DNA of 64,000 bases from Eledone cirrhosa (Eukaryota), in the NCBI GenBank assembly GCA_964016885.1, contig CAXHJY010001078.1:27227-91226 (forward strand), written 5' to 3'. Below the pieces are notes generated by a model that searched no databases, had not been told where the DNA came from, and saw nothing but the letters and a program-made list of their open reading frames with translations. Below, one piece after another: positions 1 to 64,000 of this stretch. The translations under genes and the position numbers were made by a program. Each line of letters opens with the position of its first letter. Position 1 is the stretch's first letter.

Positions 1-935
1 CCACCACGCTTCAGAAGCAGGTATGTAACTACATCAAGACCAGGAGAGGCATGGTTGCGTTTATTTTTAAGGTGACGTCGCAGCATTGCAGGTGTAAATT
101 CCATAGTTGTAATAGAATCCGATGTCAGAGGTGGTGGAGACGGTACACTCTGGTCTTCAATAGTGAAAATGCCTGTATAGCATTCAGCAATGAGCTCTGC
201 GCATTCCTCGGGGTTGTCAGTAACCTGGCTTGTGTGGGGATTGTGAAGAGGACCAACTGGAGAGTGAGGCCTCTGCTTCGAGTGAACATACTTCCAGAAC
301 ACCTTACTGTCAGGGCTGGTTGCTATGCGCTGCTCAAATTGAAGCACTGCCTTTTTTGTCACCTGTTTGAGATGATTGGATGATTTATTTCACTTCTTCC
401 TATTGATGTCTGATTTATGCAGTTTGTACTCACGTTCAGCATTACAACGTTCTTTTCTGGCAAGACGGACTGCTGCAGTCTCTCAAATTGCACTTTTGGG
501 ATGTTTTTTCTGCTTACGTGGCACTGATGCTGCACATGCTGTCCATATTGAGCTTAGGATGTTCTGGAGTACAGTGTTGACATCTCCAGAGTCATAGAAC
601 TCAAGCCAGTTTGGACGTTGCAACTCGGTGCAGTAACAGTTCCAGTCTGCTTTATTCCAGTCAAAGTGAGCAGTTTGGAGATGTTTGTAGTTTTTGTTAC
701 TGCCCATGAGGGATAGATTGGCAATGATCATAGCATGATCAGAGTCACCTAAAGGTTCCTCAGCAGTAACACTAATAACCATTTCAGGAGTAGTGGTGAA
801 GAGTAGGTCCAAAATGTTGTCACCTCTTGTTAGGGAGGTGACTACTTGGGACCAGTTTGAGTCCAGTACTAGCTCAAGGAAGTCATTTGCACTTGGTGGC
901 CAACGAAAGGTTTCCCAGTCAATCGCAGGGTGTGC
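1..935 (-). mobile_element. CR1/L2-like LINE ORF2 fragment (APE endonuclease C-terminus plus linker), frameshifted, runs off the window start
   Basis: ORF 483-941: TRGDNILDLLFT...PLGDSDH (APE end motifs), FDWNKADW; another frame downstream gives KVFWKYVHSK. Confidence 0.85.
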
Positions 936-1015
936 ACACACATATTTATAAGTATGTTGGTTTAGATCAAATTTTATAAGCCATCACATGCTCCCCTATA
1001 TCTCATTCCCTTTTC

Positions 1016-2299
1016 ATCATCATCATCATCAACGTTTAACGTCCATCTTCCACGCTTGCATGGGTTTGGACGGGAATTTTCCCACTTGAGGCAAGATTGG
1101 TTGTCTTGCTCGTATAGGACTGTCTGGCGGGTTTTCTATGGCTGGATGCCCTTCCTAACACCAAACACGTTTACAGTGTGGACTGGGAGGTTTTTACCGT
1201 GTTACCTACACGGCCACATTACAGCGTGGACTGTGTGTTTTTTGTTGTGACACCTACACGACCTCATTTATTTCAGACTGGATGTTGTGGTACCAACATA
1301 ACTTTACATCGAAAGGGGTGGTGTAGATGGGGCGGGGTGTATTTTTGTTAGAGGTGCCTACTGACTGTAGGTTTCGCTTTGAACTTAGGCAAGGCGGGTA
1401 TTCTGTATTACTGTGTAGCGCCAAAGATCTCGGTCCAGTGACATTGTCTTGGAGAGGTGTAAGTGTGTGAGGTCGGAATTTATCAAGTCGTCCCAGGTTT
1501 TTCTGGGTCTGCCTACTCCGTGGCTACCGTCTATTTGTATCGCCCTGCACTTTTTTATACAGCAGTCGTCTTTCATGCGCATCACGTGACCATACCAACG
1601 TAGTCTTCTCTCGAGTAAACAACATCTGATTCCTCTTATTCCTAATTTCTCCCTTAGTTCATTTATGCTTTGCCGTTCACGTATATTACTATTACACATC
1701 CAACGGAGCATTCAAGCTTCGTTCCTCTCCAGTCTGCGTATATCCTCTGCACACAATGCCCAAGTCTCACTGCCATGTAACATTGCTGTTCGTATGCAGG
1801 CATCATACAGCCTGCCTTTCATTTTTAGAGAGAACCCTTTAGTGGCCAATAGTGGTATAAGCTCTCTGAACTTTTACCATCCCGTTCTGACTCTAGCTAC
1901 TGTACTTTCAGAGCACCCTCCACCACTGCTGATTTTGTCACCCAGGTAACGGAAGGTGTCCACTATTTCTATAGAACCATCTCTGCAATGGAATGAGCTA
2001 GTATTCTGTGGGCACTTGCTGCTACTTATTGCACCTGAGCACCGGCCGCATATAAAATCTATATTCTTAGTTAGCTTACCTGTGATCCCACTACATCTTT
2101 TATGCACCTATACTTTGCATTTGGGACATAAAATGGAGTTTCTGCCTACTCCTTTCCTACACACTGAGCATGGCTATTTCCCAGATGGGACCAGTGCCCT
2201 ATTTTCCTTCCTACAAACTAGAACTTTAGTCTTAGACAGGTTAATTTTAAGGCCTTTTGATTCTAGGCCATGTTTCCATGTTTGGAATTTCTTCTCTAG
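1016..2299 (-). mobile_element. RTE LINE family B, 5'-truncated (PHD finger, RT end, C-terminus, long 3' UTR, (ATG)n tail)
   Basis: HKRCSG...[37 protein letters not shown]; (CAT)n at 1016-1030. Confidence 0.92.
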
Positions 2300-3908
2300 T
2301 TATGTATATTATTTATTTATGTAATTTCACAGCAGTATGGCAATAAATTCATAGCAGCATGTTTTACCTGTTCAATTTACAGACAAACCTACGAAGCTTT
2401 TTTTAAATGGCTTTAATATGTTGGATATGTTGGATAGCATATCCAAACTATAAACAGGATAACAACAGTTATAAGGCCCATGAATAGATTTTTCAACCTG
2501 TTAATTTTCTGTTTAAGTAATTTAAAAAACTGTTTCAATTATTTCTACTGAATAACACAAGTGTAATGCTGGTGAAAATGAGTGACATTGTGTGATGAAA
2601 CCGTGAATTTCTGAGAGAGCTCAATTTAACTTTGATTCCTGGAAATGGATACAAAGTAAGATTTATATCAACAAAATAGTGATCAGTGACCTACTTTTGT
2701 TTTTAGAAGGATATTTATCTAATGTCTCTGTTAATAAGTTTAATATAATCATTGCTGTGAAATCATGGGTGTAGGGCTGTATCCAAAGAAAGATGTAAAT
2801 AGAAATGTCACTGTTGTTACACTATTTTAGAAGATTACAAAAGAAGGAAACAATAAAAAATTTCATGACTCAGGGCAGATCTCCTTAACTGTTTTTCAGC
2901 ATTGCTGTGGTATTCATGCACAAAAACATCTATTAAAGATTCCTACTTTGTGATCTGGTGCTGAGGAATTATCAACATTATGTACTTTTTGATATCAAAC
3001 TGCCTAGAACCACTCCTGGTTCTACAATACAAAACTGTTTGTTTTAAAATGTTTATATTTATCTGAAAGACTTTCATCACATTCTTATGTAAGAATCTAT
3101 TTTAAATTATGCCCCAAACACTAGCTTAATAATGAGAATGTTTAATTTTTAAATTCTTCCTGGTGCTTAATTTTCAAAATGATTTGCAAACTATAGGCAG
3201 TGTCTTTCATTGAAAATATAGTAATGGAAGGGTTAACAAGCATTCCTCTCTCACTAGTCTGTACATATTGAATCTGAAACTCTCACTGGTGAAGTTGAGA
3301 ATTCTGTTTGAGATTAGGCACATTAAATTAAAATACATTTACCTTACATAATTTGATGTTTTAATGTTGTTAGTTCAAATGCTTAATGTAAGGGAACATC
3401 CTAACATTTTGTCATTAAAGGGTTAATAGAATAATGAGCAGAAATAGATTTATATTCTTTCAATTGTTTATCCACTGTTTTCCCACAAACATAGCGCTGT
3501 ATTTAGACAACAAGAAATTATTTTTGTCTGATGTTATTGTGAGTACCCTCATCACCATAGTTATCATTTTAAGTAATTAAAAAAATCAAACAAATCAGAG
3601 TTTGGGGAAACTGGTGATGGTCAGTAATATTATAATTGTTGATCTTCATCATTTACAACATTAGCTTCAGTGTTCATAAAGTTGCTATCATTGTAACTCT
3701 CAGTGTTGTTGCCAGATTTGCTGCAACCAATACAATACTGTAGTTAATACAAAGAGTTTTGTTTTTGCTTTATTTATTGCAATTATTCTTGTTAGGTTGC
3801 TGTCATTAACCACTAGTAATTATATCTCTTGTGTTCCATTAATAATGGTGGGTAAACTTAGGCTATGCATGAAAGTGTATGTGTATGTATGTAAAGTATA
3901 AATGTTGT

Positions 3909-3924
3909 TTCTCTCTCTCTCTCT

Positions 3925-3977
<53 letters not shown>

Positions 3978-4120
3978 CACACTCACATAAAAACATATCT
4001 AAAGTAATATTAATATGTATATGTGTCTATTATATAACCTATATTTGTGTATATATATATATGATATAATATAATTTTTGTTGTTTACATGTCTATATTA
4101 TGTAATTTCCATATGTATAC

Positions 4121-4176
<56 letters not shown>
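3909..4176. repeat. (CT)n/(TA)n microsatellite cluster
   Basis: Direct inspection. Confidence 0.9.
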
Positions 4177-4181
<5 letters not shown>

Positions 4182-5019
4182 ATATTGTGTATATATTTAT
4201 GTTGTATAATGATATAATAATTGCATGTGTGTATCTACAAAAAGTAAACTGATATAAAAAATATGTAAAAAAAAACCAAAATACTGAAAAGAATAGAAAA
4301 AGAAATATAAATACATGTGTAAAAACAATGGCTGGTACCCTTTTGGTAATACTCTCTAATTATCTTGCTCTTTTCAACATTGTTCTTTTGTCAGACCCAG
4401 TTCAAGTAAAATGCATTTTCAGAGTCAATTGAACAGTTGAGAATTTCTGACGCAAATTCGTTCTGATTGAGCAACATTCAATACAATAGCAACAAGAAAT
4501 AAAAAAAATAATAACAACATAAAAAGAAAAGAACAAGAAAGAAAAGCGAATGTTTATTTCAAAATTATATTGACAATGATAATAATACAAATTATTATGC
4601 ATTCATTTCTTCCGTCTGTAGTGAAGCACCACAATAGATACGAAGATTATAAAGAAAATAACATTAGTGTTTGATTTTTAAATGTATAGGTTAATAATGA
4701 TGAAAATAATAATAACAATTATGATGGTGATGATGATAATAATAATAATAATGATAAGTTTATTCTGGAAAATAGCCCACTCATTTGCATACAGTGGAAT
4801 GAATTGATCTTGAGTTATAACTGGTACTTATTTAAGTGACTATAGAAAGATGAAAAGTTCTCACTGGTAGAATTGAAACAATCTGGCTATTCAACAGCTG
4901 AAAATAGACCTTTTGAATATAATTCTTGACAAAACTAAGTAGTGCTTGGCATCTAGTTTAGTCCTTTTACCAGTTCTGCTTTTATTTATTACAACCACAA
5001 CACCAATAATGATGATATC

Positions 5020-5410
5020 TAACATAGGCACAGAGCCTCAAATTTAGGGGAAAGGAACAGTCAATTATATTGACCACAGTATTTAGCTGGTATATTTTTT
5101 TTATTGACCATTGAAGGATAACAAGCAAAGTTGACTTCAGTGGAATTTAACCCTTTAACATTTAAACTGGTTGTATCCGGCCAGAATTCTATCACCTCTT
5201 TTTATTCAGACCGACTGTAACCGGCTGCTCATACAGATGTTAAAGTATTGTTCTCTAAATAAATAATATCAAAATCTAATAGATTTCATATTATGTGAGA
5301 TAATGTGTTTACCATGAAAATACAATAGTAAATATAAAGTAATGTAAAGGGTTAAACTCAGTGTAAAGATCTGCAACAAATAGTACAAGGCATTTTATCC
5401 AATACACTAA
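5020..5410 (-). mobile_element. Old tRNA-headed Deu/Nin-type SINE, interrupted by a MITE
   Basis: Degenerate reverse match to the SINE at 46137-46320 (ctggta-ttttattgac...caaagttgac...aactcag). Confidence 0.6.
5151..5351. mobile_element. piggyBac-type MITE
   Basis: TTAA|CCCTTTA...TAAAGGG|TTAA: CCC/GGG termini with TTAA duplication. Confidence 0.8.
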
Positions 5411-5769
5411 CAACAACAATAATAATAATCCCTAACTCACACTTTATCAATTAATAATTATAATAAGGATGAGGTTATTAATGATGAAGATAACAAATGG
5501 TATATGAAAAGATTGTGAAACTTCAGAGAAATAATAGGAAACTAGGTACTGTGTCTGAAAATATGACCTATGATCAGCTGAACAATATAAGTTACAATGT
5601 TGGAGTAAACAGGCCTCGTTGCTGAATATCTGGAGATACTGTCTAACCTATGCTAGCATGGAAGATGGACGTCAAACGATGATGATGATGATACTGGTAA
5701 GGGCTTAATATTCAGTAAACAAAACTGGCAGAATAAACAACACAACTGTTGTACAAATTACAAAATAAT

Positions 5770-5970
5770 AGTTGTTTATAATTTAGGTGCAAAGCTAACG
5801 ATATTTTGTAAGGAAGAGGAACATTGATTACATCGATCCTAGTACTTGACTAGTTCTTTAGGGTGAAAGGTAAATTTGACCTCAGCAGGATTTAAACTCA
5901 GAATGTAAAGATCTGAAACAAATACTGCAAAGAATTTTATTTGAGGCTCTAATGATTCTGTCAATTCAAT
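5770..5970 (-). mobile_element. Old Deu/Nin-type SINE
   Basis: tgaaaggtaaatttgacctcagcaggatttaaactcaga is a reverse match to the SINE core and B box. Confidence 0.65.
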
Positions 5971-5994
5971 TCCTTTTACATAATAATAGTAATA

Positions 5995-6525
5995 ATTTGT
6001 TGTTTTTTATTGTGAGGTTTCTAGCAATTGGTTGCTAGGTGAAGCACATTAATTAGCCTTAGATCAGTTCCTGATCTCAGAGGCTCAATATATTGTGAAG
6101 GATTCTGGCAGTGTTAGTGATGGTAGAAATTTGAGTACTACCTATGAAATCAGGGAACCCAAGGATCTTAATGAAAGATGTAAGACATTTAGGGACCATG
6201 TCTAGTGCCCCAATGACAATTGGCATGACTTCTGTCTCAGCATGGTGATCAGTTCTGATAGCACCTGCAAGGTCTGCATACTTACTGATCTTTACCATTT
6301 CCTTTTCAGCCACATTGTGGTTTTCAGGGATTGCAATACAAATTAGAGTCCGTTTTGGTGGGGTTGTTTGTTTTTACAATATCAGGTGGACTTTATGGTT
6401 TTGATCTCAAGATACCAAAATAACTCTACTCCCTCACCTGATAGGAAGGATTCAAGAGGAGCATGTTCATACCACTGACATTGCCTTTCTATGTTGTATT
6501 TTTTTGCACAACTCCCAATGGTCTC
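5995..6525 (-). mobile_element. R4/Dong-like non-LTR element 3' end with restriction-like endonuclease, frameshifted
   Basis: WYEHAP...LFW..., PDIV (6375-6386), KEMVKISKYADLA...VMPIVIGAL...TARILHNIL*; TAA-rich tail side. Confidence 0.8.
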
Positions 6526-6752
6526 AGTAGTAGTGGTGTTGGTAGTAGTAGTAGTAGTGGTGGTGGTGCTGGTGGTGGTGGTGATAGTAGTTGTACTAGT
6601 TGTAGTAGTAGTGGTGGTGGTGGTAGTTGTGGTAGTGGTGGTGGTGGTAGTAGTAGTTGTACTAGTTGTAGTAGTAGTGGTGGTGGTGGTAGTTGTGGTA
6701 GTGGTGGTGGTGGTAGTAGTAGTTGTACTAGTTGTAGTAGTAGTGGAGGGGG

Positions 6753-6788
<36 letters not shown>

Positions 6789-6878
6789 ATAGTAGTAGTA
6801 GTAGTAATATTAGTAGTAGTAGTAGTAATATTAGTAGTAGCAGTAGTAGTAGTAGTAGTAGTAGTAGTAGCAGCAGCA
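6525..6878. repeat. (TAG)n/(TGG)n compound trinucleotide array with internal higher-order repeats
   Basis: Direct inspection; gtagttgtactagttgtagtagtagtgg recurs three times. Confidence 0.95.
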
Positions 6879-8776
6879 ATGGTGAAAATTAGCATAAAAA
6901 TCTATTAAAAATATATCACAAGCTGGAAGAAAGAAATAAAACAAATTAATAATGGATAATTTATATACTTCTGTAATTTTATTTATTTTAGTTCTGAAAT
7001 TTTTGGGATCATTTCTTTAAATGCTATTTCTACATCATTTTGATAATTATAAACTCTAAATAATACACAGCACCCTTTGAAAAATAGTTCCTTAAAGTAG
7101 ATTGTGTGTAGCAATGGGTTGGATTGAGAGAAAAGGAATATGATTATCATTATTAATATTTTAAGCTGTCAAAACAGAATTAATATGAGGAAGTTTGTAT
7201 ATCACTTCCATATATAAAAGGTGGGTGGAGAACAACAACATCAACACTTTTCTATCCATAACAAAGGATGGTATTGTATGGTGGCCTCTTGTTGTTGTTT
7301 CATCATTGTTTACCAACTGGCACAAAACAATTGTATTCATAATGCATTTCTCTCTCTCTCTCTCACACACACACACTTCCCCATTCACACATATACAAAT
7401 CACTTCCCACCCATCCACAGACATGTGCAACATAGTCTACCACAAAATATATGATCAGATATATGCACATTGTACACCTATTAAACTCACTTGAACACTA
7501 GCAAACATTCCAACTCCTTAGCATTAACATGCTGCACACCCATACACACAAAGACTTACACTCATATAAATGCCTATCTATTTTAATCATATACACACCA
7601 CACATCGAAAGGCAAGCACACAGTTTCTTCCAAATAGGTATTCATGCACACATACACCCTCATGAAAGTACATATGCTCACACACCAATACACAAATACA
7701 CACATAGACATGTTCTTATATAAACACACACAGACCATTCAGGATACAGTAAAATATCTACATAGATCTGTAAAATAAATATTCCATAAATATGTTAAAA
7801 GCCTGCTGATAGGCACACAAACAATATGGAATTATCAGATGTAAATGTATATATGCATATAAACATTCATACATACATATACACACATGACGATCTTCAC
7901 ACAATCATGCACACATTCATGAAAATATGCATATGTGCATATAAAACCACATGAACTTATTACAGAATTATATTTGCACATTAATACATGTTCATTCAAC
8001 TTTACATTGTAAGAATTATAGACAGTATATATTTATGCAAATTAGACAGTTCTCACAGGCAAACACAAGCTACATATACAAAGGTAAAAGAAACACACCC
8101 ATCTGCAAACACACACTCAGTACCTTCTAAACAAGTTCCAGATAAACATAACTGTTTTGTGACAGTTGAAACAATGACTATATTATCATTACATTTAATG
8201 CAGTGCTTGGTATGCTATCTGAAAAATGAAGTCTGTAATATATTTGCAATTTCTATTTCAAACAATTTCACGTTACTCACAAAGGCTTTTAGCAAATGCT
8301 TGATTGTTACAACTTTTCTTTAGCTTCCCTTAAAAGGCTCAGAATTCCTTTACTTACCTAAGGAACAATAATGTTGATTTATTACTTGAGTACTTAGCTA
8401 AAATATTTTTACAGGGGTTAGAAAAGTGGGGAATGAGTCAAATTTAGTATATTACTAGTCATTTTATTGTTCCTCCAGTAGAATAAACAAAAAAAAAAAA
8501 TCAACTTTATAGAAATTAAAGCTATAGATTGAAAGAAGGGTATTTAAATATTATAATGCTTCTAATCTAGCACTTTCCTTTCTCCAATAGGTTGAGGTTT
8601 ATAGCCAAGACTGTACCAAAACTTAATGTTTTGTTGTATCCAATTTTAGAAGCTCGTTAATTCTAATTCCACCAGAATCAACCTTAACTTTCATATTTTT
8701 GAAGTTTATAAAATATCTTTCAGAAAAATAATACAGTTTTATGTAAATTTTAACAGTCTCCAAATTATTATTATTA

Positions 8777-8955
8777 TTTGGCAGTATCTGTAGAGGGTCA
8801 GACGCCATGCTTTGACGCATAGAGTTACGGCCCTTGCCATTCTGAGTTCAAATCCCGCCGAAGTTAACTTTGCCTTTCATCCTTACGGGGTCGATAAAAT
8901 AAAGTACCAGTAATGCACTGGGATAATTGCTGGCCTTGTGCCAAACGTAGAAACA

Positions 8956-9015
<60 letters not shown>
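8777..9015 (+). mobile_element. tRNA-headed Deu/Nin-type SINE with (ATT)n tail
   Basis: A box tggcagtatc, B box gagttcaaatcc, core gcctttcatccttacggggtcgataaaataaagtaccag. Confidence 0.85.
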
Positions 9016-9044
9016 GTTGTTGTTGTTGTTGTTGCTGTTGCCAT

Positions 9045-9560
9045 GCAATATTTAGTTACAGCTCTTTATATTCTGAGTTCAACTCCTGCCAAGGTTAATG
9101 AAATAATGTATTGGACTCAATATCATGAATTTTCCCTGTCATCTAAAATTGCTGGCCTTGAGCTTAAATTAAAAACCACTATTAATTTTATTATTATTAG
9201 AGTTATTATTATTAGGGCAGTAGATTGGCAGTATCGGTAAGCGTTGGACGCCCCTTTACGATCTGTGTTCAGATCCCTGTGAGGTTGGCTTTGCCTTTCA
9301 TCCTTGCAGGGTCGTTAAAATAAAGCACCAGTAATGGACTGGGGTCAATTTGATCGACTTTCCCCTCCTCCAAAATTACTGACCTTGTGCCTAAAGTAGA
9401 CACAATTAATTAGAGTTCTTTACATTCTAAGTTAAAATCCTATCGTGCTCAACTTTGCATTTTATCCTTGGAGTGTTTATAAAATATAGTACCAGTAAAT
9501 TATTGAAGTCAATTTAATCATCTCGTCATTTCTACTCAAATAATTATGTTCTTAGTCTTG
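9045..9560 (+). mobile_element. Cluster of three further, more degenerate copies of the same SINE
   Basis: Best copy 9215-9410; partial copies ~9045-9185 and ~9415-9560. Confidence 0.7.
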
Positions 9561-10402
9561 GTGCTAGTATCGTTTGTAAATATATTTTGCCTTTAAGAAC
9601 GATTTGTAACTTTTAATTTTGTGTTATATATCTGTTTCTAGTAATTCTCTATTAGATAATTAATCTAGATATCTGTCTTTTTTTATTCATTATACCTGTT
9701 TCTAATAGAATAGTTTAATAGTTTTAGGGAAGCATTCTCCTCTAATGTTGAAATATATTCAAGTCAGATACTTCTCCAGGCTATTAGAGAGAATATGTAT
9801 CACTATCGATATTAAATGTATCCTTTGTGACCACATATTTGCAATATCTTATTTAAGATTCTGATGTTCACCACATATTGTTTTTATCTCAATTCTAGTA
9901 TTCCCAGTTATTGAAATATCAATTAATTCATGTTTTGCTAGATTTTTACTTGATAACTATACAGGGCTGGATGTTGAAATCCCAAAGAGATAGGTGATCT
10001 TACCATTTCTCTGTTCTTTCTATTTTTAAGAGAAATGTCTGTCTATACACACTCAAATTCACACAAATATATATATGAATGTATACATATATATATATTT
10101 GTATGTATACATATGTATATATATGTATGTATATAGCTCTTAGGTAACTACTCCATCTTTAGTCTAGTGTAAAACTAAGAATAAAACTAGCATTTTCTAA
10201 ATTACTTACAAACAAGAATAACATTCTATACACAAATGGGAAAAAGTAAAGACAATAAATATTTTCTTTTCTTTCTTGATCTCACAAAGCAGGGGTTATA
10301 ATGATGTATTTGGTGACAGTTAAATCCAAAATAATTAAAAAGAAAGTCAAAGGGACCAATGATATTTTACTATAAAAGTTGAACTTATATACAATATTGC
10401 AG

Positions 10403-10597
10403 AAAAGAACGAGTGTCGAGACCCTCCGAAAGTGCATAATGCTGTACATGATGGGCCTGAGACCCAGAAGAAATACTCTGTTGGTCACATGCTTGAGTAT
10501 CGATGTAACGAAGGTTTCACGGCTAGAAAGGAAAGTGTGCTCCGAGCATGGTGTGTCGGAGGTGAAGTGTGGGTTGGTCCTAACATGACATGTACTC
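10403..10597 (+). CDS. Internal exon encoding one Sushi/CCP domain of a host extracellular protein (possibly LEV-9-like)
   Basis: ttgcag| acceptor, |gtaagt donor, 195 bp, phase 1-1; xKNECRDPPKVHNAVHDGPETQKKYSVGHMLEYRCNEGFTARKESVLRAWCVGGEVWVGPNMTCT has the four Cys, PP, YxC..GF and W..P..C of the CCP consensus. Confidence 0.9.
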
Positions 10598-11517
10598 GTA
10601 AGTAACAGTTTTTTGCAATGATAACACACACATGCACACACAGACAGACACACACACACACACACATATATATAAGTATATGTATATATATATATGTGTA
10701 TGTGTGTGTGTATGAATATATACATATACATACAAATTTTTCATTAGTAAGAATGTTAATTGTATGTCAATCATTTTCTTTTGTTTTCAATAAGCACACA
10801 TACAATTAACAGATAAATAAATGTTCAATAATTTAAAATTAGGGACTGATTTATTCAGGGTTTCATGGTCAGTCAGTGATACATAGAAAAAGTCATTGAA
10901 TGATGTGAAAATCTGAGTAGCAGCTTCTAAAATTTTGAATTTCCCAACATTTATATATGTATATGTATATACAAATGTCCACTTGTAGTAGTCCACGGAA
11001 AATAGTGCATTTTGTTTTGCTTTCATTATTTTTTCTTCTCTTATAGCTTTTCTTTGTCAAATTGTTTTCTTTTCCAGGTGTATTCTTATAATTTTGCTCA
11101 TTTAATAAATAGCGTGCTTCTTCTTGTTTTATTTATCTTATTTTTCTTTTTAATGGATTGTGCTTTGCTATATTTTACTGTTTGTCTTATGTTTTTATTT
11201 TCAAGAACAAACCTAGGAAACCAAATTACAGAGGAAAGCAACAAATTATTCAGTGACACTAGGTGTTTATTTGTGTACAGCATCAGACTATGTACAATAA
11301 ATAGTCATACAACTGTTTTCATCAATTTCCAACATTATATATTAATTACATCAAGGAAGTCATTTTAGCCATTCAAAAACACACAAATCTGTTAACTTCA
11401 CTTCATATTTATTGTTTAGTCTTTGCTGTCAAGATCTTCATGATTCTGTTCCTGGGTTGTTCACTGACACAGTCCTACTCTAACTCCTCACTCTCTTTAT
11501 CTATTTATCTATCTATC

Positions 11518-11550
<33 letters not shown>

Positions 11551-14311
11551 TCATGTGTTTATGTGTAGATGATGCCCACTAATGGTGCTGGACACTTGGG
11601 TATTTAGCAATACTTTAAATGCATATGAGGTGGTGTCAAAAGCACAGATTAATCTCGACAAGTTAGTGGGTGTGCAGTTTGGCATCTGGAGATGTAAGTC
11701 TGTGCCACAAGACAACATCTTAGAGTGCTGAACAGAGAGACTGGCTAAAATGCATGGAGTCTGGTTCAGTATAAACTTTCAGTTGGATAATAATGAGCAA
11801 AGGGTTATGAGCTAGGAAACTACTCTTATACAGAAATGAGCTAAGAGGAAGTTGTCCCTGAAACTTTGGTCAAGCATAAGGCATTCCTACTTGTTTCCAT
11901 TGGTCTTTGCCCCACATTTTGACTAACCAGTGTTTTTTCTTCTACTTCTTGTGAAAGGATCATATGTTCCACTTGTCAAAAAAACTACCTGCTGCTAAAA
12001 CCATCTACACAGATGGTTCACCTAACACATACTAATATGTACTAAAACTACAGCATTTACAGAGATTTCTAGATAGTGTGTAGGTGTGGTCTCTCTTTTT
12101 TGCATCAAGTACAGTTACATTTGAACCTATTACACTTTCACAAACAGAAGCTGGAAACAAGGTGGAGGGAATGTGATTTTATCTTTACTATTTGTGGAGG
12201 GAGATTTAGCTGCTATTTGTAACAGATCAAATTACCATGACTATCATAGGTAGGTGTGTTTATATTTCAGCCTTCACTTTCTAACTATGTATGTGTGTAT
12301 CCAGTAAATATTTTCTTTATCTGAAATCTTTCTACTTTTCTTGACCCATAGTCCTCCTTTCTTTCCCTACTCCATTTGACCTGGCTTTCAACTATCTTCT
12401 CTCCTGCCAATAATTCCACCATCCCCACTCCTCCCCTTCCTTACATATCTCTCTCCTCCCACCACTTCCTACTATATACACTGTCCTTTCCACATTCCCC
12501 TCATTTTATTTCTCCTTGGAAAAAGATGTGTCCAAAATATTGGATCTTTCACTCCTCACAGCAGATTAACTTGTTTTATTTATTTTCTTCTTTAATTTAT
12601 GAACCATTTTCTTAAAATATTTCTAAGCATCAAAGAAATAAGCTTTGAAAACTGAAAGACAAGAGAAACATCAATGTAATTCCTAAATAACTGATGGCTG
12701 CCCTATTTTTCATGGCTTGTAAATTATGCTTTTGACATGTTATAAGGTTGTAAGCATTCTCATTATCCACAAACCATCAAAGATGTTATCAGTAGCTTAT
12801 TTCTTTTTAATCTTTATCTTCTTTTACAGGATTTTGTTTTTAACATTTTCTTCATAATTTTCCCTCTTTATTTATAAATGATATCTTCTGCATCTTTTTG
12901 CTATACTATCTTTCATTTATAATATATGAGATGTTATCAAAAGTATCTCACATTGCAAATATTACCTATGGCATTTCTGCACATGAAATGATATCTTTAA
13001 GTTATCATTACTTTTCTTTTCGTTGTTTTTACTTTGGTGCTGTTTTTTTTTTTACCTTTTTAGGAAAGAGAGGAGTATATTTTACTATTACTTTTCATTT
13101 AGTATCATATGTATGTTAACCAGAAAATTGTCTCAACAAAACCACGACATGTTATAAGAAACAAATCCCATCTTTAGCTTGAAGTTTAATAAATCTCCTA
13201 TATAATTTAGATGTTTATACATAATGTTTAGCAATCTTGGAACAATAACCAATCTTTCTTAATATCAAATTATCTACCTTTATAAATTATCTATATTAAA
13301 TAGTTACATGTGTGTGATGTATACTCCTGCTAAGTCTATATATGTATATTTGTTAATTAACTCTTCTGAATCCTATTGTGCAGTAATAGCAAAGTGTTAG
13401 TAAACTGCATATATGCTATATGATTCCAAACTTTCAATTTAATTACATTGTTACTACTCTTGAGGAAACCAGGAATTCCACATTCTTTTACTCCCCATCC
13501 TTCAGTAAATCTGAAATATCATGTCTACAAAGGAAATTGTATCTAATAATATATAGAGAGAGTTTTCCTTGAATGTTTACTTAGTTGTTTTCAAATTTAA
13601 ATATGTGCATATGAGCTGTGAGGACAGCGTTAACCATGAAATATAATAAATTCCCAAATATACACCATATATGTGAACATAGAAATACTTCATGTGTTGA
13701 GGTAGTTGCATATAGTGACCTTTAACTGCTCCTTTACATCTATTATTGCTGAAGAATGAAAAGTAAATTTGTATAGACAGTTAAAGGAAAATAAATATTA
13801 TTTTAAGTTCAATTTCGAGAGAATTTTGCAATATTAATCAATATTGAAAACTGTTACTATGGTAAAAATTACAAATTTAATGTGTCATAGTGAAATTTTG
13901 CTTTCAATAACTTAACACTATCAAAAAAGATGTATAAAATAATAATAACAATCTAACTAACAATTAATTATATACAGTATTAATATTATAAATTGAAATT
14001 AAAGTGAACCAAGAATAGACAAGAAAGAAGGAAAATTATGACAAAATTTTAAATACAGCAACCAAAATCTAAATTTAACAGAATATGGTTTCTGCAAACT
14101 CATAGAGGGAGTTATGCAAATGTAAAATTACAAAAAAAATAATAAAAAATAATAAAAGAACAAATTAATAGAAAATAATCAATTTTGTAAATTAATTAGA
14201 GATGATGGTAATAATAGAAATTCATTTCCTATAGATAAAGACATAATTAGTTTAACACAAAGGCTGAGGATATGAAGACAGCTGAGGAGGAAAGCAGTAT
14301 AGCAGCTCCAA

Positions 14312-14549
14312 CCCTTTTGATACCAACATTCCTGAAACCACCCTAGTATTATAATACACACGTGCTCGGTTTAAAATGTTATATTTTAAAACATTGTGTC
14401 ATAATTTTACTCAAGAATTATTTGTTAAATAATGTTTCAAATATCAGTTGAATAACAGGCAGGTTTGTTAACTGAATAAAATATGAATTTTCAAAATTAA
14501 TTGATAAACATAGACAGTGTATTTTATCAGAAATATAGCAACAAAAGGG
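14312..14549. mobile_element. piggyBac-type MITE, second family
   Basis: CCCTTTTGATACC...CAACAAAAGGG|TTAA; related copies at ~55144-55210 and ~61275-61490. Confidence 0.65.
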
Positions 14550-14802
14550 TTAAAAAGTAAAGACTACAGTAAGCTGGCAAAACAAAACTCCTTATAGTTA
14601 ATATGATGTAACACAAATTGGAAATTGTTCTCCTGATTCAGCCAACATCTGTCCTTATTACTAATCAATATTTTAATGAATGTACAGCCTTTTACCCTGT
14701 CTGTCAAACAAATGTCAAAAACGCCTACTTCATACAAGAAATTAGTATTTTGTCAACAGTATTGGTTCTCTCTCTCTCTCTATATATATATATATTCATT
14801 TT

Positions 14803-15126
14803 CATTTTACATCCACTTTTCCCTGCTTGCAAGGGTGGGACGGGAACTGATTTTGGCTTGATTTCTACAGCTGGCTGCCCTTCCTAACACCAACCTCATT
14901 TACAGTGAGTGCTGGATGCTTTTTTGCCGTGGCGCCTACACGACCACTTTGCAGTGGAATGATATGGACCCCAGTCCTATCATCTCATTTCTACAGCTGA
15001 GTAAACTGGAGCAATGTGAAATAAAGTGTCTTGCTCAAGGAAACAACACATCACCCGGTCTGAGAATTGAACTCACAACCTTTCGATTGCAAGGCTAATG
15101 CTCTAACCACTAAGCCATGTGCCTCC
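14803..15126 (-). mobile_element. tRNA-headed CORE-SINE with RTE-derived body and tail
   Basis: Minus strand: ggaggcacatggcttagtggttagagca...gagttcaattc, CORE-like ccttgagcaagacacttt, ttaggaagggca module, RTE-like 3' end. Confidence 0.8.
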
Positions 15127-15174
15127 ATATATATATATATATATATTTGTGTTCGTTTATATATATAGAGAGAG

Positions 15175-15592
15175 AGAGCATAGGCCTTGCAATCGAAGTG
15201 TTGTGAGTTCAATTCTCAGACCAGGTGATGTGTTGTTTCCTTGAGCAAGACACTTTATTTCACATTGCTCCAGTTTACTCAGCTGTAGAAATGAGATGAT
15301 AGGACTGAGTTCCCTATCATTCCACTGCAAAGTGGTCGTGGAGGTGCCACAGCAAAAAAGCACTCAGCCCACACTGTAAAGTGGATGTGTAAACGCCACG
15401 GAAAAAAAACACCCAGCACTCACTGTAAATGAGGTTGTTGTTAGGAAGGGCATCTAGCTGTAGAAATCAAGCCAGAATCCGTTCCCGTATGAACAAGACA
15501 TGGTCAGCCGACTGGTTACTGCCCACAACAGGACAACCCATCTAACCCATGCTAGTGTGGAAGAACGGACGTAAAACGGTGATGATGATGAT
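15175..15592 (+). mobile_element. CORE-SINE of the same family, head-to-head with the previous copy, (ATG)n tail
   Basis: gagttcaattctc...ccttgagcaagacactttatttcacattgctccag...ttaggaagggcatc...ggacgtaaaacggtgatgatgatg. Confidence 0.8.
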
Positions 15593-16996
15593 ATATGTGT
15601 TTTCGTTTATATATATATATTTGTGTTCGTTTATATATATATATTTATATATATAAAATGATGATGAGGAAAATGATGATGATATATATACAAACATAGA
15701 TTTGTTAATGATTGAGATGTGTGAAGAAACTAAATATTATTTATTTCATTAGTACCACAATTGTTTATGTACTAGTAGTAACGATAACAGATCTAAACCA
15801 TGTTAGTATTATGAGAGATAAGGTCAAATTCATTCACCTCAACATATCATTGGCACTAATTTAATCAAACTGTTGATCAACATTGATCAGAGATTGAAGT
15901 GACCTCAGAATAGTGTGATGGTGTAAAGCCTCTTGTCCAGCTACACCCAGCTCCAAATAAAATAGTAATTATGTTAAAAGAAATTTTTAAATTTCATAAC
16001 ATTTAATTTTAGTAATGTACTTATTGAAAAAAAAAAAATATTTTAAAAACTTATTTTATATAGTATTTTTAATTATTTTTGTAAATTTTTTTCTCTAAGT
16101 TTTTAAATATCATAGCAACTATTATATTAAAAGCTTTACCAGCCTGAAGCATCACAAGAAGAATTTAAAAAGAGAAAAATATTAAATATAGTTAGTTAAA
16201 ACTCTTACCCTATCATCTAAATAACATGGTGTAAAGGTAACCTCTCTAATAATATAATTTCCTTATTTTTGCCCATTAAAATATCTAATTTTTTCTTTCT
16301 TTTGGTTATATGTTAGTTATTTTGGTTATTTTTTTTTTTTTATAATTTCTTGTATAAGTGGATGTTTGAGAAGCATCATTATACGATGATATATTGTTTA
16401 ATACATGTATGTAGGCATGTATTCACTATCACATCCGTTCATATTTTTTCACACATACAGCAACACATATCAATACATATATACATGCATAGATTTATGA
16501 AAAATATGGTGAAACATTAGGAAAATTTAAACATTTAACTGTACATATTCACACTCATATATGCACACACACATACATTTACACAGATAAACACACTCAA
16601 ATATATATGCAACATTCAACCATACTTGTATGTAATTAAGCACTATATGCCATTGGATAAACATCCTCCTTCTTGTATGTATATAGAGTTGTAAATCAAA
16701 GAGATATAGGAATAATAAAAAAAGCCACTTGATATAAAATTATGTTCACATTTCTAAATACATTTTCAATCAAAAATGGACACACACTAAACAAACTTCC
16801 AAAAGTAAATATTTATCTAAACATATCTAGAAACACACATACCTTTGTATTTAAAGTAGCATACATGTATCTACACAAACACATACAAATACGCTGTAGC
16901 ATAAAACCAATATATATGTGTGTGTCTATGTATGTATTTATTTCTGTATGTATGTATATGTATGTATATGTATGTATATGTATGTATATGTATGTA

Positions 16997-18204
16997 TTGG
17001 GGTGAACAGAAAGTTATTGACTTTGGCATTTTTTAACATTAGGAAAATTTTACAAGTGAAAATAATCATAATTTGCAATTACCATCTGCCATCATTTAGA
17101 AAGGTACATGATTTCATCCCTGTATTCTGGCTTTGATGCAAAGAATTCCATGAGCCACTGATTTAACTGGTCTTTATTAGTGAAGGTCTTTGACTGCATT
17201 GCATTGCTCATTGAGAGAAAAAGATAAAGGTCCATAGGCGCAAGGTCAGGCAAATATAGAAGGTGGGGCAGAAGCTCCCAGCATGGCTCCAGTAGCTTCT
17301 CAGAGGTCATCCTTGATTTATGGGGCTGAGCATTATCATGAAAGAATCAAACAGGAACATGTTGTGGACACACATGTGCAATTTTACATGCTAATCTGTT
17401 AAGCTGTTGACAATAGACATCAGAGGTTATGCTTGTGTTTGTTGAGAGCAGCTTCTTGTGGATGACATCTAGTCCCAGTAGACACCCAGTAGAGCCTTGC
17501 AAAGGTGGAGACCAGTGTTTTCTTGCCATTGTGGTGCACCTCTTTATTAGTCCATGATCGCTTGTATTTGAAATTAATGTAGAAACACCATTTTTCATCA
17601 CCAGTGACAATGAAATGTAACTAAGTGGTTGTCCGATGGCAGGAGAACAGAAAAGTTCTTGCTGCCACCTAACTTTCAGGATTACAGTTAGACAGATTGT
17701 AGGAGATGCATTGGTCTAGATTTGACACCATTCCTCTTACATGCAAGGGATTGAGAATAGTTGTTTCCAATGCCCCGGTCATTTTTGAGAGTTGACGTGA
17801 TGTCTTACACTGGTTCGCTTTCACCATCTTCCACAGTTGCTCATCATTGAAGGTGGATGGATGTCTTGGATGAGGTCAATCTTTAATGCTGTAATCACCA
17901 GGATGGAAGCATGTGAATCAGTCTCTGACATAACATGTGATGCAAATGTATTGTAAATGCAACAACTTGAAGCTGGTGTGCTTAGGCAAGATTTGAAGCC
18001 ATAAAGTAAACAACCACAAATAAACAATTTGGATAATTTCATCTTGCTTCTTCTTTCATGGCACAACAGAGAATGAGAAATGCACGTAATACATACCAAT
18101 GTCACTTCTTAAATATGTGTGCCTGCACAACCTTTAACATATCCAGAAAACTCTACCAAAATACCTCCTTTTGAAAAGCAGTGGGCACTTTCTGTTCAAC
18201 TCAA
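16997..18204 (-). mobile_element. Decayed full-length mariner (DD34D-type) transposon
   Basis: TIRs TA|TTGGGGTGAACAGAAAGT and ACTTTCTGTTCAACTCAA|TA; WELLPHLLYLPDLAPMDLYLF resembles YSPDLAPSDYHLF; HDNA codons at ~17330-17341; many frameshifts. Confidence 0.88.
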
Positions 18205-18336
18205 TATGTATGTATGTATTTGTGTGTATATATGTATATATATATATGTATGTATATATATATATATATGTTTATATATATAAACGATGATGTTTATATA
18301 TATATAAACAATGATGATGATGTTTATATATATATG

Positions 18337-18367
<31 letters not shown>

Positions 18368-18561
18368 TGTATATATCATCATCATCATCACCGTTTTACA
18401 TCCATTTTTCTACACTACTATGGGTTAATGTATGTATATATATATATATATATATACAAATATATATATATATGTGTATATAAGTATATATATATTTGTA
18501 TATAAGTATATATATATATGTATATAAGTATATATATATGTATATATTATGTATATATGTA

Positions 18562-18599
<38 letters not shown>

Positions 18600-18658
18600 G
18601 TATATGTGTGTATATATATATATATTATATATGTATATGTGTGTATATATATATATAT

Positions 18659-18694
<36 letters not shown>
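18205..18694. repeat. (TA)n/(TATG)n array containing a short RTE tail remnant
   Basis: Direct inspection; catcatcatcaccgttttacatcc at ~18376-18425. Confidence 0.85.
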
Positions 18695-18697
<3 letters not shown>

Positions 18698-19700
18698 GGA
18701 GCGACTGGGAATAAATTTAAACACCGTTACTCAATGAAACATTCCCAGCATCGTTATGTAACTACCCTTGCAAACAAGACCTGGCAACTGAGGGAAAGTA
18801 ACCATCAATACACCCTGAAGTGGAAAAAATTATCGAACGCGCCCCCATATCGGAGTGGTATGAGAAGCCGGCGGTTATGTGACCTTGAGCTGTTCCACAT
18901 TTTGAGTTCGAAGAATAAGTTACTCTACAACAAAAGCGAAAGATCATGTAACCATAGACTCAAAGAAAAGTTTTCGCACTACAAGGTACAAATTGAACCC
19001 TTAACCTCTTACTACCACCTGGCAAACTGCATATACTTAGACTTGAATCTAACCCCTTTAATTACCACAAAAACCAATACCTATTTCCCTCCCTCCTCCT
19101 TCATTCCTTTCCTATTTCTTTTCGTTTTCTTCCTTTCTTCTCTCCCTTTTTTCTATCTTTTCTTTTCTTCTTTCTGTTCACCCTTCTTTAATTTTTTTTT
19201 ATATATATATTTATCTCTCTATCTCCCCCCCCCCTCTCTATACCCCCCCTCTCTCTATATATATATAAACAATTCAATTCTCTTTAACTCCCTACACTGT
19301 AAATCAAGGACATGAAGTCTATGAATCAAAACTGATCAAGGAATCCTTCCATCTCTGCCCCTCCCTCCATCTCAGTTTGTCACTCTACTTCCTAAGTCTT
19401 CTATCCCTTCCTCTCTCTATATACTACTCCATTTGTCAATCCACTTTCTAATTCCGCTTCCTCTCTCTCTATACTAATAAATACAATTTATTAAAAAAAA
19501 ATGTTTTTATATATATTAAGAAGTTTTTAAGAGTAACTTATTCACTAGTTTGAAAATTTGGACATGTACAACAATTATTATTGAGTGGCTGCTATTTGCA
19601 GTATAGCAATATAAAGTTGCACTTACCAATGAAACGGTCGTAAATACCTGGATAAAATCCTTTTTTTAATGCTTACCAGTGTTTTCTCTTTTATCCTATA
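18692..19700 (+). mobile_element. Penelope-like element (Neptune-type) 3' fragment: GIY-YIG C-terminal half plus 3' region
   Basis: [13 protein letters not shown]...TTLANKTWQLR...W...APPY...LCDLE...LL.NKSERSCNH. Confidence 0.8.
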
Positions 19701-19756
19701 TATATATATATATGTAGGTATATATATATATATATATGTATGTGTATATATATATA

Positions 19757-20766
19757 TCATCATCACCGTTTTACGTCCGTTCTTCAACGCTAGCATGGGT
19801 TAGACGGGTTGTCCTGTTGTGGGCAGTGTCTGGTCGGCTGACCATGCCTTGCTCATGCAGGAACTGATCTGGCTTGATTTCTACAGCTGGATGCCCTTCC
19901 TAACACCAACCTCATTTACAGTGAGTGCTGGGTGCTTTTTCGTGGTGCCTACACGTCCACTTTACAGTGTGGGCTGGGTGCTTTTTTGCCGTGGCACCTC
20001 CACGACCACCTTGCGGTGGGGGGAGTGGGGGCATATTGTTTATATGCTTCAGCATGTACCCATGGGAGGTCGGGTACCCTGTATTACTGCGTGACGCCAG
20101 AAGTCACGGTCGTGTGTCATTGACTTTGAGAGGTGTAGTTGGGTAAGGTCGGCTTTTATCACCTCATCCCAAGTCATCTTGGGTCTCCCCACTCCGCGGT
20201 TTCCATCAACTTCTAGTGCTCTGCACCTTTTTATGCAGCTGTCATCCTTCATACGCATCACATGTCCATACCAGCGTAACCGCCTCTCCTGCACGCAGCA
20301 TTTGATTCCTCTTATGCTCAGTCTCTCTCTCAATTCCTTTATGCTTTGTCGTTCACGTATATTACTGTTACACATCCATCGGAGCATGCAGGCTTCGTTT
20401 CTCTCTAATCTACGTAAGTCTTCCACCTTCAGCGCCCAAGTCTCACTACCATGCAACATCGCTGTTCGGATACATGCATCATACAGTCTGCCTTTCATTC
20501 TGAGGGAGAAGCCTTTTGCAGCTAGCAGTGGTAGTAGTTCCCTAAACTTCTTCCATCCCGTTCTTACCCTAGTTATTGTACTTTCTGAGCACCCACCTCC
20601 ATTGCTAATTCGGTCACCTAGGTAGCAGAAGCTGTCTACTGTTTCTACAGGGCCCTCCCAGAGATTGGTGGTACTTGTTTCCTGTGGCTGTTTGCTTGCT
20701 GTTTCAGCACAGCTGCTGCATGTGAATCCTACATTCTTAATTAAGCTTCCTGAGATCCCGCTACAT
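19757..20766 (-). mobile_element. RTE LINE family C, 5'-truncated
   Basis: ORF 20049-20498 ([26 protein letters not shown]); near-identical to 56415-57426. Confidence 0.93.
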
Positions 20767-20865
20767 ACATATATATATATAGGTATATATATATATATGT
20801 ATGTGTATATATATATATAGGTATATATATGTATGTGTATATATATATATAGGTATATATATATG

Positions 20866-20897
<32 letters not shown>

Positions 20898-20904
20898 GGT
20901 ATAT

Positions 20905-21908
20905 ATGGAGAAGAAGTTTATGAAACGGAAATGCGGGTATAAAGAATTTATTAGGTAACAATTGTTTCTATAGTGTATGGGTTACTTATACCTCGCTATT
21001 TGAATAATATAAAAATATTATCATAAACCGAAGGTACACTGTAAGAAAACACACCATGTCTTCAGACCTTTGTAGTAGAATGATATGAAAATATTTTATA
21101 CACTAGATAAAAGAGAAAGAAGGAGGTAGGAAGGGAAGAGGAAGAGGGAAGCGAGTCAGGGGGAGGGAGTCCTAGGATTTAAGACTATCAGAGTAGTAGA
21201 GATTGTAAGGAGAGAATACTTTGGCAGCAGTTAGCTTAATGAGGTGTGTTAGGGTTGGCGGGGGAAGTAAATTCTTCTAGTGGTGTTGTTTGGACAAAAT
21301 TTAGTTAAAGGGGTCAAAGTGGTACAGAGTTACCGACAAGTTATTGGGGCTATTATAGTAGCAGGTTATTTCTAAAGGGGTCCAAAAACAGTGTTTAGTA
21401 CTATTATTATAGAAAGCCATATCGTGTGTATAAACATATAAAACAGAAATTTGCAAACGGTGGTGTAAAAAGGTAACATTACATGCATTTAAAGAAAGAA
21501 AAAGTCGTTTTCAAACGATGGTTACAGTAAAGTGAAAGTTCAATTTTGCTGTTCAAAAGTTTGTTTTACGACGTTAAAATGCAGTATATCTCCATATTGC
21601 ATAATTTACAGAATCGCTGATTTTGCTGATATGCAGGCGCAGATGCAATAATTTGCCAATCAAGGGAGAATGCTTGATTGTTCCTCCGAAGCTGCCAGGC
21701 TTTATCGGCGAGGGTTGTTACGGAGCGCATTTTCTCAAGCCTGATCGAAGATCGATGTTGGTATAGGCGAGCTTTGAAAGATGTTGCGGTACATCCGACG
21801 TAATACGATTTGTTGGTTCCGGAATTTATTGTACATCAGTAGACAATATTGCGTGCTAGGCACTGGTTATTCAGTGGGCACGTACCTGGTTTGGTGCAGT
21901 TACAGTTA
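20905..21908 (-). mobile_element. Penelope-like element (Neptune-type) 3' fragment: Cys-rich linker, GIY-YIG, 3' region
   Basis: [22 protein letters not shown]...YYVGCTATSFKARLYQH...TTLADKAWQLR...FCKLCNME...LLNSKIE...CNHR, with two in-frame stops. Confidence 0.85.
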
Positions 21909-21909
21909 T

Positions 21910-21955
<46 letters not shown>

Positions 21956-21977
21956 ATATATAGGTATATATATATAT

Positions 21978-22016
<39 letters not shown>

Positions 22017-22120
22017 GGTACATATATATATATAGGTATATATATATATATATATATATAGGTATGTATATATATGTATATATATGTATAGGTATATGTA
22101 TATATGTATATATATGTATA

Positions 22121-22167
<47 letters not shown>

Positions 22168-22174
22168 GTATATG

Positions 22175-22242
<68 letters not shown>

Positions 22243-22448
22243 AATATATATATATATATGTATATATATATGTATATATATGTATATATATATATGTATA
22301 TATATGTATATATATGTATATATATATATGTATATATATGTATGTATATATATGTATATATATATATATATGTATGTATATATATGTATATATATATGTA
22401 TGTATATATATGTATATATATATATATATATATGTATGTATATATATG

Positions 22449-22521
<73 letters not shown>

Positions 22522-22528
22522 ATATATG

Positions 22529-22582
<54 letters not shown>

Positions 22583-22583
22583 A

Positions 22584-22616
<33 letters not shown>

Positions 22617-22622
22617 TGTATG

Positions 22623-22653
<31 letters not shown>

Positions 22654-22863
22654 ATATATGTATATATATGTATATATATGTATATATATGTATATATATA
22701 TATATGTATGTATATATATGTATATATATATATATATATATGTATGTATATATATGTATATATATATATGTATGTATATATATGTATATATATATATGTA
22801 TATATATATATATGTATATATATATATGTATATATATATATGTATATATATATGTATATATAT
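21909..22863. repeat. ~950-bp (TA)n array with TG interruptions
   Basis: Direct inspection. Confidence 0.97.
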
Positions 22864-22910
22864 GCAGTGGTGTAGTTAGGGTATACGGCGCCCAGGGCAA
22901 GCATAAAAAT

Positions 22911-23737
22911 TGCACACAATGCCCAGGTCTCACTGCCATGTAACATTGCTGTTCGTATGCAGGCATCAAACAGCCTGCCTTTCATTTTTAGAGAGAACCC
23001 TTTAGCGGCAAATAGTGGTATAAGCTCTCTGAACTTTTTCCATCCAGTTCTGACTCTAGCTACTGTACTTTCGGAGCACCCTCCACCACTGCTGATTTTG
23101 TCACCCAAGTAACGGAAGGTGTCCACTATTTCTATAGAACCATCTGTGCAATGGAATGAGCTAGTATTCTGTGGGCACTTGCTGCTACTTATTGCACCTG
23201 AGCACCGGCCACATATAAAATCTATGTTCTTAGTTAGCTTACCTGTGATCCCACTACATCTTTTATGCACCCATACTTTGCATTTGGGACATATGAAAGG
23301 CAGGCTGTATGATGCCTGCATACGAACAACAATGTTACATGGCAATGAGACCTGGGTATTTTGTGCAGAGAATATACGCAGACTGGAGAGAAACGAAGCT
23401 TGCATGCTCCGCTGGATGTGTAATAGTAATATACGTGAATGGCAAAGCATAAACGAACTAAGGGAGAAATTAGGAATAAGAGGGATCAGATGTTGTTTAC
23501 TCGAGAGAAGACTACGTTGGTACGGTCACGTGATGCGCATGAAAGACGACAGCTGTATAAAAAAGTGCAGGGCAATAAAAATAGACGGTAGCCACGGAGT
23601 AGGCAGACTCAGAAAAACCTGAGACGACTTGATAAATTCCGACCTCACACACTTACACCTCTCCAAGACAATGTCACTGGACCGAGATCTTTGGCGCTAC
23701 ACAGTCATACAGAAGACCCACCTTGCCTAAGTGCAAA
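22911..23737 (+). mobile_element. RTE family B insertion with inverted 5' segment
   Basis: 22911-23291 matches ~1750-2130 (minus-sense); 23293-23730 is plus-sense ORF end MKGRLYDAC...QKTHLA*. Confidence 0.9.
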
Positions 23738-23749
23738 TATATATATATT

Positions 23750-23782
<33 letters not shown>

Positions 23783-23946
23783 ATTTATATATATATATAT
23801 TTAAATTTATATATATATAAGCGATTCTTTGCTTAAATTTTAATCTGTTATTTTAATAAATATTTGCTCTACGGTTCTTATATATTTGATATATATTTAT
23901 CCTTATCGAGCCCTCTTTGGATTTTAGACTTCAAATTTATTATTAT

Positions 23947-24008
<62 letters not shown>

Positions 24009-24442
24009 AGATAGATAATCATTTATTTTAGATTACTCTGTGAAACTAAATTATGAAATCTAATTATTAAATGTATTATTTTTGAGGTTTCGTATTTTAA
24101 GTTCAAACGTAATCGTTTCTGTGAACAATTGAAATGAAGCTTGAAGGTATATGTATATAGTCGTTTGTATTCATGAAATATATGTGTGAAATTTATATGC
24201 ATTGTTCATCATGTGAATAGATGCACTTGTGCATTATTGTATGTATATACAACATGCATACATGTAATTTCATATTTAAAGATATACACCAACATGTTGT
24301 ATGTTTGTATGTAAAACTATAAAGATGTATGTGTCTCTCTAATTGTAAATCAGTATGCATTTGTCTCTCATTATAGATGTACAACTGACTACATATGTTC
24401 TGTGTAGATTTGGATCAGTAAATACCTGCAACAGTATATGTA

Positions 24443-24900
24443 TCATCATTATCATCATTGTTTACCATCCATTTTCCACCCTTGCATAGGTTAGATAGGT
24501 TATGTTATGTGACAAGTCTGGTCCAGTGACCTCATCTTACTAATATGGATTTGTATTTTGGCTTATTTTCCATGGCTGGATTCTCTTCCTAACTACAACC
24601 ACATTTCAGGGCGATTTATATTGTGGTAATGAAATGACCAATTACAGGGTGAACTGTATATTTTTTGTTGTGTCACTGTCATTAATACTTTACAGTCTGG
24701 ACTGGATGCTTTTTCTGGTGTCACCATCACAATCAGCTTATGGGATGGCCTGGGTGCTTGTGGAGTTATGGCACCAGATCAGCATACAGGATGGAATTGT
24801 AATATTGTGGGAAGTCAGATGTCAAGTGCGTTTAGCTTTCATGGGCTGGGCACATGAGGTGTATCAAGGCTGGGGGTGAGAGGGGCAGGTAAGTTCAACA
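24443..24900 (-). mobile_element. Degenerate RTE 3' UTR / RTE-tailed SINE
   Basis: (CAT)n, ttccacccttgcataggttaga, ggctggattctcttcctaac module. Confidence 0.55.
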
Positions 24901-25034
24901 TCAAATAGATGTTGGATATTTAGGTGAGAGTGGGTTATTAAGGTGGGGGGAAGATCGATGCAGGCTAGTGTGTCCCCTGTATGTTGATTTTATTTCATTT
25001 GTGGACATGGGGAGGTCTTCCGCATTTCAGCATG

Positions 25035-25067
<33 letters not shown>

Positions 25068-25884
25068 GGATATGGGTAACTCCATGTCAAAGTAGGCAAC
25101 ATTTATCTGATCCCCATCCCAACAAACACGATGAAATTTGGCTAAGTATTAGGGAATTTTAATATGACAAACATCTAAATGATTAGCTGTATTTGAGATA
25201 CTGGTTCTTGAAATTTGGGTTAGAAAACCCAACTTGACACACCACACACCAAGCAGTTATTTTGAATTTTCTCGCATTTATAAATTTCACTTCTACTTGA
25301 CCAGTTACTATGAAAATTGAGATCTGACCTAACTTCCAAATGTGAAATATAAAAAACACTGCTAAACATGTGCTAGGTGCAACATGTATTTTGTCATGGA
25401 TACATATATAGGCATTCAAATTTCAATTTTACCAAGCCTTGTCACCTAAATTGAGCTTTTCTCACAAAGTGCTCAAATTGCATTGTACACCGTTTTGCAT
25501 AAGATGGAGGATACTTTGTGCTAATTTTGTACAAAAAGATTAGCTTCAGCTCTCACTTCCTTCAAAAGTTATGGTACATAAAGCTTTTTGTATTTTATTC
25601 ATATGTGAAGTTATTAGATCTAGAAAGTGCTAATCCTGAGATGATATTGGAATAACTCGGATTCCATTATGGTGAATATATCTTTACACATCAATATATC
25701 AAAACAGATATATATATATTATTTTTCCAGTAGTAATGCACTGGGTAATTGCTGGCCTTGTGCCTAAAGTAGAAACAATTATTTTTCTATTTTGAGGTTA
25801 TAGTCACAATAATTTCTATACTTTCATTTATATATATATATATATATATATTTTTATTTTTTTAATTTTTTTTTTTTTAATGAC

Positions 25885-28800
25885 CATGCTGTAAAATGGA
25901 GGGGTAGAGAGGGCCCTTGAGTCTAGTAAGACATCCTCTCTAGTGCTGGTGGCACAAATAAAAGCACCCAGTCCATGCTGTAAAGTGGCGCTGGTGTTAG
26001 GAAGGGCATCCAACCAGTGTATCAATGCCAAAAAGCTTATCAGCACAGCATCAAAACAGCATAGAAAAAATATGAAGACGTCGCATCTCAGAGTTGCAAC
26101 ACTTAATGTTGGCACTCTCAGAGGTAGATCTGCTGAAATAGCGGAGATGCTGGAGAGAAGGCAGGTGGATGTGTGCTGTGTGCAAGAGGTGAGATGGAGA
26201 GGTGCCTCTGCGAGACTAGTTGTAGGCAAGCGTCTTAGCTATAAGCTATTCTGGGTAGGTAAGGATGATGGGTTAGGGGGAGTAGGCATTTTCCTGGCTG
26301 AGAAATGGATCAATAAGACAATAGAGGTAGTTCGAGTTAGTAATCGAATAATTAAGCTTAGATTAGTTGTAGGTAGGAGACTACTGACAATCATCTTGGT
26401 CTATGCTCCCCAAGCAGGCCTAGGCAAAGATGAGAAAGACTGCTTTTATGAGCAACTTTTGCAAACAACCACAATGACAGAGGACGGAGACATCGTTATG
26501 CTAGCAGGAGACTTCAATGGTCATGTTGGACAGCTCCAGGATGGTTACACTGGGGTACATGGTGGGCACGGTTACGGTTCAAGAAATGAAGAAGGAGTGA
26601 GACTTCTTGAATTTTGTGATGCAAGTACATTGACTATTTGCAACACAAACTTCCAGAAACCTGCCAATCACCTAATAACCTACAAATCTGGTGAGCACAT
26701 AAGCCAGATTGACTTCCTGCTAGTTAGGCAGCGGGACAGGCAGATAGTGTCTAATACCAAGGCATACCCTGGGGAAGAATGTACCCCACAGCATAGGTTA
26801 GTTGTTAGTGATATCTCAGTAAGCAAGAGATGGAATGAGACATATAGGAAGGTGTGGAGAAGAAAGGTCTGGAAGCTAAAAGACCTTTCACTAAAATTCA
26901 AATTTAGGAAAGCCTTTCAAAATGTATATGACGAAAAAGAAGACGATTTAGAGACGTATGACATAGATAATAACTGGAAGTTCTTACGTGACAACTTGCT
27001 GCAGGCTACTGATGAAACCTGTGGCTGGAGCAGAGCTCCAACCAGACAGAGAGTGACCTGGTGGTGGAACAGCACAGTAGATAAGGCTATTAGAGACAAA
27101 AGACTAGCATGGAAGGCTTGGAAAAAGGGTGGGAGTAGGGAAGAATATACAGCCACTAAGAGAGAAGCTAGACGTCAGGTGTACTTAGCACGCAGGGAGG
27201 CAGAGAGTAGGAGGTTTGCCAATGTTCTGCGACGGGAAGATCAGAGGCGTGCGGTGTTCCACATTGCAAGGCAGTGTGTCAATGCAAATCAGGATGTTGT
27301 TGGAGATAAATGTGTCCGGGATGATGCCGGTGTACTTAGTGTCACGAATGACCAGAAAAAGGAGGCCTGAAATGTCATTATGAGAGACTGATGAATGTGG
27401 AGAACGAATGGGAGAGAGAGAAATTACCCTTGGTAGATCCGACAGAGGGACCAGCTATTGAGATTGACGAATATAGGGTCCAAGAGGCGATTAGGGAAAT
27501 GAAAAATGGCAAGGCGGCCGGACCATCCGGAATAGTTGCTGAGATGCTGAAGGCATCAGGGGACGTAGGCACTAAACTGGTTGCACGCATCATCAATCAG
27601 GCTATATATGGTGGTGTCATACCCAAAGACTGGTGCAGCAGTATTCTCATAAATTGCTACAAAGGTAAAGGGGATGCTTTGGAGAGGAGCAATTATAGGG
27701 GTATAAAACTGATAGATCAGGTTATGAAAGTGGCAGAAAGGATTTTAGCACAACTAATTAGAGAAAGGGTCAAACTAGATGAGATGCAGTTTGGTTTTGT
27801 GCCTGGGAAGAGTACAACAGATGCCCTCTTCTTGGTGAGACAAATGCAAGAGAGGTTCTTAGAGAAGAATAAGCCACTATACTTAGCCTTTGTTGACCTA
27901 GAGAAGGCCTTTGATAGGGTACCCCGATCTGTCATCTGGTAGTCCCTAAGGAAGCTAGGTGTTGAGGAATGGCTTGTGAGGACAGTGCAAACTTTGTACA
28001 GAGGTACTCTCAGTAAAGTCAGGGTAGGAATGGAGTTTAGTGAGGAATTCCAGATACAAGTAGGAGTACATCAGGGTTCGGTCCTCAGCCCGCTCTTGTT
28101 CATTATAGTCCTCCAAGCCATAACAGAGGAGTTTAAGACTGGCTGTCCATGGGAACTTCTCTGTGCTGACGATCTGGCTCTTATAGCAGAATCAGTAGAG
28201 GAGCTAGAGAACAAATTCCAGCTATGGAAACAGCAGTTGGAAGCAAGAGGACTGAGAGTAAATCTAGCTAAGACAAAAGTGTTGATGAGTAGAAAAGAGG
28301 ACAAAACCCTGATTCCGTCAGGGAAATGGCCATGTTTGATATGCAGAAAAGGAACTGGCATAAATTCTATAAAATGCACACAATGCAGGTCTTGGGTACA
28401 CAAGAGATGTAGCGGGATAGCAGGCAAACTAACAGGTAGGGAGAAATATGTATGCAGTAGATGTACAGGGAAATTAGACAGTAGAAGTCACACTGATAGA
28501 CACATTTTTCAAATGCGAAAGGGCGCTATAGAAGTGGTGGATAGCTTCCGGTACCTAGGAGATCAGATTAGCATGGGAGGAGGGTGTTCCGAGGCCATAG
28601 TATCTAGAATAAGGACGGGTTGGAAGAAGTTTAGGGAGCTGCTTCCTCTGTTGACGAAGAAGGGTTTCTCCCTGCATACGAAAGGCCGGTTGTATGATGC
28701 CTGTGTGAGGAGCGCGATGCTGCATGGTACTGAGACATGGGCAGCAACCGCAGAGGATATGCGACGGCTGGAGAGAAATGAGGCAAGCATGCTCCGTTGG

Positions 28801-29165
28801 ATGTGCAGTGTAAATGTGCGTGAACGACCCAGCATAAATGTGTTGAGAGAGAAACTGTGTCTGAGAGGGATAGAATGTAGTGTACGGGAGAGGAGACTGA
28901 GGTGGTATGGACATGTGATGCGCATGGAGGATGACCGATGGGTGAAGAAGTGCCAGGAAATGCCAGTTGAAGGAAGACGTGGTAGAGGTAGACCATGAAA
29001 AACATGGGCGGAGGTGGTGAGAACAGACCTCAGATCATTGAAGCTCACGGTGGAGATGACGAGGGACCGTGACGAGTGGAGAGATGCTGTGCTGAATAAG
29101 ACCCGTCCCACCCTTGCAAGCAGGGAAAAGCCGACGTAAAATGATGATGATGATGATGATGATGA
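25885..29165 (+). mobile_element. RTE LINE family A, near full length, inactivated
   Basis: 5' UTR module, single long ORF running into an (ATG)n tail at 29141-29165; 5' boundary approximate, no TSD found. Confidence 0.95.
26072..29139 (+). pseudogene. RTE ORF (~1020 aa): APE endonuclease - RT with inserted PHD finger - C-terminal domain
   Basis: ATLNV, CVQEVRW, YAPQ, GDFNGH, QIDF, QH; NYRGI, QFGF, FVDLEKAFD, GVHQGSVLSP, CADD. Lesions relative to the second copy: 1-bp deletion ~27369, TAG 27940-42, Y>C in YADD 28162-64, TGA 28996-98. Confidence 0.95.
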
Positions 29166-30509
29166 TATAGAGATATAGATATAGTTACATTCCATTATAT
29201 AACCAGCAGCTCAAATATTATAGCTGTAACTTTTTCTATTCCATATTGTAATATCAAAACATTTAATTTCAGGAAGTTTTCCTAACTTGTTAATAATTTC
29301 TTTTAATTGTCATCTGATTAAAATTAAATCTTTATTTGAGTATTTCCTTAAAATACCAATTATTCATTAAGATGTTTTCTCTCTTCCCAAAGATTTTGTA
29401 TTGTTAAAATAATAAAACTCTTTACATTTCTTGTTCTTATAACATTCCTTATCATCATCATCATAATAACTGACAGATAATAGATGTCAAATTTAAAAGA
29501 ATAATTTTTACATTTTTCTTAAAGTTTTACCTAATCTGGATACAGTTGTTTTTCGATGTTATAATTTATGACTTAATTTTACTAAAACATTCAATGATCT
29601 TACTGCAACAATTACAATATACAACTTAAATCTAGTTGAAATGTTCATGGAGAAGGGAGTTCAGTTTGGAAAGTTTAGCCATCAGCAAATATAAACAATA
29701 TGAAATCATATTAGAAACAACGATGTCAACAATAACAAGGATACTGTTGATGATGATAGCAATAACAACAAAAGCAACAACATCAACAACAACAATAATA
29801 ATAGTAACATTTCTTTCTTTTGTTGACCACAAAGACCTGAGACTTTGAAAACATTACAAAGGAAAAATAAACAATAACAAAACAAATACAGATAAAATAA
29901 TAAAATAATAATAATATGAAATAGAAAAGCTTGCGAATATTAATGATCTTTCATTCTTCAGTGTTCTAAATTTCTTCACAAAGCATAAGACCTGAGACAC
30001 TTTTTCGAATATCTTGTAAATTTTTAATTTCATTTTGGAGAGATCAGGATGAGAGAAAAAAAATACATCCTTAGAGATATTAATATTTTTATTTCTCCTT
30101 TCGTACTTAATTTTTCTCCTCATATCCTCCTTTATTATTAATTTAGATGTTTTTGCTTTCTTTCAATCTGCAATAACAAAAGTATGGTCATTTCTTTCCC
30201 CCTGATGATTGTTTGTTGTTGTTGTATTTTAATTTTTTATGATTAGTTTTATAATTTGCCAAACATTTCCAAAGATTAGCTTGTGTTGACTGAAGATTTG
30301 AAGGAATGTATTCAGGTGTGATCGTCAAAGAAAATAGTTATATTTTAATATAGTGTCTTAATGAAAATATGTAAACAGTGATGATACCTCTAGAGTTATA
30401 TAACATTGTGACTTAACATTGCAAAATTTTACCTCCATCAGATGTCTACTTACCTATCATAGTTAGATGTAAGAAAGCAATCCTTGCAAGTGTTTGAATA
30501 TATATATAT

Positions 30510-30843
30510 ACATCATCATCATTGTTTTTATGCTTGCTTTTCCATACTTGCATGGGTTGGATGGGTCCTTCACAGCAAGGTATCTCTCCATTTGTCGCAT
30601 TCCTTCATCATCTCTTCTGCCAGTCTTAGTGATTTAAGGTCTGCTGTCACCACCTCTGCCTGGGTCTTTCTTGGTCATTCTCTATTGCAGCTTCTTTCCA
30701 ATGAGATTTCCTGGCATTTCTTCACCCATCAGCCATTGGCCATGTACATCACATGTCCATACCAATGCAGTCTTTTCTCCTGCACACCATCTTGGATTCC
30801 CCTTAAGCCCAACTTCTCTCTCAGCTTGTCTAAGCTCTGCCTT

Positions 30844-30845
<2 letters not shown>
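30510..30845 (-). mobile_element. Old RTE 3' fragment
   Basis: Degenerate RRLxWYGHV...KKCQE; (CAT)n tail. Confidence 0.75.
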
Positions 30846-30882
<37 letters not shown>

Positions 30883-30884
30883 GG

Positions 30885-31090
30885 GGGGTATAATGTCGTG
30901 AGTGAAATTCCTCAACTAGACGGTGCATTATGTCTTTAACCAAGACACTTTCACATTGCTTCAGTCCACTCATCTGGCAAAAGTAAGTTATACCTGTAAT
31001 TTAAAGGCCCAACCTTGGCACATATTGTGCCATACTGAATCTCCCTAACAACATTCTTGTGTAGGCAGCTCCAGTGATTCATTCAGCTGG
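30885..31090 (+). mobile_element. Degenerate CORE-SINE
   Basis: tgtctttaaccaagacactttcacattgcttcagtccactca. Confidence 0.55.
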
Positions 31091-33044
31091 AATATTTTTC
31101 ACCAGAACAACAACAAAAATATACACAGACACACACACCTATATATATATATATAAACCAATGCAATCGACCAACAATTTAGTCTTCTGGCTTTCTACTA
31201 GTATGTATTACATCCATTCAATATACTGTTTTCCTGACAAAATACCTAACTACTGATACTCTTGATAGTTTCATAGTTCAGTTCATCTGAAGATGATGGA
31301 GTAATAAACTTCACTATTAGGAACATTGTGAAACATTACAAATGATGAATGATTGGTTAGTTTACAATGTGCCAGACAAAATTACCCTGTAGGCTGTTGC
31401 AATAGAGATGGACATGGGAAGTAGCATGTATAATTATTCTAGACATAGTTTTATTTAATTCTATTTTACTACAACAACCAGTTGTATGTGTCCTCAAACA
31501 AAGCATCTAACTCTGTTGATAGAAAATTTCATTCCTACAACACATTTCAGTACTTGGCAGACAAATGGAAGGGTGCCCAGTTGTAAACAATTTCTCTATT
31601 ACTTTGTAATACTAGATGTCATTTCCTGTGTCTTGTATTAATCCAGCCAATAAATATTCTATTGGATTGATTGATAAATATTCACATACCATACCCTAAA
31701 TTTATATTGGAAAGTAAAAGGGAAGATTGCAACATTCAGAACTTCTGTAAAGACAATATCAATATATCTGAAATAGTTCTGTCAAAGAATGAAAATTCTG
31801 CTTTAAAATTAACACATAATAAACATGGTGTCAAAATACCATGTACTTCTATATTTAATTATATCATGTATGTGTGTGTGTGCACGTGCAGATGTGTTTG
31901 TGAGTGTGTGTGGTCGTGTGTGGATACATATATGTATATAAATTCAACCCACACCATATGGTAAAATGAACTTAAAACAATGATAATTAACATAAGTTTT
32001 GTTCCCTTTTGATTCAACGCCACAGTTCTAGTCCTGTAGAAGCCATTTCTATATTAAATTATATATATATATTTGATTTTGATCAATCTGTAAATTTGCA
32101 GCATCTTAAAGATTCCCTTCCGTTTTTACTGAAGTATGTCTTTGATTCATAATTGTCTAATTAAATGAAAACGTCAGTGAAATTTAATCTCTTTCTAATA
32201 AGGGACATAACTTAGCTGGAAGAAAAAAATCAAGGAAGGATCGATTGTCAAATAAGGGAATTAATAAATAAAGAAACAAGTGATAATTAAAATAGTGATG
32301 ATGATGATGATGATGATAATAATGCTAACCTATTGGCTAGAAATACAGGCTGAGAAATATTAAGAGTGGGAGATGAGGTGTAGAGAGGTTCATATTGTAA
32401 TAATTATTATTTTATCATATAAATATTTCTTTGTTTTACTCATGTATGAATTGTACAGGATTTAAACCTACCAGAATCTTTAGCATTTTTCTTTGTAATA
32501 TTGTTTTTTCTTTATTTACGATATCGGCAATAAGGGATTATGTTGGAAAATAAAGGAATATAATATGAACGGATTAGGGATTACACAAGAAGAAATAATA
32601 AAGTGGTAATCATAGCTATTGATTAAATTCAAAATAAGGAATGGAATAATAAGGATAATTTTAATGCTGTTTATTGATTTTTCCTATATAATTATGACAT
32701 TTTTTTAAGGAACATTTCGCAATATTCAGTATGATACACTGTATATATATATATATATAAACTGATGAGTCTATCCATACAAACAAACATATATATATAT
32801 ATGCATACATACCCTCTCATACACACACACATATGTGTGTGTGTATGTGTCTCTCTCTCTTTATATATATAAGGGAGGTCATAATCTGTAATTGGATTCG
32901 TGATTTTTATTAATCTTCAGGCAATATTAACTCATTTTAATGTTTCTTATATGTTGGTGCATAACGTGAAACTAGTTGGTGAATTTTCGGTGCATGTGTC
33001 AGGTTGCTCTTGTTTAGTTCTAAATCAGTTTTGTATGAGCAGAA

Positions 33045-33360
33045 AATTGGTGAGTTTGCAGAATTATTAGAACATTGGACAAATGCTTTGTAGTAATTTT
33101 CCTACACTATACATTCTGAATTCAAATCCTGCCAAAGTTAACTTTGCCTTTCTTCCTTCCAAGGTTGATAGAATAAAATACCAATCAAATAGCAGTATCG
33201 ATATAATCACTTTTCCTCTCCCTTTTTTTCTATTTTATTTTTACTTATGCCAAAATCATTTTTATTGTTCATCATTTGGCAGGATTCTTGGAGTGTTGAA
33301 TAAAAATGCTTTGCAGATTTTATTCCAGCTCTTTCATTCTGAGTGGAAATTTTGCAGCCA
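33045..33360 (+). mobile_element. Two degenerate Deu/Nin-type SINE pieces
   Basis: ctgaattcaaatcctgccaaagttaactttgcctttcttcc...gatagaataaaatacc. Confidence 0.6.
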
Positions 33361-33699
33361 GCAATGTGTGTGTAGGGGGGGGGGGAGTTGAAGTTGTGAA
33401 GTTGAGAATAACTGTCATGGAGTACTAGTGGAAGAGGGAAGGTCAGGTCACATTGTATGCTGCAGGTCATGTCTTCTTCACCACTGTGTAGCTCTAGCCC
33501 TCATCGCTTTTAGTCATTTCTGTTGTAAGGTTTAGCTTTATAAGGCAGGTCTTTACAATCTCATCCCATCTCTTCTTTGGTCTGTCTCTTCCATTTTAAC
33601 ATCTCAGCAATGCTACTGACTATACAGCGACTATATGTATGTGGTTCTGTTTTGAGACAGGTTTGGCATGGCCAACTGGCCTGTCCCTCCTCATGACAG

Positions 33700-33896
33700 A
33701 GCCATCCAGTCCCATATGGTAAATGTGGTTGGTGTTAGGAAGGGCATCCAGCTGTAAAATTCCCTGCCAAATTTACAGTCCTCAATGGAGCAAGCTGTGA
33801 CATGGCCAACCATGGCCAGACTTGCTTCCTGGCATGGAGGACACGTCTAACTTATGCAAGGATGGACGCATTGATGCTAAACGGAAATGATGATGC
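33700..33896 (+). mobile_element. RTE-tailed SINE / RTE 3' UTR fragment
   Basis: gtggttggtgttaggaagggcatccagctgtaaaa ... atgatgatg. Confidence 0.65.
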
Positions 33897-33905
33897 TATA
33901 TATAT

Positions 33906-34087
33906 ATAGGAAAATGTTAGACCCCGACGGCAGAGCTCAAGCCGTTTCGATGTCCAGAAATAGCTGTCGAAACGGCTTGAGCTCTGCTGTCGGGGTCTCA
34001 CATTTTCCTATTACCCACTCTACTACCCTAAGTATTGAGTACTCTGGTGCGTTATGGTCTATCTGGTTCCTTACCCCACCTCCTTCA
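33906..34087 (+). mobile_element. Short hairpin-headed element, copy 1
   Basis: ~45-bp inverted arms 33906-33950 / 33967-34011 plus a 75-bp tail; homologous to 56206-56402; flanked by (TA)n. Strand assumed from the half-hammerhead orientation. Confidence 0.75.
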
Positions 34088-34088
34088 T

Positions 34089-34152
<64 letters not shown>

Positions 34153-34241
34153 ATGTAAAAGGTAAACAGAAATAACAACATAATCGGTACAGTATATGGA
34201 AGGAATATATTAGGTTAACGCTTGAAATATCAGGAAGAGGG

Positions 34242-34277
34242 TCTTAACGTTTCGGACGCTAGTCCTTCATCAGAAGA
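34242..34277 (-). ncRNA. Minimal type I hammerhead ribozyme (Penelope-associated, dimer type)
   Basis: UCUU CUGAUGA A GGAC-UAGC-GUCC GAAAC GUU AAGA. Confidence 0.75.
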
Positions 34278-34767
34278 AAGAATGAGAAATAAGAGAGATT
34301 GAAGGGACGGGCAGGGTGAAATTGGAAAAAATGTCTTTAGATAAAAATAACAGGTCCATTCATGTTGACATCTATTGGAAAACTGTTAATGATGGCATTT
34401 TGTGTATGATTTATTTTTACAGGTACTTTTTACTGCAAGATAATAATTTCTCAAACAGAAATATTTTTTATGATAGTCATATGCTAAGTAGTTCACAACA
34501 TGTGAAACAATCACATTTTCTCTGTGGCTATAGATGGAACATTCCACCATCACTACAGAGAGTTAAGAAAAATCTGACAAGAATGTTAATAATTCCAAAC
34601 TGTATATAACAGTTGGATACTCATTCTATTCTACTGGGGAATCTCATATATATTCACCATGTATCAATCACACAGCAAGGCATTATGTTGTAGATAGAGC
34701 AATTTACTTGACAATACCAAATGTAAAATGTATGCATGTTATGGTTTTATTATTTTAAACATTTCTC

Positions 34768-34956
34768 GGTGGATTGGCAGTATCGGTAGAGGTTCGGATG
34801 CTATGCTTTGACGTATAGAGTTACAGCCCTTGCCATTCTGAGTTCAAATCTCGCCGAGGTTAACTTTGCCTTTCATCCTTACGGCGTCAATAAAATAAAG
34901 TACCAGTAATGTACTGGGTGATTTCTGGCTTTGTGCCAATAGTAGAAACAATTATT
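34768..34956 (+). mobile_element. Deu/Nin-type SINE
   Basis: Full match to the family consensus. Confidence 0.88.
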
Positions 34957-35025
34957 TTAAACATTTCTCACCAATATATCTATCTATATATCTATATATA
35001 TATATATATCTATGTATCTCTTTCA

Positions 35026-35125
<100 letters not shown>

Positions 35126-35402
35126 TGGTTTCCAACGCAGAAACAATAATCTTTCATTGGAATTTAGTCATCAATGAAGCAATTATGAATGTATATATAT
35201 TAGCAACATTACTCAGGTTTATTGTAAAAGATAGATTGTGGTAAAAAGATGCTGACAATGTTTAGTTGGGTCACAAATGTTGATTCACTCAGAATAGATG
35301 TATCCCAGTTATTTTAAAGAGAGTTAATTTTCATCATTATTAAAGTGCACACACAAAAAAGAAAAATACAACAAATATGGAATTTTCTGCTTTTATATAT
35401 AT

Positions 35403-35434
<32 letters not shown>

Positions 35435-36962
35435 TTCTGGAAAAAATTCTTTTGTGGGTTTTTTTCAAAATAATGTACTAATTTAAATAATTACACTAAA
35501 TGAATTATTTTCTAATCAGTAAGTTTTTCCAATGCCTACTGCATTGCTTGGGGTTAAACAATATTTTTTCTTTCTATCAGCTATTAAAAAGAACAAATTA
35601 CATAACCTGTGACCTTCTCCTAGGTGCTAAATATATCTTTGCTAAGTACTTAGAAAATGCACTCCCACACATATATGCATCATCAGTGATGATAATGAAT
35701 GTGCAAAGTACATCTTTTCAACCAATGGCACATCATGTGATGTGACCTGTGTCATTTGGTGTTATTGGCCTTTTAACATTAGCTACCCTTGCCAAGAACT
35801 CTAGTGGGGTTGATGAACGACTAATTTGCATTCCAACAGCATATTTCCACAGGTGAGCCATCTTATTCTAAAGTAACTTGACGGATTACTCTTCAACATT
35901 TCTCATGGATTGAATGATCCTCATCATCGCCACTCTTATAATGTCTGTCACTTCTTCTTCACCACTTCCTGGCCCTTTGTTTTACTGGCTTCAACATAAT
36001 ACTCTTCCTGGGTCACCACATTCCAGTATAATCAGTTATTTTGTTGCCTCAGTTGTCATGATCTTTCCTCATCAATGCAATGTTGTTAGAATGTGGCAAG
36101 TTGGGTCAGGTGAACATGTCTTGATCATATAGAACATGTATATAACCTATAAATAAGATAGAGTATATATGTATGTCATCTGGAATTTTATATATGAGTG
36201 TATCTTTAAAGATGTTAAAGAATAGGCAAATGCTTTTTTCTTTCTCTGAAACTTTGAAAATGTAGCTTTGTAAGTTATGCTGTCTAGTCATTTAACAATT
36301 AAAAACTTCTCAGTAATTTGACACATTTACTGAATTCCTGTGTGAAATATAATCATTCTTTGTTATATTTTAATAAGTTGTATAAATATATCACCTTTCT
36401 TAATTTCTGAGAACAGTGAGTTTTCCGAATAGTTTTCTGATGTCTTGAAAAAGTCTGATATCATTTCTTTTAAACATGTTAGTTCTCAAATGTAAACAAG
36501 TTCAAAATTAATGTCATTTTTAAATTGGATGCTTTTAATTTTTTTTCTTTGATATATTATGCTTTAGCAATGATGATAAACTATGTTAACTATTTTCATT
36601 CAGTCTAATCCAAATATTTATCACTGCACGTTACCTTACTTCCATTTTGCTGACATTTCTCCTAGACCTTATTGACTTAGTTTCCCTTTTTCTTTAATGT
36701 TTGTTCATAAACTCAAACAAGTTCAAATTTAATGTGATATACATCTTTTATGGTTCCTTTCTTATTCACAAAATCTCACTTACCTCTTATCCAGACAACT
36801 CTTAGCTCAACCTGGTCATATTCAGTGACATGAATGAAAACACTAATCAGCATGTAATGTTGAAGGTAGATATATGTATTGATACTTTGAATTATTTGGA
36901 TATTAGCAATGATCTCGGATGTTTAATGAAGCCACTGGTAACGCACGCACAAATCAGACTGT

Positions 36963-37137
36963 GCAGTATCGGTAGAGGGTCGGCGCCATGCTTTCCAGCA
37001 TAGTTATGTCCCTTTACGATCTGATTTCAAATCCCGCCGAGGTTGACTTTGCCTTTCATCCTTACGGAGGCAATAAAATAAAGTACCAGTAATGCACTGG
37101 GTAATTGCTGGCCTTGTGCCTAAAGTAGAAACAATTA
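36963..37137 (+). mobile_element. Deu/Nin-type SINE
   Basis: Match to the family consensus. Confidence 0.88.
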
Positions 37138-38222
37138 ATGACTTTAATAGGACAAGTTCTCTCCCCTTCTTACAGAACTGATCTGAGATGAATTCTTTAA
37201 TATGAAAGCCATACTAGTCCAATGTGTGTGTATGGCTGTAAGAAACATTCATTTAATGAATAAATATATCCATTCTAGTGGCACACATGGCTGACCAAAT
37301 ATACTCCTATTAACTCCCTTTTCCCACCTACTGCCTTGTCTATTAATCTCCACCTCACCTTCTCATCTATCTCTCTTTATCATACTTTATAGGATTATCT
37401 GTTCTCGCTATGATCGGACGTTTTTTCTTCACTCTCTCTCAAGCTGTTAGTACGGGTTCAGGACTTATGTTCGGTCTCCTTATTAACTTTTCTCTCTCTT
37501 CCCCTGGTTACTGCAACTTACATGTATTACTGCCTCATGTTTCCCCTTCTCTATCGGCATGTCTTTCTTTCTTTGTCTTTCTCTTCATTATCGTCTGTGT
37601 TTTTTTGTTTTTTTTCCCGGCTAACTATACCTCTGTGGTAAGATGTATTGTCTTTAATGTGTTCGAAACATCAGCAACCCACAGAATTTTACACCAAAGA
37701 TGATTGAGTTGCGTCACGTTGAGTGCTTTTCATACTATTGCATTATAGTTAACTACACAGAATGAGAAGTTCTATCCAGTAGTGAACCACTAACTTCAAT
37801 GCATATATATATAAATATATATATATGGTCTAATCTTCCTTTGAAATACTTTCTGAAGTCTGTATGATCATTTGGTTTGTTAATTCCCAACACACAATTC
37901 TATAATTGATGTGGAGTATAACATTGTTGAAATTCTACTACTGAAGACAATGTTGTCTGTAACAGCACAAGGGGTCAAGACTAGAAGATCTGTTAACAGC
38001 GGTAAATACCATAGAGAGAAACGTAAAGGTTGTCATCAACAAATTTTCATTTTCAATTCTTCAGATTACTTTGTCAAACTCTGTTGAGTTATGTCTACTA
38101 TCAAAGGTCAAGAGTCTTGCTGACAGTAGTCCTTTCAACATTGAAATGCATTGTTTATCTTATGGTCACTTGTATGGCACCTCTTCAAAAATATTCAGTA
38201 TAAATTAATCATCACACATTAA

Positions 38223-38469
38223 CACTTTCATGACTATATTTCTCATGAAATACACTGAACGTGATTTAGTTATTTTAAAAATAATCAAGAATTTGGAAGG
38301 TTTTTTAAGTAAATTAACTTTTTCATTAAATTGGTGTTAAGAACATGACAACAATGTTCGTAAATAAAATTATGATAGAAGGTTTTAGTTTAGATATTGA
38401 CATTTTAAAATTGGTTTTTATCACAAAACCAGGGGTAATTAATTGCAGGCGGGTTCCTAGTGAAAGGAT
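38223..38469. mobile_element. Degenerate piggyBac-type MITE
   Basis: TTAA|CACTTTCA...TGAAAGGA|TTAA; interior resembles 14312-14549 reversed. Confidence 0.5.
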
Positions 38470-39206
38470 TAATGCATTATTAAAGTTGTTTATGATTAAT
38501 GCATATATTAGATTTGTTTATAGATATCTTTGCACAAAAAAAACAAAATGAGTGTTAATACTATCTTAACCTGACTTTCACCAGATACCTGCTACTAGTG
38601 TATACATACATACTAGCTGGCCCCATGGAAATTCCACAGGCATAATAATTACTCTGACATATTGTTATTTCATCATTATGTCATTATAACATTAATTATC
38701 ATTATCAACATTTATGTCATTAATTAAAAGTTCCATTATGTACAAGTGATTTTAGTCATAGTATTTTTTCTCCTGCATATTGGTATTAACTACCCTAATG
38801 AAAACATCAGTTAATTCCCTAGCTCTAGAATATACAACATATAACAACTATCCATGACTGTTTATTTACCATGTTGTGGTAAATATATCCTGTTGTGTTA
38901 AAGATTTCATCTTGTGTTTTAATGTCATAAAATAAGCTAATCTAATTGGAAACTTAGTTCTCTGTAAACAGTTTAGTTTAGCAAACAACAGTTAATTGAA
39001 CTAAAACATGTGTTAAATTGATGATTTGAAATAAAATGAATATTACTGAAAGAAATAATATTTGTTTACCCTTTCTTAATACAAGCATTTCCATTAACTA
39101 ATATCCTTTTGATAATGTCACCACTATAAAAATAACTGCAGTTCTCAGTATATTACATGTGTGTATGCTAGTATGAATGTTACATAGTGAGATGATGAGA
39201 TGTGAC

Positions 39207-39323
39207 GGCACGTGACTTAGTGGTTAGAGAATTGGATTCACAATCATGAGGTCGCAAGTTCAATTCTTGGATTGGGTGATGCATTGTGTCCTTGAGCAAG
39301 ACACTTTATTTCAAATTGCTCCT
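39207..39323 (+). mobile_element. CORE-SINE 5' part (tRNA head plus CORE)
   Basis: gtgacttagtggttagag...aagttcaattc...tgtgtccttgagcaagacactttatttc. Confidence 0.75.
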
Positions 39324-39509
39324 TCTGCCAGGAGTTGCGACTGGTAGATAGTATCAGCAATGGAAAGACCAATGGAAACATTGGTTCCTTGGTGTGATTT
39401 GATGAGTTCCACCTCACTCGGTAAGTGAATGAGGGCTGGAATCTGGTTGATTGATCAGAGTGAGATGATGATTGAAAGAGAGATAAAGAAGAGTTTTCAT
39501 GAGGGGAGA

Positions 39510-39925
39510 AAATAGTAATAATAATAATGAAATTATTGTGTACAGTGCTCAGGTGCACTACAACTCATCAAAGGTGCATGTATAGTACATAGAATAATGT
39601 ACAAATGTCAGGAAAATGATCAGTGTACAAGTTATGAAATACATGTGTGCGTGTGTATGGAGGGGGAACATCAGGTGTAGTGTTGGCGAATCTCAGGGAG
39701 CATGGAGGTTTTAATGGATGTAGTGTTTCAGCAGCTAATACCTGATGCTGGTAGTTTGTTGTATACTTCAGCAACTCTGAGCGTGAAAAAATGTTTCTGA
39801 AAGTCATGGGAGCTGTGCTGTTTTCTGACTTTGTAGGCATGCCCACGTGTGTTAGACACATGGAAATCAAAAAGGTACTCAGGGTTGTCGTTGGCAAGAT
39901 GGTTAGTGTGATATAGACAAAAGAG
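39510..39925 (-). mobile_element. CR1-like LINE 3' end and UTR
   Basis: Minus frame SNTRGHAYKVRKQ...KHFFTLRVAEVYNKLPAS; (ATT)n tail ~39515-39528. Confidence 0.8.
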
Positions 39926-40205
39926 AAGGTTAATAGAGTATTCCCTCTTAATTTCTCTTCCTTTTTGTCTATATCACCAACTATGTAATACATTGTTACT
40001 ACTGGCTCATACCATTACTATCTACCTCTTATCAACACTCAAATAACTGACCTTTTCTTCTACCTTACAAAAGTGCTACCTCCCCCTTTCACAAAAAGTC
40101 TTCTCTCTCTCACACACATTCACTCTTGCCATTCCTTTTCCAATGTGACCAGCACACCTATTTTAAAGTAATATGTATAGAGATTGTCTATTATTATAGT
40201 CATCA

Positions 40206-40556
40206 GCGGTGGAGTGGCAATATCGGTAGAGCGCTGGACAACATGCTTTGCAGCATAGAGTTACGTCCCTTTATGATCTGAGTTCAAATCCCGCCGAGGT
40301 TAATTTTATCGACTTCCCCCTCCCACCAAATTACTGGCCTTGTGCCTATACTAGAAACCATTATTATAGTCATCAATGGTGGTGGATTAGCAGTATCGGT
40401 AGAGTGTCGGACGCCATGCTTTCCAGCATAGTTACGTCCCCTTACGATCTGAGTTCAAATCCCGCCGAGGTTGACTTTGCCTTTCATCCTTACGGGGTCG
40501 ATAAAATAAAGTACCAGTAATGTACTGGCCTTGTGCCTAAAGTAGAAACAATTATT
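40206..40556 (+). mobile_element. Two tandem Deu/Nin-type SINEs
   Basis: Copies ~40206-40360 and ~40378-40550, bounded by a thrice-repeated ATTATTATAGTCATCA. Confidence 0.88.
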
Positions 40557-41049
40557 ATAGTCATCAGCGTTGGGTAAACTACATTTCTAATTTAGTTCTT
40601 TATAAGCAAGACATGGTCACCTGACCCAACGTGCGTCTAATGGGACAACCCATTTAACCCATACTAGCATGGAAAATGGATCTTAAACTATGATGATGGT
40701 GATATATGTTGTGGATGTTTAGATAGTAGGGTGACCAAGAATGACCTACAATGATCAGCTGTCTCAGGATGTCCAGTGGATTGTTGGTTTCAAGAATGTC
40801 ATGGAAGATATTGTCGGCAAGAGAGGAGTAGAATTGGTCCAGGTGATCCACCTGACCTAAAGAAAGAAATATATATCTTTTGTGTATATGTATATATGTG
40901 TGCATATATATATATAGGTGTGTGTGTATATGTATATATGTGTATATATATGTGTATATGTATATATATGTGTATGTGTGTATATGTATATATGTGTGCA
41001 TATGTGTGTGTGTGTGTGTGTGTATATATGTTGGCATATAGATATGTGT

Positions 41050-41836
41050 TTTTGGATGCTGAATTTGCCGACGACATAGTTTTGGTGACAAATACAGTGA
41101 AGGAGGCAGAGGATTTGATGCGGGAGGTTGAGAATGTGTCGATGAGTGTGGGGCTGAGAATGAATGAGACTAAAACAAAATATCTGGTAGAGAATGTTGA
41201 GAAGCCAGAGGGGATCACTAATGTAGGCGGGAAGCCGCTGGAATTGGTTGAGGACTTCCTGTATTTAGGTGCAAAGATTGGGAATACGGAGGATGATGTG
41301 GTTGAGAGGAAGTGCAAGGCCTGGGCGGCGTGCCACAGCTTGAGATTGGTGTGGAAGTCGGACCTTCGTAGAGACCTGAGAGTCCGCCTCTTCATTGCTG
41401 TAGTGGAGTCTGTGCTGCTGTATGGGTCTGAGACTTGGACACTGACCAAGAAACTCACTCAGATGGTGGATGGGTGCTACACGAGAATGCTGAGGATGGC
41501 TCTGAACATTAATCAGTATACACTGAGGATGAAAAACTCAGAGCTGTATGGGAGCATCCCAAAAGTCAGCTCAAAAGTGACACAGAGGAGACTGAGGTTG
41601 GCTGGACATGCTCACCGACATCCAGAGTTGACATTGCACTCAGTGCTCCTTTGGGAGCCCCTACATGGACACACTAGAAGAGGAAGACCAAGGTTAACAT
41701 ATGTTGATGCCCTAAGGACAGACACTGGTCTGTTGGAGATGCAGGATATGGCAGCGATAATGAGGGACAGAGACCGCTGGAGAGAACTCGTCCATGGTTC
41801 TCGGGAATTTTACCCGCCTTAGATAGATAGATAGAT
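41050..41836 (+). mobile_element. RTE-clade LINE family D (no PHD), 5'-truncated, (TAGA)n tail
   Basis: FADD, GLRMNETKTK, FLYLG, LLYGSETW, RRLRLAGH, GRPRLTY; frame open to TAG at 41820-22. Confidence 0.9.
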
Positions 41837-42100
41837 ATGTGTGTGTATGTGCCTATATATTGATATTCTATTCCCTTATCACTCTACCTCTTCCTTACAG
41901 CAAGATGGTTGTATAATGAGAGATTGCATCAGAAACGTTTGTATTTCATACACCCCACCATCTCTCTTCTGTGCTGCTAGCCACCCCACCATCTAACTCA
42001 GGTCACTTGGTACATACATCCACCACTCTCTATTTCTGTCTCTCCCACTTTCTTTTCTCTCAATTTCACTTTTTTCCTTGTCACATTTCATTATACCATG

Positions 42101-42203
42101 CTGCCATTGCTGTCTCCATTCCACCTCCAACACAGTCTCTCTTCTATCAGGTCCCCCTGCCATTGCTATCTCCATTCCACCTCCAACACAGTCTCTCTTC
42201 TAT
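42101..42203. repeat. Direct duplication of ~47 bp, period 56
   Basis: ctgccattgctRtctccattccacctccaacacagtctctcttctat twice. Confidence 0.85.
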
Positions 42204-42373
42204 TACTCCAGTATTTCTTACCCTATTACACAATTCCTCTCTTTCATCAATCATAATCTTATATTTTTCACTCTATTACACACACATACATATATATATA
42301 TAGATATATATATATGTATGTATGTATATCACAGAAAAAAGAGAATCAGTGTTGCGACGAAAAGAATTTATTG

Positions 42374-42468
42374 GACATATTACAATTGTATCTCGGGTGA
42401 CCAGCTCGAGGCACGATCTATATGGTGATCAAACCTGACTCTGAAATCGCACGATCCTCGGATATGTC
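42374..42468 (-). ncRNA. Variant hammerhead-like motif
   Basis: GACAUAU CCGAGGA UCG...CGA GAUA CAAUUG UA AUAUGUC, then AAUAAA. Confidence 0.45.
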
Positions 42469-42516
42469 TCGATTCTACGAAGCAGATTTTCATATTGTCT
42501 ATATATATTATATATT

Positions 42517-42551
<35 letters not shown>

Positions 42552-42562
42552 TATACATATAT

Positions 42563-42592
<30 letters not shown>

Positions 42593-42593
<1 letters not shown>

Positions 42594-45291
42594 CATCATC
42601 ATCATCATCATCATTTTACGTCCGCTTTTCCCTGCCTGCAAGGGTGGGACGGGTCTTATTCAGCACAGCATCTCTCCACTCGTCACGGTCCCTCGTCATC
42701 TCCACCGTGAGCTTCAATGATCTGAGGTCTGTTCTCACCACCTCCGCCCATGTTTTTCGTGGTCTACCTCTACCACGTCTTCCTTCAACTGGCATTTCCT
42801 GGCACTTCTTCACTCATCGGTCATCCTCCATGCGCATCACATGTCCATACCACCTCAGTCTCCTCTCCCGTACACTACATTCTATCCCTCTCAGACACAG
42901 TTTCTCTCTCAACTCATTTATGCTGGGTCGTTCACGCACATTTACACTGCACATCCAACGGAGCATGCTTGCCTCATTTCTCTCCAGCCGTCGCATATCT
43001 TCTGCGGTAGCTGCCCATGTCTCACTACCATGCAGCATCGCGCTCCTCACACAGGCATCATACAACCGGCCTTTCGTACGCAGGGAGAAACCCTTCTTTG
43101 TCAACAGAGGAAGCAGCTCCCTAAACTTCTTCCAACCCGTCCTTATTCTAGATACTATGGCCTCGGAACACCCTCCTCCCATGCTAATCTGATCTCCTAG
43201 GTACCGGAAGCTATCCACCACTTCTATAGCGCCCTCTCGCATTTGAAAAATGTGTCTATCAGTGCGACTTCTACTGTCTAATTTCCCTGTACATCTACTG
43301 CATACATATTTCTCCCTACCTGTTAGTTTGCCTGCTATCCCGCTACATCTCTTGTGTACCCAGGACCTACATTGTGTGCATTTTATAGAATTTATGCCAG
43401 TTCCTTTTCTGCATATCGAACATGGCCATTTCCCTGACGGAATCAGGGTTTTGTCCTCTTTTCTACTTATCAACACTTTTGTCTTAGCTAGATTTACTCT
43501 CAGTCCTCTTGCTTCCAACTGTTGTTTCCATAGCCGGAATTTATTCTCTAGCTCCTCTACTGATTCTGCCATAAGAGCCAGATCGTCAGCATAGAGAAGT
43601 TCCCATGGACAGCCAGTCTTAAACTCCTCTGTTATGGCTTGGAGGACTATAATGAACAAGAGCGGGCTGAGGACCGAACCCTGATGTACTCCTACTTGTA
43701 TCTGGAATTCCTCACTAAACTCCATTCCTACCCTGACTTTACTGAGAGTACCTCTGTACAAAGTTTGCACTGTCCTTACAAGCCATTCCTCAACACCCAG
43801 CTTCCTTAGGGACCACCAGATGACAGATCGGGGTACCCTATCAAAGGCCTTCTCTAGGTCAACAAAGGCTAAGTATAGTGGCTTATTCTTCTCTAAGAAC
43901 CTCTCTTGCATTAGTCTCACCAAGAAGAGGGCATCTGTTGTACTCTTCCCAGGCACAAAACCAAACTGCATCTCATCTAGTTTGACCCTTTCTCTAATTA
44001 GTTGTGCTAAAATCCTTTCTGCCACTTTCATAACCTGATCTATCAGTTTTATACCCCTATAATTGCTCCTCTCCAAAGCATCCCCTTTACCTTTGTAGCA
44101 ATTTATGAGAATACTGCTGCACCAGTCTTTGGGTATGACACCACCATATATAGCCTGATTGATTATGCGTGCAACCAGTTTAGTGCCTACGTCCCCTGAT
44201 GCCTTCAGCATCTCAGCAACTATTCCCGATGGTCCGGCCGCCTTACCATTTTTCATTTCCCTAATCGCCTCTTGGACCCTATATTCGTCAATCTCAATAG
44301 CTGGTCCCTCTGTCGGATCTACCAAGGGTAATTTCTCTCTCTCCCATTCGTTCTCCACATTCATCAGTCTCTCATAATGACATTTCCAGGCCTCCTTTTT
44401 CTGGTCATTCGTGACACTAAGTACACCGGCATCATCCCGGACACATTTATCACCAACAACATCCTGATTTGCATTGACACACTGCCTTGCAATGTGGAAC
44501 ACCGCACGCCTCTGATCTTCCCGTCGCAAAACATTGGCAAACCTCCTACTCTCTGCCTCCCTGCGTGCTAAGTACACCTGACGTCTAGCTTCTCTCTTAG
44601 TGGCTGTATATTCTTCCCTACTCCCACCCTTATTCCAAGCCTTCCATGCTAGTCTTTTGTCTCTAATAGCCTTATCTACACTGCTGTTCCACCACCAGGT
44701 CACTCTCTGTCTGGTTGGAGCTCTGCTCCAGCCACAGGTTTCATCAGTAGCCTTCAGCAAGTTGTCACGTAAGAACTTCCAGTTATTATCTATGTCATAC
44801 GTCTCTAAATCGTCTTCTTTTTCGTCATATACATCTTGAAGGGCTTTCCTAAATTTGAATTTTAGTGAAAGGTCTTTTAGCTTCCAGACCTTTCTTCTCC
44901 ACACCTTCCTATATGTCTCATTCCATCTCTTGCTTACTGAGATATCACTAACAACTAACCTATGCTGTGGGGTACATTCTTCCCCAGGGTATGCCTTGGT
45001 ATTAGACACTATCTGCCTGTCCCGCTGCCTAACTAGCAGGAAGTCAATCTGGCTTATGTGCTCACCAGATTTGTAGGTTATTAGGTGATTGGCAGGTTTC
45101 TGGAAGTTTGTGTTGCAAATGGTCAATGTACTTGCATCACAAAATTCAAGAAGTCTCACTCCTTCTTCATTTCTTGAACCGTAACCGTGCCCACCATGTA
45201 CCCCAGTGTAACCATCCTGGAGCTGTCCAACATGACCATTGAAGTCTCCTGCTAGCATAACGATGTCTCCGTCCTCTGTCATTGTGGTTGT
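42593..45291 (-). mobile_element. RTE LINE family A, 5'-truncated within the endonuclease; ORF open for 822 aa
   Basis: Intact YADD; single TGG>TGA stop at 42814-16; near-identical to 26464-29160. Confidence 0.96.
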
Positions 45292-45327
45292 TTATATATA
45301 TATATATTATATATATATAATATATAT

Positions 45328-45372
<45 letters not shown>

Positions 45373-45510
45373 ATTATATATATATATTATATATATATAT
45401 ATTTATATATATATATATTATATATTATATATATATATTATATATATATATTATATATATATAATATATATATATATATATAATATATATATATATTATA
45501 TATATATAAT

Positions 45511-45541
<31 letters not shown>

Positions 45542-46048
45542 TTATATATATTATATATATATATATATATATAAATATATATATATATAATATATATATA
45601 TATATATTTATATATATTATATATATATATATATTATATATGTATATATTATATATATATATATTATATATATATATATTATTTATATATATATATTTAT
45701 ATATATTATATATTATATATATATATATTTATATATATTATATATTATATATATATTATATATATATATATTATATATATATTATATATATATATATTAT
45801 ATATATTATATATATATTATATATATATATTATATATAGTATATATATATATATTATATATATATTAGATATATTATATATATTATATATATATTATATA
45901 TATATATTATATATAGTATATATATATATATATTATATATATATATATTAGATATATTATATATACTATATATATATATATATTATATATATATATATTA
46001 GATATATTATATATATATTATATATATATATATTAGATATATTATATA

Positions 46049-46091
<43 letters not shown>

Positions 46092-46136
46092 ATTATATAT
46101 ATAAATATTATATATATATATATTAGATATATTATA

Positions 46137-46320
46137 TGTGGATTGGCAGTATCGGTAGAGGGTCGGACGCCATGCTTTCCAGCATAGTTACGTCCTATTA
46201 CGATCTGAGTTCAAATCCCGCCGAGGTTGACTTTGCCTTTCATCCTTACGGGGTCGATAAAATAAAGTACCAGTAATGCACTGGGTAATTGCTGGCCTTG
46301 TGCCTAAAGTAGAAACAATT
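46137..46320 (+). mobile_element. Young Deu/Nin-type SINE inside (TA)n
   Basis: Near-consensus copy with A and B boxes. Confidence 0.9.
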
Positions 46321-46327
46321 ATATATA

Positions 46328-46373
<46 letters not shown>

Positions 46374-46395
46374 ATATATATATATATAATATATA

Positions 46396-46472
<77 letters not shown>

Positions 46473-46625
46473 ATTATATATATATATTATATATATATAT
46501 ATATTATATATATATATATATATTATATATATATATATATATTATATATATATATATATTATATAGATATATATATATATTATATATATATTATATATAT
46601 ATATTACATATATATATTATATATA

Positions 46626-46742
<117 letters not shown>

Positions 46743-47121
46743 ATATATATATATTATATATATATTATATATATATATTATATATATATATTATATATAT
46801 ATATTATATATATATATTATATATATATTATATATATATATATATTATATATATATATTATATATATATATATTATATATATATATATATTATATATATA
46901 TATTATATATATATATTATATATATATATATTATATATATATATATATTATATATATATATATTATATATATATATTATATATATATATATATTATATAT
47001 ATATATATGACTCCAGTTCCCCAGTGAATTAACAACCCAGCAAGGAACAGGGCATATCAGACTATTGACAATATCATACACCTAAACAACATATGTACTT
47101 GTCTATACCATACTAATTCAG

Positions 47122-47176
47122 ACTGCCTGAAGAGGTCACAGCCAAAGATGGCTGTCACTGAAATATATATAGCAGT
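47122..47176 (+). ncRNA. Type I hammerhead ribozyme within a Penelope-like terminal fragment (47009-47325)
   Basis: ACUGC CUGAAGA GGUcACAGCCA-AAGA-UGGCUGUcACU GAAA UAUAUA UA GCAGU, then AAUAAA. Confidence 0.8.
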
Positions 47177-47441
47177 AATAAACGAAGCTAAATTTTAATC
47201 ATTTGACTTTTATTTAACTTTATTTTAGACTACTCCGGAGTAACCAAACCAACCTGCGCACTTCGTCGAGTGCTCCAGCCTGCATACTGAGGTGTTGGTA
47301 TACAACCAACATAAACTCAAAATCTATATATTATATATATATATTATATATATATATATATATATTATATATTATATATATATATATATTATATATATAT
47401 ATTATATATATATATATTATATATATATATTATATATATAT

Positions 47442-47472
<31 letters not shown>

Positions 47473-47742
47473 ATATATATATATATTATATATTATATAT
47501 ATATATTATATATATATATATAATATATATATATATTATATATATATATTATATATATATTATATATATATATTATATATATATTATATATATATATATT
47601 ATATATATATATATATTATATATATATATTATATATATATATATATATTATATATATATATATATTATATATATATTATATATATATATATTATATATAT
47701 ATATATTATATATATATATATATTATATATATATTATATATA

Positions 47743-47775
<33 letters not shown>

Positions 47776-47780
<5 letters not shown>

Positions 47781-47949
47781 ATCTATCTAAGGCGGGTAAA
47801 ATTCCCGAGATCCATGGACGAGTTCTCTCCAGCGGTCTCTGTCCCTCATTATCGCTGCCATGTCCTGCATCTCCAACAGACCAGTGTCTGTCCTTAAACA
47901 TACGTCAACATACGTCAACCTTGGTCTTCCTTTTCTAGTGTGTCCATGT
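47776..47949 (-). mobile_element. RTE family D 3' fragment
   Basis: Reverse match to 41662-41836 with an internal deletion. Confidence 0.85.
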
Positions 47950-48209
47950 ATATATATATATTTATTAAAATAACAGATTAAAGTTTAAGCAAAGGAGTCC
48001 TCTTTGGATTTTAGTCTTCAAATTTATTATTATTACTATATATACATATATATATATAACATATATACATATATCTATATCTATATATATATCATGTATA
48101 TATATTATATATATACATACACAAGCAAATGCATGCACACACACACACGCATACATACACACATACATGCACACACACACACATATACACACACATTATA
48201 TATATATAT

Positions 48210-48396
48210 AATTGTTTCTACTTTAGGCACAAGGCCAGCAATTACGCAGTTCATTACTGGTACTTTATTTTATCGACCCCGTTAGGATGAAAGGCAAAGT
48301 CAACCTCGGCGGGATTTGAACTCAGATCGTAATGGGACGTAACTATGCTGGAAAGCATGGCGTCCGACCCTCTACCGATACTGCCAATCCACCGCC
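48210..48396 (-). mobile_element. Young Deu/Nin-type SINE
   Basis: Reverse complement of the consensus. Confidence 0.9.
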
Positions 48397-48472
48397 CGTT
48401 TTATATATATAATATATTATATATATATATATATATTATATATATATATAATGTGTGTGTATATGTGTATAT

Positions 48473-48610
48473 GAGTTACGTCCCTTTATGGTCTGAGTTC
48501 AAATCCCACCGAGGTTAACTTTGCCTTTCATCCTTACGGGGTCGATAAAATAAAGTACCAGTAATACACTGGGTTAATTGCTGGCCTTGTGCCAAATGTA
48601 GAAACAATTA
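48473..48610 (+). mobile_element. 5'-truncated Deu/Nin-type SINE
   Basis: B box, core and tail present. Confidence 0.85.
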
Positions 48611-49037
48611 TATATATATATTACTATTATTTGAATTCCCTCTGTTGCTACACATGTTTTTTTTTTAACACTTATTTACAAATTCTACATTATAGTCTAC
48701 TGACTCTACTTACATTCCACTGAGGAATTGCAAATATCTTCTTGGATACTTTTATAAAACCTTGAATATAATAGCACTAAATAAGTCCTCATATTCTCAC
48801 ATGCATATGTATAAAAAATCTATTGTGTGTGGTGGCAATGTTTTATTGCTGGTATGCATTCAAACACAAATACACACAAACACACACCTGATCACATTTT
48901 TTGTTTATATAAACATATATATATATAAATTATTAGAAATGTAAGCTATCACCGTATTTTGACTAAAGAAATTAAAGAAATTATTTAGCCTGATAGTGGG
49001 GTTAAGAACCCTCAGAGAGATGGAAAAAGACGAGTAT

Positions 49038-49109
49038 TGACGTACATGGGAGTCGAACACACATCTTTGGTTATCCGGACCACTGTGCTACCATTTACAC
49101 CAACACATC
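49038..49109 (-). ncRNA. tRNA-like cloverleaf (inverted copy)
   Basis: Reverse complement of 49228-49299 with one T-stem mismatch. Confidence 0.55.
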
Positions 49110-49227
49110 ACCCATCTCTTTCCATTCAAATTAGAAGCTATAAACTTAGCGACTGTAATGTCAAGTAAGAATATTTTCGAAACAGCGCTAAGTTTATAGC
49201 TTCTAATTTGAATGGAAAGAGACGGGT

Positions 49228-49299
49228 GATGTGTTGGTGTAAATGGTAGCACAGTGGTCCGGATAACCAAAGATGTGGGTTCGACTCCCATGTACGTCA
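49228..49299 (+). ncRNA. tRNA-like cloverleaf (72 nt, nominal anticodon GGA), probably a tRNA mimic or pseudo-tRNA
   Basis: GATGTGT/GTACGTC acceptor, GTGT-AAATGGTA-GCAC D arm, TGGT-CCGGATA-ACCA anticodon arm, GTGGG-TTCGACT-CCCAT T arm; C33, T37 and a 4-nt variable loop are atypical for tRNA-Ser. Confidence 0.6.
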
Positions 49300-49444
49300 A
49301 TACTCATCTTTTCCCATTTCTCCGAGGGTTTTTAACCCCACTATCAGGCTAAATAATTTCTTTAATTTCTTTAGTCAAAATACGGCGATATCTTACATTT
49401 CTAATAATTTCAAACCCACTCGCTGTTTCGAAAATATTCTTACT

Positions 49445-49502
<58 letters not shown>

Positions 49503-52195
49503 GTTAATAGATATTCTGCATTCACATATATTTGCAATAATATAATATGATATAGAAATATATTTTTTCCTCTAACTGCAAAGTAATTAACATATTAATT
49601 TATATGTTCATTGTTTATTGTTTCGAGAGCAATTTTGAATTACCACCTTATTTGCTGATAGATTAGAAATAATAGTTTTGTATATTGAGAAGGTTATATA
49701 TTTTTCTTGAGTTGCCATTCTTTTTTTTTCTTTTGCTGTCATACTTTTCTGATTTTGTTTCTTATTTATAAATGTTGCTTTAAATGAAGTAATTCATTTA
49801 TACCAGTTTTTGATTTGTTTCTTTAAATACTTGTATCTTCATTGAATAAACAGTATGAACAATAATATAAAAATAAATTAATAATATCCATCATAATTAT
49901 TTGAATCCTTTTTAACAGAAAAAAAAATCTCTATATACATCTATTAATATTTATCTTAAAAACAAAAAAAAAATGCAATTTCTAATTATCATTAAAAAAT
50001 ATATTAACAATGATGTTTTAAATTATTTTTCTGACATTGACAATCTCACAGTGGCACTAAAAATTCACCTTTTGTTTTTGTTCATAGTTCTGCACTTGTA
50101 CATTTTCTTTTTTGCTTGGATTGCACAATAAGAAACTATTTTCAAAAGTTTCGAGGCAGAAATATATATATATATTTATTCATTTATTATATAAGATTTT
50201 AGTATAATATTTATTTTTCTGACTCTTTAAATTTCAGCTCCTAGTTCTAGTTACACCTATAATTTTTCTTGAAATATTAACTAAACTGTACTTTATTTTA
50301 TTACTCTTGAGAAACTTGTTTTCAAAATTATTCCACCCTTTCTCCACCCATCACTTCATTGCATCTTATCACTAAACATTATGCATATACTCTTAACTTC
50401 TTTTTGTCTTCATATATCATCTTCTCGATTTTCCCAAATTAATAATTATAACTAACTGAATAAATGAAATTATTAAAAAAAAAATAAGTAGAAGAAGAAT
50501 CATGACAAATTACATCATTTTATACATTATAGCTACATTTTGTTCCTCTTTTGTTTCTGTAATATCTTGATATCTTGCATTGCATGCTATAGAGTAACTT
50601 ATCATTAGATACACAATACAAAATATCAGAATGGTAATTAATAGAAAAAAAAAAAGAGAGAACAATTATAATTGCACATCAAATACTTAATTATAGTATG
50701 TAGTTTCTCCACCATCATCTAAATGTGTTTAATTGTATATTGTTTTTTTTAAATTCATTTAACTCTCTTAATGCTGAGTAGTTGTGGGTGGGTTATGACG
50801 TGTATGTTGTTTGTTTCACATAAATCTGAAAAGAGATTTAAATCTTTTATGATCAGTGAATGAAATTTTGAGGATGAGAACAATGAGGATGATGATATAT
50901 TAATTAGACATAAAGCTAGAATTTGAAAGAATTAAGTCTATAATGTTGCTTAACTCTTCATCTCACGTACTGCATGAAACCACAGCAAAATATTTTTGAA
51001 ATGTATAAGTCTTTACTCTAATACTGTAAATTCTCACAACCTGTCTACTAGTGAAGTTACTATAAACATTTAAATTTATGAGCCCATGTTTAAATATATT
51101 TCCTGCTAAATTACTAACAGATGTTAGAAAATATTGTTGCTACCAATTATAAACTGTAAATAACTACTGATGTATGGATAATTAATTTTCTTGAAGACAT
51201 AATCAAATTTGTTGTAAGTTAGGTAAAATATATAATCATTAGATTGCTATATATCTCAATTACAATACAACATTTATCCAGTGTTTCTAGTGGAACTCAT
51301 TTATAATTTATAAAAGTAAATAGTGCATCTACTCATTTTTTGCAATGTGGCTATGTACTAGCCAGCATATTTCAATGTTTCTTGAGGGAAATTGTTAGAG
51401 ATTATTATTAATTCCTAAAAGAAAATAATGATATTGTCAATTATATGGTATTCAGAAATTTACCTCTATTTGAAGTAACATGTTTGAAAGAACAACTCAG
51501 AAAATGTTGGTAATCAGTTGATGCTATGAAACATTTCTACATCATCACAATAGATTAAAATATCCTCTATAGATCTTGCAACATCTAATGTTGTATGTTT
51601 CCTATTAATATCACATTTATAAAAATACATTATTACATTGCTAGCCCTTTCTTATTGTATTCTCTGACCATCATATCGAATTATGTATTTGAATAATGAT
51701 ATATTATATCAATGGCATGTATCTATTATTGCTTTGATGTTTAGAATTTAGTTGTTTGAGTAACTGAGTGTCTGCTTCATGAAGTAACATGTGGTTGAGT
51801 ATTCAACAGACACATGTAACACATCAACATAACTCTTAGAGAGAATGGTCATAACACAATATCTGACAAGCCTGGACCTTTCACACAAACATGCAATCAC
51901 TATGGTGGCCTTCTACACAACTTCTGTTTATCTAATTTCATTCAGAAGGGCTTGGGCTGATTCAAGGTTATAGTAAAGACACTTGCCCCTAGATGCTGTG
52001 CAGTAAGACTAAATTTCGGACTACATTATTGCAAAACTGACTTCTTAATTATTCAGTCAGGTCTGTGTCTAGATTATATTATACTAACAACACAAATGAT
52101 GTCAAATAGAGTTTACATGTGCTTGTAACTTATTTCTTTGCCTTTTGACTTTCATTTTCCATGCACTATCTTTAGGTATATACATATCTTTATGG

Positions 52196-52250
<55 letters not shown>

Positions 52251-52485
52251 ATATATATAGTGTAGGTGATTCAGAGCCAATCCTCTGTGAAACGCAGCAA
52301 TTCACAATAAATATCTTATTCATGTAAACAATTCTTCCTCATTTGTTCTTATATATATATATAATAATAATAATAATAACATTAATAAAAATGGTGATGT
52401 TACATATATAGTTTATTCAACAAATGTTGAGAGCTTGCTCCTGCATTTACCAAAATAATCTCTTCAGAACATATATATATATATA

Positions 52486-53355
52486 CAGAGTGCGGACGAT
52501 ATCTGTTCGCAAGATTACTGTCAAGAAAAAAATAACACAGTAGTGTTATTTCTTTAAGATATATTTATCAAACTTGGGTCAGTTTGTCTTCATCACTTGT
52601 TCTTTCGATCTCACTTGATAAACCCGCCATTGGCTTTGATGACGGCCTCAAGGTGGCCTCGGAACTGGCTACAGGCCTTCGTCACTGTCCCCCGACTTAG
52701 GCCCCTAAAGGCACTTGTGATTCTGGCCTTCAGATCGTCTTTCGTATTGCAGCTAGATCTGTTGGTGTCTCATTCTACTGCGCCCCACACAAAGAAGTCG
52801 AGGGGTTGCAGTCAGGCGAGCTGGGTGCCCAGGTGTTAGGTGAAGTGTGGTCGACAAAGTTCTCTGACAGCCAGGCTTGGGTCTTTCGGATGGTATGGCA
52901 GGGTGCTGAGTCTTGCTGCCACACATACGGCCTACCTGCAGCTACCTGGTCAATCCAGGGCTTTACTACCTCGCTCAGAAAAGTGGATGTAGCCACCGGT
53001 GTTCAGCTTGAGGCCCTCAGGGAAGAAGTGAGGTGGCATGACGTCACCTTGACTGCTGACGACACCTAAGACCAATGTTGTCACTGGAAACTTTATCTGC
53101 ATGACTCTGGGCACGTCTTTGGATGAGACAACGAGCCACCTGTTGTTCTGGGAGTTGATCTTCTGGTCTTATTTGTCTTCCCGGCACGGATTCCACAAAT
53201 TTGGAGGTTCAAAACTATTCATAATCAATTATTCTGAAAATAAATAATGGAAATATAGTCACTGTTTTTATGAAGACAAGAGTGGCAACGGAAGTAAAAA
53301 AAATTTGCATAAAATTAGCAGTTGAAAATTGCGAGCAGATGTCGTCCGCACCCTT
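52486..53355 (-). mobile_element. maT-type (DD37D) Tc1/mariner element, internally deleted
   Basis: 27-bp TIRs CAGAGTGCGGACGATATCTGTTCGCAA / TTGCGAGCAGATGTCGTCCGCACCCTT in (TA)n; WQQDSAPCH...WAPSSPDCNP[L]D gives 37-residue spacing after correcting a 1-bp frameshift. Confidence 0.88.
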
Positions 53356-56205
53356 TATATATATATATGTGTGTGTATGTGTGTGTGTATGTGTGTATGT
53401 GTGTGTGTGTGTATGTATGTATGTGTGTGTATGTGTGTGTGTATGTATGTGTGTGTATGTGTGTGTGTGTACATACACATGTGTATGCATATAGCACCAT
53501 TTGTTTGTGTATGTACGTATTTTAACTTGTTAATATTCTCTCTGTCACCATGCTTATTCAACTCTTCAAAAAGTAAATAAGTCAGAAAGCTTATTATTAT
53601 AATATGCTCCACAAGTTAGAGCCTGAACGAATTCTTTTTGCCCAGGCATGAAGTTAATCTTTCTACTATTTAATTGACATCAGTATATGATATCAACCCA
53701 GGAGATATGAAAGACAAAAATCAACAGCAGGATTTTGGTTATCTATATGTATAGATATATATCGAACCATCTCGCTCTCCCTCTCTATCTCTCTATCTCT
53801 CTATCTCTCTCTTCCCCCCCCTCTCTCTCTCACTCACTCACTCTCTCTCTATATATCTCTCTCTATATATCTGTCTCTATATATCTCTCTCTCTCTCCAC
53901 TGTGTGTGTATATGTATGTAGACTGCCTCAATGAAAGAAGAAAATGAAATACAAAAAAAAGGTAGGAATTAGAAAATAAGTATCAGATAAGTAACAAATG
54001 AGACTGAGCAATCAAAGAATCCAATTATACTCATATATACATATACTTGCACACACACACACATAACTGTGTGTGTATAGATATATACACAGACAGATAG
54101 ATATACATACACAATACAGGTAGTTTTGTGACTGTTTATGCTTTACAAAAATCTTTTTCTGTTGTTCAAAAGATATCTATACTTTCACCCTAATTTTATT
54201 TATATTATAACAGGCAATATATATAAATATGGCCAATATGAAATTGCTTTTAACAAGTCAGCCTGAATATGGGGTGTTTAAAAGTGGTATACACTTTGTT
54301 TTAGCGCTTCTGTGAGGAACTTAATGCCATGAAATGGGTTTCATGGAATACAGAATTTTCTGATATTTTCAAGGAAAGTCATAATTTTTGCTTTTCATAG
54401 TTTTAAAAAAAGAAATACCTTCATTTCTTGAAATGCTATACAGATATATAAGCCAAAGACAACCAAAATAAATGGAAATAAAATAAGCAATGAAAAGTTT
54501 GATAAAATAAAAGAAAGAAAGCAAAGTTTTACTGAATATTCTGGTAGTATATGTTATATTGAGAAATCAAATAAGAAAAAAAAACTATATTGTGTGAATA
54601 GACATAAATGCATCTGTATATAAATATATAGATATTAAAATGCACATGTGCTTTAATACACATGTGCACAGAAACATGTATATATTATATATAAAAGCCC
54701 CAGTGGAAGTGGAAGCATGTATAATAACACTCATAGCTATTTCAGTTAGTTATTTACCAACTGTGCAATTACCACTGCTATCTGTGTATGTTACTCTATT
54801 TCGAATGAAATACTCTGAATTTCAGTTAAGTAATGAATACTTTTTAGGGACTTAATAAAATATATTATTTCATTACTAAGATCGTATTCATAACTTAACA
54901 AAAAATTGTTATATTAAACAATGTTCTTCTTTGCCCACATATTCCTGAAGGGATCATGGGGGAAGAATCATCAAACACTCCCTCTAGCAGGTGATGTCAA
55001 AAGTAACTGCCTGCAACTGATGCAGCTGGATCCCCAAGCAAGACCAGCTAAGCTCATGGATGTTATCCAACCATATTACTTGGGGTCTACCCCTGAATCT
55101 CATGCTGGTTGGTGGTGCCCCTGGGTTTCAATTCAAATAAGAACCCTTTAAAACGGGTTGTTTGTTTCATAGAATCATAGGCTGATTTAGGAAGTTTGGT
55201 ATCAAAAGGGTTAATAATGATTGCTTTTGACAAACTAAGTTTTGTAAAAGAGGGAAATATAGTCTATTCAACCAACTTCAGTTTATCTTGAATCTCATGA
55301 GCCATTTGCTTGCAATGGGCACTGCATGAAAACTAATTAACATTGTAATGGTATCAAGTTGTTTAATCAGGTAAACCCTATCTCTTTGTGTGGTGATACA
55401 CATATAGGTATAAGATAAATGAAGTGGCAGATATAGTGACATAGGCATTTTGTGGATGGTGTAATTGTGAGTGATCACATAGTGGTAGCATTGGCATCAA
55501 TATAACATTCTCTTTTTTTTAATCTATCAATGATAGTGCTGAGGGTAGCAGTAGTAAACAGGGAAGTTTTAAAATATTTTTTTTTTAAAATTAGAATTTG
55601 CATATATAGCAGAGTGTAACAGCTGTAGCAGTACCTAAAGGCGGGAAAATATTTTGGTTCTCTGTATTTTGTTGGTTTAATATATTTCACTTTGTTGGTT
55701 CTTGTAAAGGTTATAGGTGATGGAGATATTTTCACTTGAAAATTATGTTGTACTTTAAGAACCAGGTTCTATAAAAATACAAGTTTTAATTGAACTACAT
55801 TATTTTTTGTCTTCCTTTTCTTTGTATGTCTATCACAATTTCTTTCTTATGTTCTCCCACTTCCCACTTTTTCTCTTCCTGTCATTTAAAAAAATGAACA
55901 AATAAATGGACTTATATATTCCCAAGTGCTTATCAGTCTCATTAAAATGTTTTGAGAACAGTGTAAAAATAATTATAAAATTGAGAAATTATGAAGATAA
56001 TTAAAATTAAGATTATAAGTCCTGAAGGAAGATCTTGTAATAAAGGAAAACTTGTAAGCTTTTCTGACTAACTGCAGAAGTCTCTATGATAAAATAGATT
56101 TGTCCATAGCAATGTGAATACTTGCATACACATACTCCTGTTATGTAGCTATTTAAACTGTGTCCATTCTTGGGAACCACCTCCAAGCACAGATTATATA
56201 TATAT

Positions 56206-56402
56206 ATAGAAAGAGCCAGTACTCCGACGGCTGAGCTCCGGCCATTTCGACAGCTAGATCCAAATGTTGGATCTAGCTGTCAAAATGGCTGGAGCTCAGC
56301 CGTCGGAGTCCTGACTCTTTTTCTATTACCCGCTCTACTACCCGAAGTACCGAGTACTATGGTGTGTTATGGTCCACCTGGTATCTTACCACACCCTCTT
56401 TG
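56206..56402 (+). mobile_element. Short hairpin-headed element, copy 2
   Basis: Arms 56206-56263 / 56267-56326, 3-nt loop; tail homologous to 34012-34087. Confidence 0.75.
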
Positions 56403-56414
56403 TTTTATATATAT

Positions 56415-57621
56415 CATCATCATCATCATCACCGTTTTACGTCCGTTCTTCCACGCTAGCATGGGTTAGACGGGTTGTCCTGTTGTGGGCAGTGTCTGGT
56501 CGGCTGACCATGCCTTGCTCATACAGGAACTGATCTGGCTTGATTTCTACAGCTGGATGCCCTTCCTAACACCAACCTCATTTACAGTGAGTGCTGGGTG
56601 CTTTTTCGTGGCGCCTACACGTCCACTTTACAGTGTGGGCTGGGTGCTTTTTTGCCGTGGCACCTCCACGACCACCTTGCGGTGGGGGGGGGGCATATTG
56701 TTTATATGCTTCAGCATGTACCCATGGGAGGTCGGGTACCCTGTATTACTGCGTGACGCCAGAAGTCACGGTCGTGTGTCATTCTCTTTGAGAGGTGTAG
56801 TTGGGTAAGGTCGGCTTTTATCACCTCATCCCAAGTCATCTTGGGTCTCCCCACTCCGCGGTTTCCATCAACTTCTAGTGCTCTGCACCTTTTTATGCAG
56901 CTGTCATCCTTCATACGCATCACATGTCCATACCAGCGTAACCGCCTCTCCTGCACGCAGCATTTGATTCCTCTTATGCTCAGTCTCTCTCTCAATTCAT
57001 TTATGCTTTGTCGTTCACGTATATTACTGTTACACATCCATCGGAGCATGCAGGCTTCGTTTCTCTCTAATCTACGTAAGTCTTCCACCTTCAGCGCCCA
57101 GGTCTCACTACCATGCAACATCGCTGTTCGGATACACGCATCATACAGTCTGCCTTTCATTCTGAGGGAGAAGCCTTTTGCAGCTAGCAGTGGTAGTAGT
57201 TCCCTAAACTTCTTCCATCCCGTTCTTACCCTAGTTATTGTACTTTCTGAGCACCCACCTCCGTTGCTAATTCGGTCACCTAGGTAGCAGAAGCTGTCTA
57301 CTGTTTCTACAGGGCCCTCCCAGAGATTGGTGGTACTTGTTTCCTGTGGCTGTTTGCTTGCTGTTTCAGCACAGCTGCTGCATGTGAATCCTACATTCTT
57401 AATTAAGCTTCCTGAGATCCCGCTACATCTCTTGTGTACCCATTGTTTGCATTTGGGGCAAAGAATGGAGTTCCTACCTACACCTTTCCTACATACTGAG
57501 CAAGGCCATTTCCCTGAGGGGATCTGGGTTCTGTTTTCTCGTCTACTTATAAGGACCTTAGTCTTTGTCATGTTGACTTTGAGGCCCTTTCTCTCTAGTC
57601 CCTGCTTCCAGGTTTGGAATT
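56415..57621 (-). mobile_element. RTE LINE family C, 5'-truncated, frame open (PHD, RT end, C-terminus, 3' UTR)
   Basis: ORF 56711-57703; CSVC...CPKC...HKRC...CSSC; FCYLG; (CAT)n tail. Confidence 0.94.
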
Positions 57622-59440
57622 TATTATATATAAAATATATATAAAAAATTATGATTAATATACTTAAGAAATAGTTAATAAATATCTTAATACTCTTTAC
57701 CATTTTAAAGATTTAATGTTCACATGAGCACTCAAAAATTGTTATCAGCCCTCTGTTTCTTATTTAATGCTTGAACTAACAGAACTGTATTCCAGTTAAA
57801 GAATTTGTTAACATGCAAAAAGAAAAAAAAAAGGATACAAATTTAAAGGCATGGTCTTTGCTGAAATATACTGTATCAGAATCCTCAACGGTGAAATAAT
57901 ATCATAGCAATGGCCTTTTCAGTCGATATGAACTGAATATTGTATTGTAATTTTCATTACATGTAGGGATGCACACACACATATATGTAATTCCTCTCTT
58001 GTACAACATGAACATTAAACTAAAATACGTTAATATGCACAAGCTGGATTAGTGTATGCAAATGTGTTGAATGAATAGATTAGTTCATATATTGTAAACA
58101 AAACAAGTGGTTTGGAGGAAATATAGCCAGAAATTGGTTTTTGAAAGTGTATTTATTTGCAACCGACCAAGAAAGGAAATTGGATCTTCCCAGATAAGAT
58201 GATATAGAATAGAGTTGCATTTTCATTTTCTGTATGTACACCAACAAAATAACTCTTATTACTATTAAACACTCTCCACAACATCTTATCTACCTCCCAG
58301 TTTATCACTCATTCCTTTAACTCAGCCATTGTATTAACCAAAGCTCTGGCTACAAATTCCGGTTCCTGAACATCTATCATATACTTTTTTTCAGTTATCG
58401 TTCAAATCTCATCGCAAGGCTACATTCACTTAACTTTTCCTTCTTGATCAAAAGAACAACAAACCTAAAGCACTGAATATAGATATCAACACAAATAACC
58501 ATTTGAATATGTATCATTATGAATTACTGAATTACATTTAAAGAATTATCAACCCCATACTGAAGTGCTACATATTAAAATTTGTTGATACATATATACT
58601 ATATTGATATTATCTTCATAGACACTCATAAAACACACATACATATAAAAATATTCTTCACTTCTATGTTTCAATAAACATTTTGTTTAACAAAACTTTC
58701 ATAACTATATTTTAATCAGTGTTTGCCAGAAGAATGTAAGAACTTTGATCTTGCAAAACAACTAAATATTTCATAATCACTCAAAATCAATAAGTTTTTT
58801 TTTTCCAGAATTCTTCTTGTAGTTACTATTTTTTCTTCTTCCTGTCATTTCTTCGAATACATTGGAATATGTCTGATACAATATTATGTTGTTGTTTTTT
58901 TACCAAGTCAAATATTTGAGATGGTGATACAATAGATCGATATATAATAACATTTATTTTATGTTATAGACATGCATGGGTGTATATATATTCAGAAACT
59001 ATACACATTTATTGTGCACTATAAATATAGTTCAACATTATTTCTGTCTAGTTCATATTTTTTGCATTATCTGTGAGGTTGGAATATTTTCCTATAAACA
59101 CTATTTTATTAATACATGAAATAAAATAAATTTACATTATTTCAATGCTTCCTGATTCACATTACTGATATCTATTTTTCATTATTTTGTTGGGAAATAC
59201 TGCTGGCATTGATGTAATCAATATTCAAATTTGCTTTTTGTTTAAAATATTGAGCAAGGATACATTTCCAGAGGCTTACAATCTGGGGATCAATGATTGA
59301 GTATTTAATGTAGATGGAACTAAGTAAGGATGACAAGTGGATAGTATAGTGCATCAGCCAGAGTGGTAGTGGTATATATTTTCTTGATTCAGAGTAACAC
59401 AGGCTGTTGTAATAACAGTAGAACAATATGAAATGAATAA

Positions 59441-59626
59441 GTGTTTCTACTTTTAGCACAAGGCCAGCAATTATCGCAGTGTATTACTGGTACTTTATTT
59501 TATCAATCCTGTAAGGATGAAAGGCAAAGTTAAACTCGGCAGGATTTGAACTCAGACCATTAAGGGCTATAACTCTTTGCTGCTAAGCATGGCGTCCGAC
59601 CCTCTACCGATACTGCCAATCCACCT
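59441..59626 (-). mobile_element. Deu/Nin-type SINE with 16-bp TSD
   Basis: AATATGAAATGAATAA at 59425-59440 and 59627-59642. Confidence 0.9.
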
Positions 59627-61274
59627 AATATGAAATGAATAATATCAAGCAAGTGATTGTAGTCACTTTTTAAACAATTATATGAATGGCTTGTTTTCTT
59701 TGGTTTTTGTAGATGTGTATGTATGATTAGCAGCAGCAAAGCTATAGCAAATAGGGAATCAGAACTCTAATGTAGGTTTCTAAAGGATCAGCAGCTAATC
59801 AAATATGATGCATCTTTTGCCCTGAAGAGGAAGACTAGTTATTAGGATGCAATATTATATGTGAAGTTGTTATTGGCGATGGCATTGCTTTTGTAAAATT
59901 TCTCTAAAGTGAGAGATAACTTGTTTCTGTGTAGGAAGATAATGTCTTGGTATATATTGCTAGATGTAAACCATACTGGTGGTCAATGAAAATAGAAATA
60001 GGCTTAATGTGATAAAAGAGGTATTTGTTAATAACAATATCCATCATATTTTTTTTCTGTTGAAGATAATAGAAATGTAGTTAAAAGAGTCATATGAATT
60101 GATTTTCTTGGGAATATACTCATTGTCTTACATTTGTATATATTTGGAGAGAACCTTATATAGAAGGACTGAAGATTTTGATAAGCTTAACAACCACAAG
60201 AACACACTCTTTGAAAATAATGGAAAGGACTCGTTTAATGCTTAGGTTAGGTACAAATCTGATGTTCATCTTGCAAACATCGTAATGGTGGGAAAATGCC
60301 GTCCTGTCAGTTACGCTGCATGTATTTCTCCAGATGTTATAAGGAGGGATCTTTTTAGCACAACTGCATGAAAATAATTGGCAAATGACATTGTAGGGAA
60401 TATAACAACAATCTTTATTTGGAAAAAGATTGGTTTTTGGCAACCATGATATTGAAAAATGGAAGATCAATTATAATAGAACAGTAAATATGACAGTTAA
60501 GTAAGCATTTCTATAATGTAATGTTCATCACCTTGTATAGTCACAAAGCAGAAATGCTAACTGTTTGTCAGCTACATTGTCTGGGACAAGCAGAGTAAAA
60601 ATATTTTCAGTAAAGTACAATTGAAGACAATGCAGTACCAGCATTAAAGTTTATACACATAAACTTTGACCAGTTAGTTCAGCAACATATCACCTTTTAA
60701 ACAGCCATTATATTTAAAAATCAGATAGCTAAAATGTTTGTCAAGAATAGTCTGTTTAGTAGAAATCCAATTCTTTTGTGATTATTGCGATATAAAGTCT
60801 GCACAGGATACCAGACTTTGGGAAAGTAAAAGTTACCAATAATTTAATACTATCAGTCCAATTGAGTCATAAAGTACAATGAAAATGAACAATGTTTGTA
60901 CTAAATATCCTATTTCACCGAAGAATGGTGCCTTAAATAATGACACTGTCACTTTGTTATTTTAAATAACTGTTTTTATATAACCACTTTTTATGGTTAA
61001 TATTAAATATTTTATATGGCTTATATACTCAATGAAAGAATGATTGATTCTGCTAGATTTATGGTTTACATTTACATCCTTTCAGTATTTGGGAAGAAAA
61101 CCTTGCTTAATGTAAAGGAAATTTAGATGACGCAAAATATTTAGTATGAAATTCTAGATAGTGAGAACATAAGTGTTTTATGGAAGGAAGTCAAACTGTT
61201 TGCACATGAAGGGAATTTCTTTATATAAGTGTGATCGATAGGTAAACTAGTAGAACCAGAAAAGCATGAGTAAT

Positions 61275-61490
61275 CCTTTGATACCAACCTGTTGAAACCT
61301 GGTTTTATTATACACAACTCCTCATTTTAAAAATGGTCATGATTATATTAAAACAGTTCATAATTTGAAAACAATTTTGTTAGGTAATGTTTGAAACTTC
61401 AAATTACTAATGAAAAGGATAGTTATTTCATTAAATTCTTCAAATTTTCAAAATTCATTGATTCACATAGAAACATGGTAACTAAAGGCT
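61275..61490. mobile_element. Degenerate piggyBac-type MITE (second family)
   Basis: cctttgataccaac...ggtaactaaagg. Confidence 0.55.
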
Positions 61491-62127
61491 TAGAGATATG
61501 AATGCAGGGAAATCAGTTGGAGCATCAGAGATGCAAGTCTGTAAAAGTGGATGCAAAAATGATGATGATGATGATGATGACTGATAGTAATTATTTTAAA
61601 CAGAGGATTACAGATAGATTAATGATTCATATACCTAGGTAGTAGATATCTAATATTGCAGCATTTGGAACAAGCAGTAATTATCATAATAGACAATTCT
61701 AACATTTCAATAACAATTCAAGAAAAAATTCTTAACATACAGTTTAAGATATTTTCCCATAATTTTAGAAAGGTATTTGTAAGAAAATTTGTCATATAAG
61801 TCTGCAGATAAAGTTAACTTAGCTGAAAATTTGATCGATTGTCTGTATAATAGAAGTGTATCAAATCTACTGAAGTGTCAAATTTTGTAATTATTGCCCT
61901 GGGGGTTCTTTTAACAAATATGAAATGCCATTTGGTTTCTGATAGTTATTATGTAAATATTTTCTTTTAAAATCTATCAAATAAAAGATGACATCTAAAT
62001 GGAGTTGTAGATTCCTTTTTCAGCCATGATTAAAGTGGAGTGAGAAACTGAATATTATTTTGTAATACCGAGACAAACTTTATGCAGTCATTGTAGGGCT
62101 TTGCTAATTTTTCTTAATATTTATAAT

Positions 62128-62346
62128 GAGGGCATTTGATTGACATAGTTGTTAGAGCATTAGACAAATGCTAAGCAGTATTTGTTCTGGCTCTTTACAT
62201 TCTGAGTTAAAATCCTCTCATGGTCAAATTTACCTTTCATCCCTCATAGGTCGATAACATAAAGTGTCAGTGAATTACTGGGAGAGGGGTCAATTTAATT
62301 GACTTCCCCGCCCTTAAATTGCTGGTCTTGTGCCAAAATTAGAAAT
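62128..62346 (+). mobile_element. Older Deu/Nin-type SINE
   Basis: ctgagttaaaatcc...cctttcatccctcataggtcgataa...gctggtcttgtgccaaaattagaaa. Confidence 0.75.
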
Positions 62347-62670
62347 CTGTCTAGAACTATGTCCCATAATAAAATACACGTAAAATAGTCGGCATTGAGA
62401 AGGGGATCCAGCTGTAGAAACTATTTTAAAAATACAATGTATTCTTGTGTAAAATGATAAACCGACCAACCTATGCCTGCATGTAAAATGTGATTATTCT
62501 CCAAACTACTCTAAATAAAAGGTGAAATGTAGTTTTGCTCTAAAATATTGGCATACTATTCAATGTTTGAAGAATTAAAATTGAGATGTATTCTGTTCAA
62601 AATGTTGTCTTAATAAATATAGCAAAAGATAGTGGCTGAAGACTAAAAGCTTACTGACTAAAAGCTTACT

Positions 62671-62916
62671 CATCATCATCGTTTAACGTCTATCTTCCAC
62701 ACTAGCATGGGTTAGACGGGAATTGTCCCACTTGAGGCAAGGTTGGTCGGGTGACCGTGTGTCTCGCTCGTATAGGACTATCTGGCAGGTTTTCTACGGC
62801 TGGATGCCCTTCCTAACACCAACTACATTTACAGTGTCGACTGGAGCTTTTTACCGTGTTACCTACACAACCACATTACAGTGTGGACTGTGTGTGTTTT
62901 TTTTTTTGTTGTGACA
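62671..62916 (-). mobile_element. RTE family B 3' UTR fragment
   Basis: Matches 1021-1253. Confidence 0.85.
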
Positions 62917-63784
62917 CATTGCCATTCTTATTGTTTTATGAATATATTTATATGACGGATCTCAAATTATTGTTGTGTATCCTAAATTATTGAAGGTGCC
63001 AAACTTTGTAATCATCCTCTTTAGTGTACTCTTCAGAAATATGAAATATACAACTTTTTTATTTGTTTATAAAAGGGTTGAGATTGTACGAGTATTTTCT
63101 ATTTTACAGAGAAAATTTACACCGATGAGAAATTTATGCATAGAAGGAAGGGTGTTATCCTCAAAAACCTTTCCGCCAACAAGAGATCTCAAAACACCCT
63201 GATTAATTTTAATCAATGCCTTCATGATTCTAAGTAACTTTTCAAAAGATGGCTCACTTGAAACTTTCATATTTTTTTAATTTTTAAATTTTTAATTTTT
63301 AATTTTTAATGAATAAACCACGTTGGCTATGCTGCCAGGAAAAATATTTGTTAATCATCTATGTACCTTTGTTATTATGATGGCACCATATTGTTGACCT
63401 ACACTTTAAACCATCTATCTATCTATCACACACATACTCTCTCTCTCACTGTATTTTCCTCTCAACAACAACTTTTCACATATATATGTAGGAAGGGAAA
63501 AGGGGGGGAAGAGTAAAACGTTATAGTTGGTGAGAGAGAAATACAATGAGAGTGTGTGTGTGAAAGATAGATAGAGGGGTAGAGTGTTGATACCATAGAA
63601 ACGAAAATTTTGACAAATTTACACTTAAATGTCATTTTAAAAGTCTGTCGTCATCACTTTCATTCTGACGTCATAAACGATGCACCTCTCTTTCACACAC
63701 ACACACACACTCTCTCTCTCTCTCACTCACTGTGTTTCTCTCTCAACAACACTTCTCCTCTTCCCTCCTATATATATTCTGTGA

Positions 63785-64000
63785 CAGGGTTTATCTCTTT
63801 TAAGGGTGGGATGGGTCCCTTTCAGTACAGCATCTCTCCATTTCTCAAGGTCCCTCGTCATCTCCTCTGTGAGTTTCAATGATCTGAGGTCAGCTGTCAC
63901 CACCTCCACCCATGTTTTTTTTGGTTTTCCTCTACTGCGTCTTCTTTCCACTGGGATTTCTTGGCACTTCTCACCAGCTGTCATCTTCCATACGCATCAC
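63785..64000 (-). mobile_element. RTE 3' fragment running off the window end
   Basis: KCQEIPVE...GKPKKTW...DLRSLKLT...WRDAV. Confidence 0.85.

Follow-up and report, generated by a model that had tools for sequence, protein, structure and literature searches.

A palindrome between TA repeats as a probable insertion of a tRNA-headed 271-nt repeat mobilised by Penelope-like enzymes

The palindrome at 48927-49447 of the window (the whole stretch of DNA analysed, 64,000 nt) was identified as probably a young insertion of a 271-nt repeat that is non-coding, occurs in high copy number and has no recognisable ribozyme. This identification belongs to a wider explanation, to which we give a probability of about 0.6, in which the repeat would be transcribed by Pol III, would carry m1A58 in its tRNA-like head and would be copied from a linear multimeric template. 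As judged from sequence, the family is classed as a non-autonomous, apparently PLE-dependent tandem retroelement whose tRNA head takes the place of a hammerhead, and the enzymes of Penelope-like retrotransposons (PLEs) likely pasted the 271-nt repeats into TA repeats. The copy anatomy and the clusters of breakpoints described below are direct observations.

Anatomy of the palindrome

The two arms of the palindrome (48927-49151 and 49186-49410) are 225 nt each, 96% complementary (9 mismatches out of 225 positions) and spaced by 34 nt. A 27-nt sequence, X, was found at 49161-49187 on the plus strand and again at 49447-49421 on the minus strand, and the 9-nt and 10-nt linkers of the units were present as described in the original prediction. 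Because X is duplicated and both linkers are as described, the two units are pieces of one 271-nt cycle. They measure 261 and 262 nt, and since each lacks one linker, neither is a whole monomer. The predicted palindrome of a permuted cycle of about 271 nt was thus borne out in its arms, X, linkers and (TA)n flanks on either side. The cycle is real: tandem copies elsewhere in the genome pass through the exact 9-nt linker (49152-49160, minus strand; m263-271) that closes it. The layout had been read correctly but was written in antisense to the tRNA; the polarity of the copies shows that the RNA strand is that of the tRNA. Monomer coordinates (m) are given in the tRNA sense (plus strand), with m1 at 49186, m262 at 49447 and m263-271 as the reverse complement of 49152-49160.

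The sense arm (49186-49447, plus strand) covers m1-262 and ends at the fixed 3′ end of the family. The inverted arm (48927-49187, minus strand) runs through m236-271 and then m1-225, crosses the unit junction and has its outer end, m225, on (TA)n; the two arms are joined via a 2-nt overlap. A 37-nt tail of PLE type (49411-49447, plus strand) is present at one outer end only. The left target (48904-48926) is (TA)n-rich and the right target (49447-49500) is (TA)27. The element occurs once in the 64-kb window. Chance or an assembly fold-back does not account for the palindrome, because its arms have diverged, 56 of 87 sampled loci share the inverted layout and short-read contigs agree; these contigs, which possibly come from the source sample and would thus not be independent, carry the left junction and the same types of join.

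Insertion layout and Penelope-like elements in the genome

The proposed genome-wide search for tandem or permuted copies returned thousands of copies and ruled out a single-copy locus. A 23-nt tail motif had 1,378 exact matches in the 3.0-Gb genome (control, 0), and the right arm as query gave 2,651 first-look candidates, the best copies being 95-98% identical (40 scored). A locus sample was drawn from 90 regions around the first listed tail-motif matches on contig C1, in position order, and removal of three duplicates (L053, L057 and L059) left 87 loci. Loci without a main arm (L082, L094, L123 and L125) were left out of the end-offset, 5′-end and poly(A) counts, L049 and L095 out of the 5′-end breakpoint count, and L049 and L099 out of the allele-sharing count, which pools first-look right-arm loci with the contig C1 sample.

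Sense 3′ ends fell at m257-262 in 84 of the 87 loci, and 59 outer ends of inverted arms fell at m200-226. A TA-rich flank was found at 75/87 sense ends and 52/59 inverted ends, and the offset between the two outer ends had a median of 39 nt, with 44/59 lying within 30-45. No inversion was seen in 31/87 loci, and in 14/87 the layout was tandem, the unit junction being crossed through the exact 9-nt linker. Poly(A) was found in none of 83 copies, and no TSD was discernible in 20 copies with a non-TA flank. Craig et al. (PMC8557442) describe EN+ PLEs as forming partial tandems and an inverted 5′-truncated copy, with insertion at (TA)n and a one-sided tail of 30-40 bp. The 271-nt family has what marks a non-autonomous PLE-mobilised element, namely the inverted and tandem layout, the tail at one end and the microsatellite target, in a genome that holds EN+ PLEs. 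Mobilisation of the PLE type is therefore very probable and well supported by the copy anatomy. The suggestion of a multi-copy, non-autonomous, tandem and permuted family with PLE-type ends and no ribozyme was supported throughout.

Two related subfamilies, B and C, were met by chance in PLE flanks. Subfamily B has units of 259-261 nt, 2,182 candidates and tandem junctions, and a motif from its tRNA part gave 269 exact matches; subfamily C has units of about 290 nt and 209 candidates. The subfamily consensuses are 83-98% alike, with unit lengths ranging over 259-291 nt. Related pieces were found in contigs of three organisms (A, B and C), those in organisms B and C being short.

The genome contains 10,597 GIY-YIG candidates, with long PLE-type ORFs present, and two sampled families of autonomous GIY-YIG PLEs have (TA)n ends with tails of about 35 nt. 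In these two families (L133, L136, L144, L152 and L160; L143, L149, L159 and L179) the tails start with the same 10-nt motif and are often split from the body by an expanded TA repeat. No partner PLE was identified: 62 PLE loci, a sample outside which the Naiads of this genome lie, showed no 3′ similarity to the 271-nt element. As candidate partners, a PLE fragment at 18710-19100 of the window and 50 GIY-YIG loci were rejected, having no common 3′ end with the element. Alignments of PLE tails were no better than those of shuffles (p 0.21-0.995), and the same held for a 6-nt motif at the tail starts. By eye there was no likeness to the published octopus Naiad ends given in PMC8557442, and three short motifs were absent from the supplement of that paper, where line breaks could hide a match. 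A stretch at 18710-19700 of the window is a 3′ fragment from a PLE family of very high abundance (47,404 candidates) and ends on (TA)n; we take this fragment to be Hydra-like. Another short PLE fragment, presumably zinc-finger/GIY-YIG-like, lies at 21860-21910 and adjoins a 950-nt TA array.

The family also resembles EN+ PLEs (Naiad, Hydra, Neptune) and the non-autonomous Chlamys element MRC1 in its partial tandems, inverted truncated arm, one-sided tail and (TA)n, as well as in having no clear TSD, and it differs from EN+ PLEs in having no ORF (PMC8557442). According to the same source, Naiads have no canonical hammerheads, and non-autonomous Chlamys generally share 3′ sequence with their partner, whereas none was found for the 271-nt family. 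The tRNA module of the family is unreported for EN+ PLEs and Chlamys in the parts of PMC8557442 considered here.

The tRNA-like module and the 5′ ends of copies

A cloverleaf was confirmed in each unit by ARAGORN (49227-49300, plus strand; 49037-49110, minus strand) and by Rfam, with tRNA scores of 42.4 and 32.8 bits at a cut-off of 29 bits. The module itself is m43-114 (49228-49299, plus strand), with a second copy in the inverted arm (49038-49109, minus strand), both called by ARAGORN and Rfam. Its A box lies at 49235-49246, its B box at 49278-49288 and A58 at 49284 (plus strand; m99). The imperfect pairing that had been noticed between the tRNA flanks was also recovered: the leader (49210-49227, plus strand; m25-42) can pair with the trailer (49302-49320, plus strand), a predicted extension of the acceptor stem by 17-18 bp. 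The trailer has a T5 run in the consensus and T4 in the window copy, a possible Pol III terminator. Across copies 93% of the cells of the leader-trailer helix were paired, with A:U/G:U changes only and no two-sided change. Behind it, the 3′ body (49327-49425, plus strand) is predicted to form three helices, in which two pairs change on both sides between subfamilies, lending them weak support.

In each of the five subfamily consensuses the A and B boxes are intact and a T5 run directly follows the tRNA. The anticodon loop varies between subfamilies (C33, G33 or U33, and U37; the window copy has C33 and U37), and because the loop is not conserved the module is not a decoding tRNA. A functional tRNA gene was likewise rejected, the combination of U33 and purine 37 in a conserved anticodon loop being absent. 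No parent tRNA was found among 16 tRNA-like loci retrieved, the closest of which was identical at 44/73 positions. RNAalifold on the five consensuses returned the cloverleaf, the extended helix and the three 3′ helices, with folding z-scores of -1.0 to -2.7 for the sense and -0.3 to -1.4 for the antisense strand; the window unit alone folded no better than shuffles (z -0.30). Across 11 distinct real copies 91.5% of cells pair, but only 2 of 58 pairs changed on both sides, equal to the 2 of a slid control, which makes the support for the structure weak. In subfamily C the acceptor stem is disrupted at its top.

No ribozyme family was returned when tandem copies of A, B and C were scanned against Rfam. 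The reported absence of CUGANGA was confirmed by a motif scan, which found no exact match on either strand of the five consensuses and was positive on its control, a PLE family (L166, L168, L170 and L196) with a minimal hammerhead at its 3′ end. The hammerhead-like centre that had been pointed out in the palindrome is antisense and coreless, and Rfam and motif scans of it were negative. A near-match, CUGAGGG, on the sense strand of subfamily B only was dismissed, since 48 nt separate it from GAAA and neither A nor C retains it. Matches to miRNAs in Rfam were below cut-off and arise from the palindrome.

The 5′ ends of 139 arms were compared with the expectation from a uniform stopping rate. 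Among 108 arms entering m98-112 (49283-49297, plus strand; at or just 3′ of A58), 57 stop there (8.3 expected), and this is the main 5′-truncation hotspot of the family. A second cluster was found at m37-47, where 13 of 40 arms stop (2.6 expected), and the stretch between the two is at baseline rate (11 seen, 16.4 expected). Arms joined directly to flanking DNA behave alike (6/15 at m98-112 and 3/7 at m37-47), and short-read contigs, possibly from the source sample, hold joints at both sites. Judged by eye, the breaks in subfamily B and C copies fall at the same position, with queries biased toward such copies. An apparent cluster at m177-179 reflected misalignment around a 9-nt slippage deletion and disappeared on re-analysis, and ends placed at m84 came from internal inverted likeness and were reset to m104. 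No indel hotspot, a candidate junction scar, was present at m30-45, and a raised substitution rate at m31-40 was mostly one polymorphism.

The two clusters are likely the DNA record of the RNA start and of a copying stall. From them we infer that the template contains a tRNA domain that is folded and probably modified, and that the RNA begins 3-4 nt before the tRNA. In retroviral reverse transcription of tRNA, m1A58 is the major stop, with minor stops at 54-55 (PMC13191261). Most breaks in the family lie 5-10 nt 3′ of A58, a minority of copies having junctions that, by eye, extend as far as m96-101, and among copies that continue past A58 there is no excess of substitutions at this base (3/93). 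Because of this missing excess and the distance of the breaks from A58, structure alone or an RNA cut could explain the breaks. Palindromic 4-mers at m104, m107 and m109 explain where head-to-head joins resolve, and a similar trio at m170-179 has no breakpoint excess. The suggested use of tRNA-processing enzymes fared less well. RNase Z processing is not supported, because m113-135, which contains the RNase Z site, has no excess of 5′ ends (18 seen, 18.8 expected; 139 arms). RNase P is not needed, because five family-A junctions, placed by eye at m39-40, begin 3-4 nt upstream of tRNA +1; many 5′ ends lie at m42-44. The tRNA had also been described as internal, but it is not always so: 13/139 arms begin at the tRNA 5′ end in a SINE-like manner. 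Transcription by Pol III is partly supported, because every one of the five consensuses retains both boxes and there is a cluster of 5′ ends where the tRNA begins; the T5 run that follows the tRNA speaks against it.

Template, source arrays and known systems

In the explanation that we favour, Pol III transcription from the tRNA promoter would start near m39-43 and often pass the T5 run into the next unit. The tRNA domain would fold and probably carry a modification (m1A58), and pairing of leader with trailer may protect units in read-through RNA against RNase P and RNase Z. A Penelope-like reverse transcriptase/endonuclease would then act at (TA)n, both ends of the cut priming cDNA, at m257-262 and at m200-226, about 39 nt apart. 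About half of the cDNAs would stop in the T arm or the 3′ strand of the acceptor stem, and a third of the remainder at the RNA 5′ end; two cDNAs joined head to head via short palindromic microhomologies would give a palindrome with a one-sided tail. The multimeric sources would be renewed by tandem expansion at the DNA level, possibly also by template jumps.

Arrays that could serve as such sources were found in two subfamilies. Subfamily C forms a pure satellite at 19.44-19.63 Mb of contig C28 (G000:C28, 19,440,705-19,629,770; L273-L292), with at least 650 units in the 200 kb examined, reaching the edge of that stretch. The satellite has higher-order variants, and its 3′ end is interrupted within a unit by other sequence, which in our estimation resembles a Helitron helicase. 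It was rejected as the source of the dispersed C copies sampled, since a marker allele is present in 0/650 of its units and in 20/22 dispersed loci. A double change in the D stem (G:C to C:G) is present in about 40% of the satellite units, and units with a single D-stem change number 5 of one kind and 0 of the other; because other common satellite variants break stems, the double change is suggestive only. In family A the longest array among the 39 best trimer candidates scored has about 10 units (G000:C4:61.01 Mb; L310-L312 and L319) and patchwork alleles. A double change disrupting the B box is common to five of these units. A later, post-insertion duplication of units was seen at L314. Patchwork alleles in the 10-unit array and the duplication at L314 mean that multimeric sources can be renewed by DNA-level expansion. 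At L323 a subfamily-C arm abuts a subfamily-A arm across a short TA run, which mimics a chimeric tandem.

A rather doubtful alternative keeps the PLE insertion but takes as template a circular RNA of unit length, or a single monomer that is re-entered through template jumps, made by tRNA-processing enzymes in place of a hammerhead and copied repeatedly. Unit junctions are crossed seamlessly, with 0, 1, 2 and 3 junctions in 119, 17, 2 and 1 arms, a roughly geometric series, as would suit a circle. Rare alleles are common to tandem units at 40/158 and to inverted units at 48/284, against 110/27,181 (0.4%) between loci, and no large family-A array appeared among the 39 candidates. Retrozyme circles of similar size are known (PMC7229834). 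On the other hand, a rare allele is shared in 7/32 tandem loci only, and part of the sharing is post-insertion duplication (L314 and the C4 array). The 13/40 arms that end at the tRNA start point to a real RNA 5′ end, the 5′ ends bear no RNase Z signature, and long DNA arrays exist as a linear type of source. Since growth of arrays takes place at the DNA level too, no circular RNA is required.

Animal non-LTR retrozymes consist of tandem units defined by hammerheads and have been proposed to be mobilised by PLEs (PMC7229834; bioRxiv 10.64898/2026.07.22.740005). The 271-nt family resembles them in its non-coding tandem units (170-400 nt in retrozymes, 259-291 here) and in its dispersed monomers or dimers beside long arrays, and it differs in lacking the type I hammerhead that retrozymes carry in each unit (PMC7229834). 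No tRNA module is described for retrozymes in these sources, the main text of Li et al. (bioRxiv 10.64898/2026.07.22.740005) using the word tRNA 0 times, and no likeness of the 271-nt element to PLE pLTRs, a further point of comparison with retrozymes, was found. The Schistosoma SINE-like repeats SM-alpha and Sj-alpha likewise have a Pol III promoter inside the tandem unit (predicted in the present family), give multimeric transcripts and need tandem copies for propagation; their multimers are cut by a hammerhead, whereas none is present here and the RNA 5′ end is apparently at the tRNA start (PMC6765202). That the family is a ribozyme-free counterpart of retrozymes, PLE-dependent, made by Pol III, tRNA-modified, protected by the leader-trailer helix and copied as a circle or a re-entered monomer, is put forward as a tentative idea. 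If such a replicon were real, its thousands of copies would record the m1A58 stop of a Penelope reverse transcriptase and its two priming sites at base resolution.

It is improbable that the element is instead carried in Pol II or host/PLE read-through RNA, with the tRNA module acting as a processing or folding signal (an RNase P cut at +1) and not as a promoter. Read-through is conceivable because the conserved T5 run should end many Pol III transcripts, and the many 5′ ends at m42-44 and the copies that often start upstream of their first tRNA would suit it. Against it stand the A and B boxes, intact in five of five consensuses, the five junctions upstream of the RNase P site and the acceptor-stem top broken in subfamily C.

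Very improbable and already largely refuted is a tRNA SINE that depends on a LINE and has undergone twin-priming inversions, or a MITE targeting TA with the arms as terminal inverted repeats: the short element with its A/B-box tRNA head, some copies that start at the tRNA, the TA-flanked palindrome and the RTE-type LINEs abundant in the window would fit, but poly(A) is absent (0/83), the arms have overlapping sequence and each begins close to the 3′ end, at one of two fixed sites, copies cross the unit junction, 31/87 loci have no inversion, and asymmetric, 5′-truncated ends replace the fixed symmetric termini of a MITE. As defined in SINEBase (PMC3531059), tRNA-derived SINEs share with the family an A/B-box tRNA head, a length below 700 bp and more than 100 copies; they are non-tandem, with a LINE partner and a simple-repeat tail, whereas the 271-nt family is tandem and permuted, has no simple-repeat tail of its own and has ends of PLE and not LINE type. 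The octopus SINEs OK, OR1 and OR2 and the Ceph-SINEs were set against the family by name only; octopus SINEs are also named in PMC4758252.

The PLE-dependent reading would also extend a known pattern. Like the TRIMs Helenus, Ajax and Cassandra, the family has a Pol III module derived from a small RNA in a non-autonomous parasite of a non-LINE retrotransposon; those are LTR elements with PBS and PPT, and the 271-nt family would be their PLE counterpart (PMC10886601). By definition SINEs are parasites of LINEs, and hammerheads are carried by the small PLE parasites known from animals; a tRNA-headed, hammerhead-free PLE passenger would fill the missing combination of a Pol III module with a PLE. 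No description of a tRNA-bearing PLE passenger was found in searches of the open literature. An earlier unlabelled or mislabelled consensus of the family likely exists; a recent annotation of O. vulgaris lists 893 recently active unclassified SINE families (PMC13282606). The integration of PLEs is described as mechanistically unresolved (PMC8557442), and a template of 271 nt for which two priming sites and two stop sites are mapped would suit testing in vitro. Retrotransposon insertions may be shaped by RNA modification, as the stop beside A58 suggests. Automatic annotation probably mislabels such families as SINE, tRNA, MITE or miRNA hairpins, and both ARAGORN and Rfam fire on the present one.

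Other repeats were seen alongside. Young RTE-type LINE copies lie at 25895-29000 and 42814-45291 of the window, and also at 20049-20981 and 56711-57712, one of them with an open frame of 825 aa. Another short repeat occurs at 46138-46367, 48163-48392 and 48474-48621, its copies 91-94% alike, in both orientations and TA/CA-flanked; we assume it to be probably a common SINE of the lineage. Elsewhere in the genome, ten dispersed, near-identical and high-scoring tRNA-like sequences (L295 and L297-L305) are distinguished chiefly by their anticodons (called Ala, Val, Thr and Asp) and are probably the heads of another repeat family that inflates tRNA counts.
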